From positions 64,001 through 128,000 of IMG/VR virus record IMGVR_UViG_3300046318_000439: a stretch of 64,000 nucleotides of DNA, one strand, 5' to 3'. This document shows positions 1 to 64,000 of this stretch, one piece after another. This DNA is from a virus (taxonomy: Duplodnaviria; Caudoviricetes). Both the position numbers and the translations under genes were made by a program. Position 1 is the stretch's first letter. Each line of letters opens with the position of its first letter. Under the pieces are notes generated by a model that was not told where the DNA came from, ran no database searches, and saw only the letters and a program-made list of their open reading frames with translations.

Positions 1-313
1 CAATACCGCGCTCTGTTCCTTTTGTGCGATATAAGTCCTGGATATGCTTTATTAATAATCTTTTATTAGTGGATACTTCATATGGAAGATCGCGTAAATA
101 TTTTTCTTTGAAGTGTATTACGAAATCATCAATTGTCTTGTCGATATCTCGATACTCAAACATGTTACGACTAAGCTGAGTAGCTTGTCCGTTGCTTTCC
201 ATCCACTCATAGTATGCTTTTACAAAAGCAATAAATTCCTTACCTTCTTCCTTATAAAAAGAAGGAAATTGTGATTCGATAAATGGGGAAACGTGATCTT
301 CTATATCTCTCAT
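1..313 (-). CDS. gp7: Baseplate wedge subunit, gp7-like (N-terminal part, runs off window)
   Basis: ATG at 313 overlaps gp6 stop (ATGA); reads MRDIEDHVSPFIESQFPSFYKEEGKEFIAFVKAYYEWME...KHIQDLYRTKGT, the typical protein following gp6 in T4-like phages. Confidence 0.75.
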   Translation of the reverse strand, partial: MRDIEDHVSPFIESQFPSFYKEEGKEFIAFVKAYYEWMESNGQATQLSRNMFEYRDIDKTIDDFVIHFKEKYLRDLPYEVSTNKRLLIKHIQDLYRTKGTERGI

Positions 314-2106
314 TCTTTGATCGCCACTACGCTTACCTCAATATCTTCTTCACTAATTTGTAGAATGTAATTCTTGCCTGAGGTAATATCTTTTTCTACA
401 GGGTTAACATACAGGTGAAGGTGAGGGCCATCTACACCATCTACGATAAGATCGGTAATCACTACTCTTCCATTTACATAATCGACGGTACCCACATTTA
501 CTACTAGCGTATTTTTATCTATTCCCTCTGCCGTATAAATTCCAACATTGCCATTACGATCGTCTTGTAGATTACACAATCTTCCGCCATATTGGAACGT
601 CTCACTATGAACGGCTTTTACATCTGATGAAACATAGTCGTCGTAGGATATAGTATATGTGGTAGATAAAGCAAATCCGAAATCAATAATATCACCAAAC
701 GATACACCTGGAATAACTGACATCTTCTTATATGGTATTGTATATAAGTCAGCACTCACAATACTAGAATGGGCATCGTTAATATCTTCCAATAATTTAG
801 AATAGCGTAGAGTTTTTTTGAACCCGCTCAATTTGGCATTATTGTAACTACTAATTTTAGATTTTACCAACGTAGAAATGTCTGACGTTTGCAATGTAGA
901 AAGGTTTACATTATAACGTACTAAGCACTGTACCTCAACGTTTATAAATTCTGGATCGATAAACACAGGATCGATGGATAAAGGGGATCTAGGCTTAATG
1001 AAGTTATAATAACGTTGTTTCGCACTTTCTGGCGCTCCATCTAAATCTTTATTATCTACAGCAATGAATACTTTACCATACTGAGGAGGGGTGACGTCTT
1101 CTCCTCCGTAAGCTGATACTGCTTGAATTTCTGGAAAAGTAGTACTCAATAAAGTTTCAAAATCGGAAGAAGTGATAGCGCGTTCTTGGTTTTGGTAATG
1201 GCGAGGAGCGTTTAGTTTTATTGACTCAATTGGCTCATTAACTGCTCCGCCAGTAGCTACAGATGTCGTGATGATAGAGCTTATATTAGATTGACCAGAA
1301 ATCGATCCGTCAATGTCAAAAGATCGGGCTCCGTTTGGCAATTCTCCATTACACGTTCTATATTCAATTGATACTATTGATCCGTTTTTCGGAACTCGAC
1401 CTACAACCCCATCTCCAAACACAATTTCATATTGTGAATTTTCTGCTGGCTGCAAGAAATAACACTGGGTATTGCTCGTCAATCCAAGTAAAGAACGCGC
1501 GCCAGTGTATACTAAAGCAGAAGCTCCATTATCTTCTATAACAGTAACGTTGATGCTGCGTGTATCCACAGTGGGATTAGACAACACAAAACGTTGAGAT
1601 GTGTTAGAAGCAGTATATACAAAAGAGTCAGTGACGTAGCTACCCTCGTATATGGATAGGTTAGCATTGAACTGTCCGTTACTATTCAATGTTAATGTGG
1701 ATGATTCACTAGTAGCAAAAGAGTAATTGTTACTTCCAACTTTTGCTGTAAACGTCGTTCCTTTTGGTACAACCAATGCTCCCATCGGGATTGATGGAGT
1801 GACGGTGAACGATATCTGAGCTTGCGCTGATTGATAGGATCTTGGAATGTAGTTTAATTCCTTAGCATGAGATATAACACTATCGCGCAACTGAGCCGTA
1901 TCGAGAAACATCTCACTCGCCACCATATTCAAATAAAAAGAATTTAAATATGTGTTGTATGATAACACATCTAGCAATTGAGAAATGTTGGATCCCTCAA
2001 AGTCCACATCTTTAAATGGGGAGTCTGAGCTTTTAAGGTATGTTTTTAAATTGCTTTTTATTGTCTCAAAATCGAGATCAACTAAGCTAACGCTGGTGTT
2101 TGCCAT
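310..2106 (-). CDS. gp6: Baseplate wedge subunit gp6
   Basis: LDFETIKSNLKTYL, DTAQLRDSVISHAKELNYIPRS, QERAITSSDF, YGGED..PPQYGKVFI motifs. Confidence 0.95.
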   Translation of the reverse strand: MANTSVSLVDLDFETIKSNLKTYLKSSDSPFKDVDFEGSNISQLLDVLSYNTYLNSFYLNMVASEMFLDTAQLRDSVISHAKELNYIPRSYQSAQAQISFTVTPSIPMGALVVPKGTTFTAKVGSNNYSFATSESSTLTLNSNGQFNANLSIYEGSYVTDSFVYTASNTSQRFVLSNPTVDTRSINVTVIEDNGASALVYTGARSLLGLTSNTQCYFLQPAENSQYEIVFGDGVVGRVPKNGSIVSIEYRTCNGELPNGARSFDIDGSISGQSNISSIITTSVATGGAVNEPIESIKLNAPRHYQNQERAITSSDFETLLSTTFPEIQAVSAYGGEDVTPPQYGKVFIAVDNKDLDGAPESAKQRYYNFIKPRSPLSIDPVFIDPEFINVEVQCLVRYNVNLSTLQTSDISTLVKSKISSYNNAKLSGFKKTLRYSKLLEDINDAHSSIVSADLYTIPYKKMSVIPGVSFGDIIDFGFALSTTYTISYDDYVSSDVKAVHSETFQYGGRLCNLQDDRNGNVGIYTAEGIDKNTLVVNVGTVDYVNGRVVITDLIVDGVDGPHLHLYVNPVEKDITSGKNYILQISEEDIEVSVVAIKE

Positions 2107-2534
2107 TAGCGTATCCTATTAAGTAGAATGTCAAGTACAATGGGTTCTGATTTATTTATCACACTAAAAACAACAGTTACTGAATATGCGTTAGCTTCCA
2201 GAAGTGCAGAAACTATAACATCTATTAGGTTAGCTCTAGGCTCATAGTTGTTGATAGTCGTTTCAATGTAGTCACGTAGAGAACTTTCAGTTTGGGGACT
2301 AAAGTTTTCAAAAAGTAATGATCTAATATCGCTTCCCAAAATGGGATTAAATAATCTTTCTCCTCGATCGGTTAGCAATAAATTTCGTATTGATCGTTTT
2401 ACTGCTTCATCGTTGGTGGTTGTTACCAAATCTAACTTCGTTGGGTGAATATCAAAAGAAGTCGTAAAATCGGAGTACACCGTTTCTACGCGAGAGGATT
2501 GTGTTATTGCTTGAGCTCTTTTTATGACTGCCAT
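2106..2534 (-). CDS. gp25: Baseplate wedge subunit gp25
   Basis: AVKRSIRNLLLTDRGERLFNPILGS and NYEPRA motifs; adjacent to gp6. Confidence 0.93.
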   Translation of the reverse strand: MAVIKRAQAITQSSRVETVYSDFTTSFDIHPTKLDLVTTTNDEAVKRSIRNLLLTDRGERLFNPILGSDIRSLLFENFSPQTESSLRDYIETTINNYEPRANLIDVIVSALLEANAYSVTVVFSVINKSEPIVLDILLNRIR

Positions 2535-2535
2535 A

Positions 2536-3399
2536 TTACATTGTTCCGTTCGGCGTACCTGTTACAACTCCAATAGACTCTGGATGTGTGTGTGAATTGT
2601 AAATTGCTCTATCTGCAGACATTGTTCTCATACTATCTGATATCTGTTTCGTAGAAGATATGTTACCATTAACAGCAACATTACCAGTAATATTAACATC
2701 CCCAGTTAGATTCCAACTTGACGCTTTACCAGTTACTGTTCCATCTACATTGATATTCACACTACCCTTGACTTGTATATTGGCACTACCCCCAATATAC
2801 ACTTCATTATTCTTTACTACAACATTAATGCTATCGCCGGCCGTTTTTGTTACCATTCGACCATCTTCATTAATCTCAACGTATGTGCCTGATTTGTGAT
2901 AGATGTGAATACGTTCAAAATTTGGTGTATCGTCTACTTCAATTACATGTCCGCTTTCAGTGCGCATTACCTTATTATAAGGATATTTAGCCCTATATGC
3001 TGAACCAGGCTCTGGGCCAAGCTGCTCTTTATTGACATTATTCAGTTCACGGGCTTCTGGTGGCACATCATGGTTGTCAGCAATCTGTCCCGGTATTCCA
3101 GCTGTCGCTCCCATAATTATTGGATTGTTGCCATCCTCACCATCCATGAAAAACCCAATTACAGTGGTGCCTACCTGAATTCCGACTGGAGCTTGTCCAA
3201 CCTTATTATAGTTAGCTCCAGTTATTGGACTCATCACTACTGCCCATGGTAGGTTGTCTGTACCGACTCGGCTCTGTTTCATTGAATGTACGTTGTATAT
3301 GCGAACACGTACACGCCCAAGCTTCAAAGGATCCTCGCGGTCCTCTACCACGCCAATAAACCATCTAAATCCCTCTTCGCCTATATTTCTCGTGGTCAT
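2536..3399 (-). CDS. gp5: Baseplate central spike gp5 (OB-fold plus beta-helix, no lysozyme domain)
   Basis: WFIGVVEDREDPLKLGRVRVRI, YPYNKVMRTESGHVIEVDDTP..ERIHIYHKSGT; C-terminal HTH apex. Confidence 0.92.
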   Translation of the reverse strand: MTTRNIGEEGFRWFIGVVEDREDPLKLGRVRVRIYNVHSMKQSRVGTDNLPWAVVMSPITGANYNKVGQAPVGIQVGTTVIGFFMDGEDGNNPIIMGATAGIPGQIADNHDVPPEARELNNVNKEQLGPEPGSAYRAKYPYNKVMRTESGHVIEVDDTPNFERIHIYHKSGTYVEINEDGRMVTKTAGDSINVVVKNNEVYIGGSANIQVKGSVNINVDGTVTGKASSWNLTGDVNITGNVAVNGNISSTKQISDSMRTMSADRAIYNSHTHPESIGVVTGTPNGTM

Positions 3400-4643
3400 G
3401 CGTTGAATCCTATTTTATTACAATCAAAAGTAATATTATGTTTAAATTTCTTATCTTCTTGTACAATTAGATGTCGCAACTTTGTTATCATATATTTTCC
3501 AGAGTATCGCTTATCGCCGGATTTCTTTTCTGTTGTGCCAGAAGTATCTGGTAGATCCAGCTGGATCATATCTCCTACTGTAATATAGTTGTCACCATAA
3601 GCCATACAACGTGTTACGTTCTGATTGAATAGCTTAACAAAAGCATGTCTATATCCAATTAGATCAGATACGAAATCGTTTCCTTTGCTAGAGTCTTTAG
3701 GAGTAAACATATAATATGGAGCCCCAGCCTTAACTTCGTTTATAATCTTTTGACTGTTTGGTACCTTAGCTGCTTTATCCCCAGTTTCAAATTTATGAGC
3801 TTGTTTGTCGAGATCAAAATTAGTCTCTCCGAACTCCTTCGATAAAAGGTCAAAAGAGCGAACTGTATTTTTATACAAACCTCCGGACATTTTATCAATT
3901 GTATCAAATTTGGATAAATGCTCAAACCGTTGCAAATTGCGAAACGCAAACGCTTTTCTTTGTTTATCAGATACTGTATCGGGATTGTATGTGAACGCTC
4001 TGGATGCGATTGTCTTAGATCCATCCTCAATTAATTTTTCTAACGTAACGAAGTTTATTCCATATTGATTCTCAAAAAACACAAACACGCCACCAGATGC
4101 TCTTTTAGATATCGCCTTTTGTCTTAAAAAATCAACTGCTGCCAAAGGATTCATTTTAGGAAGCGTGACTGGAATCAATCCTCTTGTTGTTTCAACAACT
4201 ACTGGCTTTTTAGTTTTTACTTCATTGACGAGAATATCTGCTACCATCTCAGCAACAGTATTGTTGTACCCTTTGTCAATTAACTGAACGCTGTTAATAA
4301 AGTGTTCTTCAGAAACACATTTTAACATATATGCCGATCCTTTACCGGTGGCGTTGTTAACTGTGCCATCGATGCTATATGTGCGGAATTTGTACTTAGT
4401 GGGCTTATCGCGACCTGGAGTCACAAACACAATTTCAACATTTTCTTCGCCAATTATAGGAAAATCCTTTACTAAGTTGGCGCTGTCAACCATCATTAAC
4501 TCAGCATATACTGTAGGCTCTTCGATGTCTTCAAATATAGAAAGTGACATCACTTGAGCACGTATATCGACACTAGCACTTTTATTTGTGTTGGTGAGAT
4601 TGATACTAATTATTCGAATGTCGCCTGGCTCATATTGTTTCAT
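3396..4643 (-). CDS. Baseplate hub protein (probable gp27/VgrG-N-like)
   Basis: Between gp53 and gp5; FPIIGEE and FVFFENQYGINFVTLEKLI motifs; C-terminal SGKYMITKLRH. Confidence 0.65.
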   Translation of the reverse strand: MKQYEPGDIRIISINLTNTNKSASVDIRAQVMSLSIFEDIEEPTVYAELMMVDSANLVKDFPIIGEENVEIVFVTPGRDKPTKYKFRTYSIDGTVNNATGKGSAYMLKCVSEEHFINSVQLIDKGYNNTVAEMVADILVNEVKTKKPVVVETTRGLIPVTLPKMNPLAAVDFLRQKAISKRASGGVFVFFENQYGINFVTLEKLIEDGSKTIASRAFTYNPDTVSDKQRKAFAFRNLQRFEHLSKFDTIDKMSGGLYKNTVRSFDLLSKEFGETNFDLDKQAHKFETGDKAAKVPNSQKIINEVKAGAPYYMFTPKDSSKGNDFVSDLIGYRHAFVKLFNQNVTRCMAYGDNYITVGDMIQLDLPDTSGTTEKKSGDKRYSGKYMITKLRHLIVQEDKKFKHNITFDCNKIGFNA

Positions 4644-5500
4644 AGAAGCTCTTCTAACTCTTTTTCAATTTGATCAATGTATCCTTTGTCTATTAATTTA
4701 ATGTGCCGTTTTGATTCATTAAGCTCGTTTTCGTAGTCATAAAAAGAGACGTATGTCCAATAAACTGCTTCATTAGCTGGAATTGATGTGACAATTGTAT
4801 TCACATCAGATACAGTAGCACTAGCTCCACTATTCATACCAATTAGACTGCCAACGGAACCAGCTGTATTAGCAATTGCGCCAACTACATGCTGTATAGT
4901 TAAGATGTTTTCTGCCTTATGTTTAACAATTGCAGATGCTGTAATATTGCCAGAAGTTTTTTGTGTGACTGGCTCTCCCTCTATAAAATTTGCTGTAGAG
5001 GAGACTGTTACTTCTTGTATTTTATTAGTATCTACTGCAAGAATATCTTGTGATCTTTCGTATGCGGCAATTGATCCAGAAGCTCCAATCCTAGGTGCAA
5101 AGTATTTTTTAGCGTAGCTTGGCAAAGCAGCATAACCAGCAGGCGTTAACATAGTATCATCCTCGTGCCAATTCGTACGCCAATATAAAATGCCTTCTTT
5201 AGCAGCTACCAACGACCCATACTTTTTAATAATAACGTTATTAAGTTCCTCTTCCATAAGAGGCCAATCGTACAAGGGGTCTACAATATCATTAGCCATA
5301 TAGATCACCCAACTGTATCGAGGATCATCATAGTAGTTGGCGGCAATAACATCTGCTCGTTCGCCCTCTAATATAGTGTATGGATAAAAGATAGCTCCTG
5401 CCTTTTTAGCAGCATTGCTAAATTTTACTTTAGCTAGTAAATTGACAGCAACGTTGCCATCATAGTATATTACAGGAAATTTTGTGAATAAATTAAACAT
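4640..5500 (-). CDS. gp53: Baseplate wedge subunit gp53
   Basis: YTILEGERADVIAANYYDDPRYSWVIYMANDIVDPLYDWP (LysM-like) motif. Confidence 0.9.
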   Translation of the reverse strand: MFNLFTKFPVIYYDGNVAVNLLAKVKFSNAAKKAGAIFYPYTILEGERADVIAANYYDDPRYSWVIYMANDIVDPLYDWPLMEEELNNVIIKKYGSLVAAKEGILYWRTNWHEDDTMLTPAGYAALPSYAKKYFAPRIGASGSIAAYERSQDILAVDTNKIQEVTVSSTANFIEGEPVTQKTSGNITASAIVKHKAENILTIQHVVGAIANTAGSVGSLIGMNSGASATVSDVNTIVTSIPANEAVYWTYVSFYDYENELNESKRHIKLIDKGYIDQIEKELEELL

Positions 5501-5513
5501 AAATTATTGTGAA

Positions 5514-6752
5514 TTAAGATGCAATTATATCTGCGCTGATGTTACCAGCCTGATCATTGCCTCCAGGACCCGCCCCTGTTCGAGCTGCGGGGGTGTTTTT
5601 CGGGACTGGCGACTTACCTTGAGTTGTTGCTGGTAGCGGTTTATTAGCAGAATTTCGGCCAAGCGGTTGTGTCAAATCGCCCGCCTGCACATCGTTACGA
5701 GTTACTGGCTCAACTTCACCAAACTCTAAACTTATTTCTGCTTCCGTTGTATATTTACCACCTTTGAAGAATGATGGAGTTCCTTGGGGAGCATAATTTA
5801 CGCTCATTGACTTCAAGTAACAATTTTTAAATGAGTACGGCATATCTCTTGTCTGGAATTCAATTGTACATATGTCAGGGAAGTTAAACAACAATCCAGA
5901 CTTTTCTGGCAACATTCTAATCTTTAATTCGCGTATAATAGCTTTAAGTGCAGCTGCCTCTGCTTCGGAGTTTGGCGAACATCTGAATCTAAACGAATGA
6001 CTCCGTAAATCAATTCCTTGGAACTGCAAAGCTTGATATGGATTCAATACAGAGCCAGTTGCGCGATCGATAGCTGCGCCTGCGTTATCAGATATTGATT
6101 TAATTCCACTTCTTGCCAAGTAAGCTAGGTTGCCTGGTGCTCCCGCAAGGTTGCCAAGATTTTTGCCAGCAGCTGCTGCTTTATCTTTTGTCATTGTTCC
6201 ACCCAACATATCCTGAGCAGATTTTAATAATCCACTTTCCTCTAAAAGACCAGCCATGCCTAGTTGTTTTTCTGCATATTGAACTGAGTAGCGCTCACTC
6301 AATTCTGATGGTAGAGGAAGATATATTGTAGCTGTCGGTAGCTCTTTACGAGGAAACACTGGGTTGGTTTGATAAGCACTTTTGAAGGAAAACTTTATAT
6401 AATAATGCCCTAAATCCAAAGGAAATTGCATTTGACCTGGTCCCTTAGTAATTTTTCCGCGAGTACCTTCAGGTCTTATCTCGCGAATCTTTTCAGCGAC
6501 GCCTAGAGTATCTTTAAATTTAGTAACTGTAGAGACAGCACTGCCTAATTGGTTAAATGCTGCAGATGCTGCTCCAGTAATGGAACTTCCAGCGGCGCTC
6601 AACTTGCCAGCAATTCCCCCCAACACTCCTTGAATGGATCCTGCAGCACCGTTAAGAGTGGTTGATCCGACGCCACTTATTGAGTTTTGAACGTTTCCAA
6701 GAGCCTGCTGAGTTTGCTGGGCGATTGAAGAAGGGTTAGTAAAATCAGGCAT
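5514..6752 (-). CDS. gp48: Baseplate tail-tube cap gp48
   Basis: IYLPLPSEL, VLNPYQALQFQG...RSHSFRF..SPNS..EA, FPDICTI, SMSVNYAP motifs. Confidence 0.88.
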   Translation of the reverse strand: MPDFTNPSSIAQQTQQALGNVQNSISGVGSTTLNGAAGSIQGVLGGIAGKLSAAGSSITGAASAAFNQLGSAVSTVTKFKDTLGVAEKIREIRPEGTRGKITKGPGQMQFPLDLGHYYIKFSFKSAYQTNPVFPRKELPTATIYLPLPSELSERYSVQYAEKQLGMAGLLEESGLLKSAQDMLGGTMTKDKAAAAGKNLGNLAGAPGNLAYLARSGIKSISDNAGAAIDRATGSVLNPYQALQFQGIDLRSHSFRFRCSPNSEAEAAALKAIIRELKIRMLPEKSGLLFNFPDICTIEFQTRDMPYSFKNCYLKSMSVNYAPQGTPSFFKGGKYTTEAEISLEFGEVEPVTRNDVQAGDLTQPLGRNSANKPLPATTQGKSPVPKNTPAARTGAGPGGNDQAGNISADIIAS

Positions 6753-6757
6753 AAATA
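6750..6757 (+). promoter_or_regulatory. T4-type late promoter variant (CATAAATA)
   Basis: One mismatch to TATAAATA, 7 nt upstream of gp4 ATG. Confidence 0.6.
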
Positions 6758-6763
6758 TTTTCT

Positions 6764-7213
6764 ATGAGTTATAAAGGTTTCTTTAAGCCCAAAAACCCCA
6801 GTCGATATAAAGGCGATCCTACAAACATAATTTACAGAAGTTCGTGGGAGTTTAAGCTTATGACCTATTTAGACGTCCACCCAGACGTAATAGAATGGTC
6901 TAGCGAAGAGTTTTGCATACCTTATAGATCTCCCATTGATGGTAAGATACATCGTTATTTTCCAGATTTCCATGTGAAAAAGAAAAATGCAACTGGTGAA
7001 ACGGAAACAGTGGTCATTGAAGTAAAGCCAAAAAACCAAGTAGTTCCACCAAATGTAGTTAAAACTAAAACAAACAAACCAACAAAACGATATATTAGAG
7101 AAGTTATGACATACGGTGTAAATGAAGCAAAATGGAAAGCGGCCAAAGCGTTTTGCGCTGACCGTAAATGGAAGTTTTTAATAATGACCGAATCTGAATT
7201 AGGAATAAAATAA
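6764..7213 (+). CDS. gp4: Head completion protein gp4
   Basis: YKGDPTNIIYRSSWE, WSSEEFCIPY.SPIDGKIHRYFPDF, IEVKP, VNEAKWKAA. Confidence 0.95.
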   Translation: MSYKGFFKPKNPSRYKGDPTNIIYRSSWEFKLMTYLDVHPDVIEWSSEEFCIPYRSPIDGKIHRYFPDFHVKKKNATGETETVVIEVKPKNQVVPPNVVKTKTNKPTKRYIREVMTYGVNEAKWKAAKAFCADRKWKFLIMTESELGIK

Positions 7214-7812
7214 TGGCGATTGCAGTTTTCGAGAATATTCTAAAACAGGCTCAAAAAGCTAATGTGCTAACTAACAAGGCTGAGGATGCTACTCAATGGC
7301 TTCGGAATAAGGCCATGACGTTTAGAAACGTCGATCCAAACCGCGTCATTAAACAAGGCATGGATAAATCTGTAATGCAGGTTAAACCTGGCCAGATGTT
7401 CTTGTTTCAATATGATCCTAAGTTAAAAGATAAGCTTCCATACCACGATCGGTTTCCGTTGGTATTTCCTATCAGGCGCAGTGGAGATGGATTCTATGGA
7501 CTGAACATGCATTATCTTCCAATCCCGTTCAGAGCAATATTGATGGATAATCTATATCAATTAATTAATAATTATAAAAACGACGAGACGACAAAACTCC
7601 GTCTAACATACAACCTACTTGCAGGTACTGCTAAATTTAGGTACTACAAACCATGTTTAAAATACTACCTAAATAGCCAGGTACAAAGTAAATTTATATA
7701 CATTGCCCCAAACGAATGGGACCTTGCTCTATTCCTTCCATTACATAGATTCCAGGGTGCAACAGCTGCTGCAGTGTATAAAGATAGCAAGAAAATAATA
7801 ACAGGTAGATAA
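7213..7812 (+). CDS. gp2: DNA end protector gp2
   Basis: GQMFLFQYDPKLKDKLPYHDRFPLVFPI, GLNMHYLP motifs. Confidence 0.93.
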   Translation: MAIAVFENILKQAQKANVLTNKAEDATQWLRNKAMTFRNVDPNRVIKQGMDKSVMQVKPGQMFLFQYDPKLKDKLPYHDRFPLVFPIRRSGDGFYGLNMHYLPIPFRAILMDNLYQLINNYKNDETTKLRLTYNLLAGTAKFRYYKPCLKYYLNSQVQSKFIYIAPNEWDLALFLPLHRFQGATAAAVYKDSKKIITGR

Positions 7813-7813
7813 T

Positions 7814-8698
7814 ATGGCCAAAGCCGCTGACTTCTTCACAAAAGCTAGAAATGTAGCCGGAACTGCAAATGCACTCCGGGAATTCTTGCCAGATGAAATC
7901 ACAAATGGTATCGATTCCATCTTTGGCGGTAACATTCTACCAGTTGGAGCTCGTAAAGGAATCAGCGGTTTCAGATCCACCATTAATAACTTAAATGGAC
8001 TGCAAAGACCGAATCACTTTTACGTAACAATACCGAACCCTCCTATACTGCAGGGAGATATTGGTCCCATCTTATTGCCGTTTTTAACGGAGTCAGCAAC
8101 TATTCCTGGCGTATCTTTAGCAACATCAGATGTTAGACGTTACGGATATGGTCCAACCGAGAAAAAGCCGTATGCTCCTATATTTGTTGACCAACAGATG
8201 ACCTTTTTAGGAGACGCGTCTGGTGTTGTTCATAAGTTCTTTTATAAGTGGATGAACGGTATTGTAAAATATGATGAGTTCCCTCGAGGTAGACCAGGAT
8301 TCAATGGAGTACGTCCTTTTGAGGTTGAATATAAGCGCCAATACGCCGTCGACATTATAATCACAGCCATTGATGAAGTCGATCGGAAGATAATGGAAGT
8401 AAAGCTGTATGATGCGTTCCCAATCGCTATGGGTGATATAGGGTTGAGTTGGAACCAAAATGACAGCTACGTCGGTATACCAATCACGTTTTCTTACTAT
8501 AAATGGAAACGTACAGATATTAGTATCAATCTTGATGAATTAATTGGAGAAGACATTTCTCCAGTACAAAGATTGTTGAAGGCAGGAACTGCAATCCAGA
8601 CTCTTGCTAAAATTAAAAAGCCCAACAACGTTGCAGATATTCTCAACGTCGTCAACAATAGTAAAGTTGCTGTTGGAAGCTTAGGAGGTTTCTTTTAA
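7814..8698 (+). CDS. gp54: Baseplate tail-tube initiator (gp54/gp19-like)
   Basis: RPNHFYVTI, ESATIPG, YGPTEKKPY, LYDAFPIAMGDI motifs; position before gp26. Confidence 0.75.
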   Translation: MAKAADFFTKARNVAGTANALREFLPDEITNGIDSIFGGNILPVGARKGISGFRSTINNLNGLQRPNHFYVTIPNPPILQGDIGPILLPFLTESATIPGVSLATSDVRRYGYGPTEKKPYAPIFVDQQMTFLGDASGVVHKFFYKWMNGIVKYDEFPRGRPGFNGVRPFEVEYKRQYAVDIIITAIDEVDRKIMEVKLYDAFPIAMGDIGLSWNQNDSYVGIPITFSYYKWKRTDISINLDELIGEDISPVQRLLKAGTAIQTLAKIKKPNNVADILNVVNNSKVAVGSLGGFF

Positions 8699-8707
8699 GG
8701 AGTTATT

Positions 8708-9418
8708 ATGGCATTACCAAAAATCAGTCACCCAATATTTGAATTGACATTACCATCCACCAAACAAACAATTCGCTACAGACCTTTCTTGGTCAAAGAA
8801 GAAAAGATTCTTCTAACTGCTCAAGCATCTGGCGAACCGCAAGACATTATCTTATCAATTAGACAAGTAATCAATAACTGTATTCTAACAGAAGGAATTG
8901 ATATTGAAGACTTAACAACATTTGATTTAGAGTATTTGTTTATTAAAATTAGAGCTAAATCTGTTAACAATATTATAAGTTTGACATATAGAGATTTAGA
9001 AGATGAAAAGCGTTATGATGTAGAAGTTGATCTAGATCAAATTGAAATGAAAGAAGATCCGACTCACACAAATATAGTGGATGTCGGTAACGGCATTTCT
9101 TTGACAATGCGTTATCCAAAAGCAGACATTGCATCATCATTAAAGGCTGTTGATGGTGAACTAGATGTATTCTTTGAAGTTTTGAGAAACTGCATTGCTA
9201 CAATTAATGACGGTGAGCAAACGCACGTTACGAGCGACTATGGCTCCGAAGAGATGGATGAATTTATTCAATCCCTTGACGTGAATGCATTTAAGAAGAT
9301 TCAAGAGTTTTTTTCAACTATGCCTAAACTGTACTATGAAGTCAAATATACTAATAGCTTAGGTAATGAAAAGGTCATCCCACTGACTACATTAAATGAT
9401 TTTTTTACGTTGGGCTGA
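8708..9418 (+). CDS. gp26: Baseplate hub assembly protein gp26
   Basis: MALPKI..P.FELTLPST...IRYRPFLVKEEKILL, FDLEYLFIKIRAKSV. Confidence 0.92.
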   Translation: MALPKISHPIFELTLPSTKQTIRYRPFLVKEEKILLTAQASGEPQDIILSIRQVINNCILTEGIDIEDLTTFDLEYLFIKIRAKSVNNIISLTYRDLEDEKRYDVEVDLDQIEMKEDPTHTNIVDVGNGISLTMRYPKADIASSLKAVDGELDVFFEVLRNCIATINDGEQTHVTSDYGSEEMDEFIQSLDVNAFKKIQEFFSTMPKLYYEVKYTNSLGNEKVIPLTTLNDFFTLG

Positions 9419-9594
9419 GTCATAACTCATTAGCAAACTACTATACGCTAATATTCAGTTTGGCTCAGCATCATAAATGGTCAGTGACAGAGATAGAAGA
9501 TATGATACCTTTTGAGCGTGATCTTTATGTGGATATGTTGAAGGATTATTTAGAAAAAGAACAAGAGAGATTAAAATCTAAAGGACATGGCTGA
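9400..9594 (+). CDS. gp51: Baseplate hub assembly protein gp51 (open frame without ATG; probable -1 frameshift fusion to gp26)
   Basis: Not in ORF track; frame reads FFYVGLSHNSLANYYTLIFSLAQHHKWSVTEIEDMIPFERDLYVDMLKDYLEKEQERLKSKGHG*; in-frame TGA at 9397-9399 bounds it upstream. Confidence 0.88.
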   Translation, partial: FFYVGLSHNSLANYYTLIFSLAQHHKWSVTEIEDMIPFERDLYVDMLKDYLEKEQERLKSKGHG

Positions 9595-10894
9595 TACAAA
9601 GACCACTGCAATGAACGAAGCTAAGGATGCTGCTTTAGACAGCATCGGCTTCGTTTTGTCTGCTACAAAAACTCAATCAGTTCAATTAAAGAAATCGTCA
9701 CTGCTTGCAGCACGTAACGTCGTAGCGGTGCGTAAAAATTTAGTATCTCTCGTAACTACTTTTAAAACATATCAAAATACAATCAAGCAAATACAAGCCG
9801 TCGTTGGTAAAGGCGGAGATGCTAATAGCAAGGTATCTAAAATTAGTGGCATACTTCAATCTGGAGGAGATGCATACAAAGAAAAAGAAGCAGAGCAAGA
9901 AGACAAACCAAAAGCCACCGAATTGGTGAAGGGCATTGGTAAGAATGTAGCTACTGCTGCAGGCTCTGCATTAGCCCTAGCCATTCCATTCTTATTGAGT
10001 CCAGAAATGCGCGAAATGTTGATGAGTTTCTTTAGCGGTTTCTTGGAAGGTTTGGGATTAGGTAAAGATGCCCTGGATAAAGTTAAGCTCGGATTCGGAA
10101 TAGCTGCTGGTATATTGATAGCTTATTTCTCTGCATCAGTTATATCAAGTATAGCAGGGGCATTCATGCAAATGCAAAAACTAGCGCAGGTGTTGGGATT
10201 GGCTGGTGAGGTCGTAAGCGCTGAGAAAACCAAAATAGATACAGAGAAAGATAAAGTCAAGCAAGCAGGCAAGGGAACTAAAGCAGAGTTGGATAGTGCC
10301 AAAAAGGACATGAAGAAGAATAGCAAGGGCAATCTTCTAAAACGACTAGGAGTGCTTAAAAATACACTAGGTCCTAAACTATTGAAGTTGGGCAAAAACT
10401 TTCTTAAAGCACTACCAATAGTTGGCACAGTTTTAGGCATAGGACTCATTTTGTATGATTTGTTTGATATAGGTAAAGATGTTTGGAATTTCCTTAAAGG
10501 GGAAGAAACGACGGACGCTGAAGATAAGCAAAACACAGAGCAAGAAGATGCAGCTCCTGTTTCTGCTACATCTGCTCCAGCGTCAGCTGCTGCCTCTGCC
10601 CCTGCAGCAGCTGAGGCAGAAATAAAAGCACCAACAAGTAATACATCTGCAGCAGAAATGACTTCAGCTAGCTCTGCTCCCGTTGCAGCTGAACCAGCCG
10701 ATACCCCTCGCGCTGAAGGTATGGCCATACAAGAAAGTTCCGTAAAGGTAGAGCAAGCTGATTCAGATCTTGCTCGTACTGCTGGGGGAGTAAATATTAC
10801 TACAATAGACAATTCTACAACAATAATGTCCAGCCCTAAATCAGCTACCGCACCTCCTTCAACGCTAGTATATTCAGTAACGGTAGGAATGTAA
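9587..10894 (+). CDS. Tape-measure/gp29-like hub protein, part 1
   Basis: Ala/Gly/Lys-rich helical protein with hydrophobic segments directly after gp26-gp51. Confidence 0.55.
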   Translation: MADTKTTAMNEAKDAALDSIGFVLSATKTQSVQLKKSSLLAARNVVAVRKNLVSLVTTFKTYQNTIKQIQAVVGKGGDANSKVSKISGILQSGGDAYKEKEAEQEDKPKATELVKGIGKNVATAAGSALALAIPFLLSPEMREMLMSFFSGFLEGLGLGKDALDKVKLGFGIAAGILIAYFSASVISSIAGAFMQMQKLAQVLGLAGEVVSAEKTKIDTEKDKVKQAGKGTKAELDSAKKDMKKNSKGNLLKRLGVLKNTLGPKLLKLGKNFLKALPIVGTVLGIGLILYDLFDIGKDVWNFLKGEETTDAEDKQNTEQEDAAPVSATSAPASAAASAPAAAEAEIKAPTSNTSAAEMTSASSAPVAAEPADTPRAEGMAIQESSVKVEQADSDLARTAGGVNITTIDNSTTIMSSPKSATAPPSTLVYSVTVGM

Positions 10895-10897
10895 TAA

Positions 10898-12685
10898 ATG
10901 GCTAACAAAAAGAATCTTCCTAAACTATCCAAACGCACAGCAAATTTGGAAGCATGGCTCGATGAAGTTACAAAGAAACACAACTACGTTGCCAAAGAAG
11001 TGGAGTATGCACATAGCGATCTAGCATTGGTTAGAGGCAGACTTGATAAAATTGAGAAGCATGAGGAAAAGACTGATAAGAGCATCGAGGAGATGCGCGG
11101 TATTATCAATGCAGTTAACAAAAAGGCAGGTTTATTAACTAATGTTGCTGCTAAGAATGCAGGTAAGGTAAAAACTGCTGAGCAAGGTGCAACAGGGAAA
11201 CCCGACACATCCAACACAATAGCTGCATTAACTAGTTCTATGAATATAATTGCTACTTCATTAGGAATAATGAATAGTAGCCTATCGAAAGCTTTAGGTG
11301 TAAAGATGGCTCCTATGGGAGCTCAGAAAGAAGAAGCTCCAGGTCCATCAGGAATCCCAGCTCCTAAAGAAGGAGAAAAAGAACAAGGTATATTTGGTCT
11401 ACTCAAAGGATTGTTCTCAAATCCTGCTGTCGTAGCTGCAATAGCTGGCATTGTATACACCGTATTGCCAAAAGAAACACAAGAACAAATTAAAGGGTTC
11501 TTGGGGGGATTCGCTGATGGTCTCGGAGAGGCTATGGGGAAGAATGAGCAAGAAGGTATGGGAGGTTTCAACACAGCCCTTAAAGCAGCTGGTATTGCAT
11601 TGACTGCATATTTTGGCGCTAAGATGATTAGCGGGGTTGCTGGTGCAATCACAACAACGCTAAAAATTGTCAAGATGATGGGTGGCGGTAAGCTAGGCAG
11701 AGGTCTTGCTGTTGCTGGAGCTGCAGCTGCAGTTGGTGGTGCTGTTGCGATGAGTGGTGGAGACGATGAAGAGGGCGGTGGCGGTGAAGCAGCTGCTGCA
11801 GGAGGAGCAGTTCCAAGTGGCGGAGATGCTGGAGGCGCTGAATCTAAACCATCTCCCGCTGGCACGAGCTTGCCTAAACCTAAAGATACAACAGCTCCTA
11901 AGGCACCCCCTGGATCATCAAGTACAGGTAGTAACGTACCAGACAATATCGATTTAAAGAGTGTAGTCAATGCTGGTTCTGGCGTTGACTTAGAAGGTCT
12001 TGACCCATCAGCCAAAAAACGTCTTGCAGGTATGGCATATGAGTACCAGCAGAAGACTGGCAAGAAACTACAAGTTAACTCTGCTTATAGAGACCCAGAA
12101 AAGCAAGCACAGCTGTATGCTAAGATAGGACCTCCCAATGCTGCCCCTCCTGGAAAGAGCTGGCACGAAAAGGGATTGGCTTTTGATATTAACTCAGCAG
12201 ATGCTAATAAAGCAGATGAGCTTGGACTCATGGCTAAGTATGGATTCAAGCGACCTGTGGCTAAAGAGCCATGGCACGTAGAATTATCTGAGACAAGAGG
12301 CGGCCCAGCATATGCTGATAATCCAGCTGCGCCTGGGGCTGCTGTTGCTGTTGCAGATAAGAGTGGTAAACCATCAATACCCGCATCAGGTAAAACCACT
12401 GCAGCAGGTGAGGTAGCATCAGCCCCAGGTGCTGGTAGCACCCCAGCCGATAGCGCTACATTAGCACAAGATAATAATAATACCGGACAACAAGTCAATA
12501 GCTTATCGCAAAATGTCAAGGATGCTGCTAGGCCTGGATCTTCCACTTCTATGGCAAGCGTTGACAACTCACAAAAAGGTGGGACAGGAAGTCAAGAAGC
12601 AGCTCCTCAACAACCTATCCCATCACCTATTGCTTCAAGAGGCTCACTAGGAGCCTTCACAAAACATAGTACAGCTTACGCTTAA
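10898..12685 (+). CDS. Tape-measure/gp29-like protein with M15 (VanY-like) peptidase domain
   Basis: NSAYRDPEKQAQLY...APPGKSWHEKGLAFDI...EPWHVE Zn-peptidase motifs in an Ala/Gly-rich scaffold. Confidence 0.75.
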   Translation: MANKKNLPKLSKRTANLEAWLDEVTKKHNYVAKEVEYAHSDLALVRGRLDKIEKHEEKTDKSIEEMRGIINAVNKKAGLLTNVAAKNAGKVKTAEQGATGKPDTSNTIAALTSSMNIIATSLGIMNSSLSKALGVKMAPMGAQKEEAPGPSGIPAPKEGEKEQGIFGLLKGLFSNPAVVAAIAGIVYTVLPKETQEQIKGFLGGFADGLGEAMGKNEQEGMGGFNTALKAAGIALTAYFGAKMISGVAGAITTTLKIVKMMGGGKLGRGLAVAGAAAAVGGAVAMSGGDDEEGGGGEAAAAGGAVPSGGDAGGAESKPSPAGTSLPKPKDTTAPKAPPGSSSTGSNVPDNIDLKSVVNAGSGVDLEGLDPSAKKRLAGMAYEYQQKTGKKLQVNSAYRDPEKQAQLYAKIGPPNAAPPGKSWHEKGLAFDINSADANKADELGLMAKYGFKRPVAKEPWHVELSETRGGPAYADNPAAPGAAVAVADKSGKPSIPASGKTTAAGEVASAPGAGSTPADSATLAQDNNNTGQQVNSLSQNVKDAARPGSSTSMASVDNSQKGGTGSQEAAPQQPIPSPIASRGSLGAFTKHSTAYA

Positions 12686-13626
12686 TCTTCTTCAGCTAAA
12701 CGCTTAAAGAAGTCCATGTTTTCATCATCATCATCAAAAGCAGGTTCTAATACTTTAGCAGGAGCTGCTTTAGCAGCTGCTGTTCGTTGAACCGGAGCTT
12801 GCGTTGCTGGCTCTTGATCATCCCACGGCGCTGTCTTTGACTCTGCTGCTGTTGTACGAGCAGCTGCTGGGCTACCATCTAATCCCAAAGCCTTATTTAA
12901 ACGAGCCTTCAATTCATCATATGATTTGAATTCTTTAGGATCAACAAACGCTGCTAATGAGTGTTCTTGTTTCCAGATGTTTTCCAACTCATCATCATCG
13001 TCCATTAGTGGAGCCTTAGCTTCGAACTCAGACTTATCGTAGTTGCGGTATCCCTCAACTTTACGAATCTTTAACTTAAAGTTAGCACCATCCCAGAAAT
13101 CAAATGGGTTGATCTTTGTCTCATCTTCAAACTCTGGATTCATAGCCAACTCAATCTTGTCCCAGATCTTCTTACCATATTTGAAAAGCATTACCTTGCC
13201 TTCATTTTCTGGATGAGCAGGATCTTTAACAACATAGATGTTAGAGATGAAAGATAGACGACGTTTATACTTGCGTACTAATTCTTTATTAGCTTCAATA
13301 CCAGAGTTCCACAACTGACTGTTGTATTCTGATACTGGATCTTTTTGACCTAGTGTAGTCAATGACTTATTCATATACCAACCGCCTGGACCTTGGAATC
13401 CATGATCCCAGATACGAACGTATGGTGTACCTTCGTCCCCATCAGCACCTGGTGTTGGCAAGAAGCGAATAATTGCATAGCCGTTACCTGCTTTATCTAC
13501 TTCTGGTTTCCAGAAGCGATTGTCATCTTGTGAACCTTGTGCGGGGGTGTTTAGTTTTTGAACTTCGTTGATTAGCTTATCAAATTGTGACTTGCTGTTT
13601 TTCTTGAGTGAGGCAAATGAGCTCAT
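12682..13626 (-). CDS. gp32: Single-stranded DNA binding protein gp32
   Basis: DNRFWKPEVDKAGNGYAIIRFLP, HGFQGPGGWY, FKYGKKI, NPFDFWDGANFKLKIRKVEGYRNYDKSEF, acidic tail. Confidence 0.97.
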   Translation of the reverse strand: MSSFASLKKNSKSQFDKLINEVQKLNTPAQGSQDDNRFWKPEVDKAGNGYAIIRFLPTPGADGDEGTPYVRIWDHGFQGPGGWYMNKSLTTLGQKDPVSEYNSQLWNSGIEANKELVRKYKRRLSFISNIYVVKDPAHPENEGKVMLFKYGKKIWDKIELAMNPEFEDETKINPFDFWDGANFKLKIRKVEGYRNYDKSEFEAKAPLMDDDDELENIWKQEHSLAAFVDPKEFKSYDELKARLNKALGLDGSPAAARTTAAESKTAPWDDQEPATQAPVQRTAAAKAAPAKVLEPAFDDDDENMDFFKRLAEED

Positions 13627-13695
13627 ATGTATTCTCCGTATAACGTTGTATGAAAGTGTATTCGTTGTATTTCACAAACTACCATAATGTAGAAG

Positions 13696-13703
13696 TATTT
13701 ATA
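13696..13703 (-). promoter_or_regulatory. T4-type late promoter TATAAATA upstream of gp32
   Basis: Exact consensus on minus strand between gp59 and gp32. Confidence 0.75.
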
Positions 13704-14291
13704 TTACCTCTTTATTGCAAATTTGTCAACAACTATTTGCTTTAGTTTATCCTTTTCGAACCTAAGGAAGGGTCTGTACTTCTTACACTTCTTGTATATC
13801 ATTGGCCAAATAACATCTTCTTCAATGTTCTTGTTCCAGTGTCTAAAGAAACCACAAAGGTCATTCAAAATAATTACTGTCTCTAATGAGACCTTATTCT
13901 GTATCAATAACTTTAAAAGTATAGGGTGATTGCTACCATCCACCATAAGGTTGTTATTGTATACAGGATCAAGACTATCGAGATCATTGGTAAAGTTGTA
14001 TGTTAAAGATTCCTGGCGTTTAAGCCATATCTTGTAATTGTCCTCAGCTCGCTGCTCATTAGCTAAGTCGCCTACCCAAACGTTTGGGCTATCCTCAACG
14101 ATGTTGGCTAAAATATAAGACTGTGGATCTTTTTGTTTAGCCAACTTGCTAAAGAAGTATTTGTCATGTCGCATTTCAAATGACTTAACGTTTGCTCTTG
14201 TCTTACCGCCATAACGAAAAAAGTCATATGTATCAGAATTAAAATGATTCTTCAAAGCGACATACAGTTTGTATGCCTCATATCCTGTCAT
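13704..14291 (-). CDS. gp59: Helicase loader gp59
   Basis: MTGYEAYKLYVALKNHF...YDFFRYGGK, RHDKYFFSKLA. Confidence 0.92.
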   Translation of the reverse strand: MTGYEAYKLYVALKNHFNSDTYDFFRYGGKTRANVKSFEMRHDKYFFSKLAKQKDPQSYILANIVEDSPNVWVGDLANEQRAEDNYKIWLKRQESLTYNFTNDLDSLDPVYNNNLMVDGSNHPILLKLLIQNKVSLETVIILNDLCGFFRHWNKNIEEDVIWPMIYKKCKKYRPFLRFEKDKLKQIVVDKFAIKR

Positions 14292-14533
14292 ATGGGTAGT
14301 TTTGCACTCTTAGGAAAATAACCAGCACTCTCAGCATCTAGTCGTACACGAGCTTTCATTTTTGCATTCTTCCGAATAAGTCCAGCAGCAGTCTCAATCT
14401 CCAGTCCTGTTTGTTCACAGTAATAGAGAACAGCATCTAAGTATTCCATTCGCTTCTCTTCAGCAATCTGTTCAATCTTCTGAAGAAAATCCTGTACGTT
14501 TATAATGCTATTGATCTGTTGTTCTTCTGTCAT
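14288..14533 (-). CDS. gp33: Late-promoter transcription co-activator gp33
   Basis: IEQIAEEKRMEYLDAVLYYCE...IETAAGLI...MKARV..DA; position next to gp59. Confidence 0.88.
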   Translation of the reverse strand: MTEEQQINSIINVQDFLQKIEQIAEEKRMEYLDAVLYYCEQTGLEIETAAGLIRKNAKMKARVRLDAESAGYFPKSAKLPI

Positions 14534-14811
14534 TTAAAGACTACCAATCCTAGTAAAAAGGCTTGGACGAAAAACCCAACGCCTATGGTTATTATATTCA
14601 ACATATCTTTATTAATTAATGCTTTGAGGAAGAATAATAACAAGCCACCCCAGGCAAACATTACAACATCTAAAGATGGTAGTTTGTCGGATACAGCAAA
14701 TATCAACGATAGGAGAGAAGGAATCGTAGCGCAATGAATCAACACTACCGCTAACCAACCTATCCCCTCTGATGATAAATGTGATATCTTTTCAGCAGCT
14801 GTTTTCTTCAT
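14530..14811 (-). CDS. Membrane protein, hypothetical
   Basis: Three hydrophobic segments; start chosen at MKKTAAE to avoid overlap with hydrolase gene. Confidence 0.6.
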   Translation of the reverse strand: MKKTAAEKISHLSSEGIGWLAVVLIHCATIPSLLSLIFAVSDKLPSLDVVMFAWGGLLLFFLKALINKDMLNIITIGVGFFVQAFLLGLVVFK

Positions 14812-14815
14812 AACT

Positions 14816-15406
14816 TTAATAAACCTTTCCAGCTGGCTTATCTTTGTAGAAGATGTGTTGGCCGATTTTTCCAATTCGCTGTTTGTTCCAGTTTGGGTTG
14901 ACATAGTCTGCATGATAATATAAAGCCTCTCTTAATCCATCAAGTCTGAAACCTTCAAGTAATACTTTCTTTGCTACTTCTTCACTCTCTTCGTACATCT
15001 TAGGATGTACTGGTCTAGTTTTATGGTTGGTTTCACAAAACCATGAAAACTGACATACCACCTTATCGTAGAACACGTTCCGTTGTTGTACTACTCCACA
15101 AACGCTAGACGGAAACTTACCGCTATTCATTCTATTGAGTGTTACTTGCGCTACAGCTACCTTACCTTCAAAAGGTTCTCCTGCTGCTTCCCAATAAATG
15201 TTTTGTGTCAAACATTGGATCTGTTGTTCCTTTTCCTTAACAGACATATTAGCTGGTAACCCAGTTATTGCAATATACTGTTTTGTTTTTGCGTCAAGCG
15301 CAAAGCTTACACCTAGGACTACAATCAGTAATCCAATAAAAAAATAAAAGCCTCTGAACATTAGTTCGAAGTTTTTAAGGATAGGCAAAAAAATTGACCT
15401 ATTCAT
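14816..15406 (-). CDS. Cell wall hydrolase, SleB/Hydrolase_2 family, N-terminal TM segment
   Basis: CLTQNIYWEAAGEPFEGKVAVAQVTLNR, VCQFSW, ALYYHADYVNPNW, IGQHIFY; GGAGG RBS. Confidence 0.9.
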   Translation of the reverse strand: MNRSIFLPILKNFELMFRGFYFFIGLLIVVLGVSFALDAKTKQYIAITGLPANMSVKEKEQQIQCLTQNIYWEAAGEPFEGKVAVAQVTLNRMNSGKFPSSVCGVVQQRNVFYDKVVCQFSWFCETNHKTRPVHPKMYEESEEVAKKVLLEGFRLDGLREALYYHADYVNPNWNKQRIGKIGQHIFYKDKPAGKVY

Positions 15407-15570
15407 AATACCTCCTTTGATTTGTACAGCTCTTTACATTATCCCTCAAAAGGAGATTAATGTCTACTGGCAAATAGATTCAGTAGTATTGTGTATGCGT
15501 CCTAATATCTGAAAAGGACTAAACCAATATTGCAGCCAGGCATACACCCAATATTCTACAATAAAGTTTA

Positions 15571-16203
15571 TTAACATACAAGAGCTTTATGTGTTAATTC
15601 TGCTTTAGGGAAACCAAAGTATTTGGCTTTCCAATCGTTCTGTGCAAATCCGACTAAAGAAGACCATTCGTCCTTCTTTTCTATTAATCGCTTCGCTGCG
15701 TTCTCCCAATCTGTGGCAAGAACAAACTTCTCGATGTTTTCCTTATAGGCAGTACACTCCTCTGATGTGTGAAAATCTTGCTCGATGTGGATCACTTCAA
15801 ATATTTCCTCTCCATCGAAGTAATCTAGGGCAAGATCCAATCCCCATTTTTGTTTACATTGTAACAAATAGCTTAGCTTGGGAATCTGCGGTTTGAATGA
15901 AAGAAGTTGCTGTAAAGCATCTTCCGTGAAATTGCATCGGTGGAGAACAGTGCAATGGTCTAATATGAACCCTTTAGGTTGATTAGACAAATGCATCCAA
16001 GCTTCTTGGAATGCATTATGATTTAGTATTTCATTATAGACTGGATAACCATTCACCCAATAGTACTCTCGTTCGAGTTGGGTTAATTCGAATCCGTCTT
16101 TATCAAAGTAATTAGTGGCCTGTGTTAACAGCTTATGCTGCATCACCGGCGCTTTGCATGTTGGGTTTTTATACACCAACGCATGTTTATTTACAGTGAA
16201 CAT
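15571..16203 (-). CDS. Hypothetical protein
   Basis: Long ORF; ATG at 16203 follows a CATAAATA late-promoter-like element. Confidence 0.7.
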   Translation of the reverse strand: MFTVNKHALVYKNPTCKAPVMQHKLLTQATNYFDKDGFELTQLEREYYWVNGYPVYNEILNHNAFQEAWMHLSNQPKGFILDHCTVLHRCNFTEDALQQLLSFKPQIPKLSYLLQCKQKWGLDLALDYFDGEEIFEVIHIEQDFHTSEECTAYKENIEKFVLATDWENAAKRLIEKKDEWSSLVGFAQNDWKAKYFGFPKAELTHKALVC

Positions 16204-16278
16204 AGATTTATTTATGCTTTTTCTATGTCCAAACAACTACTTTTTGTAGTTCCTTATTATAAACAAGGAGTTACTGTT

Positions 16279-16347
16279 GGTGGGTAATTCTGTTACGAGG
16301 AAACCCACCGAAACCCTAAGCAGTGTTTAGGCTGCTAATGCGAACTT
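16279..16347 (-). ncRNA. Displaced original 3' segment of the tmRNA coding piece (remnant)
   Basis: Reads AAG TTC GCA TTA GCA GCC TAA (KFALAA*), hairpin GCAG/CTGC, then pseudoknot AGGG/TCCT plus GGTGGGT/ACCCACC. Confidence 0.8.
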
Positions 16348-16360
16348 AAATGTTTGAATT

Positions 16361-16368
16361 TATAAATA
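16361..16368 (+). promoter_or_regulatory. Late promoter TATAAATA of the GIY-YIG endonuclease
   Basis: Exact consensus, 33 nt upstream of ATG 16401 (AGGGA RBS). Confidence 0.8.
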
Positions 16369-16400
16369 GCATTATCATATACTTTTATAGGGAAAACAAC

Positions 16401-16952
16401 ATGACAGTTCATTTTGTATATATGTGGTTTGATCGTGTGCGCAAAATGTTTTACGTCGGTCAACATACTGGATCTCTGAATGATCAATACACTTCTTCTT
16501 CACGTTGGCTAGCTGGAGAGATACGTTATCGTCCAGCCGACTTTAAACGTCGCATCATTCGTACATTCAGGACTAAGCATGAAGCTCAGCTATATGAAGG
16601 CAGACTACTAACGCTCATCCGATCCAACGAGTTTGGCTCGAGGTATTATAACCTGAAGATGGGTGCACCTAAAGGCAACTTGCCTTGGAATGCTGGTAAA
16701 ACTAATGTATATTCGAAAGATACGTTAGATAAAATGTCGACCGCCAAAAAAGGACGGCCTTCTCACAATAAAGGTAAACTGAGCCCACTATCAGCCCAAA
16801 ACGGTAAAAAGGGAGCTTCAAAGCTCGCCAAAACTGTAACAGGGAGAAGAATGGCTACTAGGCTAGATGGTACACGGTACTGGATATATCCAGATGTAGA
16901 TTGTTTGGGTGATAAGGAACAATCTACAAATCCTCATTCGATCACTGCTTAA
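16401..16952 (+). mobile_element. Free-standing Seg-like GIY-YIG homing endonuclease gene inserted antisense in tmRNA
   Basis: FVYMW...KMFYVGQHTG...QYTSSS catalytic module, FKRRII, YYNLK, NUMOD-like PWNAGKT/MSTAKKGRPSHNKGK tail. Confidence 0.82.
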
Positions 16953-17091
16953 GCAGCGAGAGCGAAGCGGCTATCATTAGCTGCAATTACATTTATTTGC
17001 TTCTTCGGCCGAGTGTCCTCAACCCTATCGTCTTTCACATTGACGTGTTGCCGTCTCTACTATCTCACGCTGTCGAAACTGTTTCAGGCCC
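16893..17091 (-). ncRNA. ssrA: tmRNA coding piece (permuted two-piece tmRNA), tag AANDSRFALAA
   Basis: 5' GGGCCTG pairs with 3' CAGGTCC-ACCA including G3.U70; TTCGAC D-loop motif; CAGCGTG pairs with CATGTTG of acceptor piece; tag codons 16984-16949. Confidence 0.92.
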
Positions 17092-17152
17092 AATAGAAAG
17101 TATACTACAGCTTTCAGTTACGATACCCCGTAGCACCCCTTAATATACTTTC
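17092..17152 (-). ncRNA. tmRNA intervening segment
   Basis: 61 nt between CCA end and mature 5' end, closed by 9-bp inverted repeat GAAAGTATA/TATACTTTC. Confidence 0.8.
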
Positions 17153-17210
17153 TGGTGGACCTGCCCGGTACTGCCCCGGGGTCCAACATGCCTTCGCTTT
17201 GAAGGGATTA
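17153..17210 (-). ncRNA. ssrA: tmRNA acceptor piece
   Basis: ...CATGTTGGAC CCCGG GGCAGTA CCGGG CAGGTCC ACCA; T-arm with non-canonical GGCAGUA loop; 5' boundary approximate. Confidence 0.88.
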
Positions 17211-17321
17211 CAACAATTCTTTTTTACGAGTTACCAAATGGTATATTACCCAAAAATATATATTAACTGTAGTAGCAATGCCCCATATAAAGGTCCAGTG
17301 CCAGTAGTCTATTAGTATCAT
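17208..17321 (-). CDS. Small hydrophobic protein (37 aa)
   Basis: MILIDYWHWTFIWGIATTVNIYFWVIYHLVTRKKELL*; below ORF-track cutoff. Confidence 0.4.
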   Translation of the reverse strand: MILIDYWHWTFIWGIATTVNIYFWVIYHLVTRKKELL

Positions 17322-17333
17322 AATTATTATATA

Positions 17334-17561
17334 TTAAAATGGAGCGTCAGGCAAGCTATTTAACCACTTCTGCTTCTCAAACTTTGGTTTCTTTAGCTTG
17401 GCTATCTCCGTCAGTGTCAAAGAAGGATCGCCGTTCATAAAGTGTTCTGCATCCTCACGAGAGAAGAACCGCCGAAGCGGTCCGTCCTCATCACTTACTA
17501 CGAATCTACGAACTGGTCTGAATGGCTCAGGCAGCTTCAGCAAATGTAACGGCAGTTTCAA
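17334..17561 (-). CDS. Hypothetical protein
   Basis: ORF track; start uncertain. Confidence 0.5.
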   Translation of the reverse strand: MKLPLHLLKLPEPFRPVRRFVVSDEDGPLRRFFSREDAEHFMNGDPSLTLTEIAKLKKPKFEKQKWLNSLPDAPF

Positions 17562-18477
17562 GAGCTTTTACCTTTAAGTTCTTATTAGCACCAAACCATG
17601 CTGACTGCAAGCGTGTGTCTGCTGAGCGACCGATTTCATGGTCAGTCAAATATGTCACAGCATTAAATGCTTGCCACCAGCTACCTTCTGCAAACTTATG
17701 ACCTGGTTGTGTATTCAATACTTCCAAGGCACGGGTAGCAGACTTTGACAACTCTTTACGTTGTGGGCCTTTTTCTTTATTGTAGGCAAGCACTGGGAAG
17801 ATTGAGTTAAAGTATTCTTTAACAGACTCACCATTGTAACGCTTGCTACCCAAGAATGCAGCCATCTCTTTGTACTTCGCCAACTTCTCAGTAGCAATAC
17901 CAAGAGTTTGTTTCACTTCATCAGCATCAAACACTGTGCGGTGGTTTTTCTTAACCATGCGATCAGCTTTTTGGTTGAGTGATAATGTTAGCGTGTTATT
18001 GCATACAACACGAATGGGAGTAAAGCGAACATCGATGCATTGACCGAACCGATGAGGATTTGTAAACAGTAGATATGAATCAACTTGATCTCCTTTAAAT
18101 AATTCAAATGAATCTTTGACCTTAGCCAAAGCCCATACGATCTGTCCATTTCTTAATGAACCAGCTGTATGCATTTCCATATCACCAGCTTTACAGTATT
18201 CATCAAAGAAGTTAAATGCTTCATGGTTCTGAACTGGGTTCCATTCATTAGACACAACGCCTAAGATAGAATCATCAGAAGAGCGTGTTAGGGCAGACCA
18301 ACCAACATTCACTTGATTACCATTAATATCAGCAAACGCTGGAATCTTTTCTACTGTCCAATCTAAACCAGCCTTTTGTAACATCTGAGCAGGAGATAGG
18401 TCGCTAGGAACTCGCTCGCCTAAACCGTGCCATGGTAATTCGCCTGCATATGCCATTGTTTCAATTTCGTGCGCCAT
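17527..18477 (-). CDS. DUF932-family phage/plasmid protein
   Basis: MAHEIETMAYAGELPWHGLG, MHTAGSL..G..VWALAK, FTPIRVVCNNTL, WWQAFNAVT. Confidence 0.88.
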   Translation of the reverse strand: MAHEIETMAYAGELPWHGLGERVPSDLSPAQMLQKAGLDWTVEKIPAFADINGNQVNVGWSALTRSSDDSILGVVSNEWNPVQNHEAFNFFDEYCKAGDMEMHTAGSLRNGQIVWALAKVKDSFELFKGDQVDSYLLFTNPHRFGQCIDVRFTPIRVVCNNTLTLSLNQKADRMVKKNHRTVFDADEVKQTLGIATEKLAKYKEMAAFLGSKRYNGESVKEYFNSIFPVLAYNKEKGPQRKELSKSATRALEVLNTQPGHKFAEGSWWQAFNAVTYLTDHEIGRSADTRLQSAWFGANKNLKVKALETAVTFAEAA

Positions 18478-18542
18478 AATATAATCCTTTTCATAATATA
18501 ATCAAAAAACGGTCATGACCACTTTTTCACAACCATGAGTCT

Positions 18543-18571
18543 ATTATCACGTATTTCTCACAAAAAGGCAA
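18543..18571 (-). promoter_or_regulatory. Early sigma70-type promoter TTGCCT-N17-GATAAT
   Basis: 17-bp spacing; upstream of DUF932 gene. Confidence 0.65.
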
Positions 18572-18756
18572 CAGGCTAGAAAAGCGCGTAGTTACGTACC
18601 CTATTAACCTCTTTCAAAATAACGTCGCATTCCTCTGGTTTTAAGTCCCCGGATTTTTTCTGTTTTTCCACCTCACCAACAAGCGCCATCAGCAGCTTAG
18701 GCCGGTTTTTTAGTACATGGACGCTCGCAATAAAAAGGTCGCGACTTCTGCTCATA

Positions 18757-18969
18757 TTATAAGTTATCCTTCACATGCTGTATTATAAGAGCGGCTTCAA
18801 GCATATCGCTCTTAGCCACATAATTCTCGACTTCGTCAATAATAGATGAATATATCAGAGCATGGAGCTCAATCATCTCCTCTTCAGACAATCTCTCTAG
18901 TAAACGCTCACTCACCCATTTCTTAAGAGGGATCCCTTTGTAATGTGTAGGAGTTCTTTCTTCCATCAT
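18757..18969 (-). CDS. Hypothetical protein
   Basis: ORF overlapping neighbour by ATGA. Confidence 0.65.
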   Translation of the reverse strand: MMEERTPTHYKGIPLKKWVSERLLERLSEEEMIELHALIYSSIIDEVENYVAKSDMLEAALIIQHVKDNL

Positions 18970-19202
18970 TCACCTTTCGGTAACGTGTTGTGATTATCAT
19001 TATATAGACCCATTGCCTCTGCATCACGAGACATCATTTCTAATACAATACGTCCTGCTGTTAGTTGATAGAATCTTCTCAGATCCGTTTCATTGCCAAT
19101 CACTACATGCCAGTTATTTGCTTTGTCAAGAGAAACAACAAACCCTGCTTCCTTAGCAATCTGCAACAACCCCTCTGTAGTCTCAAACCTTTTGTCTGTC
19201 AT
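18966..19202 (-). CDS. Hypothetical protein
   Basis: Translationally coupled ORF. Confidence 0.65.
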   Translation of the reverse strand: MTDKRFETTEGLLQIAKEAGFVVSLDKANNWHVVIGNETDLRRFYQLTAGRIVLEMMSRDAEAMGLYNDNHNTLPKGE

Positions 19203-19384
19203 TACATCATCTCCATGTCTACTACCTGCTTGGCTACGTGGTAATGCTTTGAAGAAACAACTCCCAATGTGTCCTCAATCATTTGATAGGCAGACAACCA
19301 ATTCTTATATGGGCCTGCAACATACTCATATTGATCACTCTTTGAGAATGACTTCACCACATAGTACAATTCAATCTTCTTCAT
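19202..19384 (-). CDS. Hypothetical protein
   Basis: Translationally coupled ORF with GGAG RBS. Confidence 0.6.
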   Translation of the reverse strand: MKKIELYYVVKSFSKSDQYEYVAGPYKNWLSAYQMIEDTLGVVSSKHYHVAKQVVDMEMM

Positions 19385-19452
19385 AATATAAACTCCAGTG
19401 GATTATTACCGACGTTTCCTATAATACAGGAAAACGCAATATTAGGCAACCG

Positions 19453-19539
19453 CCCCGTAAAAAAATTTCAATGGCGCGTGAATGTTGAATTCCGGATTGC
19501 ATTTTTGTCTGGGTCCCCCCGCAAAAAAATTTCAGATGG
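19453..19539. repeat. Direct repeat CCCCG(T/C)AAAAAAATTTCA x2, 64-bp spacing, in non-coding DNA
   Basis: Copies start at 19453 and 19517. Confidence 0.8.
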
Positions 19540-19617
19540 GGAAGGGATTGGACTTCGTTGTATATACGCGTCCGGCGTGTTCTGATCCCGAAATAAAAAA
19601 TACCCCCCTATGCCTTC

Positions 19618-19881
19618 TCAGACACCGAGTCCCATCCCAGCAAAACAGAAGTCATTCGCCTTTTTCAGCATCCTGTCCTTATTCATCGCTGTTTCGATTG
19701 AATTGATGATTGCATCCTTCGTTGGCTTGTTCCCACCACCAGACTCCACTAAGGCAATACAATACTGTCTGAACTGTTCCATGCCCATATCACTATACGC
19801 TTGATAAAGAGAACGTAAACCATCTTCACCAATAGTGTCGTTCTTTAATCTGCTCTTACTGCTAGACTGTGTATCATACAT
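19618..19881 (-). CDS. Hypothetical protein
   Basis: ATG 19881 overlaps upstream stop (ATGTATGA). Confidence 0.65.
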   Translation of the reverse strand: MYDTQSSSKSRLKNDTIGEDGLRSLYQAYSDMGMEQFRQYCIALVESGGGNKPTKDAIINSIETAMNKDRMLKKANDFCFAGMGLGV

Positions 19882-20167
19882 GCTTACATACTCCTCTATA
19901 CTTGAACCCTGGACATGTGCACTTATTATCATGCACGTAATATACATCGCCCTTAGAACCAATCACCTTTTTATCGTACTCTACTTCTTCTAGGATTTCT
20001 GCCTTATTAAACTTACGGCCACGAATATCGAATCTGATCGGCTGTTTGAAAGTAGTCTCTTCACCATTAGAAGCCTTGATATACCCATAACACTTTGATA
20101 AATCAGCGGATAGCTTATACGTGTGATTTGGCCACTCCCAATCAGTCACCTCTACTGCTAATATCAT
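19874..20167 (-). CDS. SWIM zinc-finger protein
   Basis: C-terminal CTCPGFKYRGVCKH (CxC...CxH). Confidence 0.8.
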   Translation of the reverse strand: MILAVEVTDWEWPNHTYKLSADLSKCYGYIKASNGEETTFKQPIRFDIRGRKFNKAEILEEVEYDKKVIGSKGDVYYVHDNKCTCPGFKYRGVCKHV

Positions 20168-20361
20168 GACGCGAAAATATCCTTGCTTAGAATTTCGTCT
20201 TCTACCAACTGATTACATGCATTCAATGTCATCTGAAAAATCATGTAAGCATTCGCCTTTTCTTGAGCAGGTAATCTTTCGATTTGTTCAGCAATCACCT
20301 CTAATGTTGGTGTCACAAAAAGGTTTGACCTTGGGATTGGATTTTCAACTGTGTTATACAT
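20164..20361 (-). CDS. Hypothetical protein
   Basis: Coupled ORF. Confidence 0.65.
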   Translation of the reverse strand: MYNTVENPIPRSNLFVTPTLEVIAEQIERLPAQEKANAYMIFQMTLNACNQLVEDEILSKDIFAS

Positions 20362-20573
20362 TATACTAACTCCTCTTCTTCACAAGTAGCTACTACCTCT
20401 AAACTATCACCAGCTTGCATGAAACTAGCAAAGTCTCTCATCGCGAACATTAGATTGTTATCATAATCATCAGAACCTTCTAAACCTAAATCATATGAAC
20501 CAATCACACAACCTGTACTACCCTTCATAATCAATTTCATTTTCATTCCCTTTTCTTCACTTGATGTAATCAT
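20361..20573 (-). CDS. Hypothetical protein (true start probably about 20546)
   Basis: Follows early promoter and GAAAAGGGAA RBS. Confidence 0.6.
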   Translation of the reverse strand: MITSSEEKGMKMKLIMKGSTGCVIGSYDLGLEGSDDYDNNLMFAMRDFASFMQAGDSLEVVATCEEEELV

Positions 20574-20603
20574 TGTCCCTTTTTATCACAAAAAGGTCAA
20601 CTG

Positions 20604-20837
20604 TTAATCCCAACTTTTCTTACCACCGAATTCTTCGTTCCAATCGTAACCAGCTAGGTAAGCATCACGCTCTTCATCAGTTAATTCAGTAATCGCTTCT
20701 GTATCATAACTACCACCAACGTAGTAATGTGGCTTACGAGGACGGTCATACCAACTATCAGCTGAACCACGGTCAAACGGGCCACCATGACGGTTATCGT
20801 ATAACACACCTTTGTATAACGTTACATTATCAATCAT
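20604..20837 (-). CDS. Hypothetical phage protein
   Basis: HGGPFDRGSADSWYDR...YLAGY motif; own promoter and RBS. Confidence 0.75.
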   Translation of the reverse strand: MIDNVTLYKGVLYDNRHGGPFDRGSADSWYDRPRKPHYYVGGSYDTEAITELTDEERDAYLAGYDWNEEFGGKKSWD

Positions 20838-20924
20838 CTTATTCCCTTTCTTTAACTTATGAATCTATTATCCGGGTTTATGACAAAAAGGTCAACAGGG
20901 CAGATCCTATCGATTATACAGGAA

Positions 20925-20958
20925 AAAAAGAACCCCGGTCCAACGAAGGTACCGGGGT
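20925..20958 (-). terminator. Rho-independent terminator
   Basis: CCCCGGT-accttcgttgg-ACCGGGG stem followed by TTCTTTTTTT. Confidence 0.8.
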
Positions 20959-21079
20959 GTGAAGGCCTTGTTTTTTAACAAGACTAGGGGAAAGGTGGTG
21001 GTAATGTGATGTATTGCAACATCCTCTTGACTGCTGCTACAGTCTTTCAGCCTAGCGTCAAGGCATCCTACTTGGCATC

Positions 21080-21146
21080 ACCATATTGAAGCACACGGGC
21101 CTCTGATCAGACTTATAACGCCTAAGCCGATGTGCTTCAATATGGT
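21080..21146. repeat. Hairpin 1: 16-bp stem, 35-nt loop, shares the tRNA CCA end
   Basis: CCATATTGAAGCACA (21081) / TGTGCTTCAATATGG (21131). Confidence 0.85.
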
Positions 21147-21219
21147 AACCTGTACGGGATTCGAACCTGTGAATGCCACCGTGAAAGGGTGGTGACTTAA
21201 GCCACTTGTCGAACAGGTT
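21143..21219 (-). tRNA. tRNA-Glu (TTC)
   Basis: Cloverleaf AACCTGT/ACAGGTT, anticodon loop CTTTCAC, GGTTCGAATCC, encoded CCA. Confidence 0.95.
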
Positions 21220-21226
21220 ATATTAC

Positions 21227-21291
21227 CATATTGAAGTACACTATCTCTACTTAAAGTTTATCGCTAGCGACACACAATGTACTTCAATATG
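21227..21291. repeat. Hairpin 2: 14-bp stem, 37-nt loop
   Basis: CATATTGAAGTACA (21227) / TGTACTTCAATATG (21278); compensatory change relative to hairpin 1. Confidence 0.85.
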
Positions 21292-21390
21292 TGCTCGTTT
21301 GCGAATCATCCCGATTGGCTTAGAGCTTTGCAGTCATCACCTGCATGTCTTTACGCTTCCCAGCGATAGACTACGATGTACGAATGAATC

Positions 21391-21531
21391 TTACGAGGCC
21401 AACTCGCCTTTAAAGTAAACACGAACCGTGCCTGGAGCTGACGGACTAACTAAAACTGCTTCAGTCGTCTCACAGTAAGTGTCACGCTCTGTTGCAAATA
21501 ACACGAATGATGCGATTGCTGCTGATTCCAT
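21391..21531 (-). CDS. Small hypothetical protein (46 aa)
   Basis: MESAAIASFVLFATERDTYC...GELAS*; AAGGAG RBS and own promoter. Confidence 0.6.
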   Translation of the reverse strand: MESAAIASFVLFATERDTYCETTEAVLVSPSAPGTVRVYFKGELAS

Positions 21532-21565
21532 ATTCTTTCTCCTTAACAAAACCATTATCTAACAT

Positions 21566-21736
21566 TTAAACGAATAAGTCAACACTCTCGAGTTCAGAAG
21601 AACGAATCTCCAACAACTCCTTATTCGCATCTTCAATTGCTTCAGGAGAATCCAAATACTCCTGATACTCCAACTCAGCACAGTATGCCTCGTAACCAGC
21701 TGTGTCTTCAATTTGAATATCGTCGAATGAGTCCAT
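21566..21736 (-). CDS. Small acidic protein (56 aa)
   Basis: MDSFDDIQIEDTAGYEAYCAE...; own promoter and GAAAGGG RBS. Confidence 0.65.
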   Translation of the reverse strand: MDSFDDIQIEDTAGYEAYCAELEYQEYLDSPEAIEDANKELLEIRSSELESVDLFV

Positions 21737-21790
21737 TTTGTTTCCCTTTCAATTTAATATAATTCATTATCCCGAAAAAGTACAAAAAGG

Positions 21791-22060
21791 TCAACTGCTC
21801 AAATTCATCACACGACCTGGATATTCCATGAAGTCAACTCTCCAAGGAACGAACACTGTCTGACCAACACGACTATGTTTACCTTTTGGTTGCTCTTCAC
21901 CACCATACACATCTTTAGTCACGGTAATCTTATATGACTGAAAGTACTCTTCATTGCAGTTTACAATCTCAACAATACCTTCTACGAAACAATCACCACG
22001 ACCGTCCATTGGTTTGAAGTCGTAAGATCTGATTTTATCGCCTTTTTTCACTTGTAACAT
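21791..22060 (-). CDS. Hypothetical phage protein
   Basis: KGDKIRSYDFKPM...CFVEG; own promoter and RBS. Confidence 0.75.
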   Translation of the reverse strand: MLQVKKGDKIRSYDFKPMDGRGDCFVEGIVEIVNCNEEYFQSYKITVTKDVYGGEEQPKGKHSRVGQTVFVPWRVDFMEYPGRVMNLSS

Positions 22061-22141
22061 TTTGTTTCCCTTTCTTCACTGTATGGATACAGTATCCCGG
22101 AAAAAGGACAAAAGGTCAACAGGGCCAAAAGGCCCTATTAA

Positions 22142-22414
22142 TCAACGATTTACATTCAAGCTTGGCTCACGTTGCTCGATCATATCGCGCTCATGGTCGC
22201 GAGCTTCACGTTGAGTTTTGAATTCTGCTAACAAAACTGTGTAGAAACTCTTGAACCCATCGCGTGCAATTGCTCTAGATAGTGGCGTATGTGTTCTATC
22301 CCCACATTTCGCGTGGGATTTATGACGAGCCATACGAGCTTTGAGATCTCCAGTCATGCCGATGTACGATTGACGTGGGTTCTTTGAGTTAATTAATTGA
22401 TAAACAGCGTACAT
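22142..22414 (-). CDS. Small GIY-YIG nuclease-domain protein
   Basis: YAVYQLINSKN...SYIGMT..LKARMARH...E. Confidence 0.8.
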   Translation of the reverse strand: MYAVYQLINSKNPRQSYIGMTGDLKARMARHKSHAKCGDRTHTPLSRAIARDGFKSFYTVLLAEFKTQREARDHERDMIEQREPSLNVNR

Positions 22415-22878
22415 TATACAGCCTCCTTAGCAGTTTGTGTTGCTAAAAAGTTCTTAGCATTGTGAAAATACGTCGTTGCACCAGCTTTTGACATACTCAA
22501 TTCAGTCATAATCGCTTCGATGGCCACAGATTTGTCTGTAGTACCGAGTTTCTGCACGATTTCATACGCTTTTGCTTGCTTAGTACCGGCCTTAGCGCCA
22601 CGTAATACGCGCGTTGAACTAACTTTCATACCTACTGCTTCGATTTTCATGCTCATTTTGCTTCCTTTTTCACGTTTAATTGGTGTTACTACTGTTAACT
22701 CTTTGTCTTTAGTGGGTTTTTTCTTCTTATCAGCTGGATAACCAGGATATGTTGAAGTCATGTCACGTGTATTGTCCATCAACCACTCGTTATAATGCTT
22801 CAATCTATCTGTTAACTCTTGCTGATGAGGGTCACTATTACGGACTACCACTTCATCTTTCACTCTATTCTTCTTCAT
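22414..22878 (-). CDS. Hypothetical protein
   Basis: ORF track; C-terminal MSKAGATTYFHN helix motif. Confidence 0.65.
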   Translation of the reverse strand: MKKNRVKDEVVVRNSDPHQQELTDRLKHYNEWLMDNTRDMTSTYPGYPADKKKKPTKDKELTVVTPIKREKGSKMSMKIEAVGMKVSSTRVLRGAKAGTKQAKAYEIVQKLGTTDKSVAIEAIMTELSMSKAGATTYFHNAKNFLATQTAKEAV

Positions 22879-23428
22879 ATATTCCTTTCATGGCAGCGTC
22901 ATAAGCTTCGAGTTGTTCTACTTCCTCTCTGGTTTCTAATATCTCACTAATACCCCACAGCTCATCCATGTACTCCGGAACATCCTCGCCAATCTCATAA
23001 CAGTCATCATCACCATTATTCCACTGGCCTACGAAATTCATTCCAGGCTCGAAGTAATCGAGTACTACTGAATCAAAACCATGGCCGCCCAGCTTCTCAA
23101 TTAAAGCTATCGGTGGACTCCATGCTGTATCGAATGAAGCTATGATGTAGCCAGGGCCTTCCTCTTGAATGACACCACCACTGATGTCCCACTTCGTTCC
23201 CCACTCAGCCACACTGAATGAGTACCAGTCTGCATATCCATACTTCTCAATCAAGGCCTCCGCCTTCGGAGCATCTTGTGGTCGTGTAGGGGAAGTAGTA
23301 TCTCTCAACTCGCCTGGCATAGAGAAGAATGCATCACACAGCCTGTCATTCTCGATAGCAGTCTTCGCACGTTCCACTAACCCTTGAGGGCCTTCTAGTC
23401 TCAAATAGTTATTGCACCAGTTAGGCAT
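22865..23428 (-). CDS. DUF1281/YubB ferredoxin-like domain protein
   Basis: MPNWCNN, WGTKWD, FDTAWSPPI, YFEPGMNFVG motifs. Confidence 0.8.
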   Translation of the reverse strand: MPNWCNNYLRLEGPQGLVERAKTAIENDRLCDAFFSMPGELRDTTSPTRPQDAPKAEALIEKYGYADWYSFSVAEWGTKWDISGGVIQEEGPGYIIASFDTAWSPPIALIEKLGGHGFDSVVLDYFEPGMNFVGQWNNGDDDCYEIGEDVPEYMDELWGISEILETREEVEQLEAYDAAMKGIYEEE

Positions 23429-23732
23429 CAGCTGTCTCCTCGAATGAATCTACAATAGCATCCAACACTTCTTGTACTCTCTCAGATTCTGCTGTGTACA
23501 TTACATACTCACCATACTGCTTCACAAACTCTGAATCGATATACTCAAAGCCACCATAGTAATCTAAACTACGACGACGGTCAGCTGGAATAATAATACA
23601 TTCATAGTTGTACCAGAATAGACCAATTGCTCTCTTATCCAAACCAGTCGTTCTTGGTTCACCCTGCTTACAGTTCTTGTCGATAAAATCTTCAACAACC
23701 GTATTCACTTTATCATCTAAATCCATAATCAT
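23421..23732 (-). CDS. Hypothetical protein
   Basis: Own promoter and RBS. Confidence 0.65.
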   Translation of the reverse strand: MIMDLDDKVNTVVEDFIDKNCKQGEPRTTGLDKRAIGLFWYNYECIIIPADRRRSLDYYGGFEYIDSEFVKQYGEYVMYTAESERVQEVLDAIVDSFEETADA

Positions 23733-23786
23733 AATAATTCCCTTTCTTCACTTTATAAACCATTGTCCCTTATTTTGACAAAAAGG

Positions 23787-24029
23787 TCAACTGGCCTCAA
23801 ACAGCTCGTCAATTGCAGCTCTATTGAACGGAAACTCACGACGACGTTCAATCTCAGACTCTAATAGTGTCAAATATACTTCATCCGTCACTGACTTAGA
23901 TTGTAGTTCAGAATACAACTGATATGTTCTCACCAAATACTCATCTGACAAGTCAGTAGGATGTTTAGTCATACCAGATTCGAATCTTTCTTGAATAACT
24001 GCTTTACTCATCATCAAACACCTCTTCAA
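23787..24029 (-). CDS. Hypothetical protein
   Basis: Stop TGA lies in the next -35 box. Confidence 0.6.
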   Translation of the reverse strand: MKRCLMMSKAVIQERFESGMTKHPTDLSDEYLVRTYQLYSELQSKSVTDEVYLTLLESEIERRREFPFNRAAIDELFEAS

Positions 24030-24177
24030 ATTCGTTCATAATCAACATATCTTCAATCATATCAAAAGTCATATAACCAAGACAGGCCAACAACATTGTA
24101 CGAGCATCAATCATTCCTACATCTACCAACTCAATCGCTCTATCACGAGGATTGATATTCACTTCTGTATAACTCAT
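24004..24177 (-). CDS. Small hypothetical protein (57 aa)
   Basis: MSYTEVNINPRDRAIELVDVGMIDARTMLLACLGYM...; own promoter and RBS. Confidence 0.65.
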   Translation of the reverse strand: MSYTEVNINPRDRAIELVDVGMIDARTMLLACLGYMTFDMIEDMLIMNEFEEVFDDE

Positions 24178-24233
24178 TTTCACCCTTTCTTCAACTTATG
24201 AACCATTGTCCCATAAAAAGGTCAAAAGGTCAA

Positions 24234-24527
24234 CTAGAATGAAAACCGCGAGTAGTAGCGGATTGGAGTGCGTTCTAAATGCGAGCTTTTGTATTTCAGC
24301 TCTTTTCCGAACTTTTGCTGATATGCCTGCATAAACGTAGCAGCATCACAATCTTCTTCCAAATAGACAGTATCACCCTTCATATATGAGTATGGTGTGA
24401 TTCTCTCCAACACGTCCAAGAAGACGAGCTCAGATCTCTTAACAGCCAACCAACCATGGCCAGGGTCACAGTGGAAGATATATTGTTTCTTACTCATACG
24501 ATACTTGTAGTTATAGACAAATTTCAT
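24234..24527 (-). CDS. Hypothetical phage protein
   Basis: FHCDPGHGWLAV...YSY..GDTVYLEEDCDA motif. Confidence 0.75.
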   Translation of the reverse strand: MKFVYNYKYRMSKKQYIFHCDPGHGWLAVKRSELVFLDVLERITPYSYMKGDTVYLEEDCDAATFMQAYQQKFGKELKYKSSHLERTPIRYYSRFSF

Positions 24528-24712
24528 GACTCCTCCACATCAGCAAAGAATTCACGACCAACTTGCATGAATCTCATATAAGCTGAGATTTCATGTGGTT
24601 CGAAATCACCTAGATTATCACCCATGTACTGTACCGTCTCTAATACACCTTCGCCATGGTCTTTAGCTAATTGCTGGATGATCTCACATGCTCTAGCGAT
24701 ATCCATACTCAT
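24524..24712 (-). CDS. Hypothetical protein
   Basis: Coupled ORF. Confidence 0.65.
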   Translation of the reverse strand: MSMDIARACEIIQQLAKDHGEGVLETVQYMGDNLGDFEPHEISAYMRFMQVGREFFADVEES

Positions 24713-24927
24713 ACTACCTCCAAATTCATCATTTTAAAGTATCCATCATTACCAGGAAGCAAACAACCACTCAACTTCTTACCGTCCTGATCTGTAATCT
24801 CTTGAACCAACAACCAGGGAATTGTATCACCAGCAGCATTCAAGTCCAAGTTAATATTAGTCACCTTACCAGTAAGAGTACCAGCTTTAGCAACCCACTT
24901 TAATGTATTACCGATTTCAATCTTCAT
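24709..24927 (-). CDS. Hypothetical protein
   Basis: AAGGGG RBS. Confidence 0.65.
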   Translation of the reverse strand: MKIEIGNTLKWVAKAGTLTGKVTNINLDLNAAGDTIPWLLVQEITDQDGKKLSGCLLPGNDGYFKMMNLEVV

Positions 24928-24939
24928 CTTTACCCCTTA

Positions 24940-25107
24940 TTAGTAATTCGTAATCACATTTTCAATCAATTCAGCAATCAGATCTGAATTATACTCATAA
25001 GACTCAAAGTAAGACTGAATGTCAGCTTTTACAGTATCCAAATCCAACTCCATCTCATTACATAAAATCTGCAACTTCTTTTCATCAACATTAATTGTAA
25101 TATTCAT
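24940..25107 (-). CDS. Small hypothetical protein (55 aa)
   Basis: MNITINVDEKKLQILCNEMELD...; own promoter and RBS. Confidence 0.6.
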   Translation of the reverse strand: MNITINVDEKKLQILCNEMELDLDTVKADIQSYFESYEYNSDLIAELIENVITNY

Positions 25108-25198
25108 CTTTACCCCTTTTGTATTAATATATGACCAGTATCCGTTTTTTTAACAAAAAGGTCAACAGGCCTACAAACACCAGCAAGATCCGGAGGGG

Positions 25199-25271
25199 TT
25201 GACTTAATTACGTTTTTCTGGGAAAATGGTTTTAATGATTCGAACAGCATACTCTGGGGATGGACGTGGAG
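25199..25271 (+). repeat. Left (remnant) copy of promoter plus 35-nt transcript start
   Basis: TTGACT at 25199; 25237-25271 matches 25831-25865 at 29/35 nt, both 38 nt from their -35 box. Confidence 0.8.
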
Positions 25272-25282
25272 ATATGGTTTAT

Positions 25283-25290
25283 TATAAATA
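25283..25290 (+). promoter_or_regulatory. Late promoter TATAAATA of the HNH gene
   Basis: Exact consensus followed by AGGAGG and ATG 25308. Confidence 0.85.
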
Positions 25291-25307
25291 CCACAGGAGG
25301 ATGCAAA

Positions 25308-25796
25308 ATGAATGATAATGAACTGTATGAATTGTTCCATAGTAAGTACCGATATGAAGATGGTCAATTGATATCCAAACTAACTGGACAAGCAATCAAA
25401 AACAAAGCAACACGATATTTAAAATGTGAGCTTAAAATTAATGGTAAGACACACAACTTCAGAGTGCATAGAGTTATATTTCTGATGCATCATGGATATC
25501 TACCAACAATCGTCGATCACATCGACCGCGACATATACAATAACCGGATAGAGAATTTAAGAGCAGCTAGTCACAGTCAGAATAGCCAGAATCGCGGTGC
25601 GCAGTCAAACAACAAACTAGGTGTGAAGGGCGTATGTTTGAACACATCAAATAATGCCAAAAGCAAACCATACGCGGCCTTCATAAAAGCCAACGGCAAA
25701 AGATATCGAATCGGCTCTTTTGAAACCATCGAAGAGGCCTCTCGCGCTTATAACGACCATGCATCGTTGCATTTTGGTGAATTCAAGTCCAGTTGA
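25308..25796 (+). mobile_element. HNH homing endonuclease with AP2 DNA-binding domain
   Basis: VHRVIFLMHHG..P..VDHIDRDIYNNRIENLR, NNKLGVKGV, YAAFIKANGKRYRIGSFETIEEASRAY; opposite orientation to neighbours. Confidence 0.9.
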
Positions 25797-25821
25797 CCTT
25801 TTTGTCCTTTTCCCGGATAAT
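25793..25821 (+). promoter_or_regulatory. Early promoter TTGACC-N17-GATAAT overlapping the HNH stop
   Basis: HNH TGA (25794-25796) is inside the -35 box. Confidence 0.8.
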
Positions 25822-25827
25822 GATTAC

Positions 25828-25915
25828 ATAGATTTGAAGAGCTAACTCTCGGAATGGACGTGGAGGGTGGCCAACGATTCCTGGGTGCGCGAAAATTGGA
25901 GTCGGCTCTCCCACA
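25828..25915 (+). ncRNA. Candidate small structured RNA (alternatively 21-aa ORF 25855-25920)
   Basis: Stems AGAGCTAACTC/GAGTCGGCTCT and GGAAT/ATTCC; bracketed by convergent promoters. Confidence 0.5.
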
Positions 25916-26033
25916 TTAACAGTATCCCGGAAAATGGTCAAGAGGTCAACGGATATGCTTACATCTCAGTCAAGTATTATTCAGCTGTTGACATTTTTTT
26001 CATAAACACGGATACTGTATAGAGTGACGTATT

Positions 26034-26231
26034 GTGCGTCTAATATTACATTATATGATTATATCGAGAAAACAAGCAATATTAGAATTAATAGAATATG
26101 ACATTAATGATATTAAATCTCTCAAGAAAAAGGAGATGTTATCATTAATCTCTGACCTATTATCAGACAGGTATTATGAATATACTAATGAAACCCTGTC
26201 CGATGAATATGTGGAGAAGATTATAGGATAA
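26034..26231 (+). CDS. Hypothetical protein
   Basis: ORF downstream of TTGACA-N17-GATACT promoter at 25988-26016. Confidence 0.5.
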   Translation: MRLILHYMIISRKQAILELIEYDINDIKSLKKKEMLSLISDLLSDRYYEYTNETLSDEYVEKIIG

Positions 26232-26547
26232 TCTATATTAACTATTATAATGTATAATAGACGGGATTATATTCTCTATTACCTAGTATAATGTCTAATA
26301 TGATTATACAGGATATACTGTGTATTATCGTGAAATAATCTCCTGGATTATCAAGGGGTTATATTATCTATTATCTCGTTGAATATACAGGGATTTTATA
26401 CGGTAGATTACAGCTGAATATAGCGGTTATACACTGAACGAGGCTGTACTTACGCTGGATCTGGAGAAGGTAAAAGGTCACCGAATCTAGCAGCGATTAA
26501 AGTTGAATTAGGCCTATAGTACCCCACCTTTTTCCGGTATTCCCTGA

Positions 26548-26721
26548 GTATTAGTTTAAGTTCATGCAGTGTATTCTACGACCATATTCTACCTGTTTTA
26601 TCCTTATCCTATTCCGATTGGTATTAGTTTAAGACGGGAGATTGATTTCTTACTATACGGCTTTTATTGTATACTACTGATTACTATATTGAAGGTATTA
26701 GTTTAAGACGGGGTATTGATA
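26548..26721. repeat. Three copies of GTATTAGTTTAAG with 73/74-bp period in non-coding DNA
   Basis: Copies at 26548, 26621, 26695; copies 2 and 3 share 19 nt GGTATTAGTTTAAGACGGG. Confidence 0.8.
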
Positions 26722-26734
26722 TTTGATTAGTCGT

Positions 26735-27103
26735 CTAAAAGCGGACTGTATATTGTATCCTATTAGGGGATACTATTAGATAGTCTGTTATCTTTGCTGC
26801 TAGTAGTGATGAAGCGCATGTTACTATAAAGTCTTGCATTGAGCTATCACGATTCGCATACTTGCTATCCATATACTCTTTTGCTAGGCCTACACCGCAT
26901 CCTGCTAGACTACCTATTACTGGATCTTTTGTTAATAATGTGATTGAGCTTCCTATTGCTGCTCCCATGATAGCATGCTGACCTTTATCTTTACCATGCC
27001 AACTATCATTTGACCTTAATAATTCTCCGTATGATAATGATGGGACTAGCAATAAGGTTAGTAGCCACTTACTCATTATACTGATAATTTCTTTTCTTAT
27101 CAA
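26735..27103 (-). CDS. YfiM/DUF2279-like protein
   Basis: DSWHGKDKGQHAIMG...AKEYMD...S..DF motif after signal-like N-terminus. Confidence 0.65.
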   Translation of the reverse strand: MIRKEIISIMSKWLLTLLLVPSLSYGELLRSNDSWHGKDKGQHAIMGAAIGSSITLLTKDPVIGSLAGCGVGLAKEYMDSKYANRDSSMQDFIVTCASSLLAAKITDYLIVSPNRIQYTVRF

Positions 27104-27290
27104 ACTCTATTGCCTCTTCCAATGTTCCTAGCTTATCTTGATTGTGTGCCTCTATTAGTTGATTAACCCATTCCTTCAGTTCGTTATGCCTTTTCATAAA
27201 CTGTTGTTTATTTCCATAATACCATCCATTAGACTCAACATCATTCAAATATGACAGCAATTGCTGATAATGGGTTTCTCTTAGCTTCAT
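27069..27290 (-). CDS. Hypothetical protein
   Basis: Coupled ORF. Confidence 0.6.
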   Translation of the reverse strand: MKLRETHYQQLLSYLNDVESNGWYYGNKQQFMKRHNELKEWVNQLIEAHNQDKLGTLEEAIEFDKKRNYQYNE

Positions 27291-27478
27291 CTGATCTTAT
27301 AATCGATTTTATTGCATGATGGGCACTGAACAGTCATCTTTGGTGGCATACTGGTTAACATGACGTTTGGCATAGGATAATACATCTCTACCCTACAATC
27401 ATCACATAGAACGCCAGCCTTGTTCTCTTGCTGGATAACCTGATGGCTTTGCCTATTATGTTCACTGATAGTTTTCAT
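27287..27478 (-). CDS. Small zinc-ribbon protein
   Basis: CDDC...CPSC. Confidence 0.65.
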   Translation of the reverse strand: MKTISEHNRQSHQVIQQENKAGVLCDDCRVEMYYPMPNVMLTSMPPKMTVQCPSCNKIDYKIR

Positions 27479-27765
27479 TTGTGACCTATTCTTCGTAGTG
27501 TGTTTAATTCATTCCAACGATTGGTCGTCTTATGAATAGCAACACGGAAATCCATATACTCGTCAGTAGAACCACAAAACTCTACCTTCCACGTTTGATA
27601 CTTTGTCTTCACAATCGTTCCATAAACAACATCGTCCATGTGAATAACAGTAACGTTATCGTCAGAATAGGGAGATGTCTGCCTTTCCGTGAACTCTAAC
27701 TTTGGTACCTGGATAGGCTCTTTCTTCTTAAATGGCCACATCACTTCACCTCTAACTTGAAACAA
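27475..27765 (-). CDS. Hypothetical protein
   Basis: Coupled ORF. Confidence 0.6.
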   Translation of the reverse strand: MFQVRGEVMWPFKKKEPIQVPKLEFTERQTSPYSDDNVTVIHMDDVVYGTIVKTKYQTWKVEFCGSTDEYMDFRVAIHKTTNRWNELNTLRRIGHK

Positions 27766-28193
27766 GTCTTTTCCTTGAACTTACGATATGCCAATGATAT
27801 GAATGATGGTCTCACTTCTGGAACAATGCCACCTTCTTGATAGAACATCGCCCAATACCGTTTTTTCTCGTACCGAGCATACAGTATAATGACATAACTT
27901 ATAATACCTGCCCCACCTAATACACCAAACGTGATCCAAACAATAGCGGCCATTGGATCAATAGCGTAGTCCAGGAATAACCAACCAATGAGATTACCAA
28001 TACTGAATAATACCCAAGATACAAATAGGATTGTGACAAATGTACAAAACATCGCCTTAATGATACCAAACGCCACCAATCGTATATACTGACATATATC
28101 AATCGTCTCACCTGGCTTTAGCTTACAATAACTATCCATACCGATATTAGCAAGCCACATATGCCAACTGTCATGTTTAATCTCTTGTTTCAT
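27741..28193 (-). CDS. Hypothetical membrane protein
   Basis: Two TM segments; coupled ORF. Confidence 0.65.
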   Translation of the reverse strand: MKQEIKHDSWHMWLANIGMDSYCKLKPGETIDICQYIRLVAFGIIKAMFCTFVTILFVSWVLFSIGNLIGWLFLDYAIDPMAAIVWITFGVLGGAGIISYVIILYARYEKKRYWAMFYQEGGIVPEVRPSFISLAYRKFKEKTCFKLEVK

Positions 28194-28609
28194 TTCTCAC
28201 TCGCTTTCTTTAGTATTGCTCTAGCCAACCGTCTATGTGCTACATAAATGCCAGGATTTCTAGGCACTCCATATGTTTCATCAACAACTCGGTCTATTTC
28301 CTCATCACTTAACTCTCTTGGTGCGGTGTAGAGTGGAATAGTAAAGTTCTTAGCAATATCTTTATCCATATCAGAAAAATCTTCAACATGGTAAATTGTT
28401 TTGCTTTTGCTCATAAATGCAACAGGCTTTGGATTGTTTTTTAATAGAAGTTCTTGAACTGCATTTAATACTGCTTTTGCAGTTTCATCTACTGACATAT
28501 TAGGATTTACTTCAATCTTTCTATCGGCAGTAATTCTCATAGCCCATTCAGTATCGTAATTATTGAATGTAATAGTATTTGGTGGTGTATCTATTTTTTC
28601 TAATTTCAT
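28190..28609 (-). CDS. Hypothetical protein with ELSDEEI...AILKKASEK tail
   Basis: ORF track; shared C-terminal module. Confidence 0.7.
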   Translation of the reverse strand: MKLEKIDTPPNTITFNNYDTEWAMRITADRKIEVNPNMSVDETAKAVLNAVQELLLKNNPKPVAFMSKSKTIYHVEDFSDMDKDIAKNFTIPLYTAPRELSDEEIDRVVDETYGVPRNPGIYVAHRRLARAILKKASEK

Positions 28610-28788
28610 TTCTCACTCGCTTTCTTTATTTCATCAGCAGTAAATTGACCTAGTGCATATATGCCATAAACTCCAATAGTATTTAAAAAGGCAGACAACA
28701 ATCCTTCATGGTATTTACTAATAAAAGCCATTGTTAATATGACTAAAGTGAAAACTCTCCATTTATAAGACCAAATCTTTTTAATCAT
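28606..28788 (-). CDS. Small membrane protein ending KKASEK
   Basis: ORF track. Confidence 0.65.
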   Translation of the reverse strand: MIKKIWSYKWRVFTLVILTMAFISKYHEGLLSAFLNTIGVYGIYALGQFTADEIKKASEK

Positions 28789-28791
28789 TTC

Positions 28792-28974
28792 TCACTCGCT
28801 TTCTTTAACCCAAACCCACCCAAGTAATTCTTCGGTGTTTTTAATTTGTTCAGGAGTAAATTGTTTATACATAGCAAAACTTATATAACTATATCCATCA
28901 CCTATTTTCCAATGACCTACTGGTTTAGGCGGTGTTGCCATGCTGATTATTTGTGGACTATCTAAATTTATCAT
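28792..28974 (-). CDS. Hypothetical protein
   Basis: ORF track; reads the repeat in another frame (KESE*). Confidence 0.6.
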   Translation of the reverse strand: MINLDSPQIISMATPPKPVGHWKIGDGYSYISFAMYKQFTPEQIKNTEELLGWVWVKESE

Positions 28975-28990
28975 TTCTCACTCGCTTTCT

Positions 28991-29119
28991 TTAGCTTTTG
29001 CCAACAAAATAACCAATCGTATAAAACACAATAGCTACTACCATTGGGTGTTTTAAAACACGAATAACCCATCTTCGCCAATCACCACTAAGAAACCAGT
29101 CAAGAATTTCAATAATCAT
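28991..29119 (-). CDS. Small membrane protein (42 aa)
   Basis: MIIEILDWFLSGDWRRWVIRVLKHPMVVAIVFYTIGYFVGKS*. Confidence 0.55.
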   Translation of the reverse strand: MIIEILDWFLSGDWRRWVIRVLKHPMVVAIVFYTIGYFVGKS

Positions 29120-29403
29120 TTCCCACTCGCTTTCTTTATTAGTTCTTTAGCAAAAGCAACTTCATCTAATTTGCTATTTCCGTATATATCCATATTAGAA
29201 CAGTGCATAGCAATATAAGCTATTTCCTCATCACTTAACTCTCTTGGTGTGTATTGTGCAGGTCTAGCGTCATACTCACCATAATGTTTATCGCATAAGC
29301 ATCCATAAAATACAGCAGGTTCGCATTCCCTAGTTTCACCATCCCATTCGCTTGGGAAACCGCCATATTCTGATTCACAGCCACAGGTCAGTATATAAGT
29401 CAT
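29116..29403 (-). CDS. Cys-rich hypothetical protein with ELSDEEI...KKASGK tail
   Basis: ORF track. Confidence 0.65.
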   Translation of the reverse strand: MTYILTCGCESEYGGFPSEWDGETRECEPAVFYGCLCDKHYGEYDARPAQYTPRELSDEEIAYIAMHCSNMDIYGNSKLDEVAFAKELIKKASGK

Positions 29404-29627
29404 TTCTCACTTGCCTTCTTTAGGATTGCTCTAACCTGCTTTAAACAAACCTGAGCTTTATATCCATCCCATTCACTTTTAGGAATAAACAATTCCTCTA
29501 GTATCTCATCATCGCTCAACTCTCTATACTTAACGACTTCAACGACTTCGGAATCTTCTCCAGCAACTCTACTACTTGAGGCACATGCGCAACCTCGCTC
29601 GTAACAATCAATGTCCATGTATTTCAT
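29400..29627 (-). CDS. Hypothetical protein with ELSDDEI...AILKKASEK tail
   Basis: ORF track. Confidence 0.65.
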   Translation of the reverse strand: MKYMDIDCYERGCACASSSRVAGEDSEVVEVVKYRELSDDEILEELFIPKSEWDGYKAQVCLKQVRAILKKASEK

Positions 29628-30208
29628 TTCTCACTTGCTCTCTTTAGGATTGATATACCCAACTCAACTGGGAAGTTTCTCCATTTGCCGTCTGCAGTCT
29701 TGCTATCGGTCATCCAAAAGTCGTGCTCGAGAGTTGAGAATATTTCTTCATATTCTTCTTCACTCAGTTCTTTTAATGCTGTATACAATGGAATAGCGTC
29801 TGGATAGGCTGGTGGTTTTTCTTTTGAAAAGTTATAAACACCCTCCCATACTTCATTCTCTCGCATCCATGCAACTGGTTCTTGTGATTCTACCGTTGTC
29901 CTTACTACATCCTCATAACCATCAAACTCTTCTACGGGTGCATGAATTAATCTAAACGATTTAATAGTATCTACTAATGCTTCCTCTTCTTTAGTAAGAT
30001 ATCGTCCTCGCACTTCCTTTAATGCTTGCTCTAGAGTTACTTCCAAACGACTCTTCGCTGGCCTAATGCGAAACTCCATTGCTGTATTGCCCCAATATGG
30101 GCAAGGATGCTCATGCCAAACGTCTTCCTCTTTATACTTGTATTGAATCTCAGCACCATCTGCCCATGCTTTGATCAGTTCAGCGTGTTTATGTGGTTTC
30201 ATGTTCAT
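29624..30208 (-). CDS. Hypothetical protein with ELSEEEY...ILKRASEK tail
   Basis: KPHKHAELIKAWADGAEIQ N-terminus. Confidence 0.7.
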   Translation of the reverse strand: MNMKPHKHAELIKAWADGAEIQYKYKEEDVWHEHPCPYWGNTAMEFRIRPAKSRLEVTLEQALKEVRGRYLTKEEEALVDTIKSFRLIHAPVEEFDGYEDVVRTTVESQEPVAWMRENEVWEGVYNFSKEKPPAYPDAIPLYTALKELSEEEYEEIFSTLEHDFWMTDSKTADGKWRNFPVELGISILKRASEK

Positions 30209-30630
30209 TCCAAAAAGTCCTCATCAGCCTGTTCACCATTCTCTTTGCCTTCTTCCCACAAAGTATCAATCACATATTGTGGCACATTGTAACCATTGGC
30301 CTTTAACACAGCCAACTCATTACCCATACTGGTTGCAGTCTCTACATTGAACGACTTGCCATCCCACTCTAAACCAATTGGCTCACGAATTGCACCATCT
30401 TTTAACCAATCCATGTAGGCACGATGCTTCACCATGAAATCAGCAAGAGCTTCTTCTGTTATATTATCCTCACTATCTCTAGGATAGTCAACAAGATTGG
30501 GACAATGTGGGGCCTCATGTCTGTTTACAATTCTACGAGAGGCAACATGACAAGTGAATCCGCCGCTTACATCTTCATAAACGTAAACATCACAACCATA
30601 GGCATCACTTGACCATCTACAATAACTCAT
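30205..30630 (-). CDS. Hypothetical phage protein
   Basis: MSYCRWSSD...CDVYVYE motif. Confidence 0.7.
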   Translation of the reverse strand: MSYCRWSSDAYGCDVYVYEDVSGGFTCHVASRRIVNRHEAPHCPNLVDYPRDSEDNITEEALADFMVKHRAYMDWLKDGAIREPIGLEWDGKSFNVETATSMGNELAVLKANGYNVPQYVIDTLWEEGKENGEQADEDFLE

Positions 30631-30704
30631 TTTTAATTTGCTTCCTTCAGCGACTCTTTTGCTCTATCCCACACACAATGATAAATTCATGACTAGTCAT
30701 TATT

Positions 30705-31028
30705 CTACGCAACTATTGGCATTGCTAGTTTAATTGTAGATTGTTCTTCATCATTCTTAGCAATTCGTGTTTCGATGGCTTTTCTAGCACAATTCTCTGA
30801 AATGTACTCACCCATCGTGTCTCCATTCACTTCTGCATAGTATACATCACTGAAACTGATCCGTGAATACTTGCCAACGATACGGCCAGTTGCCTTATCA
30901 CAATAATATGATTGGATACTCTTTTCATGCCACTGATATTTGTTCTCATTCACTTTCGCGATTGCTTTCTTAACCTGAGATCTTGTAATGTGATCGCCTT
31001 CTCGTGGTGATCTTTTAATTTTATTCAT
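30705..31028 (-). CDS. Hypothetical protein
   Basis: ORF track. Confidence 0.6.
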   Translation of the reverse strand: MNKIKRSPREGDHITRSQVKKAIAKVNENKYQWHEKSIQSYYCDKATGRIVGKYSRISFSDVYYAEVNGDTMGEYISENCARKAIETRIAKNDEEQSTIKLAMPIVA

Positions 31029-31279
31029 TCTGCGTTTTCCTTTCTTTTTCTCCAGGAATGTAGATCTTCTTCAGTACCAGACTCGTTCCACTCGTTCCAT
31101 ACACGATTCACTTCTTCCATGGGCGTTTCTCTTACTGGGTTTAACTCCAACCACTTCTTACACCATCTAATATGATCATCCCGCTGAACTTTAATCTTAT
31201 CATGCGAAAGCTCAATCCACTCGTTAGCAATCATCTCGATCATCTGACGTGCTGTTAATTGTTCAATGTAATCATTCAT
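31025..31279 (-). CDS. Hypothetical protein
   Basis: Coupled ORF. Confidence 0.6.
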   Translation of the reverse strand: MNDYIEQLTARQMIEMIANEWIELSHDKIKVQRDDHIRWCKKWLELNPVRETPMEEVNRVWNEWNESGTEEDLHSWRKRKENAE

Positions 31280-31899
31280 CCCTCATTCTCCTTAACCCAG
31301 AATCCTAACCTATCGGCTGATGGACTAGGATACCAATCCCAACCCACTGGCGGCTCTAAATCATCACCTTTCCAACGAGGTATGATTTCGTTAGACGTAT
31401 GATTGCTGAAATCATCATTATAACGACAATGCACCTCTATAGCCTTGCCTCCAATATACTCCACATTCACCCATGGGTGCACGAGAGCGAAGCTCTCCAA
31501 CCAAGATGGTATAGGGTAGATCTTTGGTGCTGGCAACTTAACCCATCTACTGAATCGATCTAATCTGTTAGGATTGTCTCTGAACCCTTGTACAGCCAGT
31601 ACTGGGGTACCCCAAAGATAATCTACACTGATATGATCACCGGTTAATACTTGAGACCAAAAGTAACCATCCGGCACATTACTATCATCCCCTGGTTCAA
31701 TCCACACAACATCAGCACCACGACTCATCATACGTATGTTAGTGATAGGCCTTACAATGTACCAATCGGCTTTGGGTACTGATATGCCTGCAGGGCCGGC
31801 CAAGATACCTTCGTATCCAGCAACTACCAGCTTATCGTATATCCATTTCCATTCAAGCGGTACTGATTCCCAAACATCACAATCGTTGATGTACTCCAT
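31276..31899 (-). CDS. Conserved phage protein, ATP-grasp-like
   Basis: WIYDKL, GPAG..VP....YIVRP..N..MMSRGA, GDHISVDY, NVEYIGGKAIEVHCR. Confidence 0.6.
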   Translation of the reverse strand: MEYINDCDVWESVPLEWKWIYDKLVVAGYEGILAGPAGISVPKADWYIVRPITNIRMMSRGADVVWIEPGDDSNVPDGYFWSQVLTGDHISVDYLWGTPVLAVQGFRDNPNRLDRFSRWVKLPAPKIYPIPSWLESFALVHPWVNVEYIGGKAIEVHCRYNDDFSNHTSNEIIPRWKGDDLEPPVGWDWYPSPSADRLGFWVKENEG

Positions 31900-32084
31900 C
31901 AGTTGCTGGCATTCTCATTCGTATTCATTGCAATGTAATGCTCGGCAATAGTAATCATGGCTTGCGCATGCTCAATACTAGTAGGCAACACAACACGCTC
32001 ACCTCGGAAGATCTCTTCCATCATGGCTACTCGTTCTTCTAATTCCTTCACCTGACCTGGGTATGCTTCAACTGCATTATTCAT
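31899..32084 (-). CDS. Hypothetical protein
   Basis: Coupled ORF. Confidence 0.6.
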   Translation of the reverse strand: MNNAVEAYPGQVKELEERVAMMEEIFRGERVVLPTSIEHAQAMITIAEHYIAMNTNENASN

Positions 32085-32094
32085 TTAATCTCCA

Positions 32095-32904
32095 TTATCT
32101 CTTTGCCATAACAACATTACACTGCCTAACAGCAGTCACAACTAATCTATCCATTGACTCTATCATACTATCTTCTAACAATAAGTCAACATCTCGCTGT
32201 ACTTTAGTAGAGCCATCAATAACTATTTGATTATTAATGAACTTTGTCATGTCGTGACTGAACGCAACGCATTTATTCAATACAATATTGTTATCTTGAT
32301 CGAATACTTCTACCTTCACCGCAACATCAGAGAATGTGTTATTCAACATCGCGTAACGCTTATAGTCAGCAGTCCATACATCATAGGTCTTTGGAATCCA
32401 GCCACCAACACGAACAGCTAACCTATACCCATGCTTACGTTCGTGATAAAGAACACCTTCATTAGTCTTCACCAATGCTTCACCCAACGCTTGCAAGTAC
32501 TCAGGATTCCATTTAATCACAACAGGTATAGTCATAACAACAGCACGACTGCTATCAATGGTAATGTTGTTTGTCTGTATAGTGAACGCTCTTAAAGGAT
32601 AGTCATTCAATACAGCCTTGAGAACTTTATCACCATTAACTGTTTGATTATTAACGGAATCTAGTCTAGCCTTGATGTTCTTGCCATCAATCCTACTCTT
32701 ATCCGTAGAATGATTGACTAGGCGCTGAGCAATCTTAGACTGCTTCACCCATACATCAATCACAAGAACAACATCACTACCAATCGTCTCTTTAGACTTC
32801 ACTTCATACTTAGAAACATAACCACTGCTATACTGAATGATTTCATTTCTAACTACTTGATTATCAACGACTTCTCGTTCGGAAAGAATTATCTGACCAA
32901 CCAC
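32095..32904 (-). pseudogene. Hypothetical protein, apparently 5'-truncated at a mosaic junction
   Basis: Begins abruptly at GTG (VGQIILSERE) inside another reading frame, with no own RBS or leader. Confidence 0.55.
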
Positions 32905-33301
32905 CCCACTCTAATCTAGGATCTTGTTTAACAAGTTGTTTCCATCTGTCATCGGGAACATCAAGGGATGTAGCATGTTGCAGATTATTTTTTACAATTC
33001 TGTGCCACCGTTTTTTTCCTGATGTATTTCCAATACTAGGAAAATTGCCCATATACCCAGTATCGATATAATAGAAATCTCTATTAATTTTTTGACATTC
33101 GACTATTTCACTTTTACTGGTGACTCCTCGCACAACCATAGGCTTGGAAATTTCATGCATATTTGTTGTGCAAATATTATTTGAACCTTGCACCAATGAA
33201 TCTTCTAAACCGATTTCTTTCATAACTGTAATAATTCTTTTGCCTTGCCGTTTTTTAATTCCGAATTGTGGAACTGACCATATGCTAAGTGGCAACCCCA
33301 T
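32864..33301 (-). pseudogene. N-terminal half of a glycosyltransferase-like protein, 3'-truncated
   Basis: PMVVRGV, DFYYIDTGYMGN, WHRIVKNNLQH; breaks after EWGGW. Confidence 0.55.
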
Positions 33302-33660
33302 GCATATAATTTATCTTGATCTGCGTAGTAAGGGGTTTCTATTTGACTCAAATCTTGTCGCGCTACCGGACTTGCTGCATTTGTTGGAGCAGTAGTAAAT
33401 GCTGGAATACCGTGAAATATTGATTCAATTGCTGCAACGCTGTTAAATGTTACTAAAGCAAATACATCATTATCTAGTGCTTGTTGTAATGTATCATTGA
33501 CTATTCGGTCAATTCTTTTTGATGCTCGTTCTCGAATTTCTATTGGGCGATCTGAATATTGTTTAATAGTATTAATAGTTTGATTAATCCAATCATCTTT
33601 AGTAATGCCATAAAATCTGCAAGGTTTATCATCAGGAGCGGCCATTAAAATTTTACCCAT
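33220..33660 (-). pseudogene. C-terminal half of a paralogous glycosyltransferase-like protein
   Basis: KILMAAPDDKPCRFYG, ALVTFNSVAAIESIFHGIPAF, LAYGQF; complements the type of fragment downstream. Confidence 0.55.
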
Positions 33661-34129
33661 TTTGTTCTCCTTTGAAGAATTCTTCTATTGGTAGATTGTA
33701 TTTAATACTATCCACCTTGTGTACCCCTATCAAATAGAGTACATAACTTGCTACGCTTGATCCGCGACCTACACCCCAAACTACATTATTTTCTCTAAGA
33801 GTATCAACAATATATTTCATAGCATGTAATACTTCATACATATTGTTTTTGATAAACAATTCAAGTTCTAAACTTACGCGATCGGTTTGCTCTTGAGTTG
33901 TGCATTGTCCGTATAAAAACTCTACAAGATTCGGACAATAGTCTTTAGGAATAAACCAATGTGTTGAATCTATTGCTTTTGGAGGAATTGGATAATTTAA
34001 TCGTTCTTGATTGATACGATTGACATATTGAGTTAACTCATCTGAGGTTTCACATTGTTCCAAAATATCTGGACCATGTTTAAGCACCCCTTCTATAAGT
34101 TGTTGTTCAGTATTGTTTTTAGTCCACAT
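33653..34129 (-). CDS. Short DnaE (Pol III alpha)-like protein
   Basis: RVSLELE, VVWGVGRGSSVASYVLYLIGVHKVDSIKYNL resembles the DnaE GRGS palm motif. Confidence 0.75.
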   Translation of the reverse strand: MWTKNNTEQQLIEGVLKHGPDILEQCETSDELTQYVNRINQERLNYPIPPKAIDSTHWFIPKDYCPNLVEFLYGQCTTQEQTDRVSLELELFIKNNMYEVLHAMKYIVDTLRENNVVWGVGRGSSVASYVLYLIGVHKVDSIKYNLPIEEFFKGEQNG

Positions 34130-34349
34130 TAATCAATTGATCCAAGTCACCGTCATTCTGTTGAGATTTACGAGCATATCGTTTACTTAACTCTTCTCTA
34201 TATATTGTAATGAAAGTTGACAGTTGTGTCAAGAGATCTTTGCTGCCCAATCGAGCAGCAGCATAGTATTTTTTGTTCAATTCAATCAGTTTCTGTTCAA
34301 CTTCGTTATCTTTAAGAACAGATAAATCAGTTTCAAGAGGATGAAACAT
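34119..34349 (-). CDS. Hypothetical protein
   Basis: Coupled ORF MFHPLETDLS. Confidence 0.65.
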   Translation of the reverse strand: MFHPLETDLSVLKDNEVEQKLIELNKKYYAAARLGSKDLLTQLSTFITIYREELSKRYARKSQQNDGDLDQLINVD

Positions 34350-34470
34350 TAACTAAATTCACCTACATAATTTAAAAATATGTTGGTTGAATTGTGTTGC
34401 CACACTTCAACAATAACAGGATTAGTTGGAGATGTTACAACAATTGTCGGATTTTCTGAAGAACCGCCCC
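34349..34470 (-). pseudogene. Orphan C-terminal gene fragment
   Basis: GGSSENPTIVVTSPTNPVIVEVWQHNSTNIFLNYVGEFS* without a start. Confidence 0.45.
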
Positions 34471-34677
34471 ACGCCAGACTTCAGCATATCCAAATGCTTC
34501 AATCTTTTCTACTTCACCACCGAACGTGTAAGTAACACGAACACCTTCTCTCTTAAAGTCAGTAGAGAGGCGTTGCTCTTTAACAGGAGTGATGTCTCCA
34601 GGATGTATTCCTACTTGCTTTGTTGAAGAACAACCAACAAGAGCTAGTACACATAATGAAACAATAGTCTTCTTCAT
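34435..34677 (-). pseudogene. Lipoprotein, probably 3'-truncated at junction
   Basis: Lipobox LVGC; short ORF ending across the foreign fragment. Confidence 0.5.
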
Positions 34678-34802
34678 TTAGACATCTCCACAGATTGCGT
34701 TTTAATCTTCTCAACGCCATGATCAAGAATTCTAGCAACACCACTAAACCCTACTGTAGCAATCACTAGACCAAAAATGGTACCTAATACAAAGTTTCTC
34801 AT
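34674..34802 (-). CDS. Small membrane protein (42 aa)
   Basis: MRNFVLGTIFGLVIATVGFSGVARILDHGV...; promoter TTGACA-N17-GATAAT at 34833-34861. Confidence 0.65.
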   Translation of the reverse strand: MRNFVLGTIFGLVIATVGFSGVARILDHGVEKIKTQSVEMSK

Positions 34803-34861
34803 AATATAAACCTTCTCAATTAATACATGATTATTATCCCATTTTGTGAGGAAAATGTCAA

Positions 34862-35083
34862 CTAGTCTTGATTCAGGTATTTGCGGTATGGTCTAGCATC
34901 AAAAAGGACACCATGGTCCTTATCAAAAACCACATCTACAACATCATAATAACCATAAGGCGTTAACACCTTGATTGGTAAGGAGAAATTTCCTTTCTTG
35001 AGCTGACCTGCATCATTGCTGGACATTGCATTCTGCTGCCAAAGGTCAAGAGCCTTTTTTATGATATCATATGCGTCATTCAT
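34862..35083 (-). CDS. Hypothetical protein
   Basis: Coupled ORF. Confidence 0.6.
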   Translation of the reverse strand: MNDAYDIIKKALDLWQQNAMSSNDAGQLKKGNFSLPIKVLTPYGYYDVVDVVFDKDHGVLFDARPYRKYLNQD

Positions 35084-35280
35084 TCTACTATGATCCTTAT
35101 GCCTTCACATGTGTAATATTCTTCCATTCTTTCACGATCCACCACCTTCGCGTAGTGTCCCTCCTCCAAGAACCGGTCAAACTCTATAGAGCTTAATAAG
35201 AAGTAATCAACAGGCCTATCGCCACCGAGGATATAATCCATTTGCTCAGTAATCGTACGTTCTCTATAAATTGCTTTCAT
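35080..35280 (-). CDS. Hypothetical protein
   Basis: Coupled ORF. Confidence 0.6.
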   Translation of the reverse strand: MKAIYRERTITEQMDYILGGDRPVDYFLLSSIEFDRFLEEGHYAKVVDRERMEEYYTCEGIRIIVE

Positions 35281-35498
35281 TGCTTATCCTTGAACTTTTT
35301 TATTTCGAAGTTGAAATCGCGTTCCGTTGATATTAAACGATTTTCCAAATTCTGGATTCTACTAGATATCTTTGTAACTTTCAAGGATAATAGTATTATA
35401 GCTATAATAAGCAGGGAAACGGTTAGACCAAGGCCTGCCACTAGTCCAGTTATCCAACCCCATACCTCATTCAGTTCAGTTAAAATAGTATGAATCAT
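35277..35498 (-). CDS. Small membrane protein
   Basis: TM segment plus coiled tail. Confidence 0.6.
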   Translation of the reverse strand: MIHTILTELNEVWGWITGLVAGLGLTVSLLIIAIILLSLKVTKISSRIQNLENRLISTERDFNFEIKKFKDKQ

Positions 35499-35683
35499 TA
35501 TTTGGAACGACTATAAGATATACTACCAAATAAAATCAACGCGGCTAACCAAGTAGTAAACGTGAGAGGAATGTTAGCTATTGGGAATAGTACATTGATT
35601 GACCATATCACTGCAATTGGCATACATGCGATTAAAATAATTGCGATTACCAAGAGAATTACATTTCTAACAAGTGATCCCAT
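35498..35683 (-). CDS. Small membrane protein
   Basis: Two TM segments. Confidence 0.6.
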   Translation of the reverse strand: MGSLVRNVILLVIAIILIACMPIAVIWSINVLFPIANIPLTFTTWLAALILFGSISYSRSK

Positions 35684-35847
35684 TACTTACTCCCTTTGAT
35701 GTTGAAGAATTCTTCTACTGCTTTAGCTACTTGATCAATCACGCAAGCAGCAATCTGATGATCCCAAGTTGTAATCGCACATGCATTACCATTCTGATCC
35801 CTGATCACCTTTAAGCATTCTAAAATTGTTATTTCTCTTTCTGTCAT
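35683..35847 (-). CDS. Small hypothetical protein (54 aa)
   Basis: MTEREITILECLKVIRDQNGNAC... Confidence 0.5.
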   Translation of the reverse strand: MTEREITILECLKVIRDQNGNACAITTWDHQIAACVIDQVAKAVEEFFNIKGSK

Positions 35848-35855
35848 ATTTTTTC

Positions 35856-36107
35856 CTAGTGCATTGAATAATTGGTAAACCGCTCTCCATGTTCAGTCTT
35901 ACCTGTTATAGTAGTTAGTAGCTGTATAAAGTCTCTTTCGCTTCCAGCTTCTCTATTTGCACAAATAAGTCTTGCATTTACTACCGCGGATAGGGATAAT
36001 GGGGATAGTTTATATTTGAGAGCAAGTATTGCTAGTACTTCATCAACCTCTGCTGACAATTCTTTAATTTCCACATCTTTCAACATGTTAAGCTCCTTTT
36101 TCGTCAA
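35856..36107 (-). CDS. Hypothetical protein
   Basis: ORF track. Confidence 0.6.
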   Translation of the reverse strand: MTKKELNMLKDVEIKELSAEVDEVLAILALKYKLSPLSLSAVVNARLICANREAGSERDFIQLLTTITGKTEHGERFTNYSMH

Positions 36108-36172
36108 TTTTACATTAAAAATAACATTTAGTCAACATCATAAATAGTTAAAACATACTTAACGAGTACATA

Positions 36173-37054
36173 ATGAATAGTCTGCAAGAAAAGAAAATTC
36201 TCGTCCACATGAAGCAACGCTTAGGCGAAGAGGTACCACAATCTTTGTTGAATGAGATTAATGAGGAAGAAGCAGCAATTGTTGCTGCAGAGCAAAAACA
36301 GCTAGCACTCCAAGAAGAACGCAAAAGCGCGTTCAAAGGTATCTTTGCAGACCTATCATTACAACTTGGTCAGCTGATGGCTGAGGAGAAGAAAAAGACA
36401 GAAGAAGAACAAGCTCTATTAGATCGCTTCGCTAATGTTTTAGAACATGTCGATCAAATCAAATCTCAAATAGCAGAACGTAAGGAACAAACGACAGAAG
36501 AGTTTATCGAGGATATTATTCCACAAGAGATATTAGAAACTACTTCTATTGTTCTTGCTCCAGAAGAACCACCAAAGCGACCTCCAATCAAAGATCCTAT
36601 CAAAGATGTTGTAGATAAGATAAAGGCAACTAAACCCTCTTCAATGTTTATTCAGCCAGATCCGGTACCAGTGAGCAGAGATATCAAAGATATCCAAAGC
36701 AAGCTAAAGATGTTAGAGGGATGGGTTAGCAAGATATCAATGACTGGTCCTGGGGGTGGTGCTGGTAGCGTCGATCAACTCGATCACAGAACGCACGTAG
36801 TGGTTAGCGATAGTTATAATATTAGCAGGCATGACTATTACGTCGGAATTGATTATCCTGGAAATGTTGCTGTGTACTTGCCTACAACTGTATCAAATGG
36901 CCGAGTGCTCGTAATCAAAGATGAATCAGGCAGTGCCGCTCATTATCCTATTACAGTGGTTGGAAGAGTAGACAATGACCCAGATGGTTTTATTTTAAAA
37001 ATTAACAATGGAGCCGTGCAACTCATATACAGTAACGGCTGGAGAATAATATGA
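36173..37054 (+). CDS. Late hypothetical (probable virion) protein
   Basis: CATAAATA at 36139; coiled N-terminus; GPGGGAGSV and DYYVGIDY...LIYSNGWRII tail. Confidence 0.7.
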   Translation: MNSLQEKKILVHMKQRLGEEVPQSLLNEINEEEAAIVAAEQKQLALQEERKSAFKGIFADLSLQLGQLMAEEKKKTEEEQALLDRFANVLEHVDQIKSQIAERKEQTTEEFIEDIIPQEILETTSIVLAPEEPPKRPPIKDPIKDVVDKIKATKPSSMFIQPDPVPVSRDIKDIQSKLKMLEGWVSKISMTGPGGGAGSVDQLDHRTHVVVSDSYNISRHDYYVGIDYPGNVAVYLPTTVSNGRVLVIKDESGSAAHYPITVVGRVDNDPDGFILKINNGAVQLIYSNGWRII

Positions 37055-38286
37055 CATTTTTATTTAAAGAACCAAACGTCGATGCGTTTGGCAGACAAAT
37101 GGTTACTGTCCCATTTACACTTGGCGACTATAAACATCTATATGGTATTGATCCTAACTTCCTGGAGTATATTACTAATGGAGCGACGGTAGCATATCAA
37201 AGTAATAAAGCATGCGCACGTCTGACAACATCAAGCAACTCGGCAAGTCGCATCGTGCATCAGTCGAAGTTCTATCATCACTATATGCCTGGTAAGAGTC
37301 AGTTGATACTATCCAGCTTTAATTTTTACACAGCTGTTCCTAACGTAACCAAGCGAACAGGATACTTCGATGACAACAACGGCATATACTTTGAACAAAC
37401 AGGCGATGGTACGTTGAGCTTTGTTATCCGTAGCTACGTCAGTGGAAGTGTAGTAGAGACAAGAGTTCCGCAGTCTAGCTGGAATAGAAATAAGTGTAAT
37501 GGTGTTGGTCCAAACGCGTGGACAATTGATATCACGAAGACTCAATTAATATTCATTGATTTTCAGTGGCTAGGCGTTGGTCGTGTAAGAGTTGGTTTTG
37601 TCCATGATGGTGAGTATATTGTTGCTCATGTGTTTGATCATAGCAACGCGTTACCTACCGTTTATATGAGTACACCAAACTTACCAGTGCGTTGTGAAGT
37701 TGTCAATGTGGGAACAACGACTGGTGGATTTATCGATCAAATTTGTAGTACGGTAGTATCGGAAGGTGGCTATGTTGAAGCTGGTTCCGATTGGGCAGTC
37801 GCATCTCCCACACTAAGAACGCTTGCTGCCGGTGCCACATTGCCAATATTGGCAATACGTTTAAAGAATGCATATAAAACATATCCTAACCGAATGATTG
37901 CTAAGATGGGGCAAGTCAATATTTTATCTACAGGCGCTAACATTAAGTACCGTCTAATCAAATTACCAAATATATCACAATTAACTGTTGGTGGTAGTTG
38001 GGTGTCTGTCGATGATGATAGCGGTGTAGAATATATGGCTGGTGCAACTGCATTTACTGATGGGGATGAACATCTTAGTGGGTTTGTTGCTGCTAGCAGT
38101 CAAAACTTAATACAAACGCAAGGTGGTGCGCCTACGCCTAGTACACCATCATCAGCCAAGAAAAATTACATTGTTCAAAACTATGATAGTACAGATTCGG
38201 AAATATATGTACTGGTAGCAACTAATATACATGCCACCGATTCTACTACTGTTGGCGTATCAATGCAATGGCGTGAAATATATTAA
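37051..38286 (+). CDS. Probable virion structural protein
   Basis: DAFGRQMV, YMPGKSQLI, IDFQWLGVGRVRVGF, PNLPVRCE motifs typical of T4-like aquatic phage late proteins. Confidence 0.7.
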   Translation: MTFLFKEPNVDAFGRQMVTVPFTLGDYKHLYGIDPNFLEYITNGATVAYQSNKACARLTTSSNSASRIVHQSKFYHHYMPGKSQLILSSFNFYTAVPNVTKRTGYFDDNNGIYFEQTGDGTLSFVIRSYVSGSVVETRVPQSSWNRNKCNGVGPNAWTIDITKTQLIFIDFQWLGVGRVRVGFVHDGEYIVAHVFDHSNALPTVYMSTPNLPVRCEVVNVGTTTGGFIDQICSTVVSEGGYVEAGSDWAVASPTLRTLAAGATLPILAIRLKNAYKTYPNRMIAKMGQVNILSTGANIKYRLIKLPNISQLTVGGSWVSVDDDSGVEYMAGATAFTDGDEHLSGFVAASSQNLIQTQGGAPTPSTPSSAKKNYIVQNYDSTDSEIYVLVATNIHATDSTTVGVSMQWREIY

Positions 38287-38420
38287 ATAGGAATAAATAT
38301 ACAGATATCACACAAATACACACCTTAGGACCGTTATCTTACAAGTGTGTAAAAAGGAGGCCCCTGCCTACTACATCGCTTATGCGAGGACACAAGTGGG
38401 GAACTAATAAACTTATAAAT

Positions 38421-39506
38421 ATGACCATGGACATCGAAACTAGACGTAAAATCTCTCGCTCAATGAAGGGCAAATCAAACTTTGAAGGTAAGAGACATTC
38501 TCACGCCACAAAGCTTCAGATCGGTTTCTCTCAAGAGGGGCACCGTAATGTTAAGGACCACAAGTGGGTTACTGACAAAGAAACAGGCGAGGAAAGCCGC
38601 GTAAAAGGCAATAAACCAAAAGGTACTCGTTGGGGCCGTAGTAGAAGGTCATTCAACGAGATGGTAAACGATCCATGTTGGAAAACACATAAGATGGTTG
38701 GGATGAAGAAAAAGAACGGTAAAATGGTACCAAATTGCGTACCGGAAAGCACACAAATGGCAGAACAAGATAACAAGAAATGGAAAACAAAAACTCCTTG
38801 GATGAAATCTAAAGAGGCTGTTACAGATAAATCTGGTGCTGTTCACACTCCAATGTCTCGTGCCCGTAACTTAGCTCGCATGGCTCTCAAATCAAAGAAA
38901 CAAAGAGAAGAAGTAAAAGAAGCGTCAATTTTTTCTTCTTCTATGGCTGGTCGTGGTCAGACTGGTATGGTAGGAAAGAAACCTAATGCTTCAGATATGC
39001 CTTCTTATGGAACATACAATGTCACTGTCAAACATGAAGGTGGCGAAAAGACATATAAGCTAAAGGCAATGAAGGATCATAAGCATGCCGTTAACGTAGC
39101 TTCTAAACTACACGCTAAAGACAATCCTGGCCAGAAGATCAAAGATGTATCACACATTAAAGAAGATACAGCCGTAAACGAAGTATCTAAGCAATTGATG
39201 GGCCGCTACATTGAAAAGGCTGCTACATCTATGTCAACAGCTGCATTCGGACAAGGTCAAGCATCTGCATCACGCCGTCCTCCATCAGAGAAAGATCAGA
39301 AGACAGGTTCGAAGCGTATGGCTGGCATTGCTAGAGCAACATCAAAACTTACTAAAGAAGAAACTTTAGAAGAAGCAAAGGCAACATATTGCGGTCGTTG
39401 TGGTACAACTCACGTTGCTCCTAAGTTTGGCGGCAAGTGTCCTGCTCTTAAAGAAAGCATGAGTCCAGTGACAAAGCGCGTATGTGCTCTTCTATCTAAA
39501 AAATAA
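38421..39506 (+). CDS. Hypothetical protein with NUMOD3-like N-terminus and charged repeats
   Basis: TATAAATA at 38414; ETRRKISRSMKGKSNFEGKRHS; DPCWKTHKMVGMKKKNGKMVPNCVP. Confidence 0.7.
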   Translation: MTMDIETRRKISRSMKGKSNFEGKRHSHATKLQIGFSQEGHRNVKDHKWVTDKETGEESRVKGNKPKGTRWGRSRRSFNEMVNDPCWKTHKMVGMKKKNGKMVPNCVPESTQMAEQDNKKWKTKTPWMKSKEAVTDKSGAVHTPMSRARNLARMALKSKKQREEVKEASIFSSSMAGRGQTGMVGKKPNASDMPSYGTYNVTVKHEGGEKTYKLKAMKDHKHAVNVASKLHAKDNPGQKIKDVSHIKEDTAVNEVSKQLMGRYIEKAATSMSTAAFGQGQASASRRPPSEKDQKTGSKRMAGIARATSKLTKEETLEEAKATYCGRCGTTHVAPKFGGKCPALKESMSPVTKRVCALLSKK

Positions 39507-39512
39507 AGAGTA

Positions 39513-40043
39513 ATGTATAGGATATTTCTACAATCTAAGAAACTCATTGTAGTTGAAGCAACAGAAAAAGAGTTTAGACAGAAGTATCCTGGCTCATACG
39601 AACTTATCCAATCAATCGCTGAGTACGACAACCTTGATAAGGTGATCGAGCGTTTAAAGAAGGATTATCGCGTTTCAGAAGTAATCAAAGATTATGCTGA
39701 ATTGAAACGCTGGGGTTGGAAATATTTCACAGAAGAAGTAAGACGTCGATGGCTCCAAGCTAAAATAGGAAAGCCACGACCAGCTGCATCCAATGCTAAG
39801 GTTTCAGCTAAGATGAAAGGTAAGTCTAACTTCGAAGGCCGTCGTCATGCTAAGATGACTAAGATTGTAATAGCATCAAGACGATATGGCAAGGCTACCA
39901 TTAAAGGACAAAAGTGGTGCCATCATCCTGAATCAGGAAAAGAGCTACGCTGCTTCTACGAAGACCTACCAATCGGATTTGTTTGGGGTAGAAGTCCAGA
40001 AATTAGAGACTATCTAAGACCAGCTAAACGCAACAGCAATTAA
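39513..40043 (+). CDS. Hypothetical protein with NUMOD3-like motif
   Basis: KVSAKMKGKSNFEGRRH. Confidence 0.65.
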   Translation: MYRIFLQSKKLIVVEATEKEFRQKYPGSYELIQSIAEYDNLDKVIERLKKDYRVSEVIKDYAELKRWGWKYFTEEVRRRWLQAKIGKPRPAASNAKVSAKMKGKSNFEGRRHAKMTKIVIASRRYGKATIKGQKWCHHPESGKELRCFYEDLPIGFVWGRSPEIRDYLRPAKRNSN

Positions 40044-40486
40044 TAAGGCCAAGTGCCTTTCGGGGAATCTTCTTCTTCCTCTTCTTCTATTTCTTCGAGA
40101 AGCTCAATTTCTAATGGACCGATGAAGGTAGTTTCTGTGTCCCATTGACTCCAATCAAGTTCCTCAATGCCCTCATATCCATTTTCGTCCCACGCAGCTT
40201 CAAACTGCTCTTTCTCTTCATCGGTGACGTTATCTGAGTAATTGAACCACAACGCAACGCCGTCATCGAACCCTTGATCTTCTATTGAGTAGTCCGACAC
40301 TAAAAGGCCATTCGGATTTGTTGGGTCGATCTCATCCTTTTCAACACCACTTATGATAACATACCCCCAGCGCCACCACTGCTCCATTGTAACTCTTTGT
40401 GTTACGCCATTTACTACTCGTTCGAATATTTCTTCTTGACAAATAGACTTTTTATCTTGTGTTGAGATCTTATAGACGCAGCTCAT
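40040..40486 (-). CDS. Acidic hypothetical protein
   Basis: ORF track. Confidence 0.7.
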   Translation of the reverse strand: MSCVYKISTQDKKSICQEEIFERVVNGVTQRVTMEQWWRWGYVIISGVEKDEIDPTNPNGLLVSDYSIEDQGFDDGVALWFNYSDNVTDEEKEQFEAAWDENGYEGIEELDWSQWDTETTFIGPLEIELLEEIEEEEEEDSPKGTWPY

Positions 40487-40488
40487 GT

Positions 40489-40626
40489 TTACTCCATATA
40501 TTCAAAGAACGTGTTACAGACTTCTCTACCTTTATTGAAACAGTAGGCAATAAAGTTCCAAAAGAACCCTAACACTAGGAAAGGAATCGCTAATGTAAAA
40601 CTAATGGCAATGGCTATATTTTTCAT
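40489..40626 (-). CDS. Small membrane protein (45 aa)
   Basis: MKNIAIAISFTLAIPFLVLGFFWNFIAYCF... Confidence 0.55.
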   Translation of the reverse strand: MKNIAIAISFTLAIPFLVLGFFWNFIAYCFNKGREVCNTFFEYME

Positions 40627-40907
40627 TCTTCACTTTCAATAATTAAGTTAGAGTACTTTTTAAGTTTGTTGCGTTTCTGCTCAACGAACCGCTCAATGCG
40701 AGTAAAAGAAATATGGTCATGTTGATGTAGTAGCTCAATCATACACATGAAGTCACCAATCTCTTTTTCTAGGTGAGCCATATTGTCATGAACACCAAAC
40801 CGAATACACTTACTTGCTTCTTGGATCACCTCAGCAGCTTCTTCCATAAGAACTGTTAGCAGCTCATGATCGTAGGGCATCTTAGAGATTTGTACTTCAG
40901 TTGTCAT
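40623..40907 (-). CDS. MazG-like nucleotide pyrophosphohydrolase
   Basis: LMEEAAEVIQEASK...LEKEIGD acidic motifs. Confidence 0.75.
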   Translation of the reverse strand: MTTEVQISKMPYDHELLTVLMEEAAEVIQEASKCIRFGVHDNMAHLEKEIGDFMCMIELLHQHDHISFTRIERFVEQKRNKLKKYSNLIIESEE

Positions 40908-42058
40908 ACGAAACCAACCTTTCTACCAATTGTTTTTGTTTCATGTTTTTGAACATCACCATTAAATATTTCAGCAAGCGTCCATTTATCTTTTGTAGCA
41001 ATGGTACGTCCAGCTTTCTTAGCTACTACCTCTGCCTCATCTTGCGTTAGCGTATCGAAGTGAAGAATATCGAAGCAGCGGCCAGGACGAACAAGAGCAG
41101 AATCAACATCTCTAATAGATGGTAAGTTTGTAGAGAAGATTAACTTCTTACCTTTAGTAGTTACGAGGCCATCACCAACGTTAAGGAAGCGATGCATCAT
41201 TGAGTTGCCTTCGCTTCTAGCCTTTAGGAACGTATCAGCATCTTCCATCACCATCACGTTAGTATCATTCTCAATAAACTGAGCAAACACATAATCCTTT
41301 TCTAGGATTGCAGCATCATATGTTACAATAGCACTTGACTTAGTGTGTTGTAGGAATCCACGAATGAATGTAGTCTTACCAGTTCCTGGTGGACCAATCA
41401 ACAACAAAATAGAAGCATCCGATTCTAAGAAACGATCGTAGAAATCTTCTACTGCCTCACCCTTAAGGAATGGATACATCTCTGTAGAGGGTGTACGGTC
41501 AGTACGTAAAGGAACGTTCACTGATTGACCATCAGTCGAATACATCCATTCAACATAAGATTCTGCAATCTCAAACTTGCCACCAACGATATCCATGAAT
41601 GCATCGATCTCATCTTGTGTGCCATATACCTTAACATCGATTGCATTAGCATTTAATGAAGCATCAATCCATGAGTTATCTTCTTGATTAATGATCAGCA
41701 TTCCGTTGGAAGAGTAATGAATGATTTTGTATTTCATGTCATCAGTACTAAATCTATTCTTAACATACTCACTCCAACCTTGGCGTGTTGCTAATAGTGT
41801 AGCTTCTTCTAATAACGTATTCTTATCTTGACGATTGAAAAGCAACCGCGTCGTCATATGATCAGATACATCTGATGATGCTAGAAAGAATTCGTTGTTT
41901 GTTGTACTCATTGGTGTTTCTCTATATGGATAGCGTTTATTAAATCTGTTAACCGTCACTCGGCGTACAAGCGATGTCGTATTTGAAGCTCTAGAAGCTC
42001 GTTTTAGTTTTCTAATTTGAGCTGGCGTGAAGCCCATCTCTCTAAGAAACTTACTCAT
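40904..42058 (-). CDS. AAA+ ATPase
   Basis: Walker A GPPGTGKT, Walker B VMVMEDAD, STN, ALVRPGRCFD. Confidence 0.9.
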   Translation of the reverse strand: MSKFLREMGFTPAQIRKLKRASRASNTTSLVRRVTVNRFNKRYPYRETPMSTTNNEFFLASSDVSDHMTTRLLFNRQDKNTLLEEATLLATRQGWSEYVKNRFSTDDMKYKIIHYSSNGMLIINQEDNSWIDASLNANAIDVKVYGTQDEIDAFMDIVGGKFEIAESYVEWMYSTDGQSVNVPLRTDRTPSTEMYPFLKGEAVEDFYDRFLESDASILLLIGPPGTGKTTFIRGFLQHTKSSAIVTYDAAILEKDYVFAQFIENDTNVMVMEDADTFLKARSEGNSMMHRFLNVGDGLVTTKGKKLIFSTNLPSIRDVDSALVRPGRCFDILHFDTLTQDEAEVVAKKAGRTIATKDKWTLAEIFNGDVQKHETKTIGRKVGFV

Positions 42059-42215
42059 CTGTGTCTACTTCTGTATATTCTTTTTCAATTTCTATACGTA
42101 ACAAGTTTTCATAATCTTCTAAGAGATCATAATCAGAGTAGTCCTCGTACTGCTCGGCCTTTGCTCCGCCAAGGCCTCTGATACGATCTACTATTTGTTG
42201 TCTTAGCGGTTTCAT
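42051..42215 (-). CDS. Small hypothetical protein (54 aa)
   Basis: MKPLRQQIVDRIRGLGG... Confidence 0.5.
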   Translation of the reverse strand: MKPLRQQIVDRIRGLGGAKAEQYEDYSDYDLLEDYENLLRIEIEKEYTEVDTDE

Positions 42216-42370
42216 TATTTTGCCAGTTGTTGTGTGAATAATATCATAATGATGATTATAAAGCAGGTACTAAAATAAATCCACTCTGATGAACTAAACT
42301 TTGAATTATTTTTACCACAAGTACATGGATCTCGTCCTTGTCTGCAATTGCAATCTTTACAATTGTTCAT
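42215..42370 (-). CDS. Small Cys-rich membrane protein (51 aa)
   Basis: MNNCKDCNCRQGRDPCTCGK...TM segment. Confidence 0.55.
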   Translation of the reverse strand: MNNCKDCNCRQGRDPCTCGKNNSKFSSSEWIYFSTCFIIIIMILFTQQLAK

Positions 42371-42371
42371 A

Positions 42372-43697
42372 TTAGCCTTTCAGTTTATCTAGTGTGTCAG
42401 CAGTATCCTTATCTTCACGCACTTCTAAAAAGATAGGAAGGAATAACGACTTAGTATCTTTTGTTTTATCATCAACAATAGCATTGTACTTCACTGTAAT
42501 AACTTTACCAACGACATCTGGAGTAATGTTATCACGATCAGCATCAGTAAGACCTGAGCCAACACCAACCTTTAACTTACCACATGCAGACTCAAGCTGC
42601 AGAGCTCCTAAACGTCCAGCATTCTTACCAGTACCTTCCTCCCAAGCTGTACAGATAAGGTCACACTCATACTCACCTTTGAATTTAATCTGATGCTTAG
42701 CACGTTTGTCTTCCCAAATACCATCACGAGTCTTTAGGATAATGCCTTCTTGTCCTTCGCCTAGGAACTTCTCAAACAACGCTTGCGCTTCTTCTTTGTC
42801 CTTAACCTCTTTATGCCACACCAAAGATGCTAAGTATCCAACACCTGACTTCTCTTTCATATCAGATAATGCATTACTTAACTTCGCAATACGAATGGAG
42901 TATGGTTCATCAAACTTACCTTCTGCAAAGTTTTCTAATGGAATAGCATCCCAAAGAGTAGCACGAACATCCAAGGCCTCATCGCCTGACATTGTACCCT
43001 TCACTGCTTTATTGAGAATACCATTACCAGTCTTACGATCGAGTGGCTTACTACCAGAGATGTCTACGACAAGCAGCTCACCATCAAACACCATATCGCA
43101 CCCCCAGAATCTAGCCATGTGAATAAATGGAGCTCCAATAAGGGTGGATGGAATGTCGATCAACTTACCATTACGACTGCGGAACTCACACTTACCGTTT
43201 TTAACGATAGCATTGAATCGCATTCCATCCATCTTTACTTGCACAAATGCAGGCCACTTCACCTTCTGTACAAGTTTATCTTCATAAGCGCTAGCCAACA
43301 TACACGGATACTCTGGAATCAAACCAGGCCACACCTTATTAACTGTTGACTCAGATACTCCACACTTCAGATCTTTCTCAATGATGCGCTCGATTACTCT
43401 TGCTTTATCTGTTGGCAGATTGCAAAGGATATTCCTCAGGTGTTCGATGGCAGCATTGCCAGTCAACGTTCGACCAGATAGTACTGACAATTGGTCCATT
43501 GCCTCTGTTAGGCTGATATCGACGTTGTCTATTTGTTTGTACTCAGGAATCTTTCGGATGAAGAATTGAGTGTATGGGTCTAATGCAAGAAAGATTGCTC
43601 GCTTGAGTACCTCATTGTTTTGATGTTGTTTGAGGTAATCAATTTTAAAATTACGACCATTATCACTAGCGAGAGTTTCAAATATTTGATTAATCAT
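42372..43697 (-). CDS. gp30: ATP-dependent DNA ligase gp30
   Basis: KMDGMR motif I, VFDGEL, EGIILK, KFK, LFLPIF..VREDK. Confidence 0.95.
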   Translation of the reverse strand: MINQIFETLASDNGRNFKIDYLKQHQNNEVLKRAIFLALDPYTQFFIRKIPEYKQIDNVDISLTEAMDQLSVLSGRTLTGNAAIEHLRNILCNLPTDKARVIERIIEKDLKCGVSESTVNKVWPGLIPEYPCMLASAYEDKLVQKVKWPAFVQVKMDGMRFNAIVKNGKCEFRSRNGKLIDIPSTLIGAPFIHMARFWGCDMVFDGELLVVDISGSKPLDRKTGNGILNKAVKGTMSGDEALDVRATLWDAIPLENFAEGKFDEPYSIRIAKLSNALSDMKEKSGVGYLASLVWHKEVKDKEEAQALFEKFLGEGQEGIILKTRDGIWEDKRAKHQIKFKGEYECDLICTAWEEGTGKNAGRLGALQLESACGKLKVGVGSGLTDADRDNITPDVVGKVITVKYNAIVDDKTKDTKSLFLPIFLEVREDKDTADTLDKLKG

Positions 43698-44046
43698 TGC
43701 GTCTCATCTTCGAAATATCAACAGCAGCTTCTTCGCTGAAAATAGGAACCAGGTTTGATTTGTGCATTGTACCAATGCCAATAACTTTACTGCCAGTGTA
43801 TACATTAGCACTTGGCTTAGTAGCAGTCATACCGCCACTATCAACCGATTGAATAGTTTTAAAGTCCATTGAACCTGGACGTACAAACTTAGGTGTAGGA
43901 GTATAAGTCTTAACTATTTCATATGTCTTAGCTTTATTCTCAACTAAGCCATACTTTGCCTTATACTCTTCCCAAGCATCCTTTTGCTTCTCGCGTTGTT
44001 TACGAGTAGTCTTTGATTTAGTACTGAATTGAATAACAGCCATCAC
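43690..44046 (-). CDS. Conserved T4-like hypothetical protein
   Basis: YTGSKVIGIGTMHKSNLVPIFS..A.DISKMRR. Confidence 0.8.
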   Translation of the reverse strand: MMAVIQFSTKSKTTRKQREKQKDAWEEYKAKYGLVENKAKTYEIVKTYTPTPKFVRPGSMDFKTIQSVDSGGMTATKPSANVYTGSKVIGIGTMHKSNLVPIFSEEAAVDISKMRRND

Positions 44047-44096
44047 TTTTCTCCATAATATAATACATTATCCCTTTTTATGAGAAAAATGTCAAC

Positions 44097-44330
44097 TCAA
44101 TCGTGGTAGAATTTTCGCTGTACTCCAAGCACATGGTGAGTTATTTTGTCCTGAATCATGTCAGGTACCGTAAGATATGGCCACTCTAACACAAAAGGAC
44201 AAACGAAACTTTTCCAGCTCTTATGCTGCAAGAAGTGCTTATATTCTTCTCTGTCCTTTTTCTTAGACGGATCAAAGCGACGCTTGACATTAACAGCTTG
44301 ATGCCATTCAAATAAACGTGTACTATACAT
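44097..44330 (-). CDS. Hypothetical protein
   Basis: CPFVLEWPYLTVPDMI motif. Confidence 0.7.
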   Translation of the reverse strand: MYSTRLFEWHQAVNVKRRFDPSKKKDREEYKHFLQHKSWKSFVCPFVLEWPYLTVPDMIQDKITHHVLGVQRKFYHD

Positions 44331-44497
44331 TATTGTATTGTCCTTTTCGCAGTTTGATAGTTGAGTTTATAAGCTACAGCATCCATCACTAATGCTTTAA
44401 GCTCAACTACCTCTTCAAAGGTCAAATAGTCTTCCGACAAATCGCCTCGAAGTACTAATTTCATACGTTCTTCTTTGGTTAGTTTATGTGTGTTCAT
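44330..44497 (-). CDS. Small hypothetical protein (55 aa)
   Basis: MNTHKLTKEERMKLVLRG...; start codon inside a 12-bp hairpin. Confidence 0.55.
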   Translation of the reverse strand: MNTHKLTKEERMKLVLRGDLSEDYLTFEEVVELKALVMDAVAYKLNYQTAKRTIQ

Positions 44498-44566
44498 AGG
44501 TCTGCTATCTAAAATTAAAGAACAGACCTATGAAGCCCAAGAGGGCAACATAGGGATTGATGATGC

Positions 44567-45049
44567 TTACTTAAATACGCGAGACACATAATAGTACGCG
44601 TTGGCGAATGTAATACCAAGTTCTACCTGGATCAGTTTAGCTACATCACTAGCCTTCTTATCGCGATTAGCTTCAAAGATTTCTAATGCACGTGCCTTCT
44701 TATCATTTACTGGCTTTGCTGCTGCTTCCATTTCACTCTCCTTCATAACAAACATATATGGGTGTTTAATCTTCATAACATACAATTTTTCTTGAGCAAT
44801 CAATAGAGCTGCTTCAGGATTGTAGTCTAGTTTGTTGATGATCGCTTGCTCCATCAATGCTTTCGCGATGATAGTAGCATCTACGGTACCTACAACAAAC
44901 TTACCACCAAGTTGTTTGATTATTTGATTAGACATTGCTGATGGATCTGGCGCATCAGTAATACGGTCTCCTACTTTCTGGACCGCACGGATCACAGAAG
45001 CATTAGGGTCAATGTCATACTTTTTGAACACAGACTGAACATCCATCAT
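44567..45049 (-). CDS. Hypothetical protein
   Basis: Promoter TTGACT-N17-TATAAT at 45082-45110 and AAAGGA RBS. Confidence 0.7.
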   Translation of the reverse strand: MMDVQSVFKKYDIDPNASVIRAVQKVGDRITDAPDPSAMSNQIIKQLGGKFVVGTVDATIIAKALMEQAIINKLDYNPEAALLIAQEKLYVMKIKHPYMFVMKESEMEAAAKPVNDKKARALEIFEANRDKKASDVAKLIQVELGITFANAYYYVSRVFK

Positions 45050-45130
45050 TTTTACATCCTTTATCAGTTAAGGTATAGCCTATTATATACAGTTTTTGAC
45101 CGGAAGTCAACAGGCTATAACTATCTGATT

Positions 45131-45898
45131 TTAAACGTTTAATTCAGGATTTTCACGGGGATAATCAGCAGGGCTGGGAAGCGTATATAATTCATGGTAC
45201 CGCGCAAAAAGGTCTCTTGCCTTTTGACGGTAATCTGCTGTTTTCTTAACGAAAAGTTGATGCTTACTTTCACCACCTTCAACTGCAACAATGATTGCTA
45301 ACTGAGGAATGTGTAATGGTTTGATATCCTTATACATCTCTTCAATCATAATTGCATATACTGTCGATTGGATAAAGTAATCCTCAATCCAACCTTCTTT
45401 CTTGTTCTTGCTTGCTGTCTTAAAGTCAGCAATTGTATTCACACCTTGAAATCTACAGAACACATCAGTACGACCAGCTGTCTTTAGCTCATGTGAAAAT
45501 AATGCCATTTCATTTCCATAAACAATCTCAATGTTCTCATCGATTACAGGCTTTATATTCTTGAACAACTCTACAGCTATAGGCATGCTCTTACCAATAT
45601 AGTTTTCTTTATTACGGAGGTAATCCTCGCAGATTTGATGCATTTCTGTACCGCGATCTGTTGCTCGCTTTGAAATACGATTAGCTTCTGCTAAACCAAC
45701 TCTTTTTCTCCACTCGATTAAGAATGTTTGATCCTTCATTGCTGAAAGAACAGTAGTCACTGATGGGTAAAGCGCTCCGTCAGGAGTACGATAGTAGCGC
45801 TTCCCATCAATATAAGTTGAATCTAAATCAATTACCGGAAGTTCTTGTATTTCGAACATCTTTCGCGGCTGCTTGGTCTTCGAGTTGAATCTTTGCAA
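45131..45898 (-). CDS. PD-(D/E)xK exonuclease of T4-like phages
   Basis: YPSVTTVL, RGTEMH..CE, AGRTD, IADFKT. Confidence 0.88.
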   Translation of the reverse strand: MQRFNSKTKQPRKMFEIQELPVIDLDSTYIDGKRYYRTPDGALYPSVTTVLSAMKDQTFLIEWRKRVGLAEANRISKRATDRGTEMHQICEDYLRNKENYIGKSMPIAVELFKNIKPVIDENIEIVYGNEMALFSHELKTAGRTDVFCRFQGVNTIADFKTASKNKKEGWIEDYFIQSTVYAIMIEEMYKDIKPLHIPQLAIIVAVEGGESKHQLFVKKTADYRQKARDLFARYHELYTLPSPADYPRENPELNV

Positions 45899-46622
45899 GG
45901 ATATAATCTTTCACTAGGGAACTTCTAACAATATCATCAGTAGTAAACTCAATCTTCGTAAATGCACCCATTAGCTGTGCTACATCAAAAAACTTCTGTA
46001 GTCCAGATTTGTCATCACGTTTCTTTAAGTCACACTGTCTATAATCACCACACCATATAATCTTGGATCTGTGTCCAACACGAGTCATTACGGTATCAAT
46101 TTCCTCGTACGTCATGTTCTGCATTTCATCAACAATAATGATTGCATCATCGAATGTCATGCCTCGGATAAATGAAGTTGAAATAAACTCAACAACTCCT
46201 TGCTCCTCTAAACGCGCATAGGCGTCCTTTCTACCAAACAACGTTTCACATATTTGTCTATATGGTTGTTGATAAATTTCAAGCTTACCTTCAATGTCGC
46301 CTGGTAGATGTCCAATTTCTCTACCCTGCACAGCCGATCTAACTATAATAACCTTGTCAAATGGGTTGCTCTTATCTAATACTTCTTCTAACGCTTTATA
46401 CACCGCAATAAAACTTTTACCAGTACCTGCTACGCCATGTAAAGCTACAAAATAATCGCCTCGCTTATATGCATCATAAAACTTCTTCTGATTATTTGTC
46501 AACGGATCAAAAGTTTTCATATGATCCAGTTTAATCTTTAGAGGCTGATGCTGCTTTGATGGTTGCTCTGCGTGAGCTTCATTACTTACTATATGTAATG
46601 CATTGTTAGAGCGCTTGGCCAT
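45828..46622 (-). CDS. phoH: PhoH-like ATPase
   Basis: GVAGTGKS, SFIRGMTF, IIVDEMQN, GD..QCD, DIVRSSLVK. Confidence 0.93.
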   Translation of the reverse strand: MAKRSNNALHIVSNEAHAEQPSKQHQPLKIKLDHMKTFDPLTNNQKKFYDAYKRGDYFVALHGVAGTGKSFIAVYKALEEVLDKSNPFDKVIIVRSAVQGREIGHLPGDIEGKLEIYQQPYRQICETLFGRKDAYARLEEQGVVEFISTSFIRGMTFDDAIIIVDEMQNMTYEEIDTVMTRVGHRSKIIWCGDYRQCDLKKRDDKSGLQKFFDVAQLMGAFTKIEFTTDDIVRSSLVKDYILAKIQLEDQAAAKDVRNTRTSGN

Positions 46623-46640
46623 GTTTCTCCCGTATTTTTA

Positions 46641-46946
46641 TTATGACGGATTTGAGCTCCTCCACTTTCGGACAGCTCGTTCCGTTTGGACCTGCTTAAT
46701 AGATTTCCTTCCGTGATTATCTGCTAAGGGTGAATCGGGATGTGCATCAGAAATTTTAGACAATACGTCTCTAAACCCTCCAGCTACCTTATCTCTAACA
46801 GACACTCCAGAAACAATGTTTGGAGCTCCATCGATATAACGTTCGTGGGTTGGGTTCTGAGTTTTATACTCATCTAAGTCCTTGATACTCATCATGATAT
46901 CAAACACCTCATCAGTTTCAGTATCTTTGAAGGAATAGATTGGCAT
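46641..46946 (-). CDS. FmdB-like regulatory protein (Cys-less variant)
   Basis: MPIYSFKD..T.EVFD..MSI, GGFRDVLSKI. Confidence 0.65.
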   Translation of the reverse strand: MPIYSFKDTETDEVFDIMMSIKDLDEYKTQNPTHERYIDGAPNIVSGVSVRDKVAGGFRDVLSKISDAHPDSPLADNHGRKSIKQVQTERAVRKWRSSNPS

Positions 46947-46947
46947 A

Positions 46948-47100
46948 TTACTTCGTTGTTGTCTTTTTTTGACGTGGCTTACGTGTAGCTTTAATTTTTG
47001 CTGGTGTTGCAGGCACTTCAGCTACTGGAGCTTCTTCTACCTTTACTTCTTCGGCTTTAGGTTTTGACAACCCAAATAGTTTAGCTAATGTTGAAAACAT
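46948..47100 (-). CDS. Small hypothetical protein (50 aa)
   Basis: MFSTLAKLFGLSKPKAEE...; GGAG RBS. Confidence 0.55.
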   Translation of the reverse strand: MFSTLAKLFGLSKPKAEEVKVEEAPVAEVPATPAKIKATRKPRQKKTTTK

Positions 47101-47116
47101 TTTTATCTCCTAGTTA

Positions 47117-47299
47117 TTAAAAATCATCCATATCGACTAAGTTTCTCAAACTCTTTACTCTCAATGCTTTGTCAATTGCATTGTTAGCTTTTTGCTGCAT
47201 ATGCGTTTTTATCTTCTTAGATAAATGGTGGCTGTTCTCGCCATACTCTTTAAAAGATAAATGCGACTTTTTACTTTGCTTATGAGGATTGTGCTTCAT
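47117..47299 (-). CDS. Hypothetical protein
   Basis: ORF track. Confidence 0.55.
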   Translation of the reverse strand: MKHNPHKQSKKSHLSFKEYGENSHHLSKKIKTHMQQKANNAIDKALRVKSLRNLVDMDDF

Positions 47300-47738
47300 T
47301 TGTTACTGGCTCTGCAATAAGACCTGGAAAGGCTTCTTTTACTAATTTGTTTGTAATACCTTTGTACGGAATCTTCTTATCTTTTATTGCTACGAGTAGA
47401 TTAGCATCTTCTGGATGTACAGACTCAAGCAATTCAATATAAAGCGATTCGCGTTTTAATTTAGTGAGATTTGGATTACCTCCCTTGATAAACAAGTAGA
47501 GGCGTCGTGTCTCTGCCATCAATCTCATTTCCTGTGCTGGATATGGACATGGTTTGTAAGGTGGTGCACCTGTAGGTAGATCCCAAACAATACTAGGGTC
47601 AAGAGCATACTTCAAAATCGTTTGAAGTGCTGGTGAATTATTAGCTCTCAAGAATAATACTTTATCCTCTGTGCCTTTTAGTTTAGATGCTTGTTCGAGT
47701 ACTTGAAAAATACCTAGTCTCATATTAAAAATCGCCAA
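47280..47738 (-). CDS. Conserved T4-like hypothetical protein
   Basis: LPTGAPPY, KRESLYIELLESVHPEDA. Confidence 0.8.
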   Translation of the reverse strand: MAIFNMRLGIFQVLEQASKLKGTEDKVLFLRANNSPALQTILKYALDPSIVWDLPTGAPPYKPCPYPAQEMRLMAETRRLYLFIKGGNPNLTKLKRESLYIELLESVHPEDANLLVAIKDKKIPYKGITNKLVKEAFPGLIAEPVTNEAQSS

Positions 47739-48585
47739 TCAGTTCAGTTAATGAATTTAGTTTATGTTTTTTTAGATATGCCAACAATAAGTGCTTAGTC
47801 TTACCTGCTTGGGCTTGATAAGCTGCCATAATATCGACACGCAAATTTTCCGGAATCATGTGTAGATCAATTAGCTGTTCGTTGCGTTTAAAATTCTTCA
47901 ATTGATCTTCCGGTAAGACTGTGGAAAGATCGGCAACGCTTGTGAGAAACTCAATACGCTTCGCTGGAAGTGATTTCTGACGTTCTCCCTCAGCAATACA
48001 ATTGTCTGCAGACATGATGTTAGGAATACCGTCTCCGCGGTCTCCTTTAAGGATGTGTTCTCGCAGATATCTGTGAGGATCCACGTGCTTAATGTATTTT
48101 TTAAGAACAGGGTTGTACTGTTCGACATTTCCATATACTTGTAACTGAACAAAATCTTTATCTCCAGAAAGAATTATAATTTTTTCCGAAGAATTAAGGA
48201 TAGTACCAAATTCAATGCAGAGTGTAGCAATAACATCATCAGCTTCTGCTCCATCCACCTGAACTACTCTATAAGGAGAATTCGTCTTTAATTCGTCCTT
48301 AACCTTATTTAGACAATTGAATATTTGGTTCCAATCAACATCTGATTCTTCCCTTGCCTTTTTGCGGTTAGCTTTGTAATACGGGAATATTTGTTTACGC
48401 CAGTAAAATTTATCATCACAGGCGATTATCATTTCTCCGTGATCCCGGAACTGCTTACGGTAAGAACGCAATGCGTTAAGGACCATGTGTCTAAACAGGT
48501 CCTCTTCGATTGCTGTATTTGTGTGGTTTCCAAGTTGAGCCATTATGTTGGCAATCATAACTTGGTTAATGTCGACTATTATCAT
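47725..48585 (-). CDS. rnh: RNase H / 5'-3' exonuclease (T4 rnh)
   Basis: YWRKQIFPYYKANRKK, GAEADD, SGDKDF, LKGDRGDGIPN. Confidence 0.93.
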   Translation of the reverse strand: MIIVDINQVMIANIMAQLGNHTNTAIEEDLFRHMVLNALRSYRKQFRDHGEMIIACDDKFYWRKQIFPYYKANRKKAREESDVDWNQIFNCLNKVKDELKTNSPYRVVQVDGAEADDVIATLCIEFGTILNSSEKIIILSGDKDFVQLQVYGNVEQYNPVLKKYIKHVDPHRYLREHILKGDRGDGIPNIMSADNCIAEGERQKSLPAKRIEFLTSVADLSTVLPEDQLKNFKRNEQLIDLHMIPENLRVDIMAAYQAQAGKTKHLLLAYLKKHKLNSLTELIGDF

Positions 48586-48623
48586 TCCGCAAGTATATCA
48601 TATTTGATTAGTAAAATCAACTG

Positions 48624-49565
48624 TTAGGCAACACCTTTATCTTGTAGGATAGATGTCAAAAAGGCTTTCCACTGTTGTTCCCGGTATTGCCAGCTATAAA
48701 ACACATCAGCATACGATTTTTGACCACCTAAACGCGTTTGTACTCCATCCGTCCAGTAATTATCAATGCCTGCTGCAAGGTGATTGTACAAAATCTTTGC
48801 GTGGTCACGTTTATCTTGAGCCCACTGGTACATCCATGTCCAGTTAGCAGCCGTTTCATACAAAGCTCCATAATTGGGATGGATGCATAAACAACCAGCA
48901 CTCATTCCTTCCATAAGAGCCATGCATGATGTCTCTAACCATATTGATGGATATGCTTGAATGTGAGCTTCAGCCAATGCTGCTCGTACTACCTCATTTG
49001 GTTGGTATCCATGATAGTTAATTTTAGGATGATCTTCACAGCGTTTAAACAGCTCTTTATACGGTTCATCACGTTCTTCCCATCCATATGCCTTAAAAGA
49101 AGAGAACACGTCTAATTCGATGTTATCGTAGTTTTTACACAGCTCCTCAAACACAGGAACGAGAATCTCCAATCCACGGTGGGGAGTTGTATTGTAGATA
49201 ATTTTAATCTTATCTTTTGACTTTTCTTTTACTTGGATTGGTTCAATGGCATTTTGAATAACGACAGATTTATACCACGGTAAACCATAATGTTGTTGAT
49301 ATTGTTGGAACTGCCAATTAGAAACAAAAATAAGTTTTTCGAATTGATTCCAGCCACCATTAGCTAGGTGAGCTGATTCTGGGTCACTAGGTAGGTCATG
49401 CAACCAATATAGTTCAATCTTACCAGGTTCTGTTCCACGAAAACGGCTAGCAGTGATGTGAAACTTATCTAGGAGTTCAGGTTCAATCCGATCCTGCAAA
49501 CCATGCTTCATCATTTCTGTGCCGCCATTAGCATTCTTACTCATTTCATCTGTTGCAATAGACAT
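48624..49565 (-). CDS. Glycosyltransferase (GT-B, family 4-like)
   Basis: GGTE, WLHDL, YNTTPHRGL, YPSIWLETSC...EGMSAG. Confidence 0.85.
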   Translation of the reverse strand: MSIATDEMSKNANGGTEMMKHGLQDRIEPELLDKFHITASRFRGTEPGKIELYWLHDLPSDPESAHLANGGWNQFEKLIFVSNWQFQQYQQHYGLPWYKSVVIQNAIEPIQVKEKSKDKIKIIYNTTPHRGLEILVPVFEELCKNYDNIELDVFSSFKAYGWEERDEPYKELFKRCEDHPKINYHGYQPNEVVRAALAEAHIQAYPSIWLETSCMALMEGMSAGCLCIHPNYGALYETAANWTWMYQWAQDKRDHAKILYNHLAAGIDNYWTDGVQTRLGGQKSYADVFYSWQYREQQWKAFLTSILQDKGVA

Positions 49566-49567
49566 AA

Positions 49568-49900
49568 TTATTCAATTCCGAATTCAATTGTATTAACAGT
49601 ATCTAGTCGGAAAGATCTCCACGCATTCTTTTCCATATCCCATACTGCAAGCGTTTCTGTATTTTCTTCTTTCACACGCTCGGTTGTTTTTTCGTGCGGA
49701 ACCACAACACCTTCTTGGAGTGTACACTTCATTTTACGTTCCGTACCATCCTTCTTAGTGAAGGTCACATATACAGGACCCATTTTGAGGTGAGATTTCA
49801 ACCAGTCTCTGCCTTCTTGTGTTGCAAGGGGCTTTTCACATGTTGTAGTGCCTAGTGGTCCGTTTTCCATAATCATTTTCCTTTTCTCACGATTAACCAT
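49568..49900 (-). CDS. SH3-like (DUF2693/WYL_2-type) protein
   Basis: VTFTKKDGTERKMKCTL, VWDMEKNAWRSFR. Confidence 0.75.
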   Translation of the reverse strand: MVNREKRKMIMENGPLGTTTCEKPLATQEGRDWLKSHLKMGPVYVTFTKKDGTERKMKCTLQEGVVVPHEKTTERVKEENTETLAVWDMEKNAWRSFRLDTVNTIEFGIE

Positions 49901-50073
49901 GATTCTTTTGCAAAAGATAGCTGAGTGGCTCCCCTACTAGGAACGTTCATTACCCAATAGGATTTGCCATCAATATCTCGCTCATTCACAATGTTACCAT
50001 AAATCATCTCACTATTGAAACGATTCTTAATAACAGCGTCATATTTTATTTGGTATTGATTCTTTTTCATCAT
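49873..50073 (-). CDS. Hypothetical protein
   Basis: ORF track. Confidence 0.55.
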   Translation of the reverse strand: MMKKNQYQIKYDAVIKNRFNSEMIYGNIVNERDIDGKSYWVMNVPSRGATQLSFAKESWLIVRKGK

Positions 50074-50082
50074 ATCATTTTA

Positions 50083-50159
50083 TGGTGGGCCGAGTAGGAC
50101 TTGAACCTACGACCAACGGGTTATGAGCCCGCTGCTCTAACCAACTGAGCTATCGGCCC
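50083..50159 (-). tRNA. tRNA with CAT anticodon (probably Ile2, possibly elongator Met)
   Basis: Cloverleaf GGGCCGA/TCGGCCC, loop CTCATAA, GGTTCAAGTCC, CCA; paired G1-C72 excludes initiator. Confidence 0.93.
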
Positions 50160-50308
50160 TATTCATACTCCCTTGTTGGAATATCAGCTGTGCCTCGTCT
50201 TACCTTTCCATTCATCTTGTGAATGGTGTGGTCTATTCTATCCTTCCAATATGGAGGGACAAAATTTCGTAGCACATTTAAAAATTTAACTAATTCGTCT
50301 GGGTTCAT
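50159..50308 (-). CDS. Small hypothetical protein (49 aa)
   Basis: MNPDELVKFLNVLRNFVPPYW... Confidence 0.5.
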   Translation of the reverse strand: MNPDELVKFLNVLRNFVPPYWKDRIDHTIHKMNGKVRRGTADIPTREYE

Positions 50309-50508
50309 TTAGTGGAGTGTATTTTATCTTTAAAAGAGTTCCATTGGTCCATAGACATTTGAAGTCTTTGCATTTGACCATCTCGATCTTGGAACACTTC
50401 TACATTATACATCCCAACGTAGGCAGAAATCAACGCTTCGCCAACCTGCTGTTCAAAGTCAGGCTTTCTTTCTGGTTTTGGGTGGAGTCTTCCTAGTACT
50501 GCTTTCAT
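50305..50508 (-). CDS. Hypothetical protein
   Basis: ORF track. Confidence 0.55.
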   Translation of the reverse strand: MKAVLGRLHPKPERKPDFEQQVGEALISAYVGMYNVEVFQDRDGQMQRLQMSMDQWNSFKDKIHSTK

Positions 50509-50905
50509 TTAAAATATGCTTTCTATGTACTCGACAAATAACCCAATCATTATAATACAAATCTGGATTTAAGAGAACATCTCTTTGTATTTGTTCTTTA
50601 GTCTCCAAATAAGAACACTCACCTTTAGATTTGCATAAGTGTAATATTTCTCGTTTGAAAGCACCTTCTCCAAGTAGCTCTACGTCTTTATTGAGGGCAA
50701 TAGATGACCCGTAGTAACTTTTCCAGTCACTCTCGCCCAAGTATCGTACTTTTTTCTTTTTGAGGATTTTGGTTTTCTTAAACCAAAAAAGTTTCTTACC
50801 AATATATTGCTTGCCTGTTTGCAAGTTGGTAATGTTGTATACAAATCCATAATGCTCTTCAGCTGGACTTTCAAACACTTCCCCATTATAAAACCATTCA
50901 TTCAT
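50459..50905 (-). CDS. Seg-like GIY-YIG endonuclease-domain protein
   Basis: YGFVYNITNL.TGKQYIGKK, SDWKSYYGSS, FKREILHLC..KG..SYLE, YYND. Confidence 0.85.
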   Translation of the reverse strand: MNEWFYNGEVFESPAEEHYGFVYNITNLQTGKQYIGKKLFWFKKTKILKKKKVRYLGESDWKSYYGSSIALNKDVELLGEGAFKREILHLCKSKGECSYLETKEQIQRDVLLNPDLYYNDWVICRVHRKHILNESSTRKTPPKTRKKA

Positions 50906-50933
50906 TATACTATATATTCAAAAGGAGACAACT

Positions 50934-51029
50934 ATGTTATTTTGGTTATTATTTTTCGCTGTTGCTAGTCTTATCGTCATCGGTATGATAAAATTGAGAG
51001 ACTGGATCGACGGCCCAGAAAACAAATAA
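50934..51029 (+). CDS. Small membrane peptide (31 aa)
   Basis: MLFWLLFFAVASLIVIGMIKLRDWIDGPENK*; AAAGGAG RBS. Confidence 0.6.
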   Translation: MLFWLLFFAVASLIVIGMIKLRDWIDGPENK

Positions 51030-51057
51030 TTTACTAAGTATTCCTATATACTTATCC

Positions 51058-51261
51058 ATGTTAAAATATATTATGTTTTATGCTAAACGAGGGATGAATA
51101 TGATTCGAATATTTACTCGTAGGGCTAAATCTTTATGCCTTTCTGCCATTGGCAGGAAACCTAACAGTGGTTGGAGTAAAGAGTTGTATAGAGATGGAAA
51201 GAGCAACTACTACGACGCTAAGGCTGATAGCACCAACACATACAACCTTCATAAAAAGTAA
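51058..51261 (+). CDS. Hypothetical protein
   Basis: ORF track. Confidence 0.45.
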   Translation: MLKYIMFYAKRGMNMIRIFTRRAKSLCLSAIGRKPNSGWSKELYRDGKSNYYDAKADSTNTYNLHKK

Positions 51262-51343
51262 CAAAAGTTACACAACTAACTTCCCACCCGTAAAAACTGT
51301 TTAGAGTAATAAATATTTTCATACAACAAAGGATTAGTTCGAT

Positions 51344-53773
51344 ATGAATAATATTACAAATGTAAGTCAAGCTCAGATTCTCGATGACTTAACATCACTC
51401 CAACAAGACACTCCTAAATTAGATAACGCCAAACAAGATGTGGCCGTCAATTCGGAAACCGTCAAATCAGATGACCCATCCCTATCAAGACCTGAAGAAA
51501 AGAAGATTGATTCTCGTGGATTACCAGAAGGCGGTAAACCATACGAATATGATGTACAATCTACTGAATTAAAAAATAATTTCGAATTAACTAACAAGCA
51601 AGACAATCAAAGAACAGAAGATAACATAAAAGTAGATTCAACGGAACTCAGTCTCGATAATCAAACAGCTAAAGCAAATTTCAGTGAAGTTGTAAGAAAT
51701 CTCAAATCAACTCCATTGGTTGTTGCTACAGACGCGAATAAATCTATCACACAAAATGAATCTTCTAGACCAAATATTGACAATAATCAAAACCAAAAAC
51801 CAAACACTGATGTAATACCACAACAACCTACTGAATTTACTCCAGATGAACCAACTCGTGGCACAGAGGGATCCTACAATAGTGGTTATAGCAGACCAGT
51901 GATTGCAATTGAAATTGATGATACTATTTTGGACGTTGGAGATACTACTGCTGTATATTTTAGAATTTACACCTCAGAATTTGGATTGAATACATCTAGC
52001 TTTACGTTAGATGATATTCAAGTTACTGGTGGTTCACTAAATGATTTTGAATACATTGGTTATCAAACCGATGGCCAAAACTTTTCTTATTTGTATATTG
52101 CAACTTTCACAAAAGATGATAGTAAAACAGGCGGAAACGTATTTGTTGATAGTGATAAGTTTTATGATTACTCACAGGAGGCTTCTTGGGCAAATGAAGA
52201 TAGTGGGTATAATAAAGATGGTGCAGATTTAAATAATACTGTTTCAGTTGAACCTAAACTGGTTGTTAGTAGTTTAACAAATAATATTACTAATACTGAA
52301 ACCAGTATATCAGACCCACAAGTTACCACAACTTATACTGATAATACTTTCTGTCAAAGTGATACAGCTAATAACAGAGAAGTTGACACTACAATCCGTA
52401 ACTATACAGATACGACAAGTATTACAACAACGAAAACCACAACAGTTACGCCTTATACCGTATACACATATAACGATGGCACGACGGAAACAATTTACGA
52501 CAATCCTTTCGTCACGGTAGAATCCACAACTGATAGTACTATTGCAACAAGACAAGAAGTCATCAGCACAGACATTGAAGAACCCACAATCGTTACAGCA
52601 TACGAAGAAACTGTTAATACTACAACAAATCCTTCTTCATCCACAACTACAACATTAGGTTCTCAAACAGTTAGAACAACCGACGATGAGAACGATCGTT
52701 GGGTGGATACAACTACTACAAGTTACCAAACAGTAACCACACAAGATACCGTCACAACAACCACAAGGACTCCAATTTATACGATTACCTATTGCGATGG
52801 AACAATAGAGGTTGAGACTGGCACATCGACGATGACCTCTCAAACAAACACGACAACACAAACGAGTTATTTTGATGAGGTGACTGATGTATCGTATGTA
52901 GATTATCCTGAACCAGAGAAAGAACAAGACAACAACGGACATGGAAACAATCAAGATGGAGAAGATGACTCCAATCCAGGTCAAGGTAGTGGGGGTCCGA
53001 ACGATAATAAAGATACTACTGATGAGGATGAAGGAGCAAACGGAAATACTGATGACGACAATCCAGGCAGTGAAGAAAACAATCAAGATGGTAATGATGG
53101 TGGAGATACAGAACCGCCAATAGACCCACCTGTGGATCCTGAAGAACCTGATAACAACACTGGACAAAATCCAGGAAACGACAAAGATGTTGGCGGTAGT
53201 CCGTTTGATGGTGAAACAGGAGATTCTGGCCAGTCAGGAAATGGCCAAACTCAAGATGGTATAGATACAAATACCAATAATCCTCCTGGTCAAGACGGCA
53301 CACAAGATAGTGGTTCGAGTGCTAGTGATAATAACACAACGCCTACTGATAATGGAAATTCTAGTGGCAACGGTGGCCCACAAGGTAATAATGGTTTTGG
53401 TAATGGAGACCAAGAATCGCCTGGTGGTTCAGAAGATAACAACAATGCAGAAAATAATACACAAACTCCTACAACAGACCTGTTGGATACATTTGTTTAT
53501 GATCTGGACAGTTTATTACCAAATGGAAATAAGATCACAGAAAGTAATCTTAACGATTGGGTTCGTCTGGTAGATAATGCTGATGGTTCAACCACGATAC
53601 AAGTTGATTTACATAGCGGTCGTGGTCAAACTTCTAGTGGTTGGATAGATGTTGCAGATGTACCTGATGTTGATGGACGTCAATCATATTTCGACCCAAC
53701 ACAACAAACATTAGATTTCACAAATCAAAGTGGCGATTGGGTCATAGACCACGAAACACCACCTCAAGTGTAA
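51344..53773 (+). CDS. Large acidic Thr/Asn/Gly-rich adhesin-like protein with Ig-like domain
   Basis: RPVIAIEIDDTILDVGDTTAVYF...FTLDDIQVTGGSLNDF...YIATFT resembles RTX-adhesin Ig repeats; Thr-rich stalk; GNNG repeats. Confidence 0.6.
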   Translation: MNNITNVSQAQILDDLTSLQQDTPKLDNAKQDVAVNSETVKSDDPSLSRPEEKKIDSRGLPEGGKPYEYDVQSTELKNNFELTNKQDNQRTEDNIKVDSTELSLDNQTAKANFSEVVRNLKSTPLVVATDANKSITQNESSRPNIDNNQNQKPNTDVIPQQPTEFTPDEPTRGTEGSYNSGYSRPVIAIEIDDTILDVGDTTAVYFRIYTSEFGLNTSSFTLDDIQVTGGSLNDFEYIGYQTDGQNFSYLYIATFTKDDSKTGGNVFVDSDKFYDYSQEASWANEDSGYNKDGADLNNTVSVEPKLVVSSLTNNITNTETSISDPQVTTTYTDNTFCQSDTANNREVDTTIRNYTDTTSITTTKTTTVTPYTVYTYNDGTTETIYDNPFVTVESTTDSTIATRQEVISTDIEEPTIVTAYEETVNTTTNPSSSTTTTLGSQTVRTTDDENDRWVDTTTTSYQTVTTQDTVTTTTRTPIYTITYCDGTIEVETGTSTMTSQTNTTTQTSYFDEVTDVSYVDYPEPEKEQDNNGHGNNQDGEDDSNPGQGSGGPNDNKDTTDEDEGANGNTDDDNPGSEENNQDGNDGGDTEPPIDPPVDPEEPDNNTGQNPGNDKDVGGSPFDGETGDSGQSGNGQTQDGIDTNTNNPPGQDGTQDSGSSASDNNTTPTDNGNSSGNGGPQGNNGFGNGDQESPGGSEDNNNAENNTQTPTTDLLDTFVYDLDSLLPNGNKITESNLNDWVRLVDNADGSTTIQVDLHSGRGQTSSGWIDVADVPDVDGRQSYFDPTQQTLDFTNQSGDWVIDHETPPQV

Positions 53774-53774
53774 T

Positions 53775-53794
53775 CAGCAGGCATATGCCTGCTG
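53775..53794. terminator. Bidirectional hairpin between convergent genes
   Basis: Perfect palindrome CAGCAGGCATATGCCTGCTG. Confidence 0.65.
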
Positions 53795-53802
53795 AACCAC
53801 AA

Positions 53803-54279
53803 TCACTTAGCTAATGGATTATCCAAAGCCTTTTGGATCTTGTTATCTATTTCTTTTCTCAATTGTCTGATATCTTGATCTGTTTCACGTGATAGCTGTT
53901 TGCCGTCACGCTCTACCTGTTCTACTACCTTTTCCAATCTGCGGATATCATTCTTCAAATCATTTTTAATGTCACGTGTATAGTCAGTAGTTTTTTGTGA
54001 ATTCTCTTCGATTACAGATAAACGCTTATCAAACTCTGTTAAATCAGGAGCAACATACTTTTCAATTTTAGTCTTCATATCTTGATATGATTTGTATACC
54101 TCAAATGTTCCATATAGACCACCTAAGATTGATGATACTAATGTGAATGCTACCATTAACTTTGCTGGTGTGAATTCATAGCCACCAATACTAATGACAG
54201 TATCTTTACTGGCATACTTCTTAACAGCTGATTCCGCCTGATCTATTTTCTTATTAACATCTTTAATTTCTTCTGGCAT
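53803..54279 (-). CDS. Membrane-anchored coiled-coil protein
   Basis: TM segment then heptad-rich tail. Confidence 0.7.
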   Translation of the reverse strand: MPEEIKDVNKKIDQAESAVKKYASKDTVISIGGYEFTPAKLMVAFTLVSSILGGLYGTFEVYKSYQDMKTKIEKYVAPDLTEFDKRLSVIEENSQKTTDYTRDIKNDLKNDIRRLEKVVEQVERDGKQLSRETDQDIRQLRKEIDNKIQKALDNPLAK

Positions 54280-54288
54280 TTTATTTCC

Positions 54289-55698
54289 CTATTTGTATTG
54301 TGAATCGACAATTTGATTATATTTTTCATCATTAGGACCAAATAATCCACGCAAAGCTCTTCTGTTATCCACATTCTTTTGATTTTTATAAACTTCGTAT
54401 GGTTTATAAAAAGGTACATCAGCTAGTACAATAGAGTATGCATTAAATCCCTCTGGAGCTTTTGCCATAGTACTCAAAATGCTTACTTGCGTTGGGACAT
54501 TGTCAGTATCATTCTTTGTTTCAGTTTTTTGTACAGAAACTGTTCTTGTTGTGTTTTTGTTTTCGCTTTTCGAATCAGTTTTTGTTTCTGTTTTAACTTC
54601 TTTACTTGCTACCACATTCGTCGGAGATGCTGGTGATGAGGTTTGAGGTGCAACCACACTTGTTACGCTTGTTACAGATGTTGGAGATGTTGTTGAAGTT
54701 GTTGTATTACTTTGACTAGTCGATGAAGGGCTTGGACTAGTATTAATAGTTGTATTGACGAGTGTATCGAAAGAAACACCCTCAGCTAGAGATTGGGGTT
54801 CTGTTGCTGCAACATTTGTTGATTCTTGTGTTGCTTGTAGAAGGTTTCTAACAACAACTGCTTCTCTATACCCAGGGCATGATTCGTTGTATAATGGATT
54901 CAGATTGCATTGTGCTATAAAATAACCAGGGCAATCTGACATGTATAGTGGGTTAATAGAACATTGTTGAGCATGGAAGGCTTGTTGATATGTGGGGCAT
55001 GATGGATCGCTTAATGGATTAACTGCGCACAAATCAACAGCCGTAGAATTTGCTGTCCATGATAACCCATTTGTATTGAATCCAACACCATGATAGTATT
55101 GAAAATATTCACCTCTTGATATATCTCCAATCATACCAACCGTGACTGGCTGGTAAGCAAGAACAGCACCACCATATCTAACATCTACCATTCCGGTAGA
55201 ATCGATCTTTAATTCAAAACTACTGTTGTTGGTCCTATTACTATACTCAGACACTCCATACCAACCATATGTCATTGAATTAGCTGTGCTTAGATAATAA
55301 TGACTGCCACCACTTGCAATCAAGTCTGTCCAAAGTGGCGCAATTGAATAATTATAATTTGTGTCTGTCAGTGTCGTTATGTTCTGTCCTGAGCAACAAA
55401 ATCCTCCAGGAGCATTAGGTCCAACGAAGTTCACGACGCCGTTGGAGTACATCCACGAGTTATTAAATGTTTTACCGAAATAAGGAAAGTTAAACTGCAA
55501 AGGTACGTTGACATTACTATCATCCCCCATCGTTATATTGACAGAGGAAGGATTAGTTCTTATATCTTGAAGAGGTAATGCATTGCTTCCAGTTCCAACG
55601 ACTACACTTAGCCCAGCAGCACCTGGTATTGGTATTGAAACTATTTCTGCATTAACATTCAAGCAGAAGAAACAAAACAACAACAGTAGTTTTTTCAT
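54289..55698 (-). CDS. Secreted protein with nidogen (NIDO)-like domain and Cys-rich repeats
   Basis: Signal peptide; VNVPLQFNFPYFG..FNNSWMYSNG; IAPLWTDL; C..NPL.DPSCP repeats. Confidence 0.65.
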   Translation of the reverse strand: MKKLLLLFCFFCLNVNAEIVSIPIPGAAGLSVVVGTGSNALPLQDIRTNPSSVNITMGDDSNVNVPLQFNFPYFGKTFNNSWMYSNGVVNFVGPNAPGGFCCSGQNITTLTDTNYNYSIAPLWTDLIASGGSHYYLSTANSMTYGWYGVSEYSNRTNNSSFELKIDSTGMVDVRYGGAVLAYQPVTVGMIGDISRGEYFQYYHGVGFNTNGLSWTANSTAVDLCAVNPLSDPSCPTYQQAFHAQQCSINPLYMSDCPGYFIAQCNLNPLYNESCPGYREAVVVRNLLQATQESTNVAATEPQSLAEGVSFDTLVNTTINTSPSPSSTSQSNTTTSTTSPTSVTSVTSVVAPQTSSPASPTNVVASKEVKTETKTDSKSENKNTTRTVSVQKTETKNDTDNVPTQVSILSTMAKAPEGFNAYSIVLADVPFYKPYEVYKNQKNVDNRRALRGLFGPNDEKYNQIVDSQYK

Positions 55699-56210
55699 TT
55701 CTTAGGTTGTTTGTCTGGGTTTTGTTCCCACGCAGCCTTTGCTTCTAAGCCAATCTTACCTTCAATCGGACATGGTGTGCCAGCATTCATCATGGCTTCG
55801 AATACTCTTGTATCTTGACATAGTGTAGATACTGCTGCTACTTTCATTCCCATGTCGTATAAACTCTTAGCAAGTTTTAAACGTTCGCAGTTCATGTCTC
55901 TGGTAGTAGCACCAAAAGACATACCTAGAATTTGTGTTTGTACAGCACCAGAAGCACCGACAGTACACAAATCATTATTAATTGATGTAATTGTTGGTGC
56001 TATTGCTGTTGGGGGTGGTGATTTGACAGTGGTTGTAGTTTCATTGCGTGAAACAGAATTACTGTTTGATGTCGATTCAGTTACAATTGGCTGAGCAAGT
56101 GTAAGGTGTGAAGCCATGACCAAAAATACCGCGAAGGTCTTTTTGAACATCTTTGTTATCCTTTTTAATTGTTTATGTGTGATAAAATGCAGTTCAACAA
56201 AACATAACAA
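55695..56210 (-). CDS. Secreted Cys-containing hypothetical protein
   Basis: PPPTAIAP...DLCTVG.SGAVQTQILG.S.G.T.RD.NCERLKLAK, AGTPCP. Confidence 0.75.
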   Translation of the reverse strand: MLCFVELHFITHKQLKRITKMFKKTFAVFLVMASHLTLAQPIVTESTSNSNSVSRNETTTTVKSPPPTAIAPTITSINNDLCTVGASGAVQTQILGMSFGATTRDMNCERLKLAKSLYDMGMKVAAVSTLCQDTRVFEAMMNAGTPCPIEGKIGLEAKAAWEQNPDKQPKK

Positions 56211-56240
56211 ACAATTAAAAAATCAGTATACCTTTATTTA

Positions 56241-56272
56241 GGGATTCGAACTACTCGAATCCCTTGTTTTTT
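56241..56272 (+). terminator. Hairpin terminator
   Basis: GGGATTCGA-actac-TCGAATCCC followed by T-run. Confidence 0.6.
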
Positions 56273-56276
56273 GCGT

Positions 56277-56471
56277 TTAATTTAAATACGGACCATCTTC
56301 TGATTCATCCTCGATGTCGTCATCCTCTTCCTCATCTTCTATGTGTTGGAACCCACAGAATGGACAAAACTCTGGCTCTTGCTGTTCATCATCTATTTTT
56401 GTTATCGTATACTCTGCATCACAATTTACACAAAGTATGATGTCTTGATCTTCTTCATCGTATTGAAACAC
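56277..56471 (-). CDS. Small zinc-ribbon protein with acidic tail
   Basis: CVNC...CPFC; GTG start after GGGGG. Confidence 0.65.
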   Translation of the reverse strand: MFQYDEEDQDIILCVNCDAEYTITKIDDEQQEPEFCPFCGFQHIEDEEEDDDIEDESEDGPYLN

Positions 56472-56508
56472 ACTACCCCCTATACAAGTGTTATTATTAG
56501 TTCTATCC

Positions 56509-57495
56509 CTATGCTGCCTTAGCCCAAACATCATTCCATGAACCAGACAAAGCTCCTTTTGAATAGTCTGTTGATCTATTTTCAAAGAAGTTTGTATGTG
56601 TTGGTGCATTAATCATTTCTTCAACCCACGGTAAAGGATTCTTCTTTACTTTGAAGATGCCTTTAAGGCCAAGGGAAATGAGGCGACGGTCAGCAATATA
56701 CCGAATGTATTGTTTGACGTCAGCAGGAGTAAGATTAGGCATGTCGCCCATATCGAAAGCGAGATCAATAAACTTGTCCTCGAGTACCACCATCTTTTCA
56801 GCAATAGTATAAATTTCACCTTTGAGCTCATCATTCCAAATATCCCTATTTTCTTCCACAAATGTTCTGAATAATTTAATCATTGATTCTGCATGCATTG
56901 TTTCATCAACAATAGACCATGTAACAATCTGACCCATACCTTTCATCATGCCATGGCGTGGGAAGTTTAAAAGCATGATAAACGAACTAAACAACTGCAT
57001 ACCTTCCGTGAACGCTGAGAAGGCAGCAATCTGCTGAGCAATCGTTTGTTGATCCTGTCCAGCAAGGTTCAAGAAGTATTCGTGCTTATCCTTCATCGCT
57101 TCATATTCTAAGAATTGATTGTATGTTGATTCCGGTAGTCCCAACGTTTCAATCAAATGACTATAAGCTGCTATATGCAAAGCTTCGCGCGCTGCAAATC
57201 CAGTAAGCATCATTCGCACTTCTGGCTGTGGAAAGTATGGTAGGTAATTCTTTACGTAACCACCTGCCACGTCCACATCGCCTTGTGTAAAAAATCTAAA
57301 GATGTGAGTCAGGAATTGTTTTTGTGCTGGAGTCAACTTCTTCTTCCAGTCTTTTACATCTTCTAACATTGGTACTTCTGTATGCAACCAGTGACTCTGT
57401 TCGTGCTTTAACCAAGCGTCATATGCCCATGGATAATTAAACGGCTTGAAATTCGAACGCTCGTCTGTTAATTTTATTTTATTTTTTGTTGCCAT
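56509..57495 (-). CDS. nrdB: Ribonucleotide reductase class Ia beta subunit
   Basis: FFTQGDVDV, EALHIAAYSHL, FTEGMQLFSSF, DETMH di-iron ligands, NFFE. Confidence 0.97.
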   Translation of the reverse strand: MATKNKIKLTDERSNFKPFNYPWAYDAWLKHEQSHWLHTEVPMLEDVKDWKKKLTPAQKQFLTHIFRFFTQGDVDVAGGYVKNYLPYFPQPEVRMMLTGFAAREALHIAAYSHLIETLGLPESTYNQFLEYEAMKDKHEYFLNLAGQDQQTIAQQIAAFSAFTEGMQLFSSFIMLLNFPRHGMMKGMGQIVTWSIVDETMHAESMIKLFRTFVEENRDIWNDELKGEIYTIAEKMVVLEDKFIDLAFDMGDMPNLTPADVKQYIRYIADRRLISLGLKGIFKVKKNPLPWVEEMINAPTHTNFFENRSTDYSKGALSGSWNDVWAKAA

Positions 57496-57502
57496 GTTAT
57501 CC

Positions 57503-57823
57503 TTATATTCTGAAACTTTCTCCGCAACCACAACGATCTTTTTCGTTAGGGTTGATAAACTCAAAGCCTTCGTTAAGGCCCTGTCTCTTATAATCTACTT
57601 CTAAATTTTGTAGGTAGGGTTGATCTTTTTTATTAACGATGATACTAAAACCATCTAATACTACTGCATCATCCCCCGTTTGTAACTCATCCACATATTC
57701 TAACACATACGCCAATCCAGAACATCCAGTCGTTCTTACTCCAACACGTATTCCTAACCCGCCTCCACGACGACTAAGTTGTTGAATAATCTTTTTAGAT
57801 GCTTGTTCTGTTACCGTTATCAT
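57503..57823 (-). CDS. iscA: Fe-S cluster assembly A-type carrier IscA
   Basis: [26 protein letters not shown]. Confidence 0.92.
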
Positions 57824-58140
57824 ACACTAAAGGATGATCCACATCCACATGTAGTTGTTGCATTAGGATTAATAATTTTAAAATGATTGCCATTTAAATC
57901 CTCAACATAATCAACTGTAGCTCCCATCAAGTACTGCATACTCATTGAATCTACTAAAAGTTTAGACCCATTGTGCTCTATAGTTATGTCATCTTCATTG
58001 ACTAAATCTTCTATCATGAAGTTGTATTGGAACCCTGAACATCCACCACCCTCTACAAACACTCGTATAGAGAGACTTGGATCTTTTTCTTCTTCTAAAA
58101 TCTGTTGAATTTTACTTGCAGCTGAATCGGTTAATGTCAT
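57820..58140 (-). CDS. erpA: Fe-S cluster insertion protein, ErpA-type
   Basis: [43 protein letters not shown]. Confidence 0.88.
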
Positions 58141-58142
58141 TT

Positions 58143-58517
58143 TTAGTGCCTCTTTCTATAATCTTCAATTGCCGCCTTTATCGCATCTTCAGCGAGAATG
58201 CTGCAGTGGATCTTAACAGGCGGGAGCGCGAGTTCTTCAGCAATTTGGCTGTTCTTAATTGCGCCTGCCTCGTCAAGTGTCTTGCCCTTGACCCATTCGG
58301 TAACGAGTGAGCTGCTCGCAATGGCTGATCCGCAGCCATATGTTTTAAATTTCGCATCTGTTATAATTCCTTCTTCCACTTTGATTTGCAACTTCATCAC
58401 GTCTCCACACGCTGGAGCTCCCACCATACCAGTGCCGACATTTGGATCATCCTTTTCGAAAGACCCAACATTACGAGGTTGTTCATAGTGGTCAATAACT
58501 TTTTCTGAGTAGGCCAT
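58143..58517 (-). CDS. iscU: Fe-S scaffold IscU
   Basis: [54 protein letters not shown]. Confidence 0.96.
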
Positions 58518-58598
58518 ACATTGTATCCTATGCTTTATAAAAAGCCAAACAGCGAGAGGGTCGCTGACCCTCTATTTAGAATTACTATTATAATCCAA

Positions 58599-59111
58599 TT
58601 AGCTGTTTAGAACTTTTGCTACGCTGTTAATTACAGCAGCGATCCGTCCAATATCACGAAGTTGTTCTACTGTAAATCCTTCTTGCTTCAATGTGTCGTA
58701 GTGAGCCTTCACGCAGAAGTGACACTTGCCAACAATTGAGGCTGATAAGGAATATGCTTCAAAAAGTGCTTTAGTAGTACCACCATGTGATGCAATAGCA
58801 TTCATTCTCAATTGGGCTGGTAAGCCTTTTAGATTAGGATCTTCTGCCATTTCGACGTATGGATACCATACATTATTCTGAGCCATGATAGCAGAAGCTG
58901 TTAGTGCTGCATCACGTTCAATTTCATTCTCAAACCCAGCACTAATGAATGTGACTAACTTACCATTACCGGTTGCCATAGCTGCAGCCAAAGCACAGCC
59001 GTTTACAATATCGGTATCTAGCGTACTGCGTTTAATAACAGCGTCTAAATTTAGCTTCGTGTCCTTAGCATATTCCGGTAAGGCTTCTTTAATTTGATCA
59101 ACCCATTGCAT
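58599..59111 (-). CDS. ahpD: Alkyl hydroperoxide reductase AhpD
   Basis: LPEYAKDTKLNL, MAQNNVWY, GKCHFCVKAH CxxC. Confidence 0.93.
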   Translation of the reverse strand: MQWVDQIKEALPEYAKDTKLNLDAVIKRSTLDTDIVNGCALAAAMATGNGKLVTFISAGFENEIERDAALTASAIMAQNNVWYPYVEMAEDPNLKGLPAQLRMNAIASHGGTTKALFEAYSLSASIVGKCHFCVKAHYDTLKQEGFTVEQLRDIGRIAAVINSVAKVLNS

Positions 59112-59122
59112 AATATTTTCCT

Positions 59123-59194
59123 TTATTTAAGTGGACAGTCGGGGCATCCTAGCCTACGACAAAATTCTAAGTATTCGTTGTATTCGCTATTCAT
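59123..59194 (-). CDS. Cys-rich microprotein (23 aa)
   Basis: MNSEYNEYLEFCRRLGCPDCPLK*; GGAG/GAGG RBS; fills the ahpC-ahpD gap. Confidence 0.5.
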   Translation of the reverse strand: MNSEYNEYLEFCRRLGCPDCPLK

Positions 59195-59208
59195 GCCCCT
59201 CATCTCCT

Positions 59209-59760
59209 TTAAAGCGTCTCGCCGCCTACTGAACGGTTACATGCACACAACTCACCAGTCTGTAATGCATCAAGTACGCGTAATGTTTCTTCTGGCGAAC
59301 GTCCCACATTTAAATTGTTCACAGTAACGTGTTGAATGACGTTATCTGGATCAACGATGAACGTTGCACGAAGTGCTGCTCCAGCAGGCTCAAAGAAGAT
59401 CCCTAACTGATTAGCCAAAGAGCGCTCGTCTCGAGCAGTATCAGCAAACTGAGTATGCTTAATAGTTTTAAGGTCAGAATGAGCATTTTGCCAAGCCACT
59501 TTACAAAATTCGTTGTCAGTAGAACCCGTTAACAATACAGCATCGCGGTCTGCAAAGTCTTGGGATAATTTATCATATGCTACAATTTCTGTAGGACATA
59601 CAAATGTGAAGTCTTTTGGATAGTAAACGATTACTTTCCATTTACCAGCAAATGATTCTTCCGTGATAGGAAAGAATGCATCTTCCGGCTGACCTGGTTT
59701 AACACCTGTTACAACAAACGGTTCAATTTTATCATTAATTGTTTTCATATTTTTCTCCAT
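59209..59760 (-). CDS. ahpC: Peroxiredoxin AhpC
   Basis: YYPKDFTFVCPTE, LRATFIVDP, GRSPEE.LR.LDALQTGELC. Confidence 0.95.
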   Translation of the reverse strand: MEKNMKTINDKIEPFVVTGVKPGQPEDAFFPITEESFAGKWKVIVYYPKDFTFVCPTEIVAYDKLSQDFADRDAVLLTGSTDNEFCKVAWQNAHSDLKTIKHTQFADTARDERSLANQLGIFFEPAGAALRATFIVDPDNVIQHVTVNNLNVGRSPEETLRVLDALQTGELCACNRSVGGETL

Positions 59761-59798
59761 TGATTAACAAAAACTAACATTTTCATGTTATGATAGTA

Positions 59799-59873
59799 AT
59801 TATACATCAAATTGAAAAAAATGCAAGCTTTCCCCCATGATATATTTTGATCGATCTTATTAATAAAATCAAT
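59799..59873 (-). promoter_or_regulatory. ahpC promoter with OxyR-like four-box operator
   Basis: ATTG-N7-TAAT-N7-ATCA-N7-TCAT (59873-59837) upstream of TTGCAT-N16-TATAAT. Confidence 0.55.
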
Positions 59874-60031
59874 CATCGACCTCGACCAGCACTTCTCTTC
59901 ACTGGTTTAGTGGTAATTTTAAGTCCACCATTCTTAGTCTTCTTACTTTCAGTAACATATTTGTTGCCACAACTATAAGATGTTTTCTGCGATTTACCTG
60001 ATTTATTTTTAAACGCGTTCAAAATACTCAT
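59873..60031 (-). CDS. Small basic protein (52 aa)
   Basis: MSILNAFKNKSGKSQK...RGR*; GGAGG RBS. Confidence 0.55.
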   Translation of the reverse strand: MSILNAFKNKSGKSQKTSYSCGNKYVTESKKTKNGGLKITTKPVKRSAGRGR

Positions 60032-60048
60032 AACTTGCCTCCAATATA

Positions 60049-61845
60049 TTATCCTTCACAAGCCAAACACACATCGCCTTCAGCCAAAGACTTCAAATCG
60101 ATCTCTTGAATTACTTGACGTTCAATCTTCTTAGATACCTTATCTGCTTTGGCTAACTTCTCAGAGCGGCAGTAATATAAAGTCTTCAATCCTTCTTTCC
60201 ATGCTTGGAAGTGTACAGCATGCAAATACTTCACGTTACAATCTGGTCTAAAGAATATGTTCAACGATTGAGCTTGGTCGATGTATTGTTGACGATCAGC
60301 AGCGTGCTGAATTAACCAACGTTGATCAATCTCCATTGCTGTCTTATATACATCCTTAGTCCACTCATCGAAGAATGTTAAGTGTTGTACAGAACCATCA
60401 TTAGCAATAATTGATGACCATACTTCTTGATAATCTAACTTCGGATCTTCTTCACACTTTTGTTTGATTATCTTATCGAGGTGTTTGTTTTTGTTGAGGC
60501 TAGATCCGGATAAGGTATCTTGCCTGTAAGCATTGGCTCTAAAAGGTTCAATTGAAGGTGATGTGTTGCCCATGATAATAGAGCTACTTGCATTAGGAGC
60601 GATGGCCATAAGATGGCTAAAGCGTAAGCCTGTTCCTGCAGCATCCGGAGCCTCTCCTCGTTCTGCTCCAAGTTCTTTGTTTGCTTCATCTAACTTACCT
60701 CTGATGTGTTTAAAAATTTGTTGGTTACGGCCAACTGCCATTGCTGATTCCCAAGGTAAGTTATTCTTTTGCAGGTATGCATGATAACCAAGGGCTCCAA
60801 TACCGATTGAGCGCTCTTGCATAGCTGAGTACTTTGCTCTTGCTACTGGCTCTGGAGCATTGTCAATAAAGTATTGCAATACATTATCCAACATCTCCGC
60901 CATATCCTTAAGGAACAATGGATCATTCTTCCACTCATCATAATATTCTAGATTGACTGAACTTAAGCAACAAACAGCTGTGCGGTCTTTATCTGTTGGT
61001 AGAATAATCTCAGAGCATAGATTAGATTGTTTAATTGATAAGCCTTTTTTCTTTTGGAATTCTGGCATCATTCTATTTGATGTATCAATAAAGTGAATGT
61101 ATGGCTCACCAGTTAACATACGCATTTCAATGATACGCTGCCACAATTCACGAGCAGGAATAGTATCACGCACTTCATTGTTGTGTGGATCTCTTAACTC
61201 CCACGTATCATCAAACGATGGGTCTAACATAGACTGCTCGATGATATGCATAAACTTATCTGTAATGTTAATACCATGATGCAAATTCAAACAACGCATA
61301 TTCTGATCGCCTGTTGGCTTTCTCATCTCTAAGAATAAAAGAATATCTGGGTGATCGATATTGAGATAAGCAGCATAACTGCCACGACGCGTACGTCCCT
61401 GACGATATGCTAAACTACTTGCATCATATGTTCGTAAGTGTGGCATAATTCCTACAGACTTATCATCAGCACTACGAATACCAAGACCGATACCAACTCC
61501 ACCTCCAAGCATTGATAGCCAATTAACTTCAGCTAGACAATCTACCAAACCTTCCGCACTATCGTGTAGATACGGTAAAAAACATGAAATAGGCAAACCC
61601 CTACTACTGCGGCCAAAAGAAAGAATGGGTGTAGAATAGCTAAGCCAATGTTTGCTAGCGTAATCGTATAACCTTTGCGCATGTTCTTTGTTTGTGCCAA
61701 ACGCCTGAGAAACATATGCGAACCTTTCTTGGGGTGATTGTTCTTCTTCTTTCATATACGACTCTTTTAGTCGCTTAATACCTAATTCATCAAATAGTGC
61801 ATCACGTGAATAGTCTACTTTAATACCATGGACGATATCTTCCAT
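60049..61845 (-). CDS. nrdA: Ribonucleotide reductase class Ia alpha subunit (no ATP cone)
   Basis: STPIL, PISCF, QSNLCSEI, CCLSS, AIAPNASSS, DQAQSLN, KTLYY, C-terminal CLAC. Confidence 0.97.
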   Translation of the reverse strand: MEDIVHGIKVDYSRDALFDELGIKRLKESYMKEEEQSPQERFAYVSQAFGTNKEHAQRLYDYASKHWLSYSTPILSFGRSSRGLPISCFLPYLHDSAEGLVDCLAEVNWLSMLGGGVGIGLGIRSADDKSVGIMPHLRTYDASSLAYRQGRTRRGSYAAYLNIDHPDILLFLEMRKPTGDQNMRCLNLHHGINITDKFMHIIEQSMLDPSFDDTWELRDPHNNEVRDTIPARELWQRIIEMRMLTGEPYIHFIDTSNRMMPEFQKKKGLSIKQSNLCSEIILPTDKDRTAVCCLSSVNLEYYDEWKNDPLFLKDMAEMLDNVLQYFIDNAPEPVARAKYSAMQERSIGIGALGYHAYLQKNNLPWESAMAVGRNQQIFKHIRGKLDEANKELGAERGEAPDAAGTGLRFSHLMAIAPNASSSIIMGNTSPSIEPFRANAYRQDTLSGSSLNKNKHLDKIIKQKCEEDPKLDYQEVWSSIIANDGSVQHLTFFDEWTKDVYKTAMEIDQRWLIQHAADRQQYIDQAQSLNIFFRPDCNVKYLHAVHFQAWKEGLKTLYYCRSEKLAKADKVSKKIERQVIQEIDLKSLAEGDVCLACEG

Positions 61846-61866
61846 TTTAACTCCAAATTGTTCTAA

Positions 61867-62628
61867 TTATTTTTGTATGAATTGCTCAGCCATCGGAAAG
61901 ATGGTTGCAATGACTTTTGCGCATTCCTTAGCTATAAGAATATGCTCTTTTTGTGTACCGTGTGCTGCTCTTAGTTGAATATAATGAATCCATGATCTTA
62001 ATGTGCCATTCATGTAAAGTCTAGATATTGTCAGCCCTTCTGGTAGGACTGCGCGTGCTTGCTCTTTTGCTATATTATTAGATACTGCCCACTTGTATGT
62101 TTCGTTTGCTAATTTAATAATCTCTTGTTGCTTTGTGTGCCACTCTCTTGATACTTCTCGTGCATCCAAATCGTTCACTAAATCTAACTCAATTGAATTT
62201 TGACGATTCTTAGTATCTTGCAGACGACACTCTCGGGCTACAAAAGATAAGTCTTCTGTTGGGTCTGCATATCGTTGTGAAAACTCTTGGAAAGAAAATG
62301 AACGGTGGCGCAACATCTGTCTTGCAATGTCTCTAGTCGTTTCAATTTCTAGGCATGCCGATACCATTTCTAGAGGTGACCAATGTTGATGCTTAATCAG
62401 ATAATTGATTAGCTTCTCAGACGTTTCTGTGTTAAATTGATTTGATGGATTTGAAACTCTAGCACAATATGCTACTAGGTCTTGACAATCGTATAGTCCA
62501 TCCGCAACAAATTGTCTTTCAGGCTTACTATATGATACCAGCTTTACTTTCATCTCTTCCTCGTCAATTACTCTTTGCGCCCACATCTCTTCATTTTCTA
62601 GGATGGGTATATTTAATTCTTCTTCCAT
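61867..62628 (-). CDS. thyX: Flavin-dependent thymidylate synthase
   Basis: RHRSFSFQEFSQRY, EQARAVLP, RSWIHYIQLR, TQKEH. Confidence 0.96.
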   Translation of the reverse strand: MEEELNIPILENEEMWAQRVIDEEEMKVKLVSYSKPERQFVADGLYDCQDLVAYCARVSNPSNQFNTETSEKLINYLIKHQHWSPLEMVSACLEIETTRDIARQMLRHRSFSFQEFSQRYADPTEDLSFVARECRLQDTKNRQNSIELDLVNDLDAREVSREWHTKQQEIIKLANETYKWAVSNNIAKEQARAVLPEGLTISRLYMNGTLRSWIHYIQLRAAHGTQKEHILIAKECAKVIATIFPMAEQFIQK

Positions 62629-63635
62629 TGTGTTAATGCTGCCTTCGCTGTAAGCCCACGTTTAATATTTTGCATGATGATCCACTCTGGATCTAACCCA
62701 GCCAGTATCATATCATTAACATCTTTTTCTACTATATCTTCTGGCCAGATACAAACACTATACCCCTGTTCGATGTATTTGTCAATACGATCAACAATTT
62801 GTTTGTTTCGTGGCTCATTGTCCATTACAACTACAATCTCATCTTTAGATTTGTTTGGGAAGATTACTTCTAGATCAACAGACGATCCTGCCATAGCAAT
62901 ACAGTTAGGCAAGAACATAGAATCTATAGGACCTTCTACAACTAAAATCTTACCTCTCTCATCAATAGTGTCCAAACCAAATACCTTTGGCTTAGAATCA
63001 TCAATCATGATGGTAATGTATCTTATACCATCTTTTTTAAATCCTCTACCCTGAAAACCGAACATATTTCCGTCTTTGTCCAGGAAAGGAATGATCAACC
63101 TTGGCTCATCATTCTCAGCGTTAAACTTCTCAGGAATAATGCTATTTACCCAATCTTTAAACTTGGGAGCGTAGAATAATTTATAATGCAAACTGCTCGG
63201 AATCATGCGTTTTTGAACATATTTTTTAACATAATGTTCAGGGTCAAGTTGCGATATTTTCTTAAGCTTTTTAAGCGGACTATCAGCCTTCATAAACGTC
63301 GGAACAGTTACTTTACTGATATCCCTCTTCTCTTCTTTCGGTTCAGGGTTCTCGGCGTTCTTTTCGATGAATTTATCGCGTTTATACTCTTCTGCTAATG
63401 TAGAATCAATCCGTTTAAGGAAATTAAGAAGTGAAATAGACTCATGACAGTTATGACAATAGTAGAGTGTGCCTACTACAGGCTTCTCTACTATATAACC
63501 ACGTGTTTTGAATTTATTTGTTTTTGAGTCTCCGCAAAGAGGACAGCGGAGATTGTAGGTAGTACTATTGACCCTCTTAAACCGATCAACGCGGTTACTA
63601 ATAAGACCAATGTACTTTTGATCAATCCAATCCAT
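62613..63635 (-). CDS. gp61: DNA primase gp61
   Basis: CPLCGDS...CHNC zinc finger, VVEGPIDSMF TOPRIM, DNEPRN, KDVND. Confidence 0.96.
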   Translation of the reverse strand: MDWIDQKYIGLISNRVDRFKRVNSTTYNLRCPLCGDSKTNKFKTRGYIVEKPVVGTLYYCHNCHESISLLNFLKRIDSTLAEEYKRDKFIEKNAENPEPKEEKRDISKVTVPTFMKADSPLKKLKKISQLDPEHYVKKYVQKRMIPSSLHYKLFYAPKFKDWVNSIIPEKFNAENDEPRLIIPFLDKDGNMFGFQGRGFKKDGIRYITIMIDDSKPKVFGLDTIDERGKILVVEGPIDSMFLPNCIAMAGSSVDLEVIFPNKSKDEIVVVMDNEPRNKQIVDRIDKYIEQGYSVCIWPEDIVEKDVNDMILAGLDPEWIIMQNIKRGLTAKAALTQWKKN

Positions 63636-63695
63636 AATATATTCCTATAACCAAACACATTGATTATAGGAGCATTTGCGACCTATGTCAACTGA

Positions 63696-64000: not shown

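Follow-up and report, generated by a model that had tools for sequence, protein, structure and literature searches.

The tRNA cluster of phage T4 contains two small stable non-tRNA RNAs, species 1 and 2 (rnaC and rnaD), which are single genes of about 120-140 nt, co-transcribed with the tRNAs and excised by the tRNA-processing machinery. RNase III hairpins, such as those at the early RNA sites of phage T7 and the stems of 16S/23S rRNA, are long helices bracketing mature RNAs. In polycistronic bacterial pre-tRNAs, stem-loops in the leaders and trailers inhibit RNase P and enforce a 3'-to-5' processing order (PMC10731613). Further, in the Y RNAs (YrlA/YrlB, Yrn1; PMC4201824; Rfam RF02553), a conserved end helix closes a variable or tRNA-like module, and some Y RNAs are found in phages, where enzymes that act on tRNA also process them (Chen et al. 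2014, PMC4201824).

Here, we describe two hairpins, termed clamps, that flank a tRNA-Glu(UUC) gene in a complete 202-kb T4-like phage genome (IMG/VR record IMGVR_UViG_3300046318_000439); the window is the 64,000-nt stretch of that record that was analyzed (positions 64,001 to 128,000). Their likeness to T4 rnaC and rnaD lies in the position among tRNA genes alone. Unlike the T4 RNAs, the clamps form a modular family in which members share a closing helix that is anchored on CCA. With RNase III hairpins they share long helices that bracket mature RNAs, although we know of no such processing hairpins with comparable sequence invariance or conserved cargo. The pre-tRNA stem-loops likewise lie between the tRNAs of one transcript, but they are idiosyncratic to each operon (PMC10731613), whereas the clamp is a near-invariant 17-bp sequence found in well over 100 phage contigs, with conserved inserts and a tRNA-like size. 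Like the Y RNAs, clamps have a conserved end helix that closes a variable module. In contrast to the Y RNAs, however, which are encoded next to a Ro60 gene (rsr, TROVE), they come from a phage genome that, like 19 related records, has no Ro60 gene at all, and both hairpins lack the Y RNA stem motif GNCGAAN0-1G (PMC4201824), any Y-RNA Rfam match at E up to 10, and the tRNA-like domain. The intervening segment of two-piece (permuted) tmRNA is cut out from between a CCA 3' end and a 5' end of the RNase P type, as is proposed for the clamp. In the tmRNA of this window, it forms a stem-closed hairpin that starts directly after CCA; unlike the clamp, it has the stem GAAAGUAUA/UAUACUUUC and is a single-copy part of one gene. 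CRISPR-like arrays differ in being built of direct repeat-spacer units, the clamp arms being inverted with one helix per unit, and miniature inverted-repeat transposable elements differ in having a target-site duplication and near-identical copies, neither of which the clamps have.

Layout of the tRNA-Glu locus

Both clamps and the tRNA-Glu lie on the minus strand, and each clamp stands next to a tRNA gene in a phage genome. The tRNA is solitary rather than part of an array, which differs from the usual context of the family. A small early transcription unit would start at a sigma-70-like promoter (TTGACT, 17 nt, GATAAT; 21554..21582, a consensus match only), which is one of several near-identical promoter modules 5' of small minus-strand ORFs. 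A 46-aa ORF (21391..21531) then precedes a noncoding tail; its AAGGAG ribosome-binding site and its ATG at 21531 were read from the sequence, the ATG being in frame within the listed open frame at 21391-21555. The next element, a 5' leader module (21293..21350), has a 3' end (..GAGCA) that adjoins hairpin 1. Two related phages, L130 and L102, retain its sequence in their syntenic slot (..GCAAAGCC.U.AGCC..UCGGGAGA..CGCGA.AGGC); its fold is not significant (z -0.92), and the consensus fold from the three sequences is weak.

Hairpin 1 (21226..21292) runs from 21292 to 21226, with a 16-18 bp stem in which pair 12 is the U-A variant; its insert of 37 nt contains two mini-hairpins. Upstream, it is preceded by the non-tRNA leader module and not by a CCA; downstream, it ends 6 nt 5' of tRNA-Glu, separated from its first base by the leader UAAUAU (21220..21225), which places a U at position -1. 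The tRNA-Glu(UUC) itself (21143..21219; ARAGORN; Rfam RF00005, 51.7 bits) is 77 nt long, encodes its CCA, and has an A1-U72 pair and one T-stem mismatch. Hairpin 2 (21080..21146) runs from 21146 to 21080, with a 17-18 bp stem that starts on A73-C74-C75-A76 of the tRNA and a 35-nt insert. A 3' module (20993..21079) begins at the position where a tRNA would begin after a clamp; (G)GAUG/CAUC(AC) closes what is a long, irregular hairpin with a weak fold (z -2.04), and AUUACCACCACC follows it. Its tail, ..ACCAC..UUUCCCC, is common to L130 and L102, and the module had no match among the other clamp loci. The unit would end with a small hairpin (20982-20967) and an intrinsic terminator with its stem at 20958-20932 and its U run at 20931-20923 (together 20923..20982), a double 3' hairpin that L130 and L102 share. 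In L130, the syntenic slot holds one clamp and no tRNA.

Both hairpins fold well beyond shuffled sequences, at -35.3 kcal/mol (z -6.85) for hairpin 2 and -24.7 kcal/mol (z -5.80) for hairpin 1, and 0 of 200 shuffles folded as well as either. An earlier note, made from the sequence alone, had described twin hairpins around the tRNA with a shared stem carrying a compensatory C-G to T-A swap, and these elements hold. Specifically, the exact arms, CATATTGAAG(C/T)ACA, lie at 21082-21095/21131-21144 and 21227-21240/21278-21291, and these four copies are the only ones in the window and in the whole 202-kb genome, with a chance expectation of ~1.7 for arm matches with up to two mismatches. The stem given in that note was exact in its arms and too short. 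The real stems, read on the minus strand, are 17-18 bp long and share the 17-bp form CCAUAUUGAAGYACAUU/AGUGURCUUCAAUAUGG. Hairpin 2 matches the family helix described below at 16 of 17 positions per arm (C for U at position 17, with C-G replacing U-A), and hairpin 1 departs from it by an A for C at position 1. The proposal that one stem begins with the CCA of the tRNA was borne out by hairpin 2, which also forms an irregular helix of ~24 bp when pairing within its insert is included. With stacked insert helices, the 17-18 bp stems reach the length of an RNase III site (about two turns of dsRNA). In an alternative pairing, the arm at 21131-21148 would pair with the arm at 21223-21240 and enclose the tRNA. 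A look-alike at 9768-9863 is weak and lies inside a 435-aa ORF, and it was set aside as a chance match. The second tRNA-Glu of the genome also has a CCA-anchored clamp, with a different stem sequence.

A phage RNA family defined by its closing helix

The further stem copies near tRNAs that the earlier note proposed to look for are absent from the rest of the 202-kb genome, and they are plentiful in other phages. Pattern matching returned 34, 47, and 62 matches, which collapse to 172 hairpins in 81 IMG/VR viral contigs (136 unique copies, inserts of 23-97 nt), so the predicted combination of constant scaffold and variable cargo holds throughout the family. The stem also occurs in 61 further metagenome contigs, and, among 185,579 bacterial and archaeal genomes, in one 744-bp contig only. 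Clamp modules are usually tRNA-sized and fill tRNA-sized slots inside phage tRNA arrays. The arrangement seen here, a tRNA between two clamps, recurs in five other contigs, where the tRNA is tRNA-Tyr. The two hairpins are members of a widespread phage RNA family, defined here by its closing helix. The earlier suggestion that they might be remnants of tRNA-linked cassettes was too modest, as they are intact members of a living family in which this bracketing recurs.

Only tRNA was found by Rfam 15 at gathering thresholds and in the region at E up to 10, the miRNA-precursor matches that overlie the hairpins in the latter search being at chance level. A literature search with the exact stem string and keywords found no description of the clamp-stem family. 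Among cultured phages, Caulobacter phage Cr30, Sinorhizobium phage phiM12, and Pelagibacter phage HTVC008M had only chance matches with three mismatches; megablast and one tblastn search against the phage collection found nothing, and a search for close relatives through the 154-aa neighboring ORF found none.

Selection acts on the stem at the RNA level: in 129 distinct hairpins, 98.8% of the stem-pair cells are paired, and changes on both sides occur in 13 of the 17 stem pairs (136 cells), a level reached by 0 of 500 shuffles. In the chosen orientation, wobbles outnumber unpaired cells (66 vs 25, leaving out pair 16, whose consensus is U·G), with the G·U wobbles on the tRNA-sense strand, and the tRNA closest to the hairpin has this same orientation in 132 of 146 cases. 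A3 and A10 never vary, nor do their partners, and the U16·G wobble is retained in 107 of the 129 hairpins, an apparent stem invariance that is inflated by the collection of the family through a sequence pattern.

The junctions with tRNAs bear on the idea that clamps are released by tRNA processing, which is plausible given that the first stem base, C1, is C74 of the upstream tRNA in 66 copies and the terminal G or Gs of the stem double as the 5' start of the next tRNA in 24. A CCA is also encoded by 792 of the 811 unclamped tRNAs of clamp-bearing arrays, and the CCA at the junction therefore belongs to the tRNA.

Conserved inserts

The inserts of the two hairpins, 35 and 37 nt long, do not align with each other, in keeping with the earlier description of the loops as unrelated. 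The same pattern holds in the family: no pair of inserts within a contig (n = 135) is more than 59% alike, and 110 pairs between contigs are more than 80% alike. Hairpin 1 has an insert ortholog in the contig L208, in an unrelated context with no tRNA nearby, and clamp modules can thus exist independently of tRNAs. Relative to hairpin 1, the L208 copy has GUUUAC for CUAG at the tip of an insert mini-hairpin and C-G for U-A in the clamp. The inserts are not neutral, with the cargo of hairpin 1 conserved through a structure-preserving change. This argues against loops that behave as neutral spacers, one part of the outcome by which the earlier note would have given up its reading.

Each loop contains a 10-nt palindrome, as that note had pointed out (TCTGATCAGA at 21102-21111 and TCGCTAGCGA at 21261-21270; chance probability of ~0.03 each in a shuffled loop), and the palindromes do not stand up as a defining feature. 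TCGCTAGCGA is the mere tip of a mini-hairpin in the hairpin 1 insert, and at its position the L208 ortholog holds the non-palindromic UCGG-UUUA-CCGA; because the ortholog differs only at this tip, the hairpin 1 palindrome is incidental. Palindromes as dimerization sites were considered and rejected, for this hairpin in view of the non-palindromic mini-hairpin of the ortholog and for the family in view of a weak enrichment (31 loops with a palindrome of at least 8 nt vs 21 expected) that shrinks when homologous loops are discounted. One loop family (L015/L026/L032/L043) keeps an 8-nt palindrome through four variants. Separately, 6 of 123 family inserts, all in longer members with a tRNA-like look, have a T-loop motif directly before the 3' arm; neither a T-loop motif nor a tRNA-like domain (T and D arms) was found in the inserts of hairpins 1 and 2.

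tRNA preference and the search for partners

Clamps follow particular tRNAs. A sequence-agnostic detector, with statistics uncorrected for shared descent, placed a clamp after 26 of 50 Lys(UUU) units (P = 8e-16), 19 of 56 Glu(UUC) units (P = 8.5e-8), and 12 of 34 Leu(UAG) units, whereas tRNA-Met (0/100), tRNA-Arg(UCU) (0/53), and tRNA-Pro (0/51) had no clamp. Codon demand was rejected as the basis of this preference: codon usage is highest for GAU and AAU, but tRNA-Asp and tRNA-Asn hardly ever carry a clamp.

A search for protein partners gave no match to Ro60 (PF05731) in the phage genome or in 19 related phage records, and genes for RtcB, RNase III, and a CCA-adding enzyme are absent from the phage. 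As it encodes none of these four proteins, host enzymes are implied, and a Ro60 may still be supplied by the host. By neighborhood, any one protein family is shared by at most 16 of the 81 loci, the top families being ordinary T4-like genes, and no transposase or integrase family is linked to the loci among their neighbors. The sole cluster that tracks the clamps across complete genomes (5 clamp-bearing vs 2 clamp-free, a small sample) is a spanin-like protein, which we rejected as unrelated.

A proposed gating of tRNA maturation and its alternatives

We propose that the clamps are co-transcribed modules that are excised by tRNA-processing enzymes and lock the ends of the flanking tRNAs, a function that we infer and consider to have roughly an even chance of being correct. 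In this model, tRNA-Glu and its clamps would be transcribed together as the noncoding tail of a small early operon, in the order promoter, 46-aa ORF, 5' module, hairpin 1, tRNA-Glu, hairpin 2, 3' module, and terminator. Each clamp module consists of a near-constant helix of 17-18 bp around a small folded insert that is specific to the genome. Hairpin 2 is predicted to base-pair the 3' ACCA of tRNA-Glu, and hairpin 1 to put a stable helix 6 nt 5' of it. RNase P favors U(-1), and its cleavage is inhibited by RCCA pairing and stable leader stem-loops, which impose a processing order (PMC10731613); the usual RNase E cut falls 1-3 nt past CCA (PMC2190699). By keeping the tRNA ends double-stranded, the clamps would mask the RCCA and leader needed by RNase P and, likewise, the AU-rich site just past the CCA where RNase E usually cuts. 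Maturation of the flanking tRNA may then be delayed or ordered and would depend on a host cut that is double-strand-specific or junction-specific. The clamps would emerge as separate hairpin RNAs of ~60-65 nt, and the conserved inserts of these RNAs may themselves be functional, possibly in trans. Two aspects weigh against gating: most tRNAs of the same arrays mature without clamps, and hairpin 1 follows a non-tRNA module, with its L208 cargo standing where no tRNA is nearby. Further, the near-invariant stem, which simple gating or spacing does not need, points to a sequence-specific partner.

Such a partner is central to the strongest rival, which we regard as tentative and rather unlikely, namely that clamps are primarily stable trans-acting small RNAs whose constant helix docks one sequence-specific host or phage protein, as Y RNA does with Ro60. 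The variable inserts would be the working parts (decoys, tethers, or tRNA mimics), and the tRNA linkage would merely supply processing and expression. The near-invariance of the helix and its conserved U·G wobble favor this reading, as do inserts that are genome-specific yet conserved between phages, the tRNA-like look of the six longer members with the T-loop motif, the hairpin 1 cargo of L208 without any tRNA, and modules that fill tRNA-sized array slots. The searches, however, gave no candidate partner, with a ceiling of 16 of 81 loci for any neighboring protein family, a spanin-like gene as the only one tracking clamp presence over seven genomes, and no Ro60 in 20 phage records; processing, moreover, would cede the CCA and GG pairs of the helix to the neighboring tRNAs. 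A simpler view, that clamps are plain sites for RNase III or another double-strand RNase, separating the modules of a polycistronic precursor with functionless loops, seems unlikely to us. It would account for helices of 17-18 bp that reach into the insert (~24 bp, irregular, in hairpin 2), for their position exactly between mature RNA ends, and, in a phage without its own RNase III, for the action of the host enzyme. To our knowledge, though, RNase III needs no such sequence conservation. The inserts are conserved with structure-preserving changes (including the L015/L026/L032/L043 loop family), the modules have the length of a tRNA rather than that of a minimal site, and generic sites would not be expected to have a strong preference for particular tRNAs.

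Selection on pairing also bears on DNA-level explanations, in which clamps would be miniature inverted-repeat transposable elements, or else recombination joints through which phages shuffle tRNA cassettes among themselves, with the constant arms as transposase or recombinase sites. Constant terminal inverted repeats around variable interiors fit this picture, as do the two direct copies around one tRNA, here and at the tRNA-Tyr of five other contigs, and the L130 slot could reflect the gain or the loss of a [tRNA + clamp] unit. Nevertheless, we consider it very improbable: mismatches are strand-asymmetric, G·U on the tRNA-sense strand and hence A·C on the other, and the compensatory changes preserve a pairing that would be dispensable for a protein recognizing a terminal repeat. 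Neither copy has a target-site duplication, their flanks being different (GCA|..|UAA and UUA|..|UGA), no transposase or integrase family is linked, and interiors within a genome are never alike (0 of 135 pairs above 60%), those of the two copies here being unrelated. The least credible reading, to which we give almost no weight, is that of guide or antisense RNAs with loops pairing to phage or host targets, as the earlier note had suggested. Loops of 35-37 nt on a constant scaffold are indeed spacer-like in size, but their best complementarity in the 202-kb phage genome spans 11-15 nt (E of at least 0.78), which is not above chance, and, as guides, they had no match in other loci. The loops are also internally folded, insert length varies from 23 to 97 nt, and the arms are inverted rather than direct repeats, which speaks against the CRISPR-like spacer reading as well.

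Implications for phage tRNA biology

The tRNA preference may carry a meaning of its own. Several of tRNA-Lys(UUU), Glu(UUC), Leu(UAG), and Tyr are among the species attacked by bacterial anticodon nucleases. It is conceivable, though we think it improbable, that clamps are a phage device tied to these four tRNAs, in which a fixed-sequence lock on the CCA holds a tRNA reserve in an inert or protected state, to be unlocked by a specific factor, or in which the released hairpins act as decoys or sensors against host tRNA-targeting defenses.

The regulation of the tRNA arrays of large phages is almost unstudied. A helix conserved in well over 100 contigs of uncultured phages, joined to the CCA of particular tRNAs and closing conserved inserts, implies a sequence-specific step in phage tRNA biology, for which processing control, protection of tRNA ends, and small RNAs riding on the tRNA-processing machinery are candidates. 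If the tRNA preference reflects defense and counter-defense, tRNA arrays would be tied to a new RNA mechanism, and, were the reading linked to anticodon nucleases true, clamps would form a new class of RNA elements that regulate the supply of tRNAs in infected cells. Even if they are mere processing stems, the clamps would constitute a well-defined new RNA family for Rfam.

A doubly clamped tRNA-Glu in an uncultured T4-like phage

The minus strand of the window carries a compact unit in which a putative promoter (21582-21554) and a 46-aa ORF (21531-21391) precede a 5' module (about 21350-21293), hairpin 1 (21292-21226), a UAAUAU leader, tRNA-Glu(UUC) with its CCA encoded (21143-21219), and hairpin 2 (21146-21080), the 5' arm of which opens on A73-C74-C75-A76 of the tRNA. 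A weakly structured 3' module (21079-20993) and a small hairpin with an intrinsic terminator (20982-20923) complete it. Folding energies are -35.3 kcal/mol (z -6.85) for hairpin 2 and -24.7 kcal/mol (z -5.80) for hairpin 1. An earlier note had described the two hairpins around the tRNA, an observation that we confirmed overall, with corrections to strand, stem length, and palindromes. The exact arms it reported were found as four exact copies, with no others in the window or the whole genome; the hairpins are real, but they lie on the minus strand, and the true stem (17-18 bp) is longer than had been claimed. This stem, hereafter the clamp, closes a variable insert, and its two copies differ at one compensated pair, C-G versus U-A. 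We are highly confident that both hairpins belong to a structured RNA family.

The source record is a complete virus of 202,272 bp that has a G+C content of 39% and ends in direct terminal repeats. Its homolog of the baseplate protein gp6 is nearest to those of Caulobacter phage Cr30 (40% identity), Sinorhizobium phage phiM12, and Pelagibacter phage HTVC008M, and, together with a permuted tmRNA gene, these affinities point to an uncultured T4-like myovirus, probably infecting a proteobacterium. Around tRNA-Glu, each of the successive small minus-strand ORFs is preceded by a repeated promoter-like module of ~45-60 nt (20567-20610, 20862-20905, 21761-21804, and 22086-22129), comprising a terminator-like hairpin, TTGACC, 17 nt, GATAAT, and an RBS, which looks from its sequence like a reused early promoter cassette.

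A phage-borne family embedded in tRNA arrays

When IMG/VR was scanned for the exact pattern, 34 further viral contigs proved to have the clamp stem around loops of 29-50 nt, and two half-relaxed patterns brought the contig total to 81. A tolerant search of the loci on these 81 contigs then gave 172 hairpins, of which 136 are unique; their inserts measure 23-97 nt, and a single contig can have as many as six copies. The exact pattern was also present in 61 metagenome contigs. Across 185,579 species genomes of bacteria and archaea it turned up once, on a contig of 744 bp assigned to a Polynucleobacter MAG, and the family is therefore essentially phage-only. The betaproteobacterial tmRNA model aligns along its whole length with the permuted tmRNAs of three related phages (L130, L029, and L102; 131-142 bits); this fit and the Polynucleobacter-binned contig give weak hints of freshwater betaproteobacterial hosts.

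Clamp modules nearly always sit within arrays of 15-33 tRNA genes, on the tRNA strand, and in a tRNA-sized slot. In 66 copies, the stem's first C coincides with C74 of the tRNA upstream; in 24, its terminal G or Gs double as the start of the following tRNA. Since 792 of the 811 other tRNAs in these arrays encode CCA, the CCA belongs to the tRNA and not to the clamp. The two copies in the window are typical members in an atypical setting, a solitary tRNA; the flanking of one tRNA by two clamps recurs with tRNA-Tyr in five other contigs. No Rfam 15 family matches the clamp, and its stem sequence was not found in the literature searched, so that the family is new to both; in kind, it belongs with the small RNAs and processing structures that lie within tRNA operons. 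The arrays of clamp-bearing and related phages also hold a GOLLD RNA (RF02032, 207 bits; L051:7302-7765), a group I intron match adjoining a clamp and tRNA-Gly (RF00028, 53 bits; L010:13185-13378), and an amber-reading tRNA with anticodon CUA, a 'Pyl'-type call by ARAGORN (L110:628-702).

Clamps follow some tRNAs far more often than others. A sequence-agnostic detector, which requires at least 13 of the 14 nt from C74 to pair with a segment lying 15-170 nt downstream, called 103 of 1,133 distinct tRNA-plus-trailer units as clamped; its shifted-arm control is not clean, because the shifted arm stays within long stems. Clamping was commonest after Lys(UUU) (26/50, P 8e-16), Glu(UUC) (19/56, P 8.5e-8), Leu(UAG) (12/34, P 1.7e-5), and Tyr (10/50, P 0.011), with P values that treat as separate units that are not phylogenetically independent, and was absent after Met (0/100), Arg(UCU) (0/53), Pro (0/51), and Asn (0/48). 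Two complete genomes (G003 and G004) carry variant stems after the same tRNAs. The bias is not accounted for by codon demand: GAU and AAU are used most, yet the tRNAs that read them are almost never clamped.

Local exchange of modules

The neighboring DUF932 gene and the tmRNA define a large clade (551 IMG/VR matches). In two relatives, the syntenic slot has the same 5' module and double 3' hairpin around a different interior: L130 holds one clamp hairpin and ~290 nt of other non-coding sequence without a tRNA, and L102 holds a degenerate clamp. Shared ends and differing interiors suggest that the slot is a conserved non-coding transcript with exchanged interior modules. The [tRNA-Glu + clamp] unit itself is similar to tRNA-Glu-clamp units in the tRNA arrays of other phages.

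The genome also holds a second tRNA-Glu(UUC), outside the window at contig position 155,660-155,734. After it comes a CCA-anchored clamp of ~125 nt, the stem of which has another sequence (CCAUAUGAAUACUCUCUG.../...CAGAGAGUACCCAUAUGG) and surrounds a T-arm-like hairpin; tRNA and clamp together span C1:155535-155734, in this genome's own coordinates. A small tRNA cluster interrupted by ORFs spans 154.2-155.8 kb. Within the permuted, two-piece tmRNA gene (window 16858-17245, minus strand), the intervening segment (about 17150-17095), which runs from the CCA of the acceptor piece to the next 5' end, forms a stem-closed hairpin starting directly after that CCA (GAAAGUAUA.../...UAUACUUUC); its architecture is that of the clamps, whereas its stem is different.

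Selection on the stem and conservation of the cargo

Selection on the clamp stem acts at the RNA level. In an alignment of 129 distinct hairpins (A1), 98.8% of cells in the 17-bp helix are paired, a value that is partly by construction, given that at least 16 pairs were required for inclusion. Both-sided changes occur at 13 of 17 pairs (136 cells), as in ..UUCUAG../..CUAGAA.. and ..AUCCAAACGC../..GCGUUUGGAU.., and none of 500 shuffles attained the observed pairing and covariation values, which collapse in slid registers. Pair 16 is itself U·G in consensus (107/129); pair 16 aside, the per-pair table tallies 66 G·U or U·G cells versus 25 non-pairs. Such wobbles become A·C mismatches if read on the opposite strand; in 132 of 146 cases, they favor the orientation of the nearest tRNA.

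The inserts, in turn, are cargo and not filler: none of the 135 within-contig insert pairs exceeds 59% identity, while 110 between-contig pairs exceed 80%. An ortholog of hairpin 1, with the same cargo in the same clamp, lies on a metagenome contig (L208:317-384) over whose 3.2 kb no tRNA gene was found, and the module can therefore stand alone. Relative to hairpin 1, its clamp carries a compensating C-G pair, and its insert differs at the final base and at the tip (UCG-CUAG-CGA to UCGG-UUUA-CCGA), with an identical fold. The insert of hairpin 1 is thus conserved as a structure of two mini-hairpins, and the 10-nt palindrome singled out in the earlier note is merely the tip of one of them. Across the family, palindromes of at least 8 nt are weakly enriched (31 versus 21 expected). 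One loop family (L015:2711-2788, L026:10668-10743, L032:12294-12369, and L043:636-711) retains a perfect 8-nt palindrome in four variants (GGCUAGCC, GACUAGUC, GGUCGACC, and GGCAUGCC) beside a covarying hairpin, and might engage in loop-loop dimerization. Six longer members bear a T-loop motif directly 5' of the 3' arm and resemble tRNA-like RNAs whose acceptor helix is hyper-extended; hairpins 1 and 2 are of the short type.

A proposed processing gate and alternatives

The clamp appears placed to bury what the tRNA-maturing enzymes use. RNase E normally cuts 1-3 nt past the encoded CCA (PMC2190699). RNase P depends on an unpaired RCCA and favors U(-1); paired RCCA and stable leader stem-loops inhibit it, such that polycistronic precursors are processed in order (PMC10731613). 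One clamp arm would take in the CCA together with the AU-rich positions +1 to +4, and the other the leader, with its invariant U preceding G+1 of the next tRNA. The tRNA-Glu in the window would be locked from both sides, which favors a processing gate that also releases stable modules; we give this composite reading about even odds, and the gating step itself is more tentative. No gene for RNase III, a CCA-adding enzyme, RtcB, or Ro60 was found in this phage genome, RNase III and Ro60 are absent also from 19 related large records, and neither neighborhood nor a small phyletic profile revealed a consistently linked protein family. It must therefore be host enzymes, or an unrecognized factor, that act on the clamps.

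The near-invariant helix and the conserved cargo would also suit a trans-acting small RNA whose helix serves as a protein-docking site, a reading we consider rather unlikely, while clamps as plain RNase III sites seem less likely still. That they are DNA-level elements, such as cruciforms or MITEs, is very improbable, because the window copies differ by a compensated pair, target-site duplications are lacking, and interiors are dissimilar within every genome. Least credible is the guide or antisense role raised in the earlier note: no plausible target for either loop was found in the phage genome, and, apart from L208, neither loop matched other loci.

Among known systems, Y RNAs likewise close variable modules with a conserved helix, but Y-RNA identity was rejected on every testable criterion: the clamps show no Ro60 linkage, GNCGAA motif, or Rfam model match, and the window's two copies have no tRNA-like domain. 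T4 stable RNAs are alike in position. By analogy, the clamp family would work most like the structures found in the leaders and trailers of pre-tRNA operons in bacteria.

Follow-up and report, generated by a model that had tools for sequence, protein, structure and literature searches.

Tandem copies of an early promoter and a predicted pseudoknotted RNA element flank an HNH endonuclease gene in an uncultured phage

We found that a free-standing HNH endonuclease gene of an uncultured phage stands between two tandem copies of an early promoter followed by a compact RNA element, the upstream copy being cut short and the downstream copy complete. Our preferred reading, to which we give a probability of about 0.55, is that the tandem pair was there beforehand and that the HNH gene, together with its T4-type late promoter, took the place of the upstream copy's distal half; the HNH gene probably did not create the pair. 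Compensatory base changes among relatives strongly support the element as an H-type pseudoknot, in which a helix P1 crosses a helix H2 around a UUCGAA loop. A GGGRUGGACG block comes next, and the distal part beyond it is variable.

Results

The stretch of DNA analysed here (the window; 64,000 nucleotides) comprises bases 64001-128000 of a 202,272 bp uncultured virus record with direct terminal repeats. Nearly all genes of this phage lie on the minus strand, and they include a T4-type baseplate gene, a DNA ligase, a ribonucleotide reductase and a permuted tmRNA; cultured phages gave zero nucleotide matches to the phage or to the region of the window described here. The minus-strand array is interrupted by a 1.6-kb gap (25110-26735), which holds the only plus-strand features of the neighbourhood. 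The features of the gap and its edges are as follows.

25137..25165, minus strand: early promoter of the leftward gene array (TTGACC, 17 nt, GATACT), of the GTTGACCTTTTTGT-N8-GGGATAMTG family
25199..25227, plus strand: left-copy promoter (TTGACT, 17 nt, GAAAAT, with TG upstream); start expected near 25234
25234..25271, plus strand: left copy of the RNA element, truncated; P1 25235-25237/25248-25250, loop UUCGAA 25239-25244, H2 25245-25247/25254-25256
25283-25290 and 25295-25300, plus strand: T4-type late promoter TATAAATA and Shine-Dalgarno sequence AGGAGG of the HNH gene
25308..25796, plus strand: free-standing HNH endonuclease gene, 162 aa (Pfam, PHROG and structure matches)
25793..25821, plus strand: right-copy promoter (TTGACC, 17 nt, GATAAT); start expected near 25828
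25828..25920, plus strand: right copy of the RNA element, complete unit; P1 25829-25831/25842-25844, loop UUUGAA 25833-25838, H2 25839-25841/25848-25850
25921..25949, minus strand: putative convergent early-type promoter (TTGACC, 17 nt, GATACT), predicted from sequence
25988-26016, plus strand: third plus-strand promoter, predicted
26034-26231, plus strand: 65-aa ORF for which no relatives were found
26232..26734, no strand: gene-free AT-rich stretch with 43-nt repeats at 26620 and 26694, closing the plus-strand island

The promoter of the leftward array stands back to back with the left-copy promoter, and the convergent promoter would read back over the right copy. We take the AT-rich stretch as origin-like context only.

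An earlier note on this DNA had pointed out two 35-mers, at 25237 and 25831, that agree at 29/35 positions, with a TTGAC box (25199 and 25793) 38 nt ahead of each; both observations can be read straight from the sequence. Agreement at this level and in the same register has a probability of ~1e-12 for unrelated 35-mers, so chance is ruled out. Our repeat search widened the direct repeat to 74 nt (25198-25271 / 25792-25865, 72% identical, spacing 594 nt). The two TTGAC boxes sit in sigma-70-like sites with 17-nt spacers, and the repeat consists of two parts, the first 38 nt being the early promoter and the following 35-38 nt a putatively transcribed part. The GTTGACCTTTTTGT-N8-GGGATAMTG promoter family recurs ~15 times in the genome, mostly before minus-strand genes with short leaders; likeness in the promoter half would be expected between any two promoters of the phage, and the informative part is the 35-38 nt past the predicted start site. 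There, a 15-nt core is found at only these two sites in the window, and the RNA element has only two occurrences in the 202-kb genome. The right-copy promoter is a near-perfect copy of the genome's own early-promoter consensus, with a 91% match over 34 nt to the promoter at 21764-21797. The left copy ends after GGAG (25271), ahead of the late promoter, the AGGAGG ribosome site and the HNH start codon (ATG, 25308), just as the note had described.

We then turned to pattern scans of IMG/VR and JGI metagenome contigs, which yielded ~107 distinct copies of the element on uncultured phage contigs, mostly from freshwater. A first scan with the bare 15-mer had returned chance matches for the most part; the pattern scan gave locus L023 first and L200 next. 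Copies found by pattern necessarily carry the required pattern, and much of their apparent invariance stems from the search. The unbiased set is the ~28 copies in loci fetched through neighbouring proteins, in which (U/G)UCGAA and GGGRUGGACG are fixed and the next five bases vary (UGGAG, GCGAG, UCGAC and others). The motif amounts to about 20 nearly fixed nucleotides, common to phages whose proteins are only 35-45% identical. Rfam 15 returned nothing relevant at gathering thresholds, nor at E up to 10 for the window region or at E up to 1 for the loci of 10 relatives, ARAGORN found no tRNA or tmRNA at the locus, and blastn against 50,697 deposited phage records retrieved nothing for the window region or for canonical copies. 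A scan of 185,579 prokaryote genomes produced 24 pattern matches, 23 of them chance occurrences in coding DNA; the sole genuine one comes from a contig that is short, phage-like and binned as Dechloromonas. A resemblance to the end of tmRNA (UUCGA plus GGACG) was rejected as superficial when judged against the phage's own tmRNA.

The two helices emerged when copies were sorted by how many nucleotides separate UUCGAA from the G block. In P1, the 3-4 bases before the loop pair with bases inside the segment after it; in H2, the three bases after UUCGAA pair with the three just before the G block. In an ungapped alignment of 42 distinct copies, 89.5% of pairing cells were complementary (62% in shuffles), double-change cells numbered 69 (19 in shuffles), and 5/7 pairs had changed on both sides. 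The covariation score was 0.68, compared with 0.18 for shuffled alignments (0/500 reach the observed score) and 0.03-0.17 when the partners were slid by 1-3 columns. Separate counts in the fixed-length 12- and 13-nt classes agree with P1 and H2, and RNAalifold independently recovered H2; it also proposes two pairs between UUCGAA and GGGR, of U with R and of C with the G ahead of R. The nucleotides flanking UUCGAA co-vary as well (G..C in 50 copies, A..G in 27, A..A in 14). Pairing of GGGRUGG with a U-rich strand 8-12 nt past the block, as a closing helix, gave 27 seven-pair matches where 12.7 were expected; given this weak enrichment and its partial conflict with the UC/GR pairs, we keep it as tentative. 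Many copies run on into a hairpin ending CUAAC. The small AUG frame within the element varies in length and sequence among copies, which places the conservation at the nucleic-acid level.

These comparisons bear on the description of the right copy as continuing into a structured segment, which holds by comparison with relatives and not for the sequence by itself (folding z +0.33, +0.22, -0.56): on neither strand did the right unit, folded alone, do better than shuffles.

We compared the two copies of the window in detail. After the helices, the left copy continues into its conserved block GGGATGGACGTGGAG (25257-25271) and stops there, without the distal part of complete copies. The right copy carries the block GGAATGGACGTGGAG (25851-25865), a possible closing strand ATTCC (25877-25881) and a tail hairpin (25898-25911) with the end ATTAAC; the tail GAGTCGGCTYTCCCAC is common to the right copies of the window and of L200. 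P1 reads AUG/CAU on the left and UAG/CUA on the right, and H2 reads CAG/CUG on the left and GAG/CUC on the right. Both helices are thus kept with different letters, and six left-right differences amount to three compensated pairs. The right copy further has U25835 where the family has C, and A25853 where the family has G (the third G of the block). Neither change occurs in the ~28 copies ascertained through proteins, and the right copy is the sole case seen. RNAalifold predicts that these two positions pair with each other (columns 8 and 25), so that a C-G pair became U-A, the changes being mutually compensatory. Such paired changes would fit a unit whose sequence has moved but whose fold selection still maintains. 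As one event they are weak evidence: nuclease escape would explain them, and so would ordinary drift.

The closest relative found, L200, has syntenic neighbouring genes at 63% protein identity; the next relative stands at 46%, and a search via neighbouring proteins found none closer than L200. The earlier note had predicted one promoter and an intact unit in relatives that lack the HNH gene. This expectation failed in L200, where two copies occupy the same locus with no HNH gene; the left one is complete and adjoins the divergent promoter, and its -35 variant, GTTGACTTA, is common to the left-copy promoters of both phages. Between the L200 copies lies a 112-aa gene (phrog_21015) with its own promoter. 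The cargo is exclusive, the window genome having no phrog_21015 gene and L200 no HNH gene. At least 10 lineages have same-strand pairs of the element, spaced 0.1-3.3 kb, and in none of them does an HNH gene lie between the copies. None of the ~176 element-bearing loci besides the window is adjoined by a relative of the phage's HNH or GIY-YIG gene. In the four metagenomic DNA runs that contain the phage, we found no HNH-less form, only the same sequence in short contigs, and no joint that skips the HNH gene; no RNA run is listed among the public runs with this phage. A GP88 (PF17338) gene is located beside or between the copies in several lineages and is missing from this genome.

The left copy of the window is identical to the right copy of L200 at 36/38 positions. 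Over its first 38 nt the right copy of the window agrees at 27-29/38 with the left copy and both L200 copies, whereas those three agree at 34-36/38 among themselves; its 5' part resembles variants in distant phages.

We characterized the HNH gene and its surroundings. The gene had been described as HNH-AP2. Its HNH part is well founded (Pfam HNH_3, E=3.5e-16; I-HmuI, 1U3E, E=0.003; the phrog_99 HNH endonuclease, E=6e-46), and its AP2 part found no Pfam match even at E up to 10, the hint of AP2 being confined to an ERF chain (E=0.19 over 26 residues). The ORF is the only one between its two flanking promoters and belongs to no intron or intein, and group I and group II intron models gave no match in 25100-26800. 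Its TGA stop falls inside the -35 box of the right promoter. The gene is sporadic: L200 lacks it at this locus, as do all other loci that carry the element. Its relatives share at most 50% protein identity and lie in unrelated contexts; among 80 such loci none carries the RNA element or adjoins it, and no TATAAATA was found upstream of these relatives. In the phage genome TATAAATA is rare (14 occurrences), and ~10 of these lie 12-40 nt before a Shine-Dalgarno sequence and ATG, both nuclease genes included. This placement agrees with that of late promoters in T4-type phages.

The early transcript that starts at the left promoter is predicted to fold so that the left copy pairs with the AGGAGG/AUG region of the HNH gene (MFE -16.5 kcal/mol, z = -1.85; 10/200 shuffles as good). 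This predicted sequestering fold beats shuffles moderately. Early transcripts from the left promoter would carry the remnant of the element, which may pair with the HNH ribosome site and so prevent nuclease synthesis before late-promoter transcription begins; the late-promoter transcript would be without the pairing 5' strand. Control of the HNH gene in this phage by a late promoter and a hidden ribosome site is a suggestion from analysis of its sequence and from analogy.

We also examined the genomic context of the element across its family. In most copies the element starts 5-7 nt past the -10 box, which suggests that it begins at the transcription start. Its strand is opposite to that of the surrounding genes in 8/8 syntenic loci examined. 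At 50 loci with long flanks, opposite-strand ORFs cover the upstream side, and the downstream 0.6-0.8 kb is poor in long ORFs on both strands. Perfect DnaA boxes occur within 300 nt downstream in 27/104 distinct copies (89 boxes), compared with 10 in 459 kb elsewhere in the loci, an enrichment of >100-fold downstream of the relatives' elements; the L367 copy sits within an iteron array. The window's own gap has no perfect DnaA boxes, and AT content downstream of the element in relatives shows no clear peak. Taken as a whole, this context suggests an origin or early control region.

Discussion

How the arrangement arose can be weighed from these comparisons. In the reading we prefer, many freshwater T4-like phages would keep tandem modules, each a promoter plus a structured RNA, at the head of a non-coding, origin-like region. 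In this phage the HNH gene, its late promoter and its ribosome site would have replaced everything between the upstream copy's block and the downstream -35 box. Redundancy, or the intact downstream copy, may have made the insertion tolerable, and the pairing-preserving changes of the downstream copy may protect it against the nuclease. Several points count against a pre-existing pair. The comparison has one close relative only, and the L200 pair could go back to an ancestor that had the HNH gene and later exchanged its cargo. The 5' divergence of the right copy would also fit import with a cassette, and the left junction cuts into the element instead of falling on the edge of a promoter, which is what insertion driven by a nuclease would predict. 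The direction of a tandem duplication is not readable from one genome.

The earlier note had instead proposed that an HNH cassette entered a small transcript ~40 nt past its start and rebuilt the promoter and 5' end. Part of this proposal stands: a small, conserved unit is interrupted ~38 nt past its start, and a complete unit follows the HNH gene. The other part, that the cassette brought the second promoter and 5' end, is not borne out by L200 or by the pairs in at least 10 lineages. We consider such a target-restoring cassette unlikely. It supposes a single original unit, into which the late promoter, the HNH gene and a substitute promoter and 5' end were inserted after GGAG; the original promoter and 5' end would be stranded as the left remnant, and the unit would work through the cassette's recoded copy. 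The model accounts for a left copy that ends exactly after the conserved block, and for a right copy whose first 38 nt are divergent while compensatory swaps keep both helices and its tail still resembles that of the L200 right copy. Two positions that are fixed elsewhere have changed in the right copy, which would suit escape from a nuclease recognizing the conserved sequence, and the reliance on one close relative, with no HNH-less sibling in the four runs, leaves the model room. Against it, however, L200 has both copies without the HNH gene, pairs without nucleases are common in the element family, and the layout recurs nowhere among the ~176 element loci or the 80 HNH loci. The right promoter, moreover, follows the consensus of this genome, whose gene cassettes generally place a stop codon inside GTTGAC. 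The agreement of 27/38 between the right copies is about the orthologue level, given that promoters of the window and L200 agree at 20-23/38.

Fungal mitochondrial mORFs, which are mobile endonuclease ORFs carrying a replacement piece of the target gene, offer a parallel to such a cassette. There too a remnant of the target is followed by a nuclease gene and then by a diverged, working copy of the displaced piece. Here, in contrast, the 'replacement' would be a promoter and 5' end, the layout is confined to the window, and L200 keeps both copies though no nuclease gene lies between them.

Shuffling of promoter cassettes, in which homologous recombination between modules swaps the cargo with no targeting by a nuclease, appears to us quite improbable, although the slot between the copies does hold unrelated cargo (HNH in the window, the phrog_21015 gene in L200) and the region is crowded with near-identical promoters. 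T4-type phages are known to exchange ORFans through promoter-bearing repeats (PMC2839356, PMC4122927). These repeats, termed PeSL, combine a terminator stem-loop (often GGGG...CCCC) with a promoter and are lineage-specific in T4-like phages (PMC2839356, PMC4122927). The present locus is similar in that repeated sigma-70-type early promoters with a structured segment flank variable cargo in a plastic region. The element nevertheless appears to fall outside the PeSL definition, because its structured part is a predicted transcribed pseudoknot past the start site and not a terminator; no terminator was predicted at the element on the plus strand. It differs further in having fixed loop and block sequences and in spanning phages with proteins 35-45% identical, a conservation far beyond the needs of a recombination handle. 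Two other points speak against shuffling: the left boundary of the HNH insert is mid-element, not in the promoter, and the copies are only 72% identical.

The notion that the conserved 5' segment is a duplicated gene start encoding a small peptide (MDVE...) is very improbable: an ATG does lie in the conserved block, with a 21-codon frame in the right copy and a frame continuous with the HNH gene in the left, but the 21-aa reading is contradicted by a frame that is not conserved (6 to ~30 codons across relatives, with unrelated residues), by nucleotides fixed without third-position wobble, by the lack of a ribosome site ahead of the ATG and by variable positions that co-vary as base pairs.

Returning to the interruption of a pre-existing pair, the HNH gene itself resembles the free-standing HNH and GIY-YIG genes of T4-type phages (mobA-E, segA-G, Aeh1 mobE), which are likewise intergenic and sporadic, with a late promoter just upstream (PMC2988022). 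The genes for T4 I-TevI, T4 segB and Aeh1 mobE have a late promoter and a ribosome site hidden in longer early transcripts, and T4 nuclease genes that displaced promoters hold the promoters of downstream genes within their own ends (PMC2988022). In this phage the ribosome site is likewise predicted to be hidden in early transcripts, and the promoter of the downstream unit overlaps the end of the ORF. T4 segB, moreover, lies among non-coding RNA genes (PMC2988022). The difference is that here the interrupted sequence is one copy of a duplicated structured-RNA module, rather than a spacer flanked by protein genes; the nuclease is putative in its activity, its target and its mobility.

What the RNA might do is suggested by its surroundings. 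Our leading guess, held tentatively and at less than even odds, is an origin-proximal transcript that primes or activates replication or senses DnaA. Transcript-dependent origins are familiar from T4 (oriE, oriF and oriG), from the T7 primary origin with its tandem promoters, and from ColE1, where RNA II is accompanied by the antisense RNA I. The element shares with these a strong promoter that would send a non-coding transcript into iteron-, DnaA-box- or AT-rich DNA, as well as tandem promoters, a convergent antisense promoter and a G-rich transcribed strand. The window copy differs in having no DnaA boxes, and the likeness is one of sequence features; we know of no origin RNA with this pseudoknot. 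A broader scenario would join three parts: a widespread class of structured RNA acting at an origin or early switch (as a primer, an R-loop former or a DnaA-linked switch), an HNH homing nuclease that targets the RNA gene, and a downstream copy recoded by structure-preserving changes to escape cutting. We regard this combination as doubtful.

With regard to its fold, the element is comparable to small H-type pseudoknots and T-loop modules (preQ1-I aptamers, tRNA T-loops and tRNA-like viral ends), having two short crossing helices and a fixed loop. UUCGA is a T-loop sequence, and here its flanking nucleotides co-vary. In contrast to aptamers of the preQ1-I type, the element matches no Rfam model and has no consistent downstream gene that would point to a riboswitch.

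The arrangement around the HNH gene is a variation on well-known T4 biology, with its late-promoter control and a promoter left for the downstream unit. The new part, and the main value of the finding, is the compact pseudoknotted RNA motif, present in >100 distinct sequences of uncultured phages. If it is true that the RNA works at an origin, it would offer a handle on the start of replication in abundant lake phages. The insertion of the nuclease gene may be seen as a natural experiment, in which one copy was cut short and the other was altered compensatorily at two fixed positions, and it thereby points to the nucleotides to mutate and to a candidate target of the nuclease.

Variants and genomic surroundings of the element

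Four loci from other, uncultured phage contigs (L006:7100-7160, L156:4600-4650, L204:770-820 and L326:2740-2790) carry a second element paralogue, which is shorter: a TATACT box is followed directly by TCGAAC, AGAG/AAAG and GGGGGTGGACG, and P1 is missing. The long form lies 1.8-3.3 kb downstream on the same strand, with a GP88-family gene (PF17338) on the opposite strand between the two. A contig of run X11, from another freshwater sample, matched the left copy over 35 nt, with loose ends at 25225-25259 of the window; beyond this match it departs into a different block (GTGATGCGTGGAGG...), indicating a further element variant in a co-occurring phage.

In relatives, one element copy in four is followed, 60-250 nt further downstream, by clustered perfect DnaA boxes (TTATCCACA on either strand; for example at loci L366, L400, L159, L375 and L420), at more than 100-fold their frequency in the remainder of the same loci. 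At another phage locus, L367:100-560, an iteron array of ~17-nt units (GAGGTAGCTCTAAGGTA and variants) encloses one element copy, which is immediately preceded by a tRNA gene; this context looks origin-like.

Other features of the window

16401-16952, plus strand: GIY-YIG gene, adjoining the tmRNA gene
16858-17245, minus strand: permuted two-piece tmRNA gene, tag AANDSRFALAA
26232-26734: AT-rich tract without genes, separating the plus-strand island from the minus-strand gene that follows

The late promoter motif carried by the HNH gene, TATAAATA, also occurs upstream of the GIY-YIG gene, at 16361. The AT-rich tract holds numerous short ATA-rich repeats as well as 43-nt repeats, which lie at 26620 and 26694. 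Seven copies of a ~25-nt junction repeat (TCATTTCTCACTCGCTTTCTTTA) were observed at 28188-29663, marking the boundaries between consecutive small minus-strand genes.

Possible antisense transcription and silencing of HNH translation

25921-25949, minus strand: predicted early-type promoter, convergent on the right copy
25692-25675, minus strand (that of the convergent promoter): terminator-like site

RNA initiated at the convergent promoter would be antisense to the right copy, spanning it and reaching into the HNH 3' end. A similar -10 box stands at the same position in L200, the closest relative found. On the other side of the HNH gene, the predicted fold of window 25234-25325 pairs the left-copy remnant with both the start codon and the ribosome site of the HNH gene. 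In this model, a fragment of the disrupted RNA gene may have taken on a new role as a silencer of translation.

Follow-up and report, generated by a model that had tools for sequence, protein, structure and literature searches.

The window, that is, the whole 64,000-nt stretch analysed here, comprises bases 64001–128000 of a 202,272-bp virus record from IMG/VR that carries direct terminal repeats. DNA near-identical to the window is contained in many freshwater metagenome runs, and among the public runs listed as containing the stretch, none is on record as RNA. The genes of the window include those of a gp32-type single-strand DNA-binding protein and an ATP-dependent DNA ligase. Two tRNA genes (21143–21219 and 50083–50159) were found with ARAGORN and Rfam, and a permuted (two-piece) tmRNA gene with the tag AANDSRFALAA is located at 16858–17245 of this phage genome. 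Along the 202-kb genome, the cumulative GC skew changes monotonically and gives no indication of an origin. The segment of about 90 bases that is the subject of this study belongs to a locus at about 89.8 kb of the genome. A tRNA or tRNA-like identity of the segment was rejected, since neither ARAGORN nor Rfam finds a cloverleaf or tRNA there.

Two promoter–motif units, copy A and copy B, are located on the plus strand of the locus, with a homing endonuclease gene between them. The promoter of copy A (TTGACT-N17-GAAAAT, 25199–25227) is followed, with a 12-nt spacing to the UCGA of the motif, by copy A itself (25239–25271), which consists of UUCGAA, a short helix P1 (CAG/CUG), GGGAU, GGAC and GUGGAG. 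The whole module is present in its consensus form, and every invariant column is matched up to the point where the copy breaks off, which is ten bases past UGGAC (after 25271) and within the variable tail. There the HNH cassette begins. This HNH_3 homing-endonuclease cassette (25283–25796, plus strand) comprises a TATAAATA box (25283–25290), an AGGAGG ribosome-binding site (25295–25300) and an ORF (25308–25796), the product of which matches Pfam PF13392 (E = 3.5e-16).

Copy B is preceded by a strong early promoter of the sigma-70 type (TTGACC-N17-GATAAT, 25793–25821, plus strand) with a predicted start at about A25828. The -10 box ends 12 nt before U25834, the position equivalent to UCGA. The conserved module of copy B spans 25833–25860 and is made up of UUUGAA (25833–25838), P1 (GAG/CUC, 25839–25841 with 25848–25850, loop 25842–25847), GGAAU (25851–25855) and GGAC-G (25856–25860), with the extra pairs U25834–A25854 and U25835–A25853. 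It is followed by a tail (25861–25893), which is G-rich and then variable (UGGAGGGUGGCCAACGAUUCC...). A promoter on the minus strand (25949–25921) reads back over copy B. An earlier note on this DNA had called both this promoter and the plus-strand promoter at 25793–25821, and the consensus matches were confirmed in both cases. Farther downstream lies an A+T-rich stretch without a long ORF (26232–26735), the target of the copy B transcript, which features direct repeats and TATAC-type boxes and ends at convergent minus-strand genes. Three copies of GTATTAGTTTAAG(A/T), 74–80 nt apart, and two 32-nt repeats, each with a TATAATG box, were observed at 26538–26736 and 26228–26300.

A 74-nt direct repeat (25198–25271 and 25792–25865, 72% identity) brackets the HNH_3 gene, the stop codon of which falls within the -35 box of the copy B promoter. 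Since both units keep the module and the stop codon lies in that box, the gene sits between two promoter–motif units and not inside a gene that was destroyed and repaired. The apparent repair after endonuclease insertion, from which selection on the segment had been deduced, is therefore not upheld; what stands is that an unrecognised, selected non-coding element is read from the plus-strand promoter and that an endonuclease gene landed at it without destroying it. Contigs from four freshwater metagenome runs yielded only window-identical pieces, with no HNH-less allele and no cover across the join.

Relatives of the segment were sought at 80 distant loci, which were gathered via a neighbouring protein with 35–46% identity. 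Comparison of the region with these loci by blastn revealed a short block around CUGGGGAUGGACGUGGAG, which was always found on the strand opposite to the neighbouring protein gene and directly 3' of strong TTGAC...TATAAT promoters. Pattern scans of IMG/VR yielded at least 50 and then at least 91 stretches, and in the model-based collection the motif family reached at least 126 distinct instances on uncultured-phage contigs from IMG/VR. A covariance model built from distant phages (R1) matches window positions 25820–25893 (copy B) with 56.5 bits and an E value of about 3e-10, a score that places the segment far beyond chance. Copy A (25226–25292) is matched by the same model with 32.8 bits.

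No known RNA family was assigned to the segment in the earlier note, and this agrees with our searches of Rfam 15, which gave no match on the segment at E ≤ 10. Across the whole window only the tmRNA and the tRNAs match Rfam, and 12 homologous loci yielded nothing at E ≤ 1. Neither megablast nor blastn detected a true motif match among the cultured phages of INPHARED. Nothing relevant came up in a literature search on the core sequence and on RNA motifs of phages. In 596 Gb of prokaryote genomes, all but two of the matches listed are chance hits in GC-rich bacterial coding DNA; the two true matches among them (L144 and L162) are both on short MAG contigs. By sequence and fold, the motif is a new family.

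The conserved module has a constant order: UUCGAA, a variable covarying hairpin (P1), GGGGRUGGAC(G) and a short G-rich tail. In the column numbering of alignments A2–A4, it reads U15 U16 C17 G18 A19 A20, P1, G39 G40 G41 R42 U43, G44 G45 A46 C47 and usually G48. P1 is formed by columns 21–23 with 36–38, which are paired in 96–98% of cases. Each of its positions uses C–G, G–C, A–U and U–A, with 50–69 doubly changed cells. None of 500 shuffles was as good, and slid controls gave 25–52%. G–U pairs occur in one of about 170 cells of P1, and the loops vary in both length (3–11 nt) and sequence. Two further pairs enclose the hairpin. The pair 17–41 is C–G in 89 sequences of the final alignment, U–A in two and unpaired in none, and the pair 16–42 is U–G in 48 and U–A in 43, hence 100% pairable. 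Position 42 is always a purine because it pairs with U16. Judged by these pairings, the core is an irregular stem–loop of U16–R42, C17–G41, an invariant GAA/GG purine internal loop and the variable P1, followed by an invariant, predicted single-stranded UGGAC(G). The letters of the internal loop and of UGGAC are 98–100% invariant, whereas the helices only covary. RNAalifold predicted no structure on the raw MAFFT alignment, in which the hairpin is misaligned.

The two U–A pairs at 17–41 belong to window copy B and to locus L313. When compared with 66 other distinct sequences, copy B breaks full invariance in two columns only: U replaces C17 and A replaces G41, each of which is 100% constant in the others. 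This compensated pair is its sole departure from the consensus. A targeted scan for any base other than C17 beside a canonical GGGG core returned nothing, and a scan for any base other than G41 returned one true instance, L313, which has U17 as well. L313 is from an unrelated phage with another type of promoter, another P1 and no HNH gene nearby. The change from C–G to U–A therefore happened twice independently, and no half-changed form was seen. It is possible that the U17–A41 pair protects copy B from the HNH enzyme.

The tail was sampled by fixing only the promoter and the stem–loop, hence without bias. The ten bases that follow the core are represented by 49 different 10-mers in 80 instances and show no covariation. 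GUGGAGG, as found in the window, is merely the commonest subtype of tail. On family average, a single 25-nt block directly after P1 contains 53% G, with a skew of +0.49. Three further structures were considered and rejected. A helix between UUCG and UGGA has no support, its columns being invariant or unpaired. Pairability of a mini-hairpin in the tail (p3–p10/p4–p9) is due to base composition alone (MI = 0.01). As for a G-quadruplex, a few members seem by eye to have no fourth G-tract (e.g. L021 and the second copy in L059).

These results also bear on the fold that had been suggested for the segment, in which long-range stems were assumed. The outer stem AGAGCUAACUC/GAGUCGGCUCU does pair in the window at 10 of 11 positions (25899–25909 with 25838–25848, plus strand), and its duplex z score of -3.75 is the strongest of 124 members. 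However, it has no counterpart in the homologues (mean z = 0.04), and the window-specific complement GAGUCGGCUCU would compete with P1, since the letters assigned to the long-range stem (AGAGCUAACUC) are the P1 hairpin itself. The enclosed GGAAU/AUUCC stem is likewise complementary in the window, but across the family GGGRU against RUUCU scores 6.58, compared to 6.50–6.65 for reversed or shuffled controls. L313, the second phage with U17/A41, has no RUUCU-type partner. The segment folds no better than shuffled sequence (z = -0.40 on the plus strand and -0.01 on the minus strand). Covariation backs a local hairpin built from the same GAGCUAACUCUC letters together with C17–G41 and does not back the long-range stems.

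A promoter with at least 10 of the 12 consensus positions precedes 57 of the 68 motif instances. The distance between the -10 box and UCGA is 7–14 nt in 39 instances, 37–52 nt in 17 and 26 nt in one, and the 12 nt of copy B are inside the 7–14 nt class. This short spacing in 39 instances indicates that the element starts the RNA there. Members of the long-spacing class (37–52 nt) have either another small hairpin, with a GUAGA loop, or a leader rich in purines in between. Members with the hairpin (L135:10440–10475, L100, L126, L111, L092 and L112) feature AUAAUAAGAAAA and then a hairpin with an invariant GUAGA loop between promoter and motif. The stems of this hairpin covary (CGG/CCG, CAG/CUG and CCG/CGG). 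Another subgroup with a long leader carries ACUAAGAGAGCGAA in place of the GUAGA-hairpin element. Between positions 20572 and 26016, the window contains eleven or more promoters of the nearly identical form TTGACC-N17-G(A/T)(T/C)A(A/C)T, most of them followed by GAAGAAAGGGAA and ATG. The two promoters that face each other across copy B are members of this TTGACC-N17-GATAAT family, which clusters at 20.5–26 kb.

We conclude with high confidence that the window phage has in the 90-base segment its working copy of a hitherto undescribed RNA element that is conserved and structured, and that this copy is transcribed by the host sigma-70 RNA polymerase from the promoter at 25793–25821 and so lies at most about 50 nt from the 5' end of its RNA. 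What the earlier note had observed at this place is real, although the structure and function it proposed are mostly wrong.

The window genome carries copies A and B only, and five other large records (163–365 kb) carry one or two copies each, always at a single locus. On contig fragments, the number of copies reaches three or four, arranged as tandems or divergently. Observed layouts include tandem units 125 nt apart, a 22-kb contig with at least three copies and divergent units separated by about 2.5 kb (L114:2288–2482; L372; L127, 121–188 on the minus and 2881–2948 on the plus strand). Of the two copies in a divergent pair, one follows the direction of the genes and the other opposes it; the intervening genes of genomes with divergent copies are all on one strand, a layout on which a lambda-like immunity region was set aside. 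The unit of the window and of its T4-like relatives is oriented opposite to all genes that flank it and reads into a stretch without a long ORF. Elsewhere, some copies head operons of small genes and run with the gene flow.

Among the neighbouring genes, GP88 is the most frequent one for a large protein, and a family of ORFs of about 90 aa is present in more contexts. GP88 (PF17338) was rejected as a partner of the motif; its absence from the window genome points to synteny rather than partnership. Beside the motif promoter at L007:3538–3915 and in 44 related contexts, a divergent gene encodes a conserved protein of 125 aa that matches GIY-YIG weakly (E = 3.9e-5). This gene is followed by an 87-aa ORF and a GP88-family gene, and none of these was found in the window genome.

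Over the 100 nt directly downstream of the motif, the density of DnaA boxes (up to one mismatch allowed) is 7 per kb, which is 15-fold the background of 0.46 per kb. At least two DnaA boxes were found downstream in 29 of 121 instances, compared to one of 121 for the upstream side. In L102 (1850–1960), L099, L126, L097, L021 and L011, 6–12 consensus DnaA boxes (TTATCCACA), with pairs at an 11-nt phase, are located directly 3' of the motif. The remaining instances are followed by AAGCGCCAACUAAC-type repeats or by further promoters. Between 200 and 500 nt downstream, 118 TATACA boxes were seen versus 35 expected (3.3-fold), distributed over 47 of 63 regions. The ORF-poor stretch of the window at 26232–26735 is of a similar character.

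Three roles had been considered for the segment before: a 21-aa peptide (MDVEGG...), a sponge for CsrA/RsmA and a sense/antisense pair from the convergent promoters. The ORF exists, at 25854–25919 and thus one base off the position given previously, and a RUG codon opens the frame in all members of the family. However, GGGG abuts the start codon, so that no spaced and usable Shine-Dalgarno sequence is present. The GAC codon is shared by all 124 distinct sequences, without one change to GAU, codons 3–5 change non-synonymously, the ORF varies in length from 6 to about 100 codons, and the R of RUG is accounted for by the pairing of R42 with U16. When the homologues were compared for covariation and for codon conservation, as had been recommended, the pairing proved to be conserved and the coding did not. 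As for the sponge, the four GGA triplets reported for the segment are indeed there. Across the family, only the GGA within UGGAC is conserved and it lies outside any loop; no terminator or conserved 3' end was found on the plus strand. The antisense promoter is real in the window, but only 3 of 68 homologues have one, which does not make a sense/antisense pair a feature of the family. We regard these roles as highly improbable.

Based on context and on analogy, our leading but tentative interpretation is that the element may be an origin-activating early transcript of the R-loop or primer type at a non-coding locus. It would act in cis at one locus per genome, at which non-coding DNA with DnaA-box arrays or other repeats is followed by A+T-rich TATAC boxes. 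The G-rich RNA behind a 5' hairpin would form a stable RNA–DNA hybrid (R-loop), this hybrid would open the duplex or serve as a primer, and the repeats just downstream would load the helicase. The promoter, the G block, the DnaA and TATACA boxes downstream and the aim of the unit at an ORF-poor stretch are in line with such a role. On the other side, DnaA-box clusters follow only about a quarter of the instances, the G-rich block is just about 25 nt long, and some copies are ordinary operon leaders along the gene flow. T4-type phages are not known to need DnaA, which also counts against an origin. As T5 shows, arrays of DnaA boxes may also lie apart from origins (bioRxiv 10.1101/866236), and this is a further argument against it. 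Furthermore, the R-loop model looks to have no obvious need for an invariant purine internal loop and UGGAC, which more resemble a protein-binding site. A wider form of the proposal, which we consider possible but doubtful, is that highly diverse freshwater phages have a transferable 'origin RNA' module in common. Its hairpin, purine loop and UGGAC would nucleate an R-loop or recruit a replication or transcription factor at a single locus that binds host DnaA or phage initiators. The module would be conserved enough to be the target of a homing endonuclease, with the compensated U–A pair fixed independently in two lineages.

The near-complete invariance of the internal loop and UGGAC, next to helices that merely covary, would also be expected from a decoy or sponge acting in trans, i.e. 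an abundant early RNA whose GAA/GG loop and UGGAC would be bound by a highly conserved protein of the host or the phage, which is thereby titrated or redirected. This picture is consistent with the very strong early promoter, with a gene-like copy number of one or two per genome and with conservation across phages with neighbouring proteins of only 35–46% identity. Nevertheless we consider it rather unlikely, since neither a conserved 3' end nor a terminator was found for the RNA, no candidate partner gene accompanies the motif in every context (GP88 being absent from the window genome) and the link with downstream repeats would be left unexplained. Purine-rich internal loops are classic docking sites for peptides and proteins, and this argues as well for a cis-acting leader that modifies RNA polymerase, similar to HK022 put or to nut. 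The nascent element would then bind the polymerase, directly or via a small protein, and render it resistant to terminators or to roadblocks such as bound DnaA. The motif is always promoter-proximal, is typically present in one or two copies per genome and in some cases heads a gene operon. Such a leader is nonetheless unlikely: the units of the window and its T4-like relatives are short and antisense to their neighbours, with no operon to read through, a single short hairpin stands against the two long stem–loops of put, the P1 loops are not conserved and thus provide no boxB-like loop, and inspection of the sense strand revealed no boxA. Covariation cannot separate RNA from single-stranded DNA, and the near absence of G–U pairs from P1 would suit a displaced non-template DNA strand as the working structure, exposed by transcription as a hairpin for single-strand initiation or primosome assembly or as a protein site. 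Precedents for this exist in the single-strand initiation signals of plasmids and in the hairpin 'A site' with a dnaA box. About half of the sequences have a G–U wobble at U16–R42, a weaker pair in DNA, and the constant distance from the start site speaks for the transcript; a DNA structure of this kind is therefore quite unlikely in our view.

An invariant core that persists despite 35–46% identity of the neighbouring protein, in one or two copies per genome of 160–365 kb and behind a strong host-type promoter, argues that the element must contact something fundamental, be it RNA polymerase, the replication machinery or a universal host protein. To our knowledge, no replication origin and no RNA controlling early transcription has been described for the abundant freshwater T4-like and jumbo phages. 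The motif offers a precise, short (about 45 nt) and testable handle on this, for which a natural compensatory double mutant already exists, and it can be used as a searchable marker of the locus in metagenomes.

Of the known systems, the PeSL elements of T4-type phages are described as composite terminator/promoter elements (PMC2839356, PMC4122927). The early region of the window has a PeSL-like cassette organisation, and its repeated TTGACC-N17-GATAAT cassettes and recombination at them fit shuffling of the PeSL type. Such shuffling is a possible reason for the position of the HNH gene between two promoter units. From PeSL, as so described, the motif differs in being a separate conserved module downstream of the promoter, found once or twice per genome and not in every cassette. 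CsrB and RsmZ sponges are alike in having GGA triplets in a small G-rich RNA. These RNAs, however, present many GGA triplets, mostly in hairpin loops, and end in an intrinsic terminator, whereas the motif has one conserved GGA in a single-stranded tail and no terminator.

With HK022 putL/putR and lambda nutL/nutR, the motif shares the character of a cis element just after a strong early promoter, typically two per genome and conserved as nucleic acid. HK022 put consists of two long stem–loops of about 70 nt, whereas the motif has one short hairpin, often with no operon downstream; a second covarying helix, as in the two-stem architecture of put, is unsupported in the motif family. Lambda nut needs boxA and a conserved GNRA-like boxB loop, whereas the loop of the motif is unconserved.

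ColE1 RNA II, with a downstream dnaA box and pas, and T4 oriF/oriG are origins primed by promoter-proximal transcripts. The motif does not resemble these transcripts in sequence or fold; its conserved part is a 5' irregular hairpin with UGGAC and not a long folded RNA. In common with ColE1 RNA II, T4 oriF/oriG and mitochondrial LSP-CSB II, it has a promoter directly upstream of a G-rich block that is aimed into repeat-bearing or A+T-rich DNA. As in origin-priming transcripts, there is one site or few per genome, and DnaA boxes lie 30–300 nt downstream of the motif in a quarter of cases. If the interpretation as an origin transcript is right, the motif's mode of working would resemble that of these known transcript-primed origins.
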